A DNA stretch of 44,714 nucleotides from Candidatus Heimdallarchaeota archaeon (lineage in GTDB: Archaea > Asgardarchaeota > Heimdallarchaeia > Hodarchaeales > Hodarchaeaceae): contig DXJL01000090.1 of assembly GCA_019057635.1 (NCBI GenBank), forward strand, positions 1 to 44,714, read 5' to 3'. Every line of letters begins with the position of its first letter. The first letter of the stretch is position 1. The position numbers and the translations under genes are program-made. Shown here piece by piece: positions 1 to 44,714 of this stretch. The notes under the pieces are model-generated. The model did not search any database. It saw nothing but the letters and a program-made list of their open reading frames with translations, and had not been told where the DNA came from.

Positions 1-143
1 TATTCAGCAAACGATTTCTGTGAATTCATCCTCACTTCGTGGCATCAAGCGCTTTTTAGAGGACAGAAGGCGTTTTCAAGGGGGTGATACGAAGTACTGA
101 GCCGTTTGACGACATCGGTCTAAAAAAGGTCATAAACATAAAA

Positions 144-2372
144 TCAAAGGAAAAAATCAGATATACCAGTATTTTGCAATTGCCTATCCTGTTCTGATTC
201 TTGAGTCTTCTTAGTTTCTTCTAATATAGTTTTTGCTAGCTCAATTCCAAAACCAGGAATATTTGCTAACTTCGACTGATTCAAATCCGCTAATTGTATA
301 GTGTTTCGAATCCCATGATCAAGCAAAATTCGAGCTCTCTTTCGTCCTATACCCTTTATTGTTGTTAAGCTTACTGCATCGCTTTTAATGCCATATTTCA
401 CTCTTTCTGATAAGGACTCGGATTTTTTTGCAATGAAAAGGTATCGAGGATTGTTTTTAGCAAAAATAGAGGCAATTTCACTTATTGCAGCTGTTAACCA
501 AGTAGCAGTATCAGTAATTCGGTGAACGTCACCAGATCCAATTTTATATCGAATAATTAACTTTTCTATGGGTAATTCATTGACCCAATCCCATAAAAAT
601 AAGGCGGTATAAAAATCACGTAGACGAAAATCATATTCTATATCATCTTTTGTTGGAGCGGATTTTATTAAGCGTGTGGCAAATTTATCAAATCTTCTTT
701 CAGTAACACCTTGGTTTGCCTTTCCAAACATTAATGTAACCATGTCTGGAGTACCCACCAATAAATCAAAAAAAGCCAACGGATGAATTTTAGAGGATCC
801 GTTCTCTATTACAGTTTTCAGTCCTTCAACAATATTTGCTGCAGTCTCAGGATCAAGATACAGCTGGCTTACACGAACTCCATATTGAGTGGCTCTCAGG
901 GTCTCACCTGCATCTAATGGATCAATCATTTCCCAGACTATTAACATGTCAATTACCTCTCGAATTTTCCCCTCCAAGAGGACAGCTTCATATTGAAATC
1001 CATAGAATGTCTTTTCGAAAAAACTCAGCAATTCATCAATATCAGGAATAACTTTCGAGGCAATGAGTCCCAGAATGCTTCGTCTTAATGCTGGCATCGC
1101 CGCTAACTTAGAATAAACTGCTTCAGAGTCCTTTAAAATATATCGATCCATGAGCCATCTAACAGAATGAGGTTGTTTTGCAATTAAAATAGCTTCTCCC
1201 TCTGTATCATATTGAGGACGCCCTGCACGACCACTCATCTGTTTGTACTCTAACGTCATAATAGGATATGAACCCCGTTCTACTGAATATCGATAAACAC
1301 TAGAAATAATAACACGTTTGGCTGGTACGTTTATTCCAGAAGCCAAAGTAGGAGTAGCACATAATACTTTAATGATTCCTTCTTTAAATGAATCTTCAAT
1401 AATCATACGTTGGTTGGAATTTAACCCAGCATGATGAAATGCAGCCCCTTTTTTTACACAAGCTACTAACTGCTTGGATAATGGGTCCGATAAGTTAGTA
1501 GTTAAGGATACGGCTCTTTCGGATAAGGTTTTTTTTTCATGAGGACCGAGTAAAGGTTCTATCCTATCTCCGATCTTATTTGCGGTCGTAACCGCTGATC
1601 TACGGGAAGGAGTAAAAATAAGTACTTGTTCTTCTGAATGGAAGGAATCGAGAGTAAGATTGAGAAGAGGTTCTTTTTGCCTGTATATGACGTCACGGGT
1701 GGTGAAATCTGAATAGGTTACATAATTATCATAAAAGACACCTTCCTTTAATGGAACTGGTCGCCAATCACTTTGCACTAATTCAGCTTTCAACCACTCA
1801 GCTAGTTCTTCACTATTTCCAACAGTTGCACTTAAAGCTACAATCTGTAATTGTGTATTTCTAAGTAATAATCGAGCTAAAAGAATTTCGAGTGTAGGAC
1901 CACGATGTTGATCGTTTAATAGGTGGCACTCATCAACAATAACAAGACTTACCTCATCCTCAACCCAACTTACTTGATGGCGTAGAAGTGCATCAAATTT
2001 CTCATTTGTTGAGACAATGATATCATAACGAGGAAGATAATGGTCCTTTGAATCGTAATCCCCTGACGTTATTGCGACACTTACACCTAAACTTTGAAAC
2101 CGCTTAAAATTTCGAAACTTTTCACTCGCAAGCGCACGTAAGGGACATAAATAAACAACTTTCCCTTGATTTTCCATGATATGTTGTAATGCGGCAATTT
2201 CTGCAAGCAATGTTTTCCCAGCCGCAGTGGGTATAGAAATTACGAGATTTTTTCCCTCTAATAATCCTTGTTTTATAGCAGCTTCTTGGGGGGGATATAA
2301 CTCGCTTATACCGTCAGATTCAATGATTATTTTTTTGATTCCCGAATTTATCGGTAATGTTTCAATATTCAT
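144..2372 (-). CDS. hel308: Ski2-like SF2 DNA helicase Hel308/Hjm
   Basis: Q motif ELYPPQ, Walker A PTAAGKT, DECH box, SAT, AFHHAGL, QMSGRAGRP, C-terminal HhH motifs (IKGIGRKRA, IPGFG). Confidence 0.95.
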   Translation of the reverse strand: MNIETLPINSGIKKIIIESDGISELYPPQEAAIKQGLLEGKNLVISIPTAAGKTLLAEIAALQHIMENQGKVVYLCPLRALASEKFRNFKRFQSLGVSVAITSGDYDSKDHYLPRYDIIVSTNEKFDALLRHQVSWVEDEVSLVIVDECHLLNDQHRGPTLEILLARLLLRNTQLQIVALSATVGNSEELAEWLKAELVQSDWRPVPLKEGVFYDNYVTYSDFTTRDVIYRQKEPLLNLTLDSFHSEEQVLIFTPSRRSAVTTANKIGDRIEPLLGPHEKKTLSERAVSLTTNLSDPLSKQLVACVKKGAAFHHAGLNSNQRMIIEDSFKEGIIKVLCATPTLASGINVPAKRVIISSVYRYSVERGSYPIMTLEYKQMSGRAGRPQYDTEGEAILIAKQPHSVRWLMDRYILKDSEAVYSKLAAMPALRRSILGLIASKVIPDIDELLSFFEKTFYGFQYEAVLLEGKIREVIDMLIVWEMIDPLDAGETLRATQYGVRVSQLYLDPETAANIVEGLKTVIENGSSKIHPLAFFDLLVGTPDMVTLMFGKANQGVTERRFDKFATRLIKSAPTKDDIEYDFRLRDFYTALFLWDWVNELPIEKLIIRYKIGSGDVHRITDTATWLTAAISEIASIFAKNNPRYLFIAKKSESLSERVKYGIKSDAVSLTTIKGIGRKRARILLDHGIRNTIQLADLNQSKLANIPGFGIELAKTILEETKKTQESEQDRQLQNTGISDFFL

Positions 2373-2395
2373 TGGTACCCCAAATAATCAGATTA

Positions 2396-4465
2396 TTAGA
2401 TCTTCTGAACCCGACCTGGTTGGGGTTCAAACAATTTCCCTATTCGAATCATTTTAGCTAGAGCTTGTTCTACTTGATTTCGATCTAAACCATCCTCTAC
2501 TGCTTGCTCAATGATTGCTGTGATTGGTACAGGCTCATTTTCTGATTCTTTTAACATATGATCAATTAATGCATCAATCCGATCCAATCTTCTTCGACTT
2601 TGATCGCTTATCCCAGAGGAGTATTTATCGATGTCTAGTTTCCCAGTTTCAGCATCCTTGGCCAATTTCTCTAGTGTTGCATTCATGAGATTTACAGCTC
2701 CCGAGGCATCCTCATAAGTGACCTCTTCGCTCAACCGCATTTTAGCACGAGCTTCTGATAACCTTACCAAAGCCTCGAGTTGACGTGGAGTAATAGCGAT
2801 TGGATCTGGTCTGCCTTCTTCGATCTTTCCACTTGAAGCCCTTAGATCAGTATAATATTCCAGTAATCGGGCTTCAGCTTCATCGGTGAGTTTCGGATGC
2901 TTAGTCCTACGAGCATGTGCAATATATTTTCGTAAAAGAGTCTGGTCAATTGGAGGATCAACTGGGAGAGTTTGGAGTTTATGAAGTTTCAAGATATGAG
3001 ATGCTTTATCATGATCCTCTTTCAAATCAGGTTTGTCTTCAAGAACAAAAATTAAATCAAAACGTGACAAGATGGTCGGAGGGAGATTTAAATTTTCTGC
3101 AGTAGCTTTAAAAGGATTCCAACGTCCTCTTCGTGGATTAGCTGCTGCTAATATTGAGGTTCGTGCATTCAAGGTGGCTACAATACCTGCTTTGGCTATA
3201 CTTATCGTATGCTGTTCCATCGCTTCGTGAATCGCCGTACGGTCTTCAGGACGCATTTTATCGAATTCATCTACCATAGCAATCCCTTGATCTGCAAGTA
3301 CTAATGCTCCTGCTTCCAGGGTTATTTCTCCCGTATCTTGGTCGCGAATCACAGCTGCGGTCAAACCTGCCGCTGTACTTCCTTTTCCTGTCGTATATAG
3401 TGCTCTAGGTGCCAATTTTGTTACAAATTTTAATAATTGACTTTTACCTACTCCTGGATCACCAATAAGTAGGATATTCGATTCTCCGCGGATTTTCATT
3501 CCGTCAGGTGTTTTTTTTTCACTCCCTCCAAAAAGTAGCGCTGCAATACCCTCCTTAACTAGATCGTGTCCATAAATTGATGGAGCCAGTGAATCACGTA
3601 TTTTTTTGATTATATAGGGGGACTCTGATAATTCCGTAATTTGTTTAAGATCCTCTTCGGTAATTTCAACATCCACATATTCCGCTGTTTCCTTTACAAT
3701 ATTAACTCCTTGAAAGAATTTGTTATAGGTAGCTAATTGCCCTCTTTTCAGCATTCGAGTTGATCGTGCTTTCAAAATTCCTACAACTTCGACACGATCA
3801 CCTGGACGAGCTTGATCTACGAGATCATCGAGGACATGAATCATTATGCTTTGGGGTAATTGCCCAGGGGGTAACTCTTCAGGTTTTTCTTGTATAGTGA
3901 TTTTTTGCCAGTCAATAAACAGGCTATCTTCAAGTAAAAGGACCAAGGAACCTTTTCTTTGACAATGCTCATCTCCGCATTGATAGGGGGGGCTGTAAAT
4001 TCCTTCTGGAAATTCCTCCACTTGGTGGTGGCCACACGATGCACATTTAAAATGCCCTTCAATTAATAATGGTTTTGTCTCTGTTACACCTATAACGATA
4101 CCCTCAAAATTCGTAAGCTGGCCTAAATGTTCAGTTTTTAATGTACGGAGAAGGACTTTGTCAGTGAAATTATCTATTCGAATATGAGCTTGTCGATATT
4201 TATCGAAGTAATCTGGATCATTTTGCATTAAGATTTCGTGGAGAACTTTTTCTCCCTCGTGAAAGCATTCTTCAGGATTGAGTACTATCTCTCTCGCTAA
4301 TCGGGGATCGTGATGTAACAAATCATTGTACGAAATAGGCAGGCTTCTTAGTCCTTTTCGAGGCATATCGCGTATTTTTTCACGATAGCGCAGCATGCCT
4401 GTTTCATCAGCAAATTCATTGATGAAGGATTCAAATCGTCCTCTAATATCAAAAGGTAAACTCAT
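2396..4465 (-). CDS. mcm: MCM replicative helicase
   Basis: Zn finger CASC...CGDEHC, GDPGVGKSQ, VDEFDKM, AIHEAMEQHTISIAKAG, LSRFDL, ITPRQLE; 689 aa, no intein-sized insert. Confidence 0.98.
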   Translation of the reverse strand: MSLPFDIRGRFESFINEFADETGMLRYREKIRDMPRKGLRSLPISYNDLLHHDPRLAREIVLNPEECFHEGEKVLHEILMQNDPDYFDKYRQAHIRIDNFTDKVLLRTLKTEHLGQLTNFEGIVIGVTETKPLLIEGHFKCASCGHHQVEEFPEGIYSPPYQCGDEHCQRKGSLVLLLEDSLFIDWQKITIQEKPEELPPGQLPQSIMIHVLDDLVDQARPGDRVEVVGILKARSTRMLKRGQLATYNKFFQGVNIVKETAEYVDVEITEEDLKQITELSESPYIIKKIRDSLAPSIYGHDLVKEGIAALLFGGSEKKTPDGMKIRGESNILLIGDPGVGKSQLLKFVTKLAPRALYTTGKGSTAAGLTAAVIRDQDTGEITLEAGALVLADQGIAMVDEFDKMRPEDRTAIHEAMEQHTISIAKAGIVATLNARTSILAAANPRRGRWNPFKATAENLNLPPTILSRFDLIFVLEDKPDLKEDHDKASHILKLHKLQTLPVDPPIDQTLLRKYIAHARRTKHPKLTDEAEARLLEYYTDLRASSGKIEEGRPDPIAITPRQLEALVRLSEARAKMRLSEEVTYEDASGAVNLMNATLEKLAKDAETGKLDIDKYSSGISDQSRRRLDRIDALIDHMLKESENEPVPITAIIEQAVEDGLDRNQVEQALAKMIRIGKLFEPQPGRVQKI

Positions 4466-4468
4466 TGT

Positions 4469-5065
4469 CTACACTCCTCGTTCCTCTTGATTAATTAACG
4501 ATTTCCAGTTTACAACCCAAGAATGTATTTTTGTCATAAGTATTACCTCAGATGCAGTTAAATTGAGTTTCCGAGGATTAAAATCGTTACTATCGGTTAA
4601 TTTAATAATCTTTGATAGTCTTTCGGTTATTAATTGTTTAATACGAATTTTTTGACGTTTTAACTCTATTTCATCATAATGTGAATCGTTAATGTCTGAT
4701 TTTATAACCTGCTCACTGAACAATGAATAGAAGTATGGATGAAGCTGTTGAACTTCCCCATGGCGCACTTCTTTTCGCACCGCTGCAGTTAGCTCCTGTA
4801 AGGACAAAGGAAAATCATTTCTAAAATCTTCAATTAGATTTTCTTTAAGCAAAATTTCAGCAATAAAATAAGGAATATCTATTCTACTGTTTTCTGTTGT
4901 AGATGGGATATTAATCCCTCCAAATTCAAAACCAGTAAAAGGACTAGTAAATTTCACTGAAATAGAACTATTAGTGAACTCAAACAGTATTCTCTTTAAT
5001 TCTAACTCTAGTTCCATTTTTTCGGATTGAATTTTCTCAGGTTTATCAGTGATAATATTCTCCAC
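4469..5065 (-). CDS. GINS complex subunit (Gins23/Psf2-like)
   Basis: Directly upstream of mcm (usual archaeal gins23-mcm order); motifs IDIPYFIAEIL, LHPYFY, ERLSKI, NLTASE. Confidence 0.8.
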   Translation of the reverse strand: MENIITDKPEKIQSEKMELELELKRILFEFTNSSISVKFTSPFTGFEFGGINIPSTTENSRIDIPYFIAEILLKENLIEDFRNDFPLSLQELTAAVRKEVRHGEVQQLHPYFYSLFSEQVIKSDINDSHYDEIELKRQKIRIKQLITERLSKIIKLTDSNDFNPRKLNLTASEVILMTKIHSWVVNWKSLINQEERGV

Positions 5066-5463
5066 CTAAACTCATCATCTTGGGGTGATTTTCCTCAACT
5101 ACTTGGGAGGTAATTATTTGGATTGATGGAAATTTCCTTCACGAAAAATGCTTATTCTTCACAGTTCAGGAAGTTGATTCATTTGTGTTGGAAATCCGAC
5201 CAGTTTTACAAACCCCTTTACAAACGAATTATTTGAGCGTTAAGTTAAAAGACCTTCCTTCCCGTATTACAAATAAATTACTTCTCCAATCTGCGTTTAA
5301 ACTTACAATCTTCTTATATGTACAATTACTTCTCCTTAAGCGTTGTGAGATTCATTCTAGATAGTTCAAATATAGCAGAAGTTGATATGAAGGAAGTAAC
5401 AATCCTTGTTTCAATTTTAAGTAGAAAATACCTCCTATTTTTCCTTTAACAGACTAGATGAGT

Positions 5464-6687
5464 TTATGTCTCGTTTTTCAATTGCTTAGCGATAAAAACT
5501 TCTATTCTCTCAATGAGGATTGCAGCAGGAACATCATGAATCGTTAATCGAGCTCGTACTCCTTTTCGTCCTTTAACACCCTTAGTAACTTTACCCAAAA
5601 TACCTATTGCTTCTAGGGTAGATAAGTAGTTTCTGAATGCTGCTTCCCCATTAGGTGTAGCATTCCATTCTTCGCAAATGATTCGATAATTTTTAAATGA
5701 ATGTTCAATCGTTGTTGCTGTAATTCCCTTGTGATGTAGTCTCCGAGCAACACTGAGAGCTGCAAATAATTCGTGTGGGTTTAGTTCTTCTAAAATATCA
5801 GCCCGCATTTCGGGATATACATCGTTCTTAGCTCTACGAACAAGTTCAGGTGTAATTTCATCTATCCTCTTTTGATCGGCAGCTCTCCCTGCGCGATAAA
5901 GAGTTTCAATCCCGTGTCGTAAATTTTTTGTTTGATCGGATATTTCCGCAACCATATCGACTATATCTTCCGATAGTGCGTAAGATTTGAATGCAAGTTC
6001 TGAGCGATACCCAAGAATTTTACGGGTTTCCTCATAGTTATAAGGTTGAAAGTGAATTACGTCTGAAATCCTTTGGGAAACCATCGATGAAAGAGCCACT
6101 TTCCATTCAGTAGGGCGGCTGATCATGATCAGTGAAATTCTGTGTTCCATGCCAAATTCTTCTGATAAGTGGACAAAACCACGTATATCTTTTTGATTTA
6201 AGACACTAGCTTCGTCAAGAATCAACAAAAGATAAGCTTGTTCGGAGTTCAAGCGTCTTATGAGAATATCCGTCGATTCCTCATCACTGAATCCTCGACT
6301 TGCCACACCAAATTGATCACGTAGGATGGATCTAAGAATAGAAGTTTTTGTTCGTGTAGTCCAACAATTCTTGTAATCAGTGTATAGTTTGAGATGATAT
6401 TTCTCTGCAGTGGATTGTATCCTATCCACTGTATATCGGCTAGTTACTGTCTTACCAATTCCAGCAGATCCGGTAATCGCCAGATTTATCGAAAATCCTG
6501 AATACCCACCTCTTTCTGAAGCAAAGAGTTCACGAAAATTCTGAGAAATTCTCCGAATATGATCTTCACGGAAATTCAGGATCTCAGGGATATATGATTG
6601 ATTGAGAGTTCTTTCTCCTCCTTCTTTAAATACTGATGATGAAAATAAGGCCTCTTGGATAATATCAACTGATTTTTTATCATTCAT
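5464..6687 (-). CDS. cdc6: Orc1/Cdc6 replication initiator
   Basis: LNQSYIPEILNFRE, Walker A GSAGIGKT, Walker B LILDE, FQPYNYEE, C-terminal winged helix. Confidence 0.93.
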   Translation of the reverse strand: MNDKKSVDIIQEALFSSSVFKEGGERTLNQSYIPEILNFREDHIRRISQNFRELFASERGGYSGFSINLAITGSAGIGKTVTSRYTVDRIQSTAEKYHLKLYTDYKNCWTTRTKTSILRSILRDQFGVASRGFSDEESTDILIRRLNSEQAYLLLILDEASVLNQKDIRGFVHLSEEFGMEHRISLIMISRPTEWKVALSSMVSQRISDVIHFQPYNYEETRKILGYRSELAFKSYALSEDIVDMVAEISDQTKNLRHGIETLYRAGRAADQKRIDEITPELVRRAKNDVYPEMRADILEELNPHELFAALSVARRLHHKGITATTIEHSFKNYRIICEEWNATPNGEAAFRNYLSTLEAIGILGKVTKGVKGRKGVRARLTIHDVPAAILIERIEVFIAKQLKNET

Positions 6688-6789
6688 GTAACTAATTTCC
6701 TTTGCTTAATCAAAATCGAATCATAATTGGGTTTACTCAAAGCTGTTTTCTATTTTAAGAGTTTTTTATTGTTTTAGAATCCTAAGTAA

Positions 6790-7986
6790 TCAAATTTTTT
6801 CAGCACAGGGATTCCATACCCCGACTTCCAGCAATTCTTCCTTTAATACTTGGAGGTATTGCGAATTTGCTTCTTCAATCAATGAGTGACGTTCGATCTT
6901 TAGCGGGTCTAGTTTATTATCATTTAATTTTGAACTCACATCAATTTGATAGGTTTTTTTGCAATAATCAATCCATCCTTGGGGAGATACTTCAGGGAGA
7001 GAGATTCCACTAATTCCAGCTAATGTTGCCATCCACACACGAGCAACAGAATCAGGATTATATCCACCTCCTCCTAGTAATAGTAATCGTCCATTCGCAG
7101 AGCAATTATCACTTAATTCTGCAATTCTTTTTCCAAGAAAGTTATATAAATTGGTGGTTAAATTTAAATGGCCTAGTATATCACCAAAATGGCCATCAGC
7201 ACCACATTGCCAAATAATAAACTCAGGATCATATTCCCTCCAAATACAGGGAACAATTTTTTCGAAGAGATCAATAAAGAGTTCATCCCAAGTTCCTGGG
7301 AATAGTGGTACGTTAATCGTATACCCTAAACCTTCTCCCTTTCCAATTTCATCGGATAGTCCGGTGCCTGGAAATAAAAATTGAGGTGATTCATGAAAAG
7401 AAATTCCTAGCATATTTCTACTTGAGTAGAAGGCATTTAATACTCCATCTCCATGATGGACATCTGTATCGATATAAAGAACTCGCTCAATCCCGTGTTC
7501 CTCTTGAAGGTAATTGATTGCGATAACAGCATCATTATAATAACAGAATCCTGCAGCTCGTTCTTCAAAGGCATGATGTAAACCTGCCATTAATGAGAAT
7601 GCTTGGTCAACATCATTATTCATGATACGCTTGATTCCCTCTAATGTTCCACCTACAATAAGGCTAGAAGATTCATGCATTTCAGGAAACACAGGGCAAT
7701 CTCCTGTTCCAAGACCATATCTACCATAATATCCATCACCCGCCTTAGAAAGAGATTTGACCATTTTAATATAGTTTTTTGAATGGTAGCGTAAGAGATC
7801 GTCTTCTGAAGCTTCAGAAGGGGAAAACTCAACAAAAGATTGATTATCATGAAAATCGAGATTTCTATATAATTGATAAGGAATATCCAATCGTCTCGCA
7901 TTCATTGGATGCCCCTCACCTAAATTGTATTTAGTGAATTGGTCAGACCAAACTATTCCCGTTTTTTTCATCTTTGCAGGTCCCAA
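6790..7986 (-). CDS. Zn-dependent deacetylase, class I HDAC/AcuC family
   Basis: HPMNARR, GDCPVF, GLHHA, GFCYYND, DVHHGDG, QCGAD, GGGGY: full catalytic set. Confidence 0.93.
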   Translation of the reverse strand: MGPAKMKKTGIVWSDQFTKYNLGEGHPMNARRLDIPYQLYRNLDFHDNQSFVEFSPSEASEDDLLRYHSKNYIKMVKSLSKAGDGYYGRYGLGTGDCPVFPEMHESSSLIVGGTLEGIKRIMNNDVDQAFSLMAGLHHAFEERAAGFCYYNDAVIAINYLQEEHGIERVLYIDTDVHHGDGVLNAFYSSRNMLGISFHESPQFLFPGTGLSDEIGKGEGLGYTINVPLFPGTWDELFIDLFEKIVPCIWREYDPEFIIWQCGADGHFGDILGHLNLTTNLYNFLGKRIAELSDNCSANGRLLLLGGGGYNPDSVARVWMATLAGISGISLPEVSPQGWIDYCKKTYQIDVSSKLNDNKLDPLKIERHSLIEEANSQYLQVLKEELLEVGVWNPCAEKI

Positions 7987-8177
7987 TTGTAATAATCATC
8001 AATTCATTATTATTGAAATTGTTCAAATCTTCCCCATAAGTATCCTTCTAAATGATTACTCAGTTCATTAAATTATTTACCAATAGTTAGAATCGTTAAT
8101 TATATAAGAGGACATACTAGATTCTTTATTTGATAGACACACAGAATCGCAAAATATAAGGAGAAGTGTTTTACTTG

Positions 8178-8753
8178 ATGAAGAAAAATGCGAAGATTAG
8201 TGTATTAGGACTAGATCGTGCTGGAAAAACAACAATGCTCCAGAGATTAAAAACAGGAAGATGGATTCCTGATACTACCCCAACTATTGGAATGAACGCT
8301 GAAACGATACAGATAGGCGATGTTACTTTTTCTGCATGGGATCTAGGAGGCCAATTGCAGTTTAGACGGGCTTTATGGGAAATGTACACCAAAAACTCAA
8401 AGGGGCTCATATATGTAATCGATTTAAGTGATCCAGCCCGATTTCCAGAGAGTCGAAATTATCTCTGGAGAATGTTGAAAATGACTCACTTGAAAAATAT
8501 TCCATTGGCAATTTTCGCAAATAAAATAGACTTGGTGGATTGCACAGAGGAGGATTTAGCAAATTTCATGGGTATAAATAAGAAGATGAGTAGAGTACTG
8601 TCTATATTCAAAACTAGTGCTGTAACTGGTGAAGGTATCCACAAAGGAATATACTGGTTAGCTGATGCAATTCAGGAAGGAAAACATTCCCCCATGGAAT
8701 TATATCAAATAAAATCACTTTTTGGAAGAGAATCCTCCATTCTAGCTACTTGA
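8178..8753 (+). CDS. Arf/Sar1-family small GTPase
   Basis: G1 GLDRAGKT, G2 TTPTIG, G3 WDLGGQ, G4 NKID, G5 TSA; ATG at 8178 preferred over GTG at 8166. Confidence 0.93.
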   Translation: MKKNAKISVLGLDRAGKTTMLQRLKTGRWIPDTTPTIGMNAETIQIGDVTFSAWDLGGQLQFRRALWEMYTKNSKGLIYVIDLSDPARFPESRNYLWRMLKMTHLKNIPLAIFANKIDLVDCTEEDLANFMGINKKMSRVLSIFKTSAVTGEGIHKGIYWLADAIQEGKHSPMELYQIKSLFGRESSILAT

Positions 8754-9467
8754 TTAAGCGTCAAATGTTTGAGTTTTTATTGCCAATTTTGACTCATGAA
8801 TAGCTCTATAGATGAGTTCTTGATCTTCTTTGTACATATGATTTGTATCATAAAAAAGCCATTTCTCAGCTTGTTTCAAGTAGGAAATATCCCTGAGCAG
8901 ATTCGCTTTCAATAATAATTTTACGCCTTGAAATATATGACTTCTTACTAGTTCAGAAGGAAGTTTTGTCCCGAGTTCTTTCATTAAGTGAGCTGCCTGA
9001 AAAGCATCTTCACTCAGGAATACACATAACACTGCACAAGAATAAAGACTGCTCGCATTTTCATTAAAATTAAGCTCTAAATGTTTTTTACCAGCAGTAA
9101 GATAAGCATCTTTCGCAGCTCTGAACTGCTTTATAGCGAACTCTTCAATATGTAGTACAACGGGCTTTTTTGCTGGGATACTAGATAAATCTGACCCAAA
9201 ACCACTCTCCGCTAATTCTCTGAGAATATCAGAGGTGATATCATCCTCAATATACATTGACGAAATGGTTTCGATAGAAGTGTGGGCTTGTTCTTCAAGT
9301 AAAGGAGGGCGAGTTAATATTTCCTCAGGTAATGTCGGTGGAGGAGAAAGAATAGGATATTGTAGTGATTCATCAAATAGTTCATCTTCTAGAGAGGGAG
9401 GGGATGGTAAATCAGTGATTGAAACTCTAGCTTGTTTTTTTTTTGGTCGACGAAGGACGGGTGACAT
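8754..9467 (-). CDS. Hypothetical protein: basic/Pro-rich N-terminus plus helical SNAP/TPR-like C-terminal domain
   Basis: 237-aa ORF filling the gap; C-terminal pattern resembles alpha-SNAP by eye. Confidence 0.6.
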   Translation of the reverse strand: MSPVLRRPKKKQARVSITDLPSPPSLEDELFDESLQYPILSPPPTLPEEILTRPPLLEEQAHTSIETISSMYIEDDITSDILRELAESGFGSDLSSIPAKKPVVLHIEEFAIKQFRAAKDAYLTAGKKHLELNFNENASSLYSCAVLCVFLSEDAFQAAHLMKELGTKLPSELVRSHIFQGVKLLLKANLLRDISYLKQAEKWLFYDTNHMYKEDQELIYRAIHESKLAIKTQTFDA

Positions 9468-9598
9468 AATCTAATTCCTATTATGAGTAGAGGGGATGTA
9501 CCAATTCAGTTTGGGTGCACTACTATAAAAAATCTACTAACCCGAACGTATTAATACAATAATACGGGTAGTTTATTCTCCTCCATAGATGTGATTGT

Positions 9599-10156
9599 TT
9601 GGAAGCAGAACTAAAAATCCTAATTGCTGATATTTTCGTAGATGTAGACCTGAAAGCATATATAACTCAGACTATAGGCCCCCCAAAGGAGGAAATTGAA
9701 CAATTCGATACCTACTTTCAAAGTCCCGTCAATGACTTTTATATCACTGATGAAGCACTCCGTATACGACGAATTCTCTCACAGGGAGAGAATGAAAGAA
9801 TCGAATTGACTTATAAAGGCCCAAAAACGGGTACAGATATGAAAGTGCGAGAAGAGATCACCTCAGGAATAAATAGCCATTCCGAGATCATTAAAATTCT
9901 TGAACAATTAGGATTTTCGATTGTAATGGAAGTCTCAAAAAGGCGTACGAACTGGTGGGAACAGCCAATCACACTTTCTTTAGATGATGTTGAAGGACTT
10001 GGAAAATTCATAGAAGTAGAAATAATAACCTCTAATTCCCATTCGACCTTACACAACGATAAAATAAGACTGCTTGAATTCACTCGAGGCATATTTCCTA
10101 AATGGAATGGAAAAAACGAGAGAAAATCTTATTTAGAACTCCTAATGAATAAATGA
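9599..10156 (+). CDS. cyaB: CYTH-family protein (class IV adenylate cyclase CyaB-like)
   Basis: EAELK, QFDTYF, ALRIR, LTYKGPK, LDDVEGLGKFIEVE, RKSYLEL. Confidence 0.9.
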   Translation: MEAELKILIADIFVDVDLKAYITQTIGPPKEEIEQFDTYFQSPVNDFYITDEALRIRRILSQGENERIELTYKGPKTGTDMKVREEITSGINSHSEIIKILEQLGFSIVMEVSKRRTNWWEQPITLSLDDVEGLGKFIEVEIITSNSHSTLHNDKIRLLEFTRGIFPKWNGKNERKSYLELLMNK

Positions 10157-10180
10157 ACAAAAGATCAGGACAGGGCTTGA

Positions 10181-11113
10181 ATGGCAGAACAAATAATATC
10201 ATGGGAGTTTAAAGAACGATGGGTAAATTTCTACGGAAAAAAGGTGACAGAAAGGATTCTTAGAGAATTAAAACAATCAGATCCTCGTATCATTGCTCCA
10301 AACACACTATATACTACACGAAGGCAACTGCAAGAAAGTCTAGAAAGTCAAGGATTTAGATTTGCCCCCGAAACCCCATTTAACTGTCTAACACTTGAGT
10401 TTGAACCGTTTAACATTGTAGCAACTTCTGAATATCTGTCTGGCTTGTTAACAATCCAAGCATTAACATCATTAATACCCCCAAAATGTTTGAATCCTTC
10501 TTCCGAGTCAGTGGTAGCGGATTTAGCTGCTTCTCCAGGAATAAAAACCTGTTTACTAGCGGAGGTAATGGAAAACACTGGTACCCTTTTCGCGATTGAG
10601 AAAGCAAAGAAACGTATTCCAGCCCTCAAGTCCAATATTACCAGGATGGGCATCTATAACACATTCATTTTGAACTGTGATGCGAGATCATTTCCTGGAT
10701 TAAACGTTAAAGTCGATCATATAATGTTAGATGCACCATGTACAGGAACAGGACTTAAATTAAAGAAAAATAAGCGTTTAGAACCCAGGATACTTAATGA
10801 TGTCACTCGACAATCTGTAATTCAACGCGAAATACTAGATGAAGCATGGAAACAACTGAAAATCGATGGAACGATTGTTTATTCAACATGTAGCCTTGAG
10901 CCTGAAGAAGGAGAAGTTCAAATTAACAATTTTCTTGCTAGACATGAAAAACAAGTTCAAGTCCTTCCCATTAATATTAATATTGGCAATCCAGGAAATT
11001 TAACGCGCTGGACTAAGGTTTATGATTCCCAGATCAGTAATACTAGAAGAATATTCCCCGATCAGGGAATGGATGGATTTTTCATCGCTCTGATGAAGAA
11101 GGTGCGTGAATAA
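10181..11113 (+). CDS. NOL1/NOP2/Sun family RNA m5C methyltransferase
   Basis: DLAASPGIKT, LDAPCTGTG, VYSTCS, MDGFFIA. Confidence 0.93.
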   Translation: MAEQIISWEFKERWVNFYGKKVTERILRELKQSDPRIIAPNTLYTTRRQLQESLESQGFRFAPETPFNCLTLEFEPFNIVATSEYLSGLLTIQALTSLIPPKCLNPSSESVVADLAASPGIKTCLLAEVMENTGTLFAIEKAKKRIPALKSNITRMGIYNTFILNCDARSFPGLNVKVDHIMLDAPCTGTGLKLKKNKRLEPRILNDVTRQSVIQREILDEAWKQLKIDGTIVYSTCSLEPEEGEVQINNFLARHEKQVQVLPININIGNPGNLTRWTKVYDSQISNTRRIFPDQGMDGFFIALMKKVRE

Positions 11114-11658
11114 TGCAGATAACAAAACTTACTGAGGAGGAAATTGTCGCTGTGTCTACAGTGATCAATGAAATATTGAAATCGGATGATTTTAGCCAAA
11201 TCCTAAATACTCATTCTCTTATAAAGATCATAAATAGAAGAGATGAGATTTATTTAATAAAAAATTCAGATAGCCTCTATCTGAGTAGTTCTAGAACAAG
11301 TGACAGAGGTAAGAACTGTATAATCTTGACTGGTAAGATTAAGCTTGGATTCTTCATCCGGGGGAAATTTAAGATTGGAATCGAGTCGTTACGTTTCTTG
11401 GCCAATTATTGTCAGAATCCAATTTTCCTCTCTCCTAGACAGGCAAAACGCTTTATTTATAGTAAAGATATAAATTTAAGATTTGATGATACAAAAAAAG
11501 GACTAGAGAAATATTCAGACGGTTCAATGGTACTAGTATTTAATAAAAAAAGAATTCCTATTGGATACGCCAAAATTTTACACAAACAAGACTATCTTCA
11601 ACTAAAGAACATAATTGATATTGGTATTTATCTTCGCTCCGAGAAAACTGCCTTCTAA
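11113..11658 (+). CDS. Nip7-like PUA-domain ribosome biogenesis factor
   Basis: KLGFF, FIYSKDI, PIGYA, C-terminal DIGIYLRSE; coupled to upstream gene by TAATG. Confidence 0.75.
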   Translation: MQITKLTEEEIVAVSTVINEILKSDDFSQILNTHSLIKIINRRDEIYLIKNSDSLYLSSSRTSDRGKNCIILTGKIKLGFFIRGKFKIGIESLRFLANYCQNPIFLSPRQAKRFIYSKDINLRFDDTKKGLEKYSDGSMVLVFNKKRIPIGYAKILHKQDYLQLKNIIDIGIYLRSEKTAF

Positions 11659-11661
11659 AGC

Positions 11662-11674
11662 AAAAAAGTTTAAA
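11662..11674 (+). promoter_or_regulatory. BRE/TATA promoter of RNase P RNA gene
   Basis: AAAAAAG-TTTAAA about 25 nt upstream of the P1 5' strand. Confidence 0.55.
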
Positions 11675-11698
11675 TGTGATAAGACTCCGTTCACTCTT

Positions 11699-12075
11699 GT
11701 GAGCATCGAAGCAACAGCCTGACTTCGGGTTTCATAGAAAATCTGAGGAAATTCCAGCCATTCGTTCAAGCCGAACAGAGGCTTTTCCTTCATTGGAGAA
11801 ATCTTTGTCAATCGAGAGGTTGGGCTCTGTTACAGAAACGACACGCCCTTATTCAAATGGCGAGGATAGAGTGAAGTCTGTGGTAACACACGATTATTTA
11901 AGCTCTTGAGGACGAATAAGGAATCGATGAGACGAACATCCTCGGTGAATGCAAGCAGAATATTTGATCTTTCACAAGATCTAGGAGAGTTGCGCTTAGG
12001 TTGATGTCAGGAACCTAAATTAGGTGACTTATTTAGGTGAACAGAAGCTGGATTACTCATTGGAGCGATGCTCAC
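11699..12075 (+). ncRNA. rnpB: RNase P RNA
   Basis: P1: GTGAGCATCG (11699-11708) pairs with CGATGCTCAC (12066-12075); GAGGAAATTCCAGC and AACAGAAGCTGGATTA form P4; internal ACAGAAAC motif. Confidence 0.95.
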
Positions 12076-12160
12076 TTTCTTCTCACGTTTTACCTAAAGT
12101 ACTTTAATATAGAAGTAGAAAGACGAACTGCTCGTTAGCTTCTGGGAGCTTTCACCAACT

Positions 12161-13999
12161 ATGCGAATTGTAGTTCTTAATACCGATAAATGCAAACCAA
12201 AGCGTTGCGTTAAAGAATGTCGGGGTTCATGTCCTGTTGTTCGTTCTGGAACTGAAATGTTTGAATTCCCAACAGATATTTCACAACCGATCATCCATGA
12301 ACAATTCTGTACAGGTTGTGGTATCTGTGCACGCACGTGCCGCTTTCATGCGCTTACGATAATCAATACTCCGGAAAAACTTGATAAGGATCTAACACAA
12401 CGATTTGGCAGAAATGGATTTACTCTTTTCCGTCTACCCACAATTAAACCGAATAAGGTGAATGGATTTGTCGGTCAGAATGGTATAGGAAAATCAACGG
12501 CATTAAAAATTCTCTCAGGGGATATAATTCCCAATTTTGGGCAACAAGACAAAGACCCTAATTGGGAAACCGTAAAAGAGTTTTACAAGGGCACAGAACT
12601 TCAAAATTTCTTCCAACGTATGATGGACAAAGATATAAAATGCATCAGAAAACCTCAAACCATTGAAAACATTCCCAAACAAGTGAAGGGGTCTGTGAAA
12701 GAAGTTTTAAGTCGATTTGATGAGAGACAAGTGCTAAATGAGCTTAAGGAGGATTTAGCACTGGAAAAAATTTGGGATCGCGAAATTGCGATTTTATCTG
12801 GGGGGGAATTGCAAAAGGTTGCTATTGCAGTGGCAATAACTCGAGAAGCAGATATCTATCTTTTTGATGAACCCTCGTCATTCCTTGACATAAACGAACG
12901 ATTACGTACGGGAAGAGTCATTCGAAATTTGATTAATGATGATAAGACTGTAATTGTTGTGGAACACGATCTTGCTGTATTAGATTACCTTTCTGATTAT
13001 ATCACTATGTTTTATGGGATCCCCGCATCGTATGGTATTTGCTCACTACCATATTCTGAAAAAGAAGGTATTAACGTTTTTTTGGATGGATTTATTCCTT
13101 CAGAAAATATGCGGTTTCGTAATTATTCAATAAAAATCAAAAAATCTTCAGATCGTACCGCCCAACTTGATGCTGACCCCCTTTTATCCTATGAAGATCT
13201 CTCAAAAAAGTTTAACGAAAGTAAATTCTCCCTTGATGTCAGAGGAGGTACAATTCATCAAAATGAGATAATAGGAATTCTCGGACCTAATGGAATTGGG
13301 AAGACGACATTTATTAAAATGCTGGCAGGATTAGAAAAACCCTCTACAGGCATTGTGGAAAAACAAAAATTGATGGGGAGTGTACCAGTAGATAGTAGCG
13401 AAGATTTAGAGGATTCTGTTTTGCGAGTTGCCTATAAACCCCAATATATTTCTTTAAACTCGGATCTATCAGTAGAAGCATATTTACTTAGGAAGGGGGG
13501 TTCAATTGTTGCTACTCCACAGTTTAAAAGTGAAAATATTAAAGCTTTCGGACTTGAAGACCTTCTTGATCAACCAGTTCGTTATTTAAGTGGGGGAGAA
13601 AAACAGAAAGTGGCAATAGTGGAAACTTTAGCTCAATCTGCAGATTTGTACCTTTTTGATGAACCTTCAGCATTTCTCTCTATTGAAGATAGGTTAAATG
13701 CTGCAAAATTGATAAGAAGGATGATTCAATCTCATCATGCCTCAGCATTCATAGTCGAACATGATATTGTGACCCAAGATTACGTTTCTGATCGAATTAT
13801 TGTCTTCCTTGGTTCACCAGGTGAATATGGACGAGCCTATGCTCCTTCTGCAGTAAGAAAAGGAATGAATCGATTTTTGGGGAATTTAAAAATTACTTTT
13901 AGAAGAGATCCAAAAACAGGTCGTCCTCGGGTTAATAAATTCGATTCTAAACTCGACCGAGAACAGAAGAGCCAGGGCGAGTATTATTATGAGAAGTGA
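12161..13999 (+). CDS. rli: Ribosome recycling ATPase ABCE1/RLI
   Basis: N-terminal Fe-S cysteines, two ABC domains (GQNGIGKST/LSGGE; GPNGIGKTT/LSGGE), TFRRDPKTGRPRVNK. Confidence 0.98.
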   Translation: MRIVVLNTDKCKPKRCVKECRGSCPVVRSGTEMFEFPTDISQPIIHEQFCTGCGICARTCRFHALTIINTPEKLDKDLTQRFGRNGFTLFRLPTIKPNKVNGFVGQNGIGKSTALKILSGDIIPNFGQQDKDPNWETVKEFYKGTELQNFFQRMMDKDIKCIRKPQTIENIPKQVKGSVKEVLSRFDERQVLNELKEDLALEKIWDREIAILSGGELQKVAIAVAITREADIYLFDEPSSFLDINERLRTGRVIRNLINDDKTVIVVEHDLAVLDYLSDYITMFYGIPASYGICSLPYSEKEGINVFLDGFIPSENMRFRNYSIKIKKSSDRTAQLDADPLLSYEDLSKKFNESKFSLDVRGGTIHQNEIIGILGPNGIGKTTFIKMLAGLEKPSTGIVEKQKLMGSVPVDSSEDLEDSVLRVAYKPQYISLNSDLSVEAYLLRKGGSIVATPQFKSENIKAFGLEDLLDQPVRYLSGGEKQKVAIVETLAQSADLYLFDEPSAFLSIEDRLNAAKLIRRMIQSHHASAFIVEHDIVTQDYVSDRIIVFLGSPGEYGRAYAPSAVRKGMNRFLGNLKITFRRDPKTGRPRVNKFDSKLDREQKSQGEYYYEK

Positions 14000-14537
14000 T
14001 ATTGCCTCAAGGAATTTAATCACACTCTATTATGCAAATCAATGTGATCGACGGAAATGCACTGGAATCAAAACCTGGCAACTCTACAAAAAAAACAAAC
14101 TTCCATTTATCGAACACTTGCGATTCGTATCACGAATTGCACAAATTCCAAGATTCTCTATTATTCTTAATCCTCTTTCAAAGACCAAGTTGACCATTTC
14201 TGATCAGACACTATATCACCGTTTCGGAATAACTGTACTTGATTGCTCATGGAATCAGGCAGAGGATATTTTTTCACGGACTTTTCCAAACTCACGATCA
14301 CTACCACGTTTAATTGCGGCGAATCCCGTTAATTATGGGAAACAGGCCAAATTAAGTAGTGTAGAGGCACTGGCAGCTTCATTATACATACTAGCTTCAC
14401 CTGAATTAGCAGAAAAGATTCTTTCGTATTTTAAATGGGGAAATCAATTCTTATTGCTAAATCAAAATCTCCTTACGGATTACCTTTCTTGCACAAACTC
14501 TGATGAAGTAGCTCAAGTTGAAAAAGAGTATTTCTAA
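13989..14537 (+). CDS. tsr3: SSU rRNA aminocarboxypropyltransferase Tsr3
   Basis: QCDRRKCTG, LDCSW, RSLPRLIAANPVNYG, LSSVEALAA, FKWG. Confidence 0.95.
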   Translation: MRSDIASRNLITLYYANQCDRRKCTGIKTWQLYKKNKLPFIEHLRFVSRIAQIPRFSIILNPLSKTKLTISDQTLYHRFGITVLDCSWNQAEDIFSRTFPNSRSLPRLIAANPVNYGKQAKLSSVEALAASLYILASPELAEKILSYFKWGNQFLLLNQNLLTDYLSCTNSDEVAQVEKEYF

Positions 14538-14663
14538 CTCATAAGCTATACAATTCTGCTTAATGAAACAAAATCCGTCTAGAAACAAATATGTTTAACT
14601 GATAATAATACCCATTTAGCCTTAAATTCCCTGAATATTGACCATTTCTTGAGTGTTCGTCAT

Positions 14664-15131
14664 ATGGCTTCAGATAAACCATTAAAAATTACGTTACTTG
14701 GTGTTAAACAGTCTAAACCGGGAAATAAATTTATTTTTGTTGGTGAAACCGAAGGATGCTCAGATTGTCGTCTCCGTGGAGCATGTTTGAAACTCGAGAA
14801 AGGTAGGGTATATGAGGTCCAGAATGTTAAAGAGACTATTCATGTCTGTAATGTGTTTGATGGGGGAGTAAAAACTGTTGAAATTTTTGACCCCTCGTAT
14901 CAAGTGAGTACAGGGGCTAAACTTGCAATAGAAGGAGCTACGATAACTTTCACTCCAAGAGAATGCGACATTATAGAGTGTCCCAATTATTATTATCATT
15001 GCCGTCCCTCTTTCTTACCCGAAGGAGAAAAATTACGGATTCTTGAAATTACAAAGGATACGATGGAGTGTCCTCATGGTTATCAACTAAAACTTATTAC
15101 TGCTGATAGAATAGAGAGCTCAAACTCGTAA
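14664..15131 (+). CDS. UPF0179-family Cys-rich protein
   Basis: ITLLG start, CSDCRLRGAC, LEKGRVYEV, CDIIEC, CPHG; ATG at 14664. Confidence 0.8.
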   Translation: MASDKPLKITLLGVKQSKPGNKFIFVGETEGCSDCRLRGACLKLEKGRVYEVQNVKETIHVCNVFDGGVKTVEIFDPSYQVSTGAKLAIEGATITFTPRECDIIECPNYYYHCRPSFLPEGEKLRILEITKDTMECPHGYQLKLITADRIESSNS

Positions 15132-15151
15132 AAATCCCCAGAGGGAAATTC

Positions 15152-15904
15152 ATGCCTATATTAGAAAATGATTGGATTAAAATTAATTATACTGGCCGTT
15201 TGAAGGAAAATTCGAAAATTTTTGATACAACTCTTGAGGAAGTCGCACGCAAAGAACAAGTCTTTGATGAAAAAAGAGGTTACAACCCACTTCTGTGTCG
15301 AGCAGGGGATGAAAAATTTCTAATCCCTGGATTAGCACGGCAATTAGTAGGAATGGAGCTTGATAAACCTCTTAAAATTGAAATCCCTGTAAAGGATGCT
15401 TATGGTGACAGAGACGCAAGTAAAATTGAAATGGTACCTACGAAAAAATTGAGGAAGGCGAATCTTGATCCACGAGTAGGGAATCGTGTTCAATTAGCAG
15501 GTAGAAATGGTACTATCATTTGGGCAGGTGGAGGACGGACAAGAATTGATTACAATCATCCGCTTGCAGGTAAAGACTTAGTTTTTGATGTTACAATAAT
15601 CGAACAACTGGCTGAAGTCGAAGATATTCAGAAAGAGATTATCTCTCGTCGTCTACCTGGTGTTAATCTTGAGGAGATCACCATTGAGACTTCAGAAGAA
15701 CCAAAAACTGTTGTTATTTCTCTTCCAAATTACTTAATATTCATGGAAGGATTGGCAATAGCAAAATATACACTGGGAACGGACCTTCACGAATTTCTTG
15801 AATTTGAAGTGGTCAAATTCCAAGACGTTTTCGATTATCAGAAGAAAGAAGTACCATCTGAAGAAGATCCAGCGAAAGAAGAGGAATCCTCTTCCGAAGA
15901 GTAG
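15152..15904 (+). CDS. slyD: Long-type archaeal FKBP peptidyl-prolyl isomerase (SlyD-like)
   Basis: INYTGR, FDTT, DAYG, IDYNHPLAGKDL, acidic tail. Confidence 0.93.
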   Translation: MPILENDWIKINYTGRLKENSKIFDTTLEEVARKEQVFDEKRGYNPLLCRAGDEKFLIPGLARQLVGMELDKPLKIEIPVKDAYGDRDASKIEMVPTKKLRKANLDPRVGNRVQLAGRNGTIIWAGGGRTRIDYNHPLAGKDLVFDVTIIEQLAEVEDIQKEIISRRLPGVNLEEITIETSEEPKTVVISLPNYLIFMEGLAIAKYTLGTDLHEFLEFEVVKFQDVFDYQKKEVPSEEDPAKEEESSSEE

Positions 15905-16001
15905 AAAAATAAAATGAGATATTCGGCATAGATTTACAGCCGAATTTTACACCTTTTTTAGTTTGTTTTGCAGAAAGCTAGGAAAAGAATTATATCTTTA
16001 C

Positions 16002-16202
16002 TCACTTAGCTTTAACTTTGATCTTCGGAACATACTTCTTTGTCCATTTAAACTTCCGTGGATCACGTTTGAAGTCTAATAATGAACGTTGACATTTTCG
16101 ACTGCAAAATCGAACAAGTTGTCCATTCTTTCGGACAAAAGACATTCCTGTTCCGGGCTCAACTTCATGTCCACAATAGTTACACTCGTATAAACGTACC
16201 AT
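16002..16202 (-). CDS. rpl24e: Ribosomal protein L24e
   Basis: CNYCG...PGTG...FCSRKC...PRKFKWT. Confidence 0.97.
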   Translation of the reverse strand: MVRLYECNYCGHEVEPGTGMSFVRKNGQLVRFCSRKCQRSLLDFKRDPRKFKWTKKYVPKIKVKAK

Positions 16203-16221
16203 TTTATCTACCTTCTTCTTT

Positions 16222-16437
16222 TTACGGACGCTTTAAATTCCGTGCTTCTCTTTCTGTTTCTCTTAAGAGGAGTGTATCGCCTTTTCGTACAGGTCCCTTT
16301 ACATTGCGTACGATAATACGGCCACGGTCGCGGCCCTCTAAGACTCGTACACGAACTTGAGTGATTTCTCCTGTTACGCCCGTACGCCCAATTATCTGCA
16401 GTACTTCAGCTGGAATACTGATATTGTCCTCACTCAT
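16222..16437 (-). CDS. rps28e: Ribosomal protein S28e
   Basis: [30 protein letters not shown]. Confidence 0.98.
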
Positions 16438-16450
16438 TCATGCAGGCCTC

Positions 16451-16828
16451 TTAAATTCCAGCTAGCTCCTTAATTCGGGCTGCAAGATTATCGATTTTGG
16501 CTTTTAATTCGCCTTCATTGACAATTGAACAGCTGGCTGTCTTTACACCAAGATTACACGCATTTCCCAATATCTCTTTAGTTGACACAAACATATATGG
16601 AATTTTCTTATCTTTGCATAAGAGGGGAATATGTGCCACAATTTCAGGTGGATCTACATCTAATGCTAAGAATACAAGCTTAGCATCTCCACGTTCGACA
16701 CTTTTTGTCGTTTCATTTGTACCTTTTCGAATATTGGATGGATCAGCACTAACAGTTTCCAATACCGTTAAAGCATCATTTTCAAGCCCTTCAGGCTGTT
16801 CATAATTTACATAGAATGGTTTACTCAT
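16451..16828 (-). CDS. rpl7ae: Ribosomal protein L7Ae
   Basis: KGTNETTKSVERG, DVDPPEIVAHIP; conserved L7Ae-S28e-L24e order. Confidence 0.97.
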   Translation of the reverse strand: MSKPFYVNYEQPEGLENDALTVLETVSADPSNIRKGTNETTKSVERGDAKLVFLALDVDPPEIVAHIPLLCKDKKIPYMFVSTKEILGNACNLGVKTASCSIVNEGELKAKIDNLAARIKELAGI

Positions 16829-17030
16829 GTTTATTTCGACCTCCAGGGTCTAGGACGTAAGAAATTCTATAGTATCGGAAAAAGTTGGTATAGAACTTCT
16901 CTAATTTTGGTTTGATTTCAACCCAATCCTTGGTCGGGCAAATGAATCAGCCTAAATTCATAAATAAAAAGTTTTAGCTGAAGTTTTATTCGTAAATCGG
17001 CTTTACCCCAATTTCTCTTGAATTTTCTAT

Positions 17031-18167
17031 TTAATTTGGTCGAGAAGAGTACTCTCTTGGGTCAATTCCAAAAGCTCTTAGCAATTCAGCTGTTTTTCCA
17101 GAGATGATAAGAGGAACGGATTTTAATTCTTCAATGTTTTGGGATCCGGTTAAAAAACAGGCAAGGCGAATTTCATATGCAATTTCTTCGATATATTTCA
17201 GGGACTTTTCTATTGAATGATCCTGTGCAGTAAATAGGAATGGAATGGCCATTCCTGCTGCATCTGCTCCGAGTGCGAGTAGTTTAGCAACTTCCAATCC
17301 ATTTCTAACGCCTCCTGATCCAATAATATGTCCGCTGAATGATTCCTTTGCTAAAATAGTGCTAATAACTGTAGGTAATCCCCAATCCCAAAATACCTCC
17401 CCTGTTTTTTTATATTTTGGAACTTCAGCTCTTATAGATTCGACACCAGCCCATGAAGTGCCCCCTACACCTTGAATATCAATTCCTGCAAATCCTGATT
17501 TCATTATGCGATCAATATCAAACCGACTAAACCCTGAACCTACTTCTTTCGCAATGATCGGAGTCGGGGATACATTGATCAGTTGTGAAACTCGATCTAT
17601 CAGTCCATGAAGGTTTGTATCACCTTCAGGTTGAATTGATTCCTGTAATGGATTAAAATGGAATGCTACTGCATCCGCATTTATCATAGAAACAATGTTT
17701 TTCAAGTCTGTGGACGTTAAACCATCTACTATTTGTCCTGCACCTATATTTCCAATCTTAAGGGTTGTAGGGGCATTATTTTTAACAATTTCAAATGACT
17801 CACGTGCTTGAGCATCTTCCAAGGCAGCCCGTTGACTTCCAACACCCATTCCTATCTGTGTTTTTTCTGCTACTTGAGATAGATAATCATTAAGCTGCTG
17901 AGCAAAAGCATGGCCACCAGTCATTCCTGAAATAATCATTGGTAATCGTAATTTTTTCCCGAAAATATCTACTGATAAATCTATATCCTTCATATTGAGA
18001 TCAGTAGTCGCGTGATGCACAAAGGAAATATCTTCCAAGCCTGTGGTGATACTACGACCTTGAACATCATGTTCAAGACATATCTGTAAATGAGCAAGTT
18101 TTCGTTCAGAAGTAATAGTTGCTTCTTTTTTCTCATCAATTTCGTGAGGTGAGGTCTTAGATTCCAT
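17031..18167 (-). CDS. fni: Type 2 isopentenyl-diphosphate isomerase
   Basis: RKLAHL, GMTGG, GVGSQR, NPLQESIQPEGD, KEVGSG, GGTSW, SGGVRNG. Confidence 0.97.
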   Translation of the reverse strand: MESKTSPHEIDEKKEATITSERKLAHLQICLEHDVQGRSITTGLEDISFVHHATTDLNMKDIDLSVDIFGKKLRLPMIISGMTGGHAFAQQLNDYLSQVAEKTQIGMGVGSQRAALEDAQARESFEIVKNNAPTTLKIGNIGAGQIVDGLTSTDLKNIVSMINADAVAFHFNPLQESIQPEGDTNLHGLIDRVSQLINVSPTPIIAKEVGSGFSRFDIDRIMKSGFAGIDIQGVGGTSWAGVESIRAEVPKYKKTGEVFWDWGLPTVISTILAKESFSGHIIGSGGVRNGLEVAKLLALGADAAGMAIPFLFTAQDHSIEKSLKYIEEIAYEIRLACFLTGSQNIEELKSVPLIISGKTAELLRAFGIDPREYSSRPN

Positions 18168-18209
18168 TTGTGGTACACTTCTTGATGGTTATCTTGGCAA
18201 ATATAATGG

Positions 18210-18803
18210 TTACTCTGATTGTATGACACTATTCCATCGTGTATATTTATCATTGGGTATATTGAAACAATCCAATATCTTTCCCGAAATAAAATCGAAT
18301 AAATCCTGTATAGATTTAGGACGGTGATAGAAACCAGGACTCAAAGGTAGAACGATCGCTCCATACAAGGAAAGCTGATTTAGATTGTGTAGACATCCTG
18401 GACTTAAGGGAGTTTCTCGAATACCGATAATTAGTGGTTTTTTCATTTTTAATATATTATCTGCTGCGCGAGAAATTAAGTTTCCAGTATTAGCTAATGC
18501 AATATTGCTAACTGTCTTAACCGTGGCTGGAATCACAACCATTCCATCAACAATTGTCGAACTACTGGAAATAGCTGCACTCATATCATTTTCTTTATAT
18601 AAGTAATCAGGTAACTTTTGAAAATCATCTATTGTGTTAAATGACTCATTCACGATCACCTGCTTTGCCCACTTACTAATAATGACGTGAGTTTCGACAT
18701 CATGAGATGAGAGAGCCCTAATTGCTTCAATGCCATAATCTATTCCCGAGGCACCTGTTAAAGCCACAATTATTTTTTTAGACTTCAATAACATTGACTC
18801 CAA
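18210..18803 (-). CDS. ubiX: Flavin prenyltransferase UbiX
   Basis: LTGASG, AAISSSS, NLISRAAD, RETPL, PGFYHRP. Confidence 0.95.
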   Translation of the reverse strand: MESMLLKSKKIIVALTGASGIDYGIEAIRALSSHDVETHVIISKWAKQVIVNESFNTIDDFQKLPDYLYKENDMSAAISSSSTIVDGMVVIPATVKTVSNIALANTGNLISRAADNILKMKKPLIIGIRETPLSPGCLHNLNQLSLYGAIVLPLSPGFYHRPKSIQDLFDFISGKILDCFNIPNDKYTRWNSVIQSE

Positions 18804-18937
18804 TACAGAACTAACACTAGAAATTCTTCTGTTTAATAGAATACTACTACGGAAATATCTTCATTATGAATAAATCTTTTTTACATAGATCGATTAATTA
18901 ATCTTTGTTAAACACGTTCTTTATGGTTATGATGCTA

Positions 18938-19930
18938 ATGAAAGCAACTGCAATTGCAAATTCCAATATTGCACTAGTAAAGTACTGGGGAAAAAGAAAC
19001 TCTGATTTAATTCTACCTTACAATTCGAGTGTCTCAATGACATTGAATAATCTTAATACTAAGACAACAGTTGAATTTAATAAGACTTTATCAGAGTACG
19101 AGGTAACCATCAATAGAAAGGTAGCAAAAGGTGAAGAGTTGGCTAGAGTAGCGAATCATCTGGAGCTATTACAAAATTCATCCCCCCACAAAATATTTGC
19201 TAAGGTTAGGAGTGAAAGTAATTTTCCTAAGAAAGCTGGATTAGCTAGTTCGGCCTCTGGATTTGCAGCTCTCACTCTAGCAGGGACTAAAGCCTTAGGT
19301 CAAGATCTCACTGTGAAAAATTTAAGCATTCTTGCAAGAAGGGGGAGTGGAAGTGCTTCCAGAAGTATTCTAGGAGGATTTGTGGAGTGGACCAAAGGTT
19401 CCTTACCAGATGGCTTAGATAGCCATGCCCTCCAAATAAAGAAAGAAGCTCATTGGCCAGAATTATCTATGATTGTAACAATTATCTCAACTGAAGAGAA
19501 AAAAGTCTCCTCCCGCGCAGGAATGAGTCAAACGGTGAAGAATTCGCCATTTTATAGTGCATGGTTAGACACGATTGAATCTGATGTGGAGAAAATGAAA
19601 CAAGCAATCTCAGAAAAGGATTTTATTCAATTAGGAAAGATCGCTGAATTAAATGCTATTAAAATGCACGCAACCATGCAGACAACAACTCCTCCTTTTA
19701 TTTATTGGGAAGCAGGATCATTGTCTATTATGAAAGAGGTACTGAAACTCCGAGAAGAGGGAATTGAATGCTACTTCACTATGGATGCAGGGCCACAGGT
19801 GAAAATTCTCTGTCAACAAAAAGATATAGAAACAATAAAATCTAGGGTAACAGAAATAAATTTAGTTAAAGATATAATTATTTGCCATCCAGGTAAAGAG
19901 GCACGATTAACCGAGGATCACTTATTTTGA
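18938..19930 (+). CDS. mvaD: Diphosphomevalonate decarboxylase
   Basis: NIALVKYWGK, GLASSASGFAA, RRGSGSASRS, SSRAGM, FTMDAGP; ATG at 18938; next to a phosphomevalonate kinase. Confidence 0.9.
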   Translation: MKATAIANSNIALVKYWGKRNSDLILPYNSSVSMTLNNLNTKTTVEFNKTLSEYEVTINRKVAKGEELARVANHLELLQNSSPHKIFAKVRSESNFPKKAGLASSASGFAALTLAGTKALGQDLTVKNLSILARRGSGSASRSILGGFVEWTKGSLPDGLDSHALQIKKEAHWPELSMIVTIISTEEKKVSSRAGMSQTVKNSPFYSAWLDTIESDVEKMKQAISEKDFIQLGKIAELNAIKMHATMQTTTPPFIYWEAGSLSIMKEVLKLREEGIECYFTMDAGPQVKILCQQKDIETIKSRVTEINLVKDIIICHPGKEARLTEDHLF

Positions 19931-19951
19931 CAGAGTAAATGAGGTTGTTAG

Positions 19952-21067
19952 ATGATTGTAGTTTCTGCACCTGGAAAATTAATGCTCTCGGGTGAATGGA
20001 GTATACTTGAGAAAAATGTTAGATGTATAGTCCTTGCAGTTCAACAGAGAGTTTTTGCTGCAATTCAACCTGAAGAAAAAATGAACATTCATATGAAAGA
20101 TTTCAACCTGACCTCAACAGGCCACTATTCTGATGGAACCCTATCCTTTGATCTCGATGATGACAGACTGATTTTTGCCAAGCATGCCATCGAATCTGCT
20201 TTAAAATACCTAGAAACACGAAACATTCCAATTATGGCCTTTCACCTTGAAACTTGGGGAGATATTAGTACAGTAAATAATACTGAAACGGGTCAAGAAA
20301 TGAAAGTTGGGTTTGGAAGTAGCGCCGCTGCGGTTGTAGCCATTATAGGGGCGATAATTCAATTTCACACAAACTCTAATTTTACGCAACAAGATAAAGA
20401 GACAATATTTAAACTAAGTATAATTTCACATTACCTGGGGCAAGGAAAACTTGGATCTGGTTTTGATGTTGCTGCCTCGACGTTTGGAGGAGCTCTTATT
20501 TATAGAAAATTTGATCCTGATTGGTTACAACAGAATATCATGACAAAAACCTTACATAACTTAGTTAATGAAGAGTGGCCTTTATTACAATATATTCCTA
20601 TAAGTTTACCCGCGGATCTTGTTATGATGGTTGGGTTTACTGGGACGAGTGCTTCCACAAAGAAATTAGTTCAAGAAATGAAGATGTATAAGGAGAAAGA
20701 TCCTGATAACTATTTCACCATTATCTCTCGAATTGCTGATGTTACCGAGCAACTTATAGAAGCTATCAAATCCACAAACCAAATATCTATTCTTAAATTA
20801 CTTGACCAAAATAGAATTTTATTAGAAGAATTAAGTTTTGCATGTTCCTGTCGCTTAGAAATAGAGGCCCATCAAGTGATGAGTCATACTGCTTCAAAAT
20901 ATGGTGCGGTAGCTAAATTTTCTGGAGCAGGAGGCGGAGATTGTAGTGTAGGGGTATGTTTTAATGAAGCAGATGCAGCCATAATTGTCAAAGAATGGGA
21001 AAAAAATGGAATTATGCCTATAGATATAGAATTCTCTAGTGAGGGGATAAAAAAGGTAAATAAATGA
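19952..21067 (+). CDS. Phosphomevalonate kinase (ERG8/MvaK2-type GHMP kinase)
   Basis: SAPGKLMLSGE, KVGFGSSAA, GSGFDVAASTFGG, FTGTSAST, KFSGAGGGDC. Confidence 0.9.
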   Translation: MIVVSAPGKLMLSGEWSILEKNVRCIVLAVQQRVFAAIQPEEKMNIHMKDFNLTSTGHYSDGTLSFDLDDDRLIFAKHAIESALKYLETRNIPIMAFHLETWGDISTVNNTETGQEMKVGFGSSAAAVVAIIGAIIQFHTNSNFTQQDKETIFKLSIISHYLGQGKLGSGFDVAASTFGGALIYRKFDPDWLQQNIMTKTLHNLVNEEWPLLQYIPISLPADLVMMVGFTGTSASTKKLVQEMKMYKEKDPDNYFTIISRIADVTEQLIEAIKSTNQISILKLLDQNRILLEELSFACSCRLEIEAHQVMSHTASKYGAVAKFSGAGGGDCSVGVCFNEADAAIIVKEWEKNGIMPIDIEFSSEGIKKVNK

Positions 21068-21095
21068 TAAATTGTGAGAAGAAAAAGAAAGAAGA

Positions 21096-21485
21096 TTATT
21101 CTATCTCTACCGTACCATTATCGCCATCGACATGGATTTGCATTCCAGTTTGAATTTTACTAACATCGATCTGATCAACACAAGGAAGCTCTGATATGAT
21201 TGTGCCTACCGCAACGATTGCCTCGCAATCATTAAGTACCAATGCTTTCGGTCCTTTCCCCGTTTTGGCCATCTGATAGATCACATACGATCCTACAGTA
21301 GATCCTTTACCTGAGGGAAAGACTAGAATCTTATCATTAATACATATTCCTTCTAGTTCGTGCCCCTTTTCAACGACAACGCCATTGTCAGGATCAACTC
21401 CACCATAGAAAGAAATACTATCTGAAGTTACTAACGCTTCACCTGACGCTTTTCCTTTGAAAATTTTTCGACCAGTTAATTTCAT
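21096..21485 (-). CDS. Phosphomevalonate dehydratase small subunit (aconitase X swivel domain, DUF126)
   Basis: ISFYGGVDP, KILVFPSGKGSTVGSYV; TAATG-coupled to the large subunit. Confidence 0.93.
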   Translation of the reverse strand: MKLTGRKIFKGKASGEALVTSDSISFYGGVDPDNGVVVEKGHELEGICINDKILVFPSGKGSTVGSYVIYQMAKTGKGPKALVLNDCEAIVAVGTIISELPCVDQIDVSKIQTGMQIHVDGDNGTVEIE

Positions 21486-22702
21486 TATGATAGAGCCTCC
21501 TCAAGACATTCATCCATTGACATTAGTTTCACAGCGAACTTATTGCGGCCTGATCCGTAATAACACATTTTCGCAGAATCAGAGGCTAAACCGTGAAAGC
21601 GTCCTTTGATTGGTGCAACTACACAACACGTATCCGCAGCTATTTTCGCCCCCGAATCTTCTATCGTTTTTGTGAATCCCATTCTATCGGCAATCTGTTT
21701 GGTCGGTCTAGCGGTTGTAATCCATACTTCTTTCTTTGGATTTACCGTTTTTCCATTTAATTTTTTGGCAATGTATTCTAATTCGGCCAATGAGGCATGA
21801 GGACAACCTAAACTGATGAAATCAATCTCGGTTTCATCATTTAAATCTCCAAGGGCTTTCTTCATATCTTCTTCTGTAACAGTTTCGACCGTATCTGGAA
21901 TTGAATCAATTTTATTTGGAGTAATATCTTCCATGTGGAACAATGCAACACCACCATAAGTGGCATACGACGCACAAAATGATTTCAGTTCCTCAACAGA
22001 AGCCTTGGGTATTCCAGTGATATATGTGATTTTTTTGCCAAATCGATCTCCGAGGACTTTTCCTAACGCCCCAAATCGAAAAGTATCCTTCACCTCACAT
22101 TTGACATCGACCTTGAGTTCGGGTTGACGATTTTCATCTAGGTGAAATCCATATTCAGGTGTTCTTCCAACAAGAGCTGCACTTAACGCGCTTGGCCCCC
22201 CTTCACGATTGGTTTTGGCACCTAAAACGGAGTTAGCATAACAAACGGCAGAGCTCTCGCTCCATGCAATATGTTGGCCATAGGCAGGAAGATTACCATA
22301 TAAGTAGGGAGTACAGGAACACGTGGTAATTACGTCCAAACGTTTAAACGCATCTACTACACGAATCTGGTTTTCTGCAAATTCCTCATCGATAGCCAGC
22401 TTTTTCCAATCCTCAAGGTCCATTCTGGATCCAATAGCAATTAATTAGCTAAAAGATTTTCCAGCAGGATTGAGGGTGGTTAACGTTCTGACTTTTCCGT
22501 CTTTTGCCATCTCTTCTAGCCATGCTAATCCTGGTTCGTTTAAATTTGCGTAGCTTACACCCGCTATCTGAACCGAAGTGATATCTATCAGTCTTTTTGC
22601 ACCATAAATTTCACCAAGGGTTACTAATATATCCATGGCCGTTTGGGCCGCTTTACCGTATTTCCCTACCACCATATCTTGTTCTTCAGATGTTAATTCC
22701 AT
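21485..22702 (-). CDS. Phosphomevalonate dehydratase large subunit (aconitase X catalytic domain), two exons 22702-22459 and 22422-21485, 393 aa spliced
   Basis: 85-aa and 312-aa ORFs are in the same frame and join as TTLNPAG-MDLEDW; motifs GVSY, CSCTPY, WSESSA, TNREGG, GCPH, DTC all intact. Confidence 0.88.
22423..22458 (-). other. Candidate 36-nt bulge-helix-bulge-type mRNA intron
   Basis: Pre-mRNA CUGG-AAA-AUCU-UU-UAGC-loop-GCUA-UU-GGAU-CCAG-AAU-GGAC; 4-bp central helix CUGG/CCAG; cuts AA^A and AA^U restore the frame and remove an in-frame UAA. Confidence 0.8.
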
Positions 22703-22714
22703 AATTATACCTCA

Positions 22715-24025
22715 TTATTCATTTATATAGTCCTTTAAATCTACTTTGGGAAATTTTGCTCTTGCAAAACTCTTACCTTTTGTTTTAAGTGGAGCAGTTA
22801 AGTCAAATCCAATCTTATTGGTGATTTTTGTCCCAGGTTCTGCACTCGGATCTAGACTTGATCCAGGTTCTTTACCTATATCGACTAAATCCCTCTCAGC
22901 TTGAAAACGAGTGGCCATTGACCATTCTACCTCGAGAGGGTCATAAATATTGATATCTTTATCCACGACGAATACATGCTTACAGCTTCGATGGCCTTGG
23001 AAAGCGGCCTGAATTGCTTTTTTACCGTCGTCCTCTTCTTTTTTTTCTATTTTAACAATTGCATGTAACCATGAAGAGCCACCAGGATTAACATTCACAT
23101 CGATACACTTTACACCTGCTTCATTCACTGTTTTAAAAATTGTGGGTTCTCGGGGCATTCCCATTAAGACTTTATGTTCTAATGCTCCAGGGATCAATGC
23201 TTGCCATATAGGATTCTTCCTATGGGTAATTTTCCTCACTTCGAACACAGGTTCGTCTCGAATTACATCGTATGTTTCAGTTAAATCTATGAAAGGTCCT
23301 TCATCTGATCGATCCTTCATAAATACCCGCCCTTCTAATACTACTTCACACCCTGCTGGTATTAAAACATCGACTGATTTTGCTTTCACCACTTGAGTTG
23401 GAGCTAAGGCATTAGCAATTTCTAATTCATTTATTCCAGTTTTTACTGAAGTCGCAGCCCCTACTAAAATATTAGGTGTGTTTCCTATACAATAAACTGC
23501 ATCCACTTCACCAGTCCTCTCTAAAAACTTATAGAAATCTCTACCCTTGATGATTCTCGTACTCATTCGGTTTTTAGAAAATTGCATGGCCCGATGGAAA
23601 TCTAAATTCTGTCCGTATTCAGGATCTTTCGTCACCACGACTGCAGATGAAATATAACGGCCTCCATCTCGCTCATTGTGTTTTAAGATAGGTAATCTAT
23701 CTAAATCCACTTGTTCCATTACGAGTTCCTGACAAGGAGCACTTGTAACCTCCTCAGGAGCACTCCGATTATCAATGGCCTCTGTTAGTCTTGGTATGAG
23801 TTGATCGGTAGAGATACCAAAATAATTAGCTATACTGATCTTTGTACTGAAAATATTTCCTGCCACGCGGAAATCAGAATAACCTTTTATGTTTTCAAAT
23901 AGAAGAGGCGTTGGTTCAGCTGTTTTCAATACAGCAGCTGCCTCAATATCTATATCCACATCCTTTTTGATTTTAGTAATTGCGTTATTCTTTTCTAATT
24001 GCGTAATATATTCTCGAAAATCCAT
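22715..24025 (-). CDS. UbiD-family decarboxylase, probable trans-anhydromevalonate 5-phosphate decarboxylase
   Basis: LPILKH...DGGRYI, FHR, EGPF, EHKVLMG, VEWSMATRFQ, SSLDPS; lies between mvk and the PMDh subunits. Confidence 0.9.
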   Translation of the reverse strand: MDFREYITQLEKNNAITKIKKDVDIDIEAAAVLKTAEPTPLLFENIKGYSDFRVAGNIFSTKISIANYFGISTDQLIPRLTEAIDNRSAPEEVTSAPCQELVMEQVDLDRLPILKHNERDGGRYISSAVVVTKDPEYGQNLDFHRAMQFSKNRMSTRIIKGRDFYKFLERTGEVDAVYCIGNTPNILVGAATSVKTGINELEIANALAPTQVVKAKSVDVLIPAGCEVVLEGRVFMKDRSDEGPFIDLTETYDVIRDEPVFEVRKITHRKNPIWQALIPGALEHKVLMGMPREPTIFKTVNEAGVKCIDVNVNPGGSSWLHAIVKIEKKEEDDGKKAIQAAFQGHRSCKHVFVVDKDINIYDPLEVEWSMATRFQAERDLVDIGKEPGSSLDPSAEPGTKITNKIGFDLTAPLKTKGKSFARAKFPKVDLKDYINE

Positions 24026-24061
24026 TTTGATTTACACCTGTATTATTATTATTTACTAAAT

Positions 24062-25000
24062 TTAAACTCCTATTTTTGTTTTCCAAGCTGCATAACCTGC
24101 GGTCTTCAATGCATTGTAAACTTTATCCTGCAGCTCTGCTCCTGGAGTTAACACATTTATATTTCCTCCACGTCCTGTACCTGTGACTTTCGCACCCAAC
24201 GCACCTGCATCTCTAGCTATTTTTACCATCTTATCTAACTTTTCATTAGAAACAGTTATTTTTTGTAATAACTCATGATTTTTGTTCATGAGCTTGCCTA
24301 CTTGCTCTAAATTCATCAATTCGAGTGCATGACGGCCATCTTTAGCCACTGATTTATACTCTTTCACTATCTTCTCAAACCACTTGGGATTCTCTTCTTT
24401 CTTTTCACGTACATCAGCAACAACAACACTTGTATTGGCTGTCATCCCCGAACTAGCTATCACCATATCGACAGGTTTAGAAAGTTTAATGGTTTCCATT
24501 GTGTTCGGCCCTCCGTGTAGATTTTTCACGAAATAGACCAAACCACCAAATGTTGAAGCTGTATTATCAATACCACTTGGAGTTCCATGATATCCTTTTT
24601 CACCTTCATAAGCAGCTTCGTTGATTTGAGTATCATTCCATCCCAACTTGTATGCGTCATTTACGGCTCTCGCTAATGCCACACAACTAGCCGCGGAAGC
24701 TCCTACACCACTGGCGCAAGTTAATTTTCCACCTAAAGTGATTTTCAACTTCTCTTTCTCAAGATCTACACCCATAAAGGTCAGGACATTGTTTATTGAA
24801 ATTTTTTGTTCGTCAAATTTCTTTTTTTTATACCCCGGCACTTCTGGCCGGTTATCAATTAGCTCATATCCCTTACCCTCTTCAATTTCTACGATTGCTT
24901 CTGTAGAGTCGCCAATTGCAGAAGCCATTGCAGGTAAACCATAAACGACAAAATGTTCGCCGAAAAGTATTGTTTTACCAAAACCTGAACCCGTTCCCAT
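24062..25000 (-). CDS. mvk: Mevalonate kinase
   Basis: GKTILFGEHFVVYG, GVGASAA, HGTPSGIDN, GAKVTGTGRGG. Confidence 0.93.
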   Translation of the reverse strand: MGTGSGFGKTILFGEHFVVYGLPAMASAIGDSTEAIVEIEEGKGYELIDNRPEVPGYKKKKFDEQKISINNVLTFMGVDLEKEKLKITLGGKLTCASGVGASAASCVALARAVNDAYKLGWNDTQINEAAYEGEKGYHGTPSGIDNTASTFGGLVYFVKNLHGGPNTMETIKLSKPVDMVIASSGMTANTSVVVADVREKKEENPKWFEKIVKEYKSVAKDGRHALELMNLEQVGKLMNKNHELLQKITVSNEKLDKMVKIARDAGALGAKVTGTGRGGNINVLTPGAELQDKVYNALKTAGYAAWKTKIGV

Positions 25001-25162
25001 TTTTATTTTTCACCTAAATCCTCTATTAGTCATTTTTTCTTGTTATTGCCTAAATAAATCAATCTTTTTCGATAATTTCAGATAAAAATTTTTCCTCACT
25101 TGCCTTTTTTTGTCTAGCTAACTGAGAAAAGTTGATATAAAAATTAATTTCGGAGTACAATT

Positions 25163-26383
25163 ATGAGAACTTTGCTAGATTTCGCTTTAAATGATAAAGT
25201 GTGCTTAATTCGTGTAGATTTTAACTGTCCGCTTGATGATGATAAAAAAATTCAAGATTACACCCGAATTAAGGCCCATGCTGAAACTATTAAGGCTATA
25301 TCTGATAATTTGGGAAAATCAGTTATAATTGCTCATCAAGGAAGACCAGGAAGTTCTGATTTTAGCAGTTTGGCACAACACTCAGAAAAACTACAATTGG
25401 TCCTATCAGAAAGATATAAAGTGGATTTTATTGGACAAACTCACGGAGTTGAGGTTGAACAGAGAATTTCTCGAATGAATCCGGGGGATATACTTGTTCT
25501 TGAAAATGTGCGACAAGTAGAGGGAGAAACCGAGAATAAAACTTCTCAGGAACATGCAAATAATGTTTATATCAAAAGTTTAGCAAAGGCAGGGGATATC
25601 TTCATTAATGACGCTTTTTCAGCTGCTCATCGCTCTCATATGAGTTTAGTTGGATTCACAGGTATCTTGCCTTCTGCTGCAGGGCTCATCATGGAAAGGG
25701 AAGTTACAAATCTCCAACGTGTGGTAGATAATCCTCAAAAGCCATGTGTATTCATATTAGGTGGAGTAAAACCTGAAGACTCATTTAAAGTCGCTGATTA
25801 TGTCCTAAGAAAAGACATTGCCGATGCGGTCTTAACAGGAGGAGTAATATCTGAAATTTTATTGATTGCCATGGGAAAATCATTAGGTATACCAACCATG
25901 AATTTCTTAAAGAAAAAGAATTTGCTACAGTTCGTCGATCCCGCAAAAAAGTTGCTTTCAGAGTTTACAGATAAAATTGAGATTCAACAAGATTTTGCAG
26001 TAGATGAAAACGGTCGAACGAATTACACTATGAAAGATCTTCCCCTTAACGCTTCAATTCTTGATATTGGCGAAAAAACCATTCAACTGTACACCGAGAT
26101 TATTCAAAATTCCTCAACCTGTGTTTTTAATGGTCCCATGGGTAAATTTGAAGAACCAGAATTCGCAAAAGGCACCCTAGAAGTGTTTAAAGCTATGAGT
26201 AAATCGCAAGGATTTTCTCTTGCGGGTGGTGGGCACAGTATTTCAATTTTAGAAAAAAATAAGATTAAACTTTCATACATGAGCACCGCTGGTGGTGCTA
26301 TGATCCGTTTTCTGATGGGAAAGACACTTCCTGCCATAGACGCTCTTTACACAAATGTACAACAGTTTTCAGTTGAGGATTAG
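25163..26383 (+). CDS. pgk: Phosphoglycerate kinase
   Basis: RVDFNCP, AHQGRPG, LENVR, NDAFSAAHR, NGPMGKFE, GGGH, STAGGA. Confidence 0.97.
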   Translation: MRTLLDFALNDKVCLIRVDFNCPLDDDKKIQDYTRIKAHAETIKAISDNLGKSVIIAHQGRPGSSDFSSLAQHSEKLQLVLSERYKVDFIGQTHGVEVEQRISRMNPGDILVLENVRQVEGETENKTSQEHANNVYIKSLAKAGDIFINDAFSAAHRSHMSLVGFTGILPSAAGLIMEREVTNLQRVVDNPQKPCVFILGGVKPEDSFKVADYVLRKDIADAVLTGGVISEILLIAMGKSLGIPTMNFLKKKNLLQFVDPAKKLLSEFTDKIEIQQDFAVDENGRTNYTMKDLPLNASILDIGEKTIQLYTEIIQNSSTCVFNGPMGKFEEPEFAKGTLEVFKAMSKSQGFSLAGGGHSISILEKNKIKLSYMSTAGGAMIRFLMGKTLPAIDALYTNVQQFSVED

Positions 26384-26593
26384 ATATTTGAGCTGCTAAC
26401 ACATCTTATTTTCTCTTCTATAATTGTCAAAAGACGAATAATTCCTTTTCCACCCTTTGTTTTTTAAGTACTGGAAGTAATAGGAAGAGTTCCAGATTCT
26501 GTGACTAAATTATTCGAATTTTCTTTATATCGGAAGAGATAAAAAAAGAGAATAGAATTATTATACTAAATTCAAAAAAATGTTGAGTTTAGC

Positions 26594-27115
26594 ATGGTTA
26601 AGTCTGAAGAAGTTAAACAAATTCAAAGCGATCTGGACCTTGTTACTAAAACGGCTAAAGTATTAGCTACTAAGTTAGAAAAAATATCTCAGAGAATAGA
26701 TGAAATTTTGACTTCTTTGCAGACGACAGGAGGAGTCCCAGGCTCAGCTGTTCAAAAATCTGTTTCTAAATCGGCACCTAAGGTGCAAAAATCCGTTAAA
26801 GCGGTTCCAGCTCCACAACCAGAACCTCGAAGGCCAAAGAAAACAATAGCATTTGATAGTGCAGGTAGCAAAGCTGGTAGATACCTAGACTCGTTTTTGA
26901 CCCAGCTTCAGGAGCTGAAAAGAGGAAGAGAAATATGTGATGCGTTATCTCAACTACGAGATCAAGTCATGCAATCTGCAGAAGTTGGATTTCATCCCGC
27001 ATTCCACGAAATGGGAAGAGAGGCAAATCGGTTAAAAAACATCGGTGTAATATCAGAGGAAGAGAGAGAAGTTATAATTGAAAAAGTCTATGATTGGAAA
27101 GAACGTATTGGATAA
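26594..27115 (+). CDS. Hypothetical protein (coiled coil, Pro/Lys linker, helical C-terminal domain)
   Basis: 173-aa ATG ORF with heptad-like N-terminus and amphipathic C-terminal helices. Confidence 0.7.
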   Translation: MVKSEEVKQIQSDLDLVTKTAKVLATKLEKISQRIDEILTSLQTTGGVPGSAVQKSVSKSAPKVQKSVKAVPAPQPEPRRPKKTIAFDSAGSKAGRYLDSFLTQLQELKRGREICDALSQLRDQVMQSAEVGFHPAFHEMGREANRLKNIGVISEEEREVIIEKVYDWKERIG

Positions 27116-27183
27116 CCATCATTTCAAAATATGTAGATTCGTTTGTCTACCATTCCTTTCATTATAGACACTTAGAACAAGGT

Positions 27184-28782
27184 CTATCCGTTCGAGAGAA
27201 TATGAACGGGAGCCCCGCGAGGACGGTTGCGCGGGGTACCAGCACCCATGTAGGATACTGGCGTTGCTAACCTTAAATGAAAACGATTTTTTTGATATTC
27301 TTGATACATTCGATAAATGTTAACCGAACCGATAACGTCACGATCAGCAGTATAGTGACAATGAGGGCATAAAAAGTATCGACCGAGTTTATCAACAGTT
27401 TTTTTGGATGGGTCACTAATTTTCTGACCCATTATTCCGCAACGAGGACAATAACTGGACGTCCAGCGAGCACTGACCCGTTTAATGTTAATATCAAATT
27501 GTTTAGCCTTATAGAGTAATACCTCATATAATGATCCTCGAAGCCAGTTGGAGAGTTTGCGGGAGAGTTTCCGCTTGTTTTTCGGAGGGTCATAGGAACG
27601 TAAATCTTCTAACACTAAAGTCTGGCATTGCCAAAGTAATGCGGTTTCTATAAGATAGTTACTTGTTTGGTGGAGGATAAGCTCACGATAGCGATTCAAC
27701 TTCCGATAAAGTCTCTCTTTCTCTTGTCTACGCTTTCCTTGGCCCAGCCATTGCTCGGGATACCGATCCAGCTTCTTTTGTAGATGTGCAATATGCTGAT
27801 ATAATTGGTCAATTTTATGGAGTAGTTGGTTATCAGATGACCAGAAGATTGGTGGACTAATCTGTGACCCAGCCTCACATATCACCGAGGTCGTCAGATT
27901 AATGACACCAAGATCGGTGGCCATAACCCGCTTTTTCTTTAGGAAAGGGATTTCCTTGTACTTTATTGACCAAGCAAACTCAAAAAAAGGAAGAATCAAC
28001 CCCCCTTTGAGCGTAATATACCGTAAAGTAGGAAGATGGAGTGTATTAGTAGTACTATTTGTACTAGTCGGGGTGTGAACTCGTTGACAAACTTTGGAGG
28101 GAATAATAAGTGAAAACGACAGCCAATGCCAATCACGTCTGGTTATGGGAGAAGATACTAGAGGAAGCTTCAATCGAACCTCGATCTTATCTTTAATACA
28201 GGTTAATTGGATGGCTTGCCCATCATCAGGAGCATAAGGCAGAATAAAAGACCGAATAGTAGGTTTCACCATTTTGGTATAAGGGATACGTGTTAATACC
28301 TCAAGATCTAATCCTAACTTGTAATAATAGCTACGGAATGTCCGTAATGTCTGGCGTATCAATGCTCTTCGATAATATTTTCTTTCAAATTTTACTAGTG
28401 TTTGTGCCATTATTTTCACCAGTGAATCTAGTGAGCCTTCTACTCCCGTCGTTTGGACGATTCGTAACACATCTGAGTAGCACATATATCTTTCAACTTG
28501 CGATCGAAGGATTCGTCCTACCCATTCAGCAATACAGCGTCTGATACGTGAGGGTAGATAAATCGGTTGACCTTGATGGATGAGTTGAATCTGTTGTTCT
28601 CCGATTACCTTGTATGCATTTTTAGTGCTCGCTCCTAATATCTCCAGCCATTTTTCTGACCACAACCGCTGTAATAATTGATACCCTGCTTGTAGCGTCA
28701 GTTCTCTCAAAAAATCAAGCTGAACACGAAGCTCTTCCTGTTGTGGCAGTTTTAGGGGGTAGGACTGTGTATTTTGATTCAT
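27184..28782 (-). CDS. tnpB: RNA-guided endonuclease TnpB
   Basis: RuvC-I TDLG, RuvC-II LEDL, Zn finger CPRC...CPHC, RuvC-III ADRDVIGSVNI. Confidence 0.92.
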   Translation of the reverse strand: MNQNTQSYPLKLPQQEELRVQLDFLRELTLQAGYQLLQRLWSEKWLEILGASTKNAYKVIGEQQIQLIHQGQPIYLPSRIRRCIAEWVGRILRSQVERYMCYSDVLRIVQTTGVEGSLDSLVKIMAQTLVKFERKYYRRALIRQTLRTFRSYYYKLGLDLEVLTRIPYTKMVKPTIRSFILPYAPDDGQAIQLTCIKDKIEVRLKLPLVSSPITRRDWHWLSFSLIIPSKVCQRVHTPTSTNSTTNTLHLPTLRYITLKGGLILPFFEFAWSIKYKEIPFLKKKRVMATDLGVINLTTSVICEAGSQISPPIFWSSDNQLLHKIDQLYQHIAHLQKKLDRYPEQWLGQGKRRQEKERLYRKLNRYRELILHQTSNYLIETALLWQCQTLVLEDLRSYDPPKNKRKLSRKLSNWLRGSLYEVLLYKAKQFDINIKRVSARWTSSYCPRCGIMGQKISDPSKKTVDKLGRYFLCPHCHYTADRDVIGSVNIYRMYQEYQKNRFHLRLATPVSYMGAGTPRNRPRGAPVHILSNG

Positions 28783-29342
28783 GTTTGACAGGCCTTTAAT
28801 GCTTTTTTGGCACGGAGTTTAACAGAACGTTTACCATGAAGATGAGCGCAGAATAACGTGAAAATATCACTCATATCCTGAACCAGATCATCCTTGCATT
28901 CCGTATCATTGATAACGAGTATTTTTCTGTTTGTAGCCTGTAAGGAGGCTTCTAGATATTCAAACCCAACGTGTGTTAGTCGATCTCGATGTTCCACTAT
29001 AAGAATAGTGATAGAATTGTCTTTTAAGATCCTTAATAATTTCTTTCGCTTCCCATTCAACGCGGATCCGACTTCAGTAATTTCTTGGGCAATGCTCAAA
29101 CCTTGTTCTGCGGAAAAATCTCTTAATCGCTGTACCTGCCGTTTTAGCTCTTCTTTTTGATCATAAGATGAGACCTGGGCATAAAGAACTGTTTTTCTTG
29201 CTTGTTCTTCTAGGTTTGTATAAATAATTATACTACCTGTCGGTAATTGCTCTGATTGATGAGGAATTTTCCCTGCTTTGTACATTCGCCCTGCCGTCTT
29301 GTAAGAAATCCCTTTATTCTTCGCATACTCCTATAGTTTCAT
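28779..29342 (-). pseudogene. tnpA: IS607 TnpA serine recombinase, apparently inactivated
   Basis: ATG at 29342 reads MKL*EYAKNKGISYKTA (TAG at 29333-29331); conserved motifs degraded: YAQVSS for YARVSS, DRLTHVG for DRLxRFG, AHLHG for ARLYG. Confidence 0.8.
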
Positions 29343-29384
29343 GTTCTATCTGTCTATGTTTGGGTATATAAAAATTAACTAGGT

Positions 29385-29903
29385 CTACCCTGACCTAACA
29401 TGGCTTCCACATTTATTACAGAAGAAGGCATTACTTGGGAGGGTTGACCCACATGATGAACATTTACGTTTATTATCCATGTAGGATGGGGTGGAGGAAA
29501 ACACTGATTCCTTTTCGTTCTCATTTTTTGCATTCTCTGGACTTGAACTAAACGGAGAGAAGGCCGCAGCTGAAGAATCATCATCTGGGGGATCGAAAAA
29601 AGATTGTTCGGGAGTGGAAGCGCTTTCCTCTGCAAAATCAACTCGGCCTGCGAGATGGTTTAATTTGTCAGAAATTTGAGACATAATTGGTATAAATGGA
29701 CATGAGATTCCCTGCCCGATATCCATTGATGGTGTAATAGAAGAAGATTCGGGACTAATAAGCTTAAACCCAATACGTAACCCCTCTGTTTTTTCATTGA
29801 TGGCAATACCTTGCTCAAGTAGACCTCGGATTACTTCTTTTGCAGAATAAGAGCGGCCGCGAATGAGAATCCTACCGGAGACTTGATCAAGGGGTTGGTT
29901 CAT
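29385..29903 (-). CDS. Zinc-ribbon domain protein
   Basis: C-terminal CSSCG...AFFCNKCG after a Ser/acidic linker. Confidence 0.75.
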   Translation of the reverse strand: MNQPLDQVSGRILIRGRSYSAKEVIRGLLEQGIAINEKTEGLRIGFKLISPESSSITPSMDIGQGISCPFIPIMSQISDKLNHLAGRVDFAEESASTPEQSFFDPPDDDSSAAAFSPFSSSPENAKNENEKESVFSSTPSYMDNKRKCSSCGSTLPSNAFFCNKCGSHVRSG

Positions 29904-30284
29904 ACCATTGAGTCCTCATTTAGTAAATGAACTGACGAAGATAATAAGAAAAAATATCATGCACGTATTATTGAATTTTCATAAATAGATAGGAATTATT
30001 TATTATGCACTGCAGTTTCTTTCAAAGTTCTAATCAATCCGTAGAATAAGGAATCTGCAAGAAATCTTAAAAAAAACAAAAATTAATAATGAATATTAAT
30101 ATCCCTTAATCCCTTGCAAGAAAATTGCTTAATAAAGCTATTTTTGTCAAGATATTTTACTTTTAATTGAAAATTAAGAATTCCTTGAGAACAACATTTT
30201 TGATAATGAATAATTTTTAAAAGGATAAGCTGAAAAGACTAGAAGTGACAAAAAAAAGCATGTCTCTAACGTTGAGGTGAAAAA

Positions 30285-30527
30285 ATGCCTGCTGCTTTTG
30301 TATTAGTTAATGCCGAAATTGGATCAGAAGATGATGTATTAGAAGAATTAAAAAGCACCAGAGGTGTTGTTGGTGCTTGGATAGTTTACGGTGTTTACGA
30401 CATCGTTGCTAAAATTGAAGCAGATACCATGGAGAAACTCAAGGAAGTCATTACGACAAACATTCGTGGCCTTGAGAATGTTCGTTCAACCTTAACAATG
30501 ATTGTAGTTGATACGGCAAATCAATAG
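30285..30527 (+). CDS. Lrp/AsnC ligand-binding-domain-only protein
   Basis: AFVLVN, VYGVYDIVAKIE, IRGLENVRSTLTMIV; GAGGTGA ribosome-binding site. Confidence 0.92.
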   Translation: MPAAFVLVNAEIGSEDDVLEELKSTRGVVGAWIVYGVYDIVAKIEADTMEKLKEVITTNIRGLENVRSTLTMIVVDTANQ

Positions 30528-30714
30528 CAAAATGATCGGTATTGAACGACTGGATTGAATATTCACGAATAAGAATACCTGTTCAATCTCATCTATCATT
30601 CTCTTCTTTTTTTTCCTAAAGACAATGGCATTTCTCCCATTTTGATTTCCTCTTCCTTTAAAAGATATTTAGGTGATATTGACTTAGAATTTCTCAAATA
30701 CTTCTGGTGAATAT

Positions 30715-31413
30715 ATGAAACAACTTATGACAAGCATTTATTAGCTCCTTGGTCAAGGATTTGATTGTAACGTATTCATTATTGAGGCAAAGCAAGAATC
30801 AATGATGATAGATACAGGCGCAGGTAATGCTTTGAATCAAAGATTTAGTGCAAGCTCACCAAATATTGAAACACTTAAACAAGCGATAGAAACGAAACGA
30901 GTTAAGCACATTTTTCTGACACATGGTCATATTGACCATATTGGTGGGATTTCTTCACTTCAATCTGAGGTGAATTGCACAATATCTGCTTCACATGAAG
31001 AAGCCAGACATTTAACTTCAGGTAACAGTCCATACCTTGATCCGATAATGAATTCAACCTGTTCTCCCCTCAAGATTACCAAGAAATATGGAGAGGGTGA
31101 TACAATCACAGTTGGAAATTACGATTTTCAGGTGTTAGAAACACCAGGACATACAAAAGGATCGTTATCTCTTTACGAACCTGACAAGAAAATACTCATT
31201 AGTGGTGATACAGTTTTCCCTCAAGGATCCTTTGGAAGAACTGATCTTCCTTCTGGATCTAGTTCAGAGCTTCTAAATTCATTAAAACGTTTATCTGATC
31301 TCGAAATCCATGTTCTTTTACCAGGCCATATGCCTCCTATCATTTCCCAGACACCTATTAATTCTATTAAAGACTCATTCCGTAATGCCCAAACTATGCT
31401 TTCGTATTACTGA
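30715..31413 (+). CDS. MBL-fold metallo-hydrolase with in-frame TAG at codon 10
   Basis: GGTGA then ATG at 30715: MKQLMTSIY*LLGQGFDCNVFII...IDTG; THGHIDH, TPGHT, SGDTVF, GRTDL, PGH. Confidence 0.8.
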
Positions 31414-31896
31414 AATGATTTGTTTACAGGTATCTTCAATGCTTCTATCATCATTTTGAATTTCATAAATGATCTCTGGTGGATAAAATTCTGTAAAGTC
31501 ATAAAATAATACATTCATGATTTCTGCTTCGAGATTTGACTCAATTTTCTCCTCAGAGTAACTCCGTGTTTCAAGTCGTTTCCGTAATGTGGAGATTGAG
31601 GAATGTAGAATAATGATATAATCGATTGGAAGTTCTAGTAATACCATTCCGCTAGATATACAGATTTTATTTGTAGTTCTAAGTTTCCTCAATAGTTCTT
31701 TAGTTAAAAGTTCATCATCGACAATTAGGGTATCACGATTAATATCATATCCAAGATACAACCCTTCCTTTATGATAAGATCATTAAGCTCCAGAAAATC
31801 AAGATTTAGATTACGTGACAAATTTTTTGCGACAGTTGTCTTACCAGTTCCAGGTGTACCAGTAATATATATACGTAACACAAAATTGTCACTCAT
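31375..31896 (-). CDS. Adenylate kinase, AK6/Fap7 family
   Basis: ITGTPGTGKTT, LRKRLETRSYSEEKIESNLEAEI. Confidence 0.88.
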   Translation of the reverse strand: MSDNFVLRIYITGTPGTGKTTVAKNLSRNLNLDFLELNDLIIKEGLYLGYDINRDTLIVDDELLTKELLRKLRTTNKICISSGMVLLELPIDYIIILHSSISTLRKRLETRSYSEEKIESNLEAEIMNVLFYDFTEFYPPEIIYEIQNDDRSIEDTCKQIISVIRKHSLGITE

Positions 31897-32031
31897 AACA
31901 ACCAACTACACTTTATTTATTAAATTCAGTCTTAATTTACTCCCGATTCTACTTTATGTAGGTTTAAATTATTATCTTAATAAAGAGGGTGTAGAAAAGA
32001 GAGGATTCTATCCCGAGAATGGTAATGTATC

Positions 32032-34512
32032 GTGAGCTCAACAATTTCAATTGTAGCGGAAAAACCCTCTATTGCAAGAGCATTAGTTAGAGCATTCTCT
32101 ATCGTATATAAAATGAAATTTAAAAGCCGAAAAGGTGAAACACGCTATAATTATATCTTTGAAGCCTCAATTGAAGAGCAAAAAATTACGTTTACAATTG
32201 AGACAATCGAATATCGATTAAAAAAGGGGGATAAAATATTAGTTTCCAGCGTTACTGGGCACATTCTCAATTTTGATTATCCCCCACCCTTTGATAAAGA
32301 AACAAATTGGCATAATTCTGATCCTATTGAAATGGTTGAAATTGATCCTATTGAAATAGCTATTCATGATAATATGGTTGACCATCTATTAAATATTGGA
32401 TCCACTTCCAATGTACTAATAGTTGCAACCGATTGGGATGGTCATGGAGAGGCAATAGGTCGAGAAATTGTTGAGGTGGCGAGTAGAAATAATAAGAAAA
32501 TTCGTCATGGTAGAATGAGGTTCACAAGCACCAATCCCTTATCTCTCCAGCGTGCATTTGAATCTCAAACTGGGTTAAATTGGGACTGGATACGACAAGT
32601 TGACTCACTGAGAAAGCAAGATCTAAGAATGGGATCTTCTATCACCCGTTTTTTGACTGTAGGAGTTCAAGATCGAGGTATACATAATCAGATGATTTCT
32701 TACGGCCCATGTCAGACAAGTGTATTGTATTTAATTACTAGTCGATACATCGAGAATAAGTCGTTTATTCCTGAACAATTTTGGAAAATTTCTCTCAAGA
32801 TTATGGTGAATGATGAACCATTATTCCTCGATTGGCATGGTAATCCATCTAGCGATGAAGAAACTGTCAATGATATTATAAATAAACTTGAAAAAGAGGA
32901 AACGGCAGTTGTTAGTGATTTTAATGAAGAAATAGGCTCAGTTCGAAGACCACTCCCTCTGGATACAGATACTCTTGAAGCAGAGTGTTCCAATTTTTTT
33001 AAAGTAAGTCCGAAGCATATTTCTGATATCGCAGAACGTCTTTATAATAATGGGTTTATTACCTACCCAAGAACTGAAAGTTCATATTATCACGAAAAAG
33101 ATTTAACGAAATTAACCAATTTATTTGCCGATCATGCCGAATTTGGTGAAATTGCTCAAGAATGTTTAAATCTTGGGGGAGTTACCAACCCGTCAAAGGG
33201 ACGTTTTACGAAAGATCACGAACCTATTAAACCTGTTAAAGCAATCACAAAAAAAGATTTAGAGAAAACATTTGCAAAGACTTCTTCAATTATTAACTTA
33301 TCTTGGGCAATATATTCTTACATTGTATGGAGATTTCTTGCAACTGTTCATGTTGATGCAAAAACGCTTGATCAATACATAATTTTAACTGCTGGTAGAG
33401 AAGATTTCAAAGGGAAGGGGAAATTGATAACAGAATTAGGGTTCCTTAAATTCTATCAATATCGGAATATTGTTTCCTCTGAAATACCGAAATTAGAAAA
33501 ACTCACTAATTTTCCTTTTGAAACAAATAAACACGTAGGGTTTACTACCCCACCACCATTATGGAACGAATCTATGCTAATTCGAAAAATGGCTGAATTA
33601 AATCTAGGTACTGATGCCACCCGATCATCTCACATTGATACAGTTCAAAAACGTAGGTACACTATTCCAACTGGTACTCAGCGGATATTAATTCCTACTC
33701 CACTGGGTTTGGCCCTATATCATGTACTTAACAACAATGCACAAGACTTAATCCTCCCTGAAATTCGAGGAAAAGTAGAATCATGGACACAGCAAATTCG
33801 AGAGCACAAAAAAACTGCTGAAGAAGTAGATAAATTAGTAATTGATTTAACTACGCGAGGTATCATGGCTATGAAATCTAACGAAGAGGCTATCTTTTCA
33901 ACCCTAGCTACAAGCTTTAAAGAGATGACAGGAGTGGGAAATGTCTTAGGGGTGTGTCCAGACTGTGAAGGAGATTTAGTATTATCTCAAGGAAAAAAAG
34001 GATCACGATTCTTAAGATGTACAAATCCTCTCTGTGAAGCAAGTTTTCCTCTTCCAAAGAAAGGAGAATTAGTAAAATTAGAGGAGGAATTCTGTAGAAT
34101 ATGTAATGCTACTCCTTTGTTAGTTACTGTAAAATATCACAATTGGGTAATGTGTCCAGTTTGTTGGACACGAGAGGCGAGTTCGGATCGTCCTTGGTTT
34201 TGTAGTGATTGTAATCGAGAAGAATGCCCGTATTCAGGCTCTTGGAAAGCTAAGACAAGCGAAGAACCTTTAGGTAAATGTCCTGAGTGTAATGGAGATG
34301 TTTCCCTTCAAATTAATGATAGTACTGCACAAATTGGGTGTAACTCGTGTAATAAGGTCTGGAAAACCCCCAAACTTCGCCCTAAAATGTCTATTACACT
34401 TGGAAAGGCTTGTACAAAATGCGGAAGGAAGACCTTATCAGTTGTAAAACAAGGTAAAAAGCCTTATCGATTATGTGTGTTTTGCTCTCTTTTTTATTTT
34501 GATGATTATTAA
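32032..34512 (+). CDS. topA: Type IA DNA topoisomerase with C-terminal Zn ribbons
   Basis: VAEKPS, SVTGH, ATDWDGHGE, catalytic Tyr in ITYPRTES, LGTDATR, multiple CxxC pairs. Confidence 0.95.
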   Translation: MSSTISIVAEKPSIARALVRAFSIVYKMKFKSRKGETRYNYIFEASIEEQKITFTIETIEYRLKKGDKILVSSVTGHILNFDYPPPFDKETNWHNSDPIEMVEIDPIEIAIHDNMVDHLLNIGSTSNVLIVATDWDGHGEAIGREIVEVASRNNKKIRHGRMRFTSTNPLSLQRAFESQTGLNWDWIRQVDSLRKQDLRMGSSITRFLTVGVQDRGIHNQMISYGPCQTSVLYLITSRYIENKSFIPEQFWKISLKIMVNDEPLFLDWHGNPSSDEETVNDIINKLEKEETAVVSDFNEEIGSVRRPLPLDTDTLEAECSNFFKVSPKHISDIAERLYNNGFITYPRTESSYYHEKDLTKLTNLFADHAEFGEIAQECLNLGGVTNPSKGRFTKDHEPIKPVKAITKKDLEKTFAKTSSIINLSWAIYSYIVWRFLATVHVDAKTLDQYIILTAGREDFKGKGKLITELGFLKFYQYRNIVSSEIPKLEKLTNFPFETNKHVGFTTPPPLWNESMLIRKMAELNLGTDATRSSHIDTVQKRRYTIPTGTQRILIPTPLGLALYHVLNNNAQDLILPEIRGKVESWTQQIREHKKTAEEVDKLVIDLTTRGIMAMKSNEEAIFSTLATSFKEMTGVGNVLGVCPDCEGDLVLSQGKKGSRFLRCTNPLCEASFPLPKKGELVKLEEEFCRICNATPLLVTVKYHNWVMCPVCWTREASSDRPWFCSDCNREECPYSGSWKAKTSEEPLGKCPECNGDVSLQINDSTAQIGCNSCNKVWKTPKLRPKMSITLGKACTKCGRKTLSVVKQGKKPYRLCVFCSLFYFDDY

Positions 34513-34691
34513 TCCATTTCTGAAAACTTCGGATTCCATACGAATTCACTTGTATTTACGTTAAATTCTTTTTAAATTCAGATCTCTTCTAATCACGAAA
34601 ATAATCAATATCCATTCAAGATGAATAGAATAATATAAAATACCACAAGGGATAAAGGAAATTCATCTGTATTCATTAGCATGATTAAAAC

Positions 34692-37019
34692 TTGAATGTC
34701 GAGAAATCATCTCTTTCAGTGGTATATATGAGTTCTAGTAAAAACTTCGGTAGAGATCCCGCCCCCTCTGCAATTCGCTACCTTGTGCTATTAAGTGCAC
34801 TAGTTTCAGGAGTAACAGCCCTTTCATTTCTTCCAAAATTGGCTGGTTCTAGTACTTCAGAATCGAACTTTTTTGAAGGAGCTATTCCTGTATTCACAGT
34901 GTTTGCATTGGTTTCTGTTCTTGAATGGTTTTTATTAGGCCGTTCTCGGAAAATGAGAGGTCCTTATGGGTTTGCATTTGTGATAGAGATCTTGAAAACG
35001 GTTGCTCTAGGAGTGGGAGCAAATGAATATGCTAGAAGTGTTGAAGGAGGATCTTCTGGAGATTTTTTACTGTTACAATTAACGACAATTGCTATTCTCT
35101 TTATGCTTGCCCTCACGAAATTTGCGAGAACCAGAATTGAGGAACTGGCACAAAGAGACATTAGTCGACATATTCTGAACTTGTTACCCACAATTCTAGT
35201 CATTCTTCTTTTTATGGGCACTTATGTTACCGAAATTGCAGGTCTTGGTACACCCCGTCAGCGCCGTGATTTCGATACATATACTGATAAAACAATTGAT
35301 TGGGGGATGTTTAACACCCCTACATGGGATGCTACCTATATTCTGGAAAATCTCCTAGATCAGTTCACAGCAGGATTAACTGCTCCTGATGTAGTTTTAT
35401 TTAATGTAACTAGTGATGATCCTGCTGATTCTACAGAACCGCCTGCTTATTGGCGAATATCCAATTTAGACGATTACGAATATACTAATAAACCTCCTTA
35501 CACCACCGATTGGAATCCAAGTACATCAGTAAAACGAGATACATTTACTTACTCCAGCGTTGTTCCCTCGGATTCTCGAACTGCACGTTTCACAGTGGAA
35601 ACGCCTTTAAATCTCAATAGCACGACTGTTGATGTTACTATTCATCCCAGTTTTCCGAATATGTTACCTACGACTTGGAATGGGCTCCTGGGAGCATATG
35701 TAAGCTCTAATTCGTTCAAATTGTATGATAGTGAGGACACCCTCATATCTCCTGTAAATCCGTCAGATGAACGTGTAAAGGAAGTTTTTCCCAATGCAGA
35801 TCCTGACGACTTATTTGGGATCTATGCTAATTTACAGGTTGCAGATACATCCAGTGAGGCAGGACGTTTTGAATATATCATGGATTATCAGACACCTGAC
35901 ATTCAAACAGCAGCAGCATTCTCCTTAACCCGTTCAGAAGCAGATTATCTAAGATGTGGGATACACCCTGTTACATGGGCATCAATTAAATCACGTTATC
36001 TTCAGACTCCACAGGTGGTTCCTGCAGGTTTCGCAGATTATACTGATTGGGCACCATTAGTCGCTAGTACAGCTTCAGATTGGAATGAATCTCTACAAAC
36101 AGTATTTGGTCAATCATATGCTAATATGTTAAAATTTGGGAATCAAAGTGAATTCACATTTGATACTGATATGTGGCTTGGCCAACAATTGGGATTGATG
36201 GCTCATCCAGATGAATACGAGGACTATAATCAATGGTTTCTCGAAAGAGGTTCGGGAGTATCTTTACACTTTGCCTCCGCCTATACCATAATTAATCGTA
36301 TCCAAAAGATTCCTACTCGCGTTGTTATAGGATATTTGGCAGGAAACGACTCTTATATCTATAGTGGGAAACGTGCGATCACCTCCCGATTCTTACATGC
36401 TTGGGCAGAAGTATTGGTTCCAATAGACCCAAATCCCTTATTACCAGGTGATGAACGCGTTGAATGGATGAGTTTTGATCCGCTTCTGAGCCAATTGGCT
36501 GAACAATATGGTTTCGAGCTTCCCACAGATATTATCCCAGTGTCAAGTGATGAACAAACCACATTTATTCGTGCAGATTATGACTTGGAAACAAAAGGTT
36601 TAGCGCAAGCTTATGTTGATAATGCTCTTGCACAGGCGACAGGTGATTGGATTTTTGGTAGATGTACGGTTAATAACAGTGTATTAGGCCAGGGAGCGAC
36701 TCTTCATGATGGGGATCACGTCATTATATCTACACGTTTTATTTCGGTTCCCTCAGCCGCCACATGGTTACCTTACAACAATGTGACTGTGTCATTTTAC
36801 ATTGCAACCACAACTGAAAATGCCACCGGAAATCTTGAAGATGTTGGTACTCCAATCGGTTCAGGTATAACTATGTCAAATGGAGTGGTAACAATCTCTT
36901 TGGATATTGATATTGCAATCCATGGGGTTAGAACTGTCAATTTTTATGCTCTGGTTCTACTAGGCTCAACTCCAGTGCGGAAAATTGCCGTATCGTTTTC
37001 ATATAGTATCACTTTCTAG
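34692..37019 (+). CDS. Membrane-anchored transglutaminase-like domain protein
   Basis: About 5 N-terminal hydrophobic helices; YWR; GVSLHFASA, IPTRVVIGY, HAWAEV, WMSFDP; start uncertain. Confidence 0.8.
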   Translation: MNVEKSSLSVVYMSSSKNFGRDPAPSAIRYLVLLSALVSGVTALSFLPKLAGSSTSESNFFEGAIPVFTVFALVSVLEWFLLGRSRKMRGPYGFAFVIEILKTVALGVGANEYARSVEGGSSGDFLLLQLTTIAILFMLALTKFARTRIEELAQRDISRHILNLLPTILVILLFMGTYVTEIAGLGTPRQRRDFDTYTDKTIDWGMFNTPTWDATYILENLLDQFTAGLTAPDVVLFNVTSDDPADSTEPPAYWRISNLDDYEYTNKPPYTTDWNPSTSVKRDTFTYSSVVPSDSRTARFTVETPLNLNSTTVDVTIHPSFPNMLPTTWNGLLGAYVSSNSFKLYDSEDTLISPVNPSDERVKEVFPNADPDDLFGIYANLQVADTSSEAGRFEYIMDYQTPDIQTAAAFSLTRSEADYLRCGIHPVTWASIKSRYLQTPQVVPAGFADYTDWAPLVASTASDWNESLQTVFGQSYANMLKFGNQSEFTFDTDMWLGQQLGLMAHPDEYEDYNQWFLERGSGVSLHFASAYTIINRIQKIPTRVVIGYLAGNDSYIYSGKRAITSRFLHAWAEVLVPIDPNPLLPGDERVEWMSFDPLLSQLAEQYGFELPTDIIPVSSDEQTTFIRADYDLETKGLAQAYVDNALAQATGDWIFGRCTVNNSVLGQGATLHDGDHVIISTRFISVPSAATWLPYNNVTVSFYIATTTENATGNLEDVGTPIGSGITMSNGVVTISLDIDIAIHGVRTVNFYALVLLGSTPVRKIAVSFSYSITF

Positions 37020-37289
37020 TTCTGTTTGGGAAAATTATCTTTGACCAAAATGATCATTTTTGCATTAGAACTCGACACAGGCATTATTCAGTTTTTGCCT
37101 TCTGCTGCAATAATAGCATTATTTGTTCTCAATTTTGTATTAAAATTCGGATGTAGAATCCCATAAAAAAAATCAATACATATAAATATAAGGCAAATTT
37201 AGATGATTTTATAGATATACTTGTGTGTCTTATAATAAAACACTGAAACAAGCAAATATCTGTTAACATTAATGGAGCACTACTAAATT

Positions 37290-37607
37290 ATGTCTAAAGA
37301 TAAAATGTACGGTTACGGAATCGCTCTTATCACGGTAATCTTTCTAATTCTATATACGCTCTATCTACCAGTTCAAGAGTTTTTTTTTAAGAATGATCTG
37401 GGAGGATATGACATGGGGGCTTTAAATCCTCTTAATATAACTCCAATTCATGCAATGTTATGGCCTGTTTACTTGGCAACCCTAATGATTGGCTTTATAA
37501 TCGCTTGGATTGGAATTACTATGGCTACTACTCCACCACCAGAGCCTATTGACCTAGATGATTTAAATCTTGAAGATGAAGATTTCGATGAAGAAGACAA
37601 AGATTAA
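37290..37607 (+). CDS. Two-TM membrane protein, DPM2-like pattern, acidic tail
   Basis: Two hydrophobic helices, TTPPPEPI, D/E-rich C-terminus. Confidence 0.7.
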   Translation: MSKDKMYGYGIALITVIFLILYTLYLPVQEFFFKNDLGGYDMGALNPLNITPIHAMLWPVYLATLMIGFIIAWIGITMATTPPPEPIDLDDLNLEDEDFDEEDKD

Positions 37608-37652
37608 TCATCTTCATTTTTCCTTTTTCTAATAATTTTGAAGTAATTTTTC

Positions 37653-38714
37653 TTATACTACAGGATCGGGAATTCCCAGAAGGTTATCTAACATATTTGG
37701 GAAATAAATTGCAATTAAGAAAAGTACAACGATAATGATTCCTGTAACCATTAGTTGTTTATCCAATAATAATCTTTCTGCCTTTCTACTGGCAACAGTA
37801 TTCCTTGAAATCAGGTACAAAAAACGAAAGAAGAGAAAAGTAATCAAAGGTAATGCTACAACAATAAATACGGTTTCTTTTGGATGCCTTTCAATAAGGT
37901 AGATGAAGATTGCTAAGATTTCAATAGCTGTTATAGTTGAAAGACTTTGATTCAGTAATTCAGGAGTGTAACTTGTAAAGACAGCTTTATGTTTACTCGC
38001 TTCCGTTCCTAATAATGCAAGGTCACCTTTACGTTTTGCTAAAGAAAGCATCATGGCAGTAATAAAACATAGAATAATCAACCATGGAGATACAGATACT
38101 GTGATAAGAACAGCTCCTGCAATAGCTCGCCAAACGTAGTTCACTGAAATTGTCACGATATCAGCAAACACTATATCTTTCAAGAAAAGAGAGTAAAGTT
38201 GACTGGTTACAAATAATCCTACTAATACAAGAAAAAACGCCGTTTTTGACGGAATAATAATACGTCCTTCTTGGAAAATCTCACCCTCTTGAATTTGAGG
38301 TGTATGAAGAATTATTTGGGTGGATGTTAATGGAATTAGATAGACCAGCCCTATTGTTATCACAACTAGTACGAATATAAGTCCAAAGGCTTCAGTACTC
38401 GAAACCTTACCTGAAGGAATTGGGCGATAGGATTTTTCGGGATGATGGCGATCTTTTTCTCTATCGCGAAAATCATTGATTATGTAATTCAGGGAAGAGA
38501 CAAGACAAAGGATGACAAAAGCCATAATCATAGGAAACCATAAATCAACTCGAAACAAATTTTTAGAGAAGAATAAACCAAAAAACACTAATACATTCTT
38601 GTAATACTGGTGGGGTCGAAAAAGAACAACGATTGCCTTAAGACGTTCACTAACCGTATATCGGGGAATTTGATTTATAGTTGTTGAATTATTGTTCAAA
38701 AAAGTTTTCTCCAT
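37653..38714 (-). CDS. UbiA-family prenyltransferase (decaprenyl-phosphate phosphoribosyltransferase-like)
   Basis: RPHQYYKN, YIINDFRDREKDRHHPEKSYRPIPSG, YSLFLK, RAIAGA, LAKRKGD. Confidence 0.88.
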   Translation of the reverse strand: MEKTFLNNNSTTINQIPRYTVSERLKAIVVLFRPHQYYKNVLVFFGLFFSKNLFRVDLWFPMIMAFVILCLVSSLNYIINDFRDREKDRHHPEKSYRPIPSGKVSSTEAFGLIFVLVVITIGLVYLIPLTSTQIILHTPQIQEGEIFQEGRIIIPSKTAFFLVLVGLFVTSQLYSLFLKDIVFADIVTISVNYVWRAIAGAVLITVSVSPWLIILCFITAMMLSLAKRKGDLALLGTEASKHKAVFTSYTPELLNQSLSTITAIEILAIFIYLIERHPKETVFIVVALPLITFLFFRFLYLISRNTVASRKAERLLLDKQLMVTGIIIVVLFLIAIYFPNMLDNLLGIPDPVV

Positions 38715-38743
38715 ACGAGTTCATAGCGCAATATCATAAATTT

Positions 38744-39121
38744 CTAATTTATTCGTCCTGTGCTATATTGAAGCAACTCAAAAAGCACCATACCGGGATC
38801 TAGATCGTCTCCAATTGCAGCTAAGATATTGTCTAAGTCTATTCGCAATACAACAAGATAACGATTAGCACGGCCTTCCTTTGCAACAATTCCACGATTA
38901 TTTTTCATTACCATTTCGTAAATTTCATCATTAGCTAACCTAATAGGCATAGCAATTTCTGATTCCATCACAGCTTGAATGTTAGATTTTATGATAGCAT
39001 TCACGAAGGATTCCTCTCCAAAACGCTCAACCGCTTCATAATTTTTACTGAAATGTATTAAAGCTTTTAATTCCAGCTCATCGTGGATAGAGTTAAGTGT
39101 GAAAGGTGATTTCTGGGACAT
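38744..39121 (-). CDS. Hypothetical protein
   Basis: 125-aa ATG ORF upstream of and co-oriented with the UbiA-family gene. Confidence 0.65.
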   Translation of the reverse strand: MSQKSPFTLNSIHDELELKALIHFSKNYEAVERFGEESFVNAIIKSNIQAVMESEIAMPIRLANDEIYEMVMKNNRGIVAKEGRANRYLVVLRIDLDNILAAIGDDLDPGMVLFELLQYSTGRIN

Positions 39122-39181
39122 CGTTGATCCATTAACCTAAAAAAATCTAAAAATTTTAATTTTTCTTAGGAGCAATACTAA

Positions 39182-39598
39182 GTGAAACATATAAGTACTT
39201 TTCAAACAGCAGAATTAGTATTAATTCCTATTACATTTGTCTTCAGTCAAATACTGATTATCTTATTTGGATTGTCGATTATAGGTGAACATACATGGAC
39301 TCTTATGGGAGTTCCGATGGTTGTTGGAGGTTTAATAGCGACATCCCTAATTATTGTGGGAAATAATAAAGTCGAGATAAATGAATTTCGTCAACTAGAA
39401 ATTATGTTTAGAATTATTGCGATCATAGGAGGAGTTTTATTTATTTCAATCTTGGGCTTGCAGATTATTTTCCAAGCAACTGGAATCTTGATATTTTCTC
39501 TCCTCTCACTTGTAATATCAATCATTGGAGATATGATGACCATTCAATGTATTTATTTCTTGCAGAAATTCGTCATTGGGCAGGATCGTTCAGAATAA
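39182..39598 (+). CDS. Hypothetical 4-TM membrane protein
   Basis: Four hydrophobic segments; GGAG upstream of GTG start. Confidence 0.65.
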   Translation: MKHISTFQTAELVLIPITFVFSQILIILFGLSIIGEHTWTLMGVPMVVGGLIATSLIIVGNNKVEINEFRQLEIMFRIIAIIGGVLFISILGLQIIFQATGILIFSLLSLVISIIGDMMTIQCIYFLQKFVIGQDRSE

Positions 39599-40277
39599 TT
39601 CGAGCATCGACAACAGTCACACCCTTATCCGTAGCAAAAATTGGATTAAGGTCTAACTCTTCAATTTCAGGAAATTTTTCAATGAACTTTGAAGTTTTCA
39701 TTAATAATTCAATTAACGCTTTCTTGTCAACTATTGGCTGACCACGAATACCATCCAGTATTTTTGCGGCCTTAATCTCCGAAATCATTTCAGTTGCATC
39801 TTCTTGCTCAATTGGAATTAACCGAAATACAACATCTTTCAATATTTCTACATAAATCCCCCCAAGACCAAATGCCAAAATAGGTCCAAACATTGGATCC
39901 TGGGTAGAACCAATTAACAATTCGATTCCAGATTCCATCTTTTCAATCAAAAAGCCTTCTATTCGAGCATTGGGAAGAGATTTAGCAATTTTTTCTTTCA
40001 TTATCTCAAATTGTTCTTTTAATTCCTCAACACTTCTAATATCAGTAATCACTCCTCCAATATCTGATTTATGAAGAATATCCTCAGAGCTAACCTTTAG
40101 TACAATAGGAAAACCTATTTTTTTCGATTCAGATATTATTTCTTCTAGAGATTGTCCATAACCTGTTGGATTAACTGGAAATCCTTCTTTTATTAGAATT
40201 GTTTTTGATTCCTGAACTGTTAATACCTTTCTCTTCTGTTGTATTGCTGATGTTAGGATTTTTTTAGCTTCGGACAT
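39573..40277 (-). CDS. acdB: ADP-forming acyl-CoA synthetase beta subunit (ATP-grasp)
   Basis: GFPIVLKVSS, HKSDIGGV, DPMFGP, GLGGIYVEILKD, ELDLNP, VDARI. Confidence 0.92.
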   Translation of the reverse strand: MSEAKKILTSAIQQKRKVLTVQESKTILIKEGFPVNPTGYGQSLEEIISESKKIGFPIVLKVSSEDILHKSDIGGVITDIRSVEELKEQFEIMKEKIAKSLPNARIEGFLIEKMESGIELLIGSTQDPMFGPILAFGLGGIYVEILKDVVFRLIPIEQEDATEMISEIKAAKILDGIRGQPIVDKKALIELLMKTSKFIEKFPEIEELDLNPIFATDKGVTVVDARIILNDPAQ

Positions 40278-40387
40278 GTTTTTACCTTCTTACTATTCTC
40301 TTATCCAGTTTCATATTTTATCTCATATCAGATGGTAAGGACGCCGCTCCTGATAAGAACACTGAACGAAAATATGGAGGAACGGGG

Positions 40388-41287
40388 TTACTTTAAACTT
40401 TTTGTTAATAAGCCTGTAACTCCAGAGATTTGATTTTCTTCATTTAAATCACCTTTTAATATAACAGCAAATTCATTCTCATCACTGAGGATTTCTGTAT
40501 GATCATTAATAATTGAATAAATTGTTGCTTTTGTCCCAAGACTTCTAACTCCTGCTAATATTAGTACCCATTTTTCTGTGTCAATAGGATTCCGAAAAAT
40601 TGCTATTAAGGCTTGATTTGGTTCTGAAAATTCTTCCTTCCCTGACACTAACCTATTTTCAATAAAATAGACATTAAACTTTTGCTTCAGCGTATTATTA
40701 AACTTGGCTGTTAATTCATTTGTAATATGCCCTCCTATAAGAATCAGATTACTTAGTTTTGCTGGTTTCCCTGACAAATAATTCAGATCGGTAACGACAA
40801 GATTCGAGTTAGGGTGTAGGTTTGTATTTGCTAATTTAGTACCAAGATACCAACATAATTCACCCACAAGATGGCCATCGCGGGATATAGCATCATATTT
40901 TCCATGAGGAACCGAGCTTCCCACAACAATTCGTGCATCAAACTCCCTAGGTGTGCAGAATCGCGGTAAAAATAGTTTTTCAAAAACTGACTCTTCCACT
41001 TTAGAACCATTATTTAGTAATGGGAGTAAGAATTCAGTTGCGACAGGTCTTAGTAACTTGGCTCTTCCTTGTTTTATAGAGCGTAATCCTTTGAGCTCAA
41101 TTAAACCTGCTTTACGTAATTGGGTTAGATGATAGTGAATTTTCGATTCAGAAATATTTAATTCCTTTGCTAACTGTTTTGCATAAATAGGTTCATCTTG
41201 TATCAGTAGTTTCATTATTTTCCAACGTAATCTATGGGCAAGGACAATAGCTTGTGATGGATCAATAACATAAAGATGATTTTTCAT
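40388..41287 (-). CDS. ArsR-type HTH transcriptional regulator with large C-terminal domain
   Basis: LAHRLRWKIMKLL, AKQLAKEL, IHYHLTQLRKAGLI; C-terminal IVVGS..PHG, NLILIGG..TN; ATG at 41287. Confidence 0.8.
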   Translation of the reverse strand: MKNHLYVIDPSQAIVLAHRLRWKIMKLLIQDEPIYAKQLAKELNISESKIHYHLTQLRKAGLIELKGLRSIKQGRAKLLRPVATEFLLPLLNNGSKVEESVFEKLFLPRFCTPREFDARIVVGSSVPHGKYDAISRDGHLVGELCWYLGTKLANTNLHPNSNLVVTDLNYLSGKPAKLSNLILIGGHITNELTAKFNNTLKQKFNVYFIENRLVSGKEEFSEPNQALIAIFRNPIDTEKWVLILAGVRSLGTKATIYSIINDHTEILSDENEFAVILKGDLNEENQISGVTGLLTKSLK

Positions 41288-41618
41288 ATATTTTACTCCA
41301 TACATACTCGGATCTCGGACAGGAAGCAAAAAGAACTGCCTCTAAAAAAACTGACTCAAAATGAACTAGAATAGAAATTAATCAAAAAAGGTAGTTTGTG
41401 TCGTTTTTATCTCTGGAATTCTTTAGTACGAAGTACAGGATTAACGGGGCGAATTTCCTTCAGGAGAGCGAAAACAATTTCTAAAACTGATTTGAAAGTA
41501 TTATCTACTTCAAATAAATCTTAAGATAAGACATTTAAATACCTTTTATTGTAAAGTTTAACTACAGAATAATTTCTATCTATTCATTTCATCTCATTTC
41601 CGGGTGGAAGTACTTTAT

Positions 41619-43448
41619 ATGTGTGGAATCATTGCTATCACTACTCGCAGAAAAACCAATGTCTCAAAAATGATCACTTCAGGCTTGAAACGGCTAGAAT
41701 ATCGCGGTTATGACAGTGTAGGTATTGCAACAATCAGCGAGGGTAAAATCCAAACAATGAAAGATGCAGGTACAATAGATCAAGTAACCAGCAGACTCTC
41801 CTTTGATTCACTTAAAGGAAGTACAGGGATTGGACATACACGATGGGCAACTCATGGTCCACCTACTCGTATAAATGCGCATCCTCATGCTGATTGTTCA
41901 GATTCGTTAACGGTAGTTCATAATGGAATCATTGATAATTATCTATCTCTTAGAAATGATCTACAGAAGCAAGGTCATAAATTTAGATCAGAGACAGATA
42001 CAGAAGTTCTTGCACATCTGATAGAGGAAGAATTTAAATCAGAAAAAGGCCCCAATGCAGTTATCCAAGCTTTCAAGAAAGCTTTAGGCAAAATCGAAGG
42101 TACGTATGCGATTACATTAATTCATACGGCTGACCCTACAAAAATATTTTTAGCTCGCAAAGATAGTCCACTTGTTATTGGAGTACAGGATGATACAAAG
42201 TTCGCTGCGAGTGATATTCCCGCATTTTTAGAATATACTAAGAATGCTATTGTACTTAAAAATGGTGAAGTTGCCACATTAACACCAGATGCTGTCTATA
42301 TCGAGAAAAACGGATTTAGAGTTCAACCGAAACCGTTTATTGTATCTTGGACTGCAGAAAGTGCACAAAAAAGTGGATACCCCCATTTTATGCTAAAAGA
42401 AATTCATGAACAGCCTATTGCACTGCAGAATACCCTGAATGTAAATGTTAAGGCTCTTGAAGAGGCCACGAAGAGGATTCTTGAAGCAGAGAAAATCATT
42501 ATTCTGGCGGCAGGGACAAGTTATCATGCGGGACTCTCTGGATATTACCAATTTCAACGCTTACTAAAACAAAAACCTATATATCCAATAATTGCTTCGG
42601 AATACGAGACCTACAATCAACTCGTTGATGAAAATACGTGTATTCTAGCAGTAAGCCAATCTGGTGAAACTTTAGATGTGATGAAGGGCCTTACTGCGGC
42701 AAGAAAAGCTGGAGCAAAGATAATTTCGATAGCAAATGTCATTGATTCGTCAATACCCAGATTAAGTCAAGTTACTCTTTACACAAAAGCTGGACCAGAA
42801 ATAGGAGTTGCAGCTACCAAAACTCACACAGCCCAAGTTGCTCTTCTTGCGAGGTTATCACTACAATTAGAGTATTCATTGAATGTCTGGAATCAACAAG
42901 AATTTTCTTCTATTATTACAGATTTCACCTCAGAAGTCCCTTCCATTGCACGAACGGTAATCAATCAGAACGAATTTAAAGCAAAACAGCTAGCTTCTAT
43001 TATATCAGACCAAAATCATTCATATTTCCTTGCAAGAGGAAAAAATTTACCTATTGCTATGGAAGGAGCATTAAAATTAAAAGAAATATCTTACATTCAT
43101 GCTGAGGCTTTTCCTGCTGGAGAAAGTAAACATGGTCCGATTGCTATCGTAGAACCTAAATTTCCTGTCTTTATTATATCACCAAAAGACGAAACAAGGA
43201 AAAAAATGTTCAGCAATTCGGAAGAGATGAAAGCTCGGGGAGGATATATCATCTCCATAACGCATAAAAACCAAGAAATTGTTAGAAGATCTGATCAAAG
43301 TTTTCTGATTCCTGAATCATGTTCTCCCTTAATTACACCTATTTCATATGTTATTCCATTACAGATGATCTCATATTACGCCGCTGTCCATCGAGGCTTT
43401 GACCCTGACAAACCTAAAAACCTCGCTAAAACAGTTACGGTAGAATAA
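41619..43448 (+). CDS. glmS: Glutamine-fructose-6-phosphate aminotransferase
   Basis: MCGI start at 41619, LEYRGYDS, GHTRWATHG, SQSGET, ALKLKE, PKNLAKTVTVE. Confidence 0.98.
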   Translation: MCGIIAITTRRKTNVSKMITSGLKRLEYRGYDSVGIATISEGKIQTMKDAGTIDQVTSRLSFDSLKGSTGIGHTRWATHGPPTRINAHPHADCSDSLTVVHNGIIDNYLSLRNDLQKQGHKFRSETDTEVLAHLIEEEFKSEKGPNAVIQAFKKALGKIEGTYAITLIHTADPTKIFLARKDSPLVIGVQDDTKFAASDIPAFLEYTKNAIVLKNGEVATLTPDAVYIEKNGFRVQPKPFIVSWTAESAQKSGYPHFMLKEIHEQPIALQNTLNVNVKALEEATKRILEAEKIIILAAGTSYHAGLSGYYQFQRLLKQKPIYPIIASEYETYNQLVDENTCILAVSQSGETLDVMKGLTAARKAGAKIISIANVIDSSIPRLSQVTLYTKAGPEIGVAATKTHTAQVALLARLSLQLEYSLNVWNQQEFSSIITDFTSEVPSIARTVINQNEFKAKQLASIISDQNHSYFLARGKNLPIAMEGALKLKEISYIHAEAFPAGESKHGPIAIVEPKFPVFIISPKDETRKKMFSNSEEMKARGGYIISITHKNQEIVRRSDQSFLIPESCSPLITPISYVIPLQMISYYAAVHRGFDPDKPKNLAKTVTVE

Positions 43449-43462
43449 AAGGAAAAAAGAAA

Positions 43463-43822
43463 TTATTTGTATAGAACTCGTTCTAGGGCCTTTGAGGATT
43501 GATCTTTTTTCGTTTCAGTTTTCTCCTCATCATCTTGATCCATGGGTATTCGATAAAACTTATTCTCATTCCCAACCTGGACATAGATCGCCCCAGGATA
43601 TTTGTTTTTATTTTCTAATTTCTCTTTGAATTGACCGAAAAAACGAACAATTTCATCTTTAGTCTCAGATACAGCTATTACTCGGCTTCCATACAGCAAT
43701 ACCCATTTACCTTTACATATTGCTTTTCGTAAGAGAGCCTGCATACTCCAGTAAGATGCTTCTTCATGGAGAAAGTAATCTAAAATCGTCAAACAATTGC
43801 ATCCATTTTCTTGATGAATCAC
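43463..43822 (-). CDS. Hypothetical protein (DUF5678-like motif)
   Basis: GKWVLLYGSRVIAVSET pattern; start uncertain. Confidence 0.5.
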   Translation of the reverse strand: MIHQENGCNCLTILDYFLHEEASYWSMQALLRKAICKGKWVLLYGSRVIAVSETKDEIVRFFGQFKEKLENKNKYPGAIYVQVGNENKFYRIPMDQDDEEKTETKKDQSSKALERVLYK

Positions 43823-44069
43823 GATCTGTCAAGAAAAAATCAAGTCACATCTTAGAACTCAAGTTAAAAAACGTTATGGTTTTTAGAAATTTCTATATTA
43901 ACGCTTCATTTCTTCCAATATTGCAAATGGTGATTCGATTCCCACTATGAATAGTTTATATCAGAAGAAACTTAAAAATGATTCATTTTTACTCTTCAAA
44001 TTTCTCAGCTAATTCTAATATAGTATCGAATAAGAGCGGAAGATTTGAGAAATATAGATTTGTGAAAAT

Positions 44070-44567
44070 TTAAATAGGTTCAAACAGAATCCAGAAGTGT
44101 ATAGCAAATCCAGTTAGTATACCCATTACAATAAGACGAATTGTAGTACCGATAATTCGTTCTCTTATAGTTCTATCTTTACTCGTCTCGACAAAGAAAA
44201 TCAACCAAAAAACTGAGAATATTCCTCCAAATGAGAACAATAATGCTAATGGATAATACAACCCTTTATCAATGAATGGGGCCCAACCAGAGAATTCGTC
44301 TTCAGACGTTTCCGTAGTATCAGTAGTATCAGTAGTATCAGTAGTATCAGTTGTATCAGTTGTATCGGTAGTATCGGTAGTATCGTTTTCTAGGAGAATG
44401 TCAAATGCAATATAGAAGTTAGGTGTTTCAGTTTCTGGAACGACCGTTATTTTGTTATTATCACCATTCTCCTGTTGATAAGCTGATAGAGGGGTTACAA
44501 TAAATACTGTGAACAGAGTTAATGTAAAAAGACAAATAGCAACATGTCGAATACCCTTAGAGGTCAT
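44070..44567 (-). CDS. Membrane protein with signal peptide, (DTT)8 stalk and two C-terminal TM helices
   Basis: Hydrophobic N-terminus ending PLSA, Thr/Asp repeat, two TM segments. Confidence 0.8.
   Translation of the reverse strand: MTSKGIRHVAICLFTLTLFTVFIVTPLSAYQQENGDNNKITVVPETETPNFYIAFDILLENDTTDTTDTTDTTDTTDTTDTTDTTETSEDEFSGWAPFIDKGLYYPLALLFSFGGIFSVFWLIFFVETSKDRTIRERIIGTTIRLIVMGILTGFAIHFWILFEPI
44313..44384. repeat. 9-bp coding tandem repeat x8 (nGTWGTATC)
   Basis: Eight consecutive units, differing only at synonymous positions, encoding Asp-Thr-Thr. Confidence 0.95.
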
Positions 44568-44714
44568 TGTTTTTCTTTACTCCAAGAATCAGGCGGAAGA
44601 AATCGCCCTTTTCATCGAATCTTGCTTAAATGTAGTTGTTTAAAAAAACTTACTTAATGTTCGAGCTTCGTCAACTTTCCTTATTGATCTGTCAAATTGA
44701 GGGGAAAAGAATAA

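What the first reader, a model, noticed from the sequence alone, without database searches (positions are those of the whole stretch)
22423..22458. Bulge-helix-bulge-type intron in a metabolic protein-coding gene
Seen: the PMDh large subunit is broken by exactly 36 nt containing an in-frame UAA, between conserved TTLNPAG and MDLEDW. The pre-mRNA reads CCUCAA-UCC-UG-CUGG-AA^A-AUCU-UU-UAGC-UAAUUAAUU-GCUA-UU-GGAU-CCAG-AA^U-GGA-CC-UUGAGG. CUGG/CCAG is a 4-bp central helix, AAA a 3-nt bulge, AUCU/GGAU and UAGC/GCUA the intron stem, and UCC/GGA plus CCUCAA/UUGAGG an exon-exon helix. The 3' site is a relaxed loop rather than a strict bulge. Known: archaeal EndA cuts after the second bulge nucleotide. 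Applying that rule gives GCU GGA AUG GAC and a 393-aa protein with all catalytic motifs intact. The archaeal mRNA introns I know of are mainly in crenarchaeal cbf5; one in a lipid-precursor enzyme of a probable Asgard archaeon appears undescribed to me, but I could not check the literature.
Basis: partly seen in the sequence, partly recalled or inferred. Interest (0 to 1): 0.95.

Follow-up and report, generated by a model that had tools for sequence, protein, structure and literature searches.

The report
tRNA-type mini-intron in Asgard lipid gene
A 36-base insert with a stop codon splits the only copy of a lipid-precursor enzyme gene in an Asgard (Hodarchaeales) archaeon; it has the RNA shape that the tRNA-splicing enzyme cuts, so the messenger RNA is very probably spliced, although no RNA data yet show it.

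Summary
On the minus strand, 36 nt (22423-22458) with an in-frame TAA sit exactly between Pfam AcnX positions 82 and 83 of the phosphomevalonate dehydratase large-subunit gene.

Evidence that the insert is real and structured:
- One independent assembly bridges it.
- Four related full-length genes and two gene fragments, all of the same Hodarchaeales genus where a genome is known, carry inserts of 29-37 nt at the same site.
- All seven alleles share the core CUGG-AAN...NCAG-AAU, and the intron stem shows compensatory changes.
- Both exons are under strong purifying selection (dN/dS 0.04-0.08).
- The exonic half of the helix is frozen at synonymous sites in intron-bearing alleles only.
- The genome has one AcnX gene, two diverged EndA paralogues, RtcB and intron-rich tRNAs.

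My best reading (about 0.72) is an EndA/RtcB-spliced pre-mRNA intron with a relaxed bulge-helix-bulge (BHB) motif, like crenarchaeal cbf5. The main rival is a truly split gene with re-initiation at the conserved Met. No RNA run holds the locus, so splicing is inferred.

My six literature searches found no Asgard case. This scan has already noted similar mini-introns on other DNA (Asgard cobO, iolM, fwdB; DPANN; viruses). I class it as a new member of a known kind.

The parts
22459..22702 (-). Exon 1 of the PMDh (AcnX) large-subunit gene: codons 1-81 (M...TTLNPAG) plus the first base of codon 82.
   Evidence: ORF and translation. Pfam PF04412 positions 1-82. dN/dS 0.06-0.08 among intron-bearing alleles.
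22423..22458 (-). 36-nt intervening sequence (proposed BHB-type intron). In-frame UAA at 22447-22445.
   Evidence: Absent from 15 intronless alleles of the genus and from the other lineages examined. Fold. Bridged by an independent contig.
21485..22422 (-). Exon 2: the last two bases of codon 82 (Met) through the stop codon. 312 codons counted from the Met.
   Evidence: Pfam PF04412 positions 83-400. PDB 7cnr chain residues 85-385.
22461..22464 (-). Central helix H, 5' strand CUGG (exonic: the last two bases of the GCU codon and the first two of GGA).
   Evidence: Pairs with 22425-22428. Invariant in 7 of 7 alleles. CCTGCTGGA occurs in only 1 of 15 intronless alleles of the genus.
22425..22428 (-). 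Central helix H, 3' strand CCAG (intronic).
   Evidence: CCAG in 4 alleles and ACAG (a G.A mismatch at the fourth pair) in 3 alleles.
22458..22460 (-). 5' three-nucleotide bulge AAA. Predicted cut between 22459 and 22458.
   Evidence: The fold constrained to this bulge is 0.8 kcal/mol above the MFE. Cut rule from a PMC2738675 passage.
22422..22424 (-). 3' splice-site loop AAU facing UG (22466-22465), a 2x3 internal loop. Predicted cut between 22423 and 22422.
   Evidence: Invariant in 7 of 7 alleles.
22429..22457 (-). Intron stem-loop h': AUCU/GGAU, UU/UU, UAGC/GCUA and the loop UAAUUAAUU.
   Evidence: 8 pairs, 4 of them with changes on both sides across alleles, 96.2% of cells paired.
22411..22421 (-). 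3' strand of the exon-exon helix h (GGA, CC bulge, UUGAGG). It pairs with UCC and CCUCAA at 22467-22475.
   Evidence: The exon-exon duplex is stronger in intron-bearing alleles (mean -10.1, n=5) than in intronless ones (-6.4 kcal/mol, n=15).
22467..22475 (-). 5' strand of the exon-exon helix h (CCUCAA + UCC).
21096..21485 (-). PMDh small subunit (AcnX swivel domain). Its start overlaps the large-subunit stop by one base.
   Evidence: Pfam PF01989, E 3.3e-32. Coordinates.
22715..24025 (-). UbiD-family decarboxylase (the anhydromevalonate-phosphate decarboxylase role is inferred from context), upstream in the same string of genes.
   Evidence: Pfam UbiD_N, UbiD and UbiD_C.
24062..25000 (-). GHMP kinase (mevalonate-kinase-like), the first gene of the string.
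   Evidence: Pfam GHMP_kinases_N and GHMP_kinases_C.

Best explanation
The 36 nt at 22423-22458 (minus strand) are an archaeal BHB-type intron in a protein-coding mRNA. The gene string is transcribed. The exon-intron junctions then fold into an exon-exon helix, a 4-bp central helix (exonic CUGG with intronic CCAG), a 3-nt AAA bulge backed by the intron's own stem-loop, and a relaxed 3' loop (AAU facing UG). The two-paralogue, presumably (alpha-beta)2, splicing endonuclease EndA cuts after the second nucleotide of each bulge or loop. RtcB then joins the exons to give ...GCU GGA AUG GAC..., which encodes a 393-aa phosphomevalonate dehydratase large subunit identical in layout to intronless orthologues. 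The intron is released and probably circularised. Ribosomes on unspliced RNA would stop at UAA after 85 residues. Shown here: the insert, its fold, its conservation with compensatory changes, the frozen exonic helix strand, purifying selection on both exons, and the presence of EndA x2 and RtcB. Inferred: that cleavage and ligation actually occur, and at these positions.
For: (1) The insert lies exactly between Pfam AcnX positions 82 and 83. Where the motif was found, orthologues run TTLNPAG-MD... without a break: 15 intronless alleles of the genus plus 2 of sister genera, and 40 of 44 motif-bearing loci among the 55 examined, including Atabeyarchaeia, Thorarchaeota and Bathyarchaeia.
(2) It is not an artefact. 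A contig of an independent run (X3, record 12, 22262-22490, 0 gaps) bridges it. X2 covers it in two pieces. No insert-free joint was seen.
(3) Same-site inserts occur in relatives: 36 nt (G018:C7, G002), 34 nt (G018:C158, G014), 29 nt (G008 fragment) and 37 nt (metagenome L118). Lengths that are not multiples of 3 rule out read-through.
(4) On 7 alleles, 90.9% of cells are paired against 26-47% when partners are slid. The intron stem has 4 of 8 pairs with changes on both sides. The covariation score is 0.220 against 0.155 in shuffles (3 of 500 reach it).
(5) The BHB-constrained fold lies 0.2-0.8 kcal/mol above the MFE in the four CCAG alleles. The geometry arises in 110 of 200,000 shuffles.
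(6) Exonic CCTGCTGGA is present in 7 of 7 intron alleles but in 1 of 15 intronless alleles of the genus. Three intronless sister alleles (G020, G013, G010) differ there.
(7) dN/dS is 0.036-0.076 in the 7 of 10 exon comparisons among intron-bearing alleles that gave a value (the other 3 had saturated dS), with dS 0.7 to above 1. G000 has only one AcnX match.
(8) G000 has two EndA paralogues (189 and 215 aa, 25% identical, both with N and C domains) and RtcB. 12 of 20 ARAGORN tRNA calls carry introns, including a canonical hBHBh' of 32 nt in tRNA-Thr.
(9) There is a precedent. cbf5 introns have mostly unconventional BHB motifs, are cut between the 2nd and 3rd bulge residues by hetero-oligomeric EndA, and have a patchy distribution (PMC2738675 passages).
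Against: There is no RNA evidence: no listed run is RNA, so no spliced junction or circular intron has been seen. The 3' site is a 2x3 internal loop, not a 3-nt bulge. In the three ACAG alleles the fourth pair of the central helix is a G.A mismatch. For these the BHB-constrained fold costs 2.1, 9.4 and 3.8 kcal/mol. The MFE of the 34-nt G018b allele has a 3-bp helix whose rule-based cuts would give a frameshift. Exon 2 begins with AUG, and two alleles have an SD-like GAGGU or AGGU 7 nt upstream, so separate translation is conceivable. Covariation rests on only 7 related sequences. I found no second CDS intron in this genome: RtcB, cbf5/TruB_N, CobO, three proteasome genes and both EndA genes are uninterrupted, and my genome-wide scan had no power.
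Confidence: 0.72

Rival explanations
1. The gene is truly split. The insert is a stop-plus-restart cassette. The 85-aa N-terminal piece and the 312-aa C-terminal piece are translated separately, by re-initiation at the AUG 19 nt after the UAA, and assemble with the small subunit into an active enzyme. No splicing is involved.
For: Exon 2 starts with AUG in every allele, and each insert has a stop in the upstream frame. Two of 7 alleles carry GAGGU or AGGU about 7 nt before the AUG, and the start of ORF1 is itself preceded by GAGGU (read). Frame-breaking insert lengths (29, 34, 37 nt) do no harm under this model. The ACAG alleles fit a strict BHB poorly.
Against: The AUG is the conserved Met of all intronless orthologues, so it is not a feature of the insert. 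G000 itself has only GGAUCC, and four other alleles have only GGU, so no SD is conserved. The putative SD lies inside a stem of -22 to -31 kcal/mol. The model does not explain the frozen synonymous sites of the exonic CUGG strand, the compensatory changes, or why BHB-rule cuts restore the exact orthologous junction. The break lies inside the most conserved local motif (TTLNPAG|MD) and would leave variable tails (KSFS, KLNS, ISLAI, KSMAFF). The solved homologue 7cnr is one 386-aa chain.
Confidence: 0.13
2. The gene is dead or dying (a pseudogene), or the insert is an assembly or sequencing artefact.
For: There is an in-frame stop in a MAG of 214 contigs. Two truncated intron-bearing copies do look like pseudogene remnants (G008 fragment and L118).
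Against: An independent contig bridges the insert. Four other full-length alleles from other MAGs carry it. dN/dS is 0.04-0.08 in both exons with near-saturated dS. It is the only AcnX match in a 91.6%-complete genome.
Confidence: 0.03
3. Translational recoding: stop-codon read-through, or ribosome hopping over the insert (from GGA to a downstream GGA, as I recall for phage T4 gene 60).
For: In G000 a GGA codon precedes the insert and a GGA lies 30 nt downstream, with a hairpin between them.
Against: Read-through would add 12 residues inside a conserved motif and is impossible for the 29-, 34- and 37-nt alleles. In G018a, G002 and the 34-nt alleles there is no GGA inside the insert; the only downstream GGA lies in AUGGA at the insert's 3' edge, which is out of frame. 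Landing on the inner GGA of G000 would add Ser-Arg.
Confidence: 0.02

Closest known systems
BHB intron in the cbf5 (pseudouridine synthase) pre-mRNA of Desulfurococcales and Sulfolobales. I read passages of Yokobori 2009 (PMC2738675). Watanabe 2002 and Yoshinari 2006 I saw only as references cited there.
   Same: A short intron inside a CDS at a highly conserved motif. Exon-intron boundaries form a mostly unconventional (relaxed) BHB. Predicted cuts between the 2nd and 3rd bulge residues restore the frame. The host has a hetero-oligomeric EndA. The distribution among close relatives is patchy, with gain and loss (compared).
   Different: The host gene is a metabolic enzyme of isoprenoid lipid synthesis, not an RNA-modification enzyme. 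The lineage is Asgard, genus-level within Hodarchaeales, not Crenarchaeota. Splicing of cbf5 was shown with cDNA and in vitro cleavage, whereas here nothing has been shown at the RNA level.
BHB intron in the 5' UTR of Haloferax volcanii HVO_1309 mRNA (PMC7714728, passages).
   Same: An mRNA substrate of the tRNA splicing endonuclease outside tRNA and rRNA.
   Different: It lies in the untranslated leader, so it does not interrupt a reading frame, and it is cut by a homodimeric euryarchaeal enzyme that needs strict motifs.
Non-canonical tRNA introns of Asgard archaea (PMC11291895 passages; bioRxiv 10.64898/2026.10.13.758758 passages).
   Same: Same presumed machinery. The preprint reports two EndA paralogues in 44 of 60 Asgard genomes, and G000 has two. 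Size range is similar: this genome's tRNA introns with recognisable BHB motifs are 19-34 nt. Repeated gains or losses and relaxed motifs are also shared.
   Different: The substrate is an mRNA. The passages I read in both papers mention only tRNA genes.
Mini-introns noted earlier by this scan on other DNA (AI notes): Asgard cobO, iolM and fwdB; DPANN rtcB and proteasome alpha; archaeal-virus glycosyltransferases.
   Same: Inserts of 28-33 nt with BHB-like folds breaking otherwise intact CDSs. cbf5 is named there as the closest known case too.
   Different: The gene and genus differ. Several of those notes link the intron to a homing-endonuclease cassette. I saw no such gene in the six ORFs I scanned around the intron.

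Membership tests
Archaeal EndA-dependent (BHB) pre-mRNA intron, cbf5 type | Intervening sequence inside a CDS that orthologues lack; its removal restores one continuous frame. | tested here: met
   Pfam positions 1-82 and 83-400 abut across the insert. Intronless orthologues are contiguous. 81+312 codons.
Archaeal EndA-dependent (BHB) pre-mRNA intron, cbf5 type | Strict hBHBh' motif: a 4-bp helix flanked by two 3-nt bulges on opposite strands. | tested here: not met
   The 5' half is canonical (CUGG/CCAG, AAA bulge, h' stem). At the 3' site AAU faces UG, a 2x3 internal loop.
Archaeal EndA-dependent (BHB) pre-mRNA intron, cbf5 type | Relaxed motif (a central helix with one canonical bulge backed by h', the other site in a loop), as accepted by heteromeric EndA and usual for cbf5. 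| tested here: met
   (ddG 0.2-0.8 kcal/mol in the 4 CCAG alleles). It is weaker in the 3 ACAG alleles (2.1-9.4). That cbf5 motifs are 'unconventional' is from a PMC2738675 passage.
Archaeal EndA-dependent (BHB) pre-mRNA intron, cbf5 type | Cuts between the 2nd and 3rd bulge nucleotides give the orthologous junction in frame. | tested here: met
   CUGGAA^A ... CCAGAA^U gives GCU GGA AUG GAC. The same flanks occur in 7 of 7 alleles.
Archaeal EndA-dependent (BHB) pre-mRNA intron, cbf5 type | Structure conserved among relatives with compensatory changes. | tested here: met
   4 of 8 intron-stem pairs change on both sides and 96.2% of cells are paired. Only 7 related sequences, so support is modest.
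Archaeal EndA-dependent (BHB) pre-mRNA intron, cbf5 type | The host encodes a broad-specificity (two-subunit) EndA and the RtcB ligase. | tested here: met
   Two paralogues on C82, 189 and 215 aa, 25% identical. RtcB on C161. The specificity loop and quaternary structure were not tested.
Archaeal EndA-dependent (BHB) pre-mRNA intron, cbf5 type | Spliced mRNA or circular intron observed; cleavage by EndA in vitro. | not testable with these tools
   No RNA run holds the stretch. Bench work is needed.
AcnX type IIb / phosphomevalonate dehydratase (the role is named from my recall of the archaeal mevalonate pathway) | Large subunit (PF04412, full length) with an adjacent small swivel subunit (PF01989), in a string with a UbiD-type decarboxylase and mevalonate kinase. 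| tested here: met
   Homologue 7cnr at E 6.3e-77. Enzyme activity was not tested.
Naturally split gene (two polypeptides) | The downstream piece has its own conserved ribosome-binding site and start codon. | tested here: inconclusive
   AUG is present but is the orthologous Met. An SD-like motif of at least 4 nt occurs in 2 of 7 alleles only.

The most novel reading that the evidence does not exclude
Protein-gene introns removed by the tRNA-splicing machinery are a recurring, evolving feature of Asgard genomes, here in Hodarchaeales. This one is old: synonymous sites are near saturation between carriers. It has been precisely lost or transferred at least four times within one genus. It also acts as a gate: only spliced mRNA yields the large subunit, and through the overlapping stop/start the small subunit, of an essential lipid-precursor enzyme. 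Membrane-lipid synthesis would then be tied to EndA/RtcB capacity.
Probability: 0.2. Interest if true: 0.85.

Novelty: new member of a known kind. Interest (0 to 1): 0.62.

Why it matters
In the papers I could search, archaeal mRNA splicing is documented for one coding sequence (cbf5, Crenarchaeota) and one 5' UTR (Haloferax). [quoted passage not shown] It offers a compact test case: 36 nt, a single-copy gene, and natural intronless sister alleles as controls. It also shows intron turnover at one site within a genus. In practice, gene callers split such genes, so pathway reconstructions from Asgard MAGs may wrongly score them as broken.

Tried and rejected
- RNA evidence: the look-up of sequencing runs listed 21 runs and no RNA holder. 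Read laying could therefore show only DNA contigs.
- Genome-wide search for further CDS introns in G000: a BHB-geometry plus ORF-joining scan gave 846 hits, against 822-852 with deliberately displaced cut sites. After removing cases where the downstream frame has a start codon, 87 loci remained against 68-92 in the decoys. There was no enrichment. The five best-looking hits were ordinary neighbouring genes, for example a DnaK C-terminus followed by a J-domain protein, and a histidine kinase followed by a response regulator (my reading of the translations). The scan has no power, so it is not evidence of absence. A first version of the script timed out.
- Targeted checks of genes that earlier notes or the literature report as intron hosts: cbf5/TruB_N, CobO, three proteasome genes and RtcB in G000 have no internal stops.
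- Intron as a repeated element: blastn-short of the 36 nt against G000 found only itself plus chance matches of 20 nt or less.
- Metagenome pattern scan: 5 stretches, of which only L118 is AcnX. The other 4 are unrelated by translation.
- Phylum-wide AcnX search: 257 of 301 genomes matched. All 150 listed matches lack internal stops, but 145 matches were not listed, so nothing can be said about other Asgard lineages from it.
- Rfam: no family overlaps the intron. The only hit in the window is RNase P RNA.
- A homing-endonuclease or cassette link, a lead from earlier notes: none of the six ORFs scanned around the intron is one.
- Complex prediction for the two halves was not run, because halves of one fold pass by likeness and would not discriminate.
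- Supplements of the papers were closed. Those of PMC11291895 and the 2026 preprint might list non-tRNA introns that I could not see.
Full report
OBSERVATION. The feature is on the minus strand. Two same-frame ORFs encode one Aconitase-X (PF04412) large subunit: 22445..22702 (85 aa, ending TTLNPAGKSFS*) and 21485..22423 (312 aa, starting MDLEDW). The first covers profile positions 1-82 and the second covers 83-400. Thirty-six nucleotides with an in-frame UAA lie between the codons for ...NPAG and MDLE.... The 83-nt region folds at -24.9 kcal/mol, with z = -3.93 and 0 of 200 shuffles as stable. The fold has an exon-exon helix, a central helix CUGG/CCAG, a 3-nt A bulge, an intron stem-loop, and AAU facing UG at the 3' site. 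Forcing the 4-bp helix with a 3-nt bulge costs 0.8 kcal/mol over the MFE, which simply slides one A-U pair. Shuffling the 36 nt gives this geometry in 110 of 200,000 trials.

CONTEXT. The gene sits in a co-directional string: a GHMP (mevalonate-type) kinase, a UbiD-family decarboxylase, this large subunit, and an AcnX swivel small subunit whose start overlaps the large-subunit stop. A second GHMP kinase is divergent. From recall, this is the archaeal mevalonate route, with phosphomevalonate dehydratase plus anhydromevalonate-phosphate decarboxylase. The solved homologue 7cnr is a single 386-aa chain. The nearest public loci are titled Hodarchaeota or Heimdallarchaeota MAGs, so the host is an Asgard archaeon. 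G000 (91.6% complete, 214 contigs) has only this one AcnX match.

NOT AN ARTEFACT. No RNA run holds the locus. Among DNA runs of other studies, one contig (X3, record 12, 22262-22490, one substitution, no gaps) bridges the insert. X2 covers it with two overlapping pieces. No insert-free joint appeared.

RELATIVES.
- Of 41 genomes searched with PF04412, 31 match. In the window's genus 19 of 21 other genomes match.
- Interrupted copies at exactly this site are G018:C7 and G002 (36 nt, TAG), G018:C158 and G014:C145 (34 nt), and a truncated copy in G008 (29 nt).
- A pattern scan of 83 genomes of the class hit 6 places in 5 genomes, all in this genus, and 0 with the reversed control pattern.
- A metagenome scan gave 5 stretches. 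One of them (L118) is an AcnX fragment with a 37-nt insert.
- Fifteen intronless alleles of the genus run NPAG-MD... without a break. So do 40 of the 44 motif-bearing loci among 55 examined, from Atabeyarchaeia, Thorarchaeota, Bathyarchaeia and others.

SHARED ANATOMY. All seven alleles keep AAUCCUG-CUGG-AAN ... NCAG-AAU-GGA, while the interior differs in sequence and length.
- 90.9% of cells pair, against 26-47% with slid partners.
- The intron stem has 8 pairs, 4 with changes on both sides (for example UAGC/GCUA to UAGU/ACUA or UGGC/GCCA), and 96.2% of its cells are paired.
- The covariation score is 0.220 against 0.155 in shuffles, and 3 of 500 shuffles reach it.

Seven related sequences give modest statistics. 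MFE folds show the same architecture in 5 of 7 alleles. The four CCAG alleles accept the BHB constraint at 0.2-0.8 kcal/mol. The three ACAG alleles have a G.A mismatch at the fourth pair and cost 2.1, 9.4 and 3.8 kcal/mol. This is the weakest point of the intron reading.

EXONIC CONSTRAINT. The exonic strand CCTGCTGGA is identical in 7 of 7 intron alleles but occurs in only 1 of 15 intronless alleles of the genus (G004). Three intronless sister alleles (G020, G013, G010) differ at these synonymous sites. The exon-exon duplex averages -10.1 kcal/mol in 5 intron-bearing genes and -6.4 in 15 intronless ones, with one intronless outlier at -16.4. The sample is small and not independent.

THE GENE IS ALIVE. 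Among intron-bearing alleles dN/dS is 0.036-0.076 in the 7 of 10 exon comparisons that gave a value; in the other 3 dS was saturated and no ratio could be computed. dS runs from 0.7 to above 1 in both exons. The interrupted gene has therefore been kept functional for a long time.

MACHINERY.
- G000 encodes two diverged EndA paralogues (189 and 215 aa, 25% identity, both with N and C domains). This fits the two-subunit architecture that a 2026 preprint reports for 44 of 60 Asgard genomes (passage).
- It also encodes RtcB.
- ARAGORN calls only 20 tRNAs, 12 of them with introns.
- tRNA-Thr has a canonical hBHBh' of 32 nt. The best-fitting BHB of the tRNA-Met intron has 3 of 4 central pairs.

EVOLUTION. 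On an exon-2 tree of 24 rows the intron label needs 5 changes, and at least 4 are forced by starred branches. In a rebuilt tree of 23 rows without the long-branch row L024, AU tests reject a single clade for all 5 carriers (p 3.5e-108), for the three 36-nt alleles (p 0.012) and for the two 34-nt alleles (p 2e-6). The groups were named after the tree was seen. Intronless sisters have the exact junction. Either repeated precise loss or transfer between alleles would fit. A GAA direct repeat flanks the insert, so slippage could also delete it. The tree cannot tell gain from loss.

RIVALS. A truly split gene with re-initiation is the serious rival (0.13). Exon 2 starts with AUG, and two alleles have GAGGU or AGGU upstream. 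However, that AUG is the orthologous Met and no SD is conserved. The model also leaves unexplained the frozen exonic strand, the compensatory changes and the exact BHB register. Pseudogene or artefact (0.03) and recoding (0.02) are largely excluded.

KNOWN AND NEW. Passages in PMC2738675 describe cbf5 introns with mostly unconventional BHB motifs, cuts between the 2nd and 3rd bulge residues, hetero-oligomeric EndA, and gain and loss. PMC7714728 states that cbf5 was the only other BHB intron in an mRNA besides its own HVO_1309 5' UTR case. Six searches and passages of two Asgard tRNA-intron papers turned up no Asgard protein-gene case. Supplements were closed. This scan's own earlier notes, which are AI notes and not independent evidence, list similar mini-introns in Asgard cobO, iolM and fwdB, in DPANN rtcB and proteasome genes, and in archaeal viruses. 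None concerns this genome or this gene.

VERDICT. The insert is real, conserved and most likely an EndA/RtcB-spliced mRNA intron with a relaxed motif. It is a new member of a known kind. Splicing itself is not shown.

Noticed in passing
window 11707-12067 (+): Archaeal RNase P RNA (Rfam RF00373, 128 bits, full model), the only Rfam gathering-level hit in the window.
   Followed up: no
L125 (G008:C46) 7154-7525 (-), with an intact copy at 2412-3593 (+): G008 has an intact intronless large-subunit gene. About 3.5 kb away it also has a truncated copy (AcnX positions 1-115) that still carries a 29-nt same-site insert and has a frameshift in an A-run after it. That copy lies directly upstream of a 984-aa ORF without a Pfam match and beside UbiX-like and FMN-dehydrogenase-type genes. 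It looks like the remnant of an intron-bearing copy displaced by an intronless one.
   Followed up: partly
L118 (metagenome contig) 1170-1223 (-): A second truncated AcnX copy, with a 37-nt insert whose 8-bp stem is fully compensated. Its homology to the full gene ends within about 16 nt of where the G008 fragment ends, at 74% identity. This suggests one old truncation event kept in two lineages. Why a fragment would keep an intact intron fold is unexplained.
   Followed up: partly
L018 340-429 and L125 7764-7865: A fragment of the small-subunit C-terminus (residues ~96-129) lies inverted just upstream of exon 1, both in G018:C7 and next to the G008 fragment. UbiD is upstream in G000, G020, G013 and G010. 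The intron-bearing gene therefore occurs in at least two genomic contexts.
   Followed up: no
G018 contigs C7 and C158 (L018, L124): One MAG holds two full-length large-subunit genes with different inserts (36 nt and 34 nt). They sit in different clades of the gene tree. This is either two paralogues or a bin that mixes two populations (contamination about 4%).
   Followed up: no
G000 whole genome: ARAGORN finds only 20 tRNA genes in 3.19 Mb, 12 of them with introns, and one call has a 663-nt 'intron'. Most tRNA genes are probably missed because they are heavily or non-canonically interrupted, as reported for other Asgard archaea.
   Followed up: partly
window 19952-21067 (+): A second, 371-aa GHMP-family kinase lies divergent to the mevalonate string (Pfam GHMP_kinases_N and GHMP_kinases_C). 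It may be the phosphomevalonate- or other mevalonate-pathway kinase. I did not examine it further.
   Followed up: no
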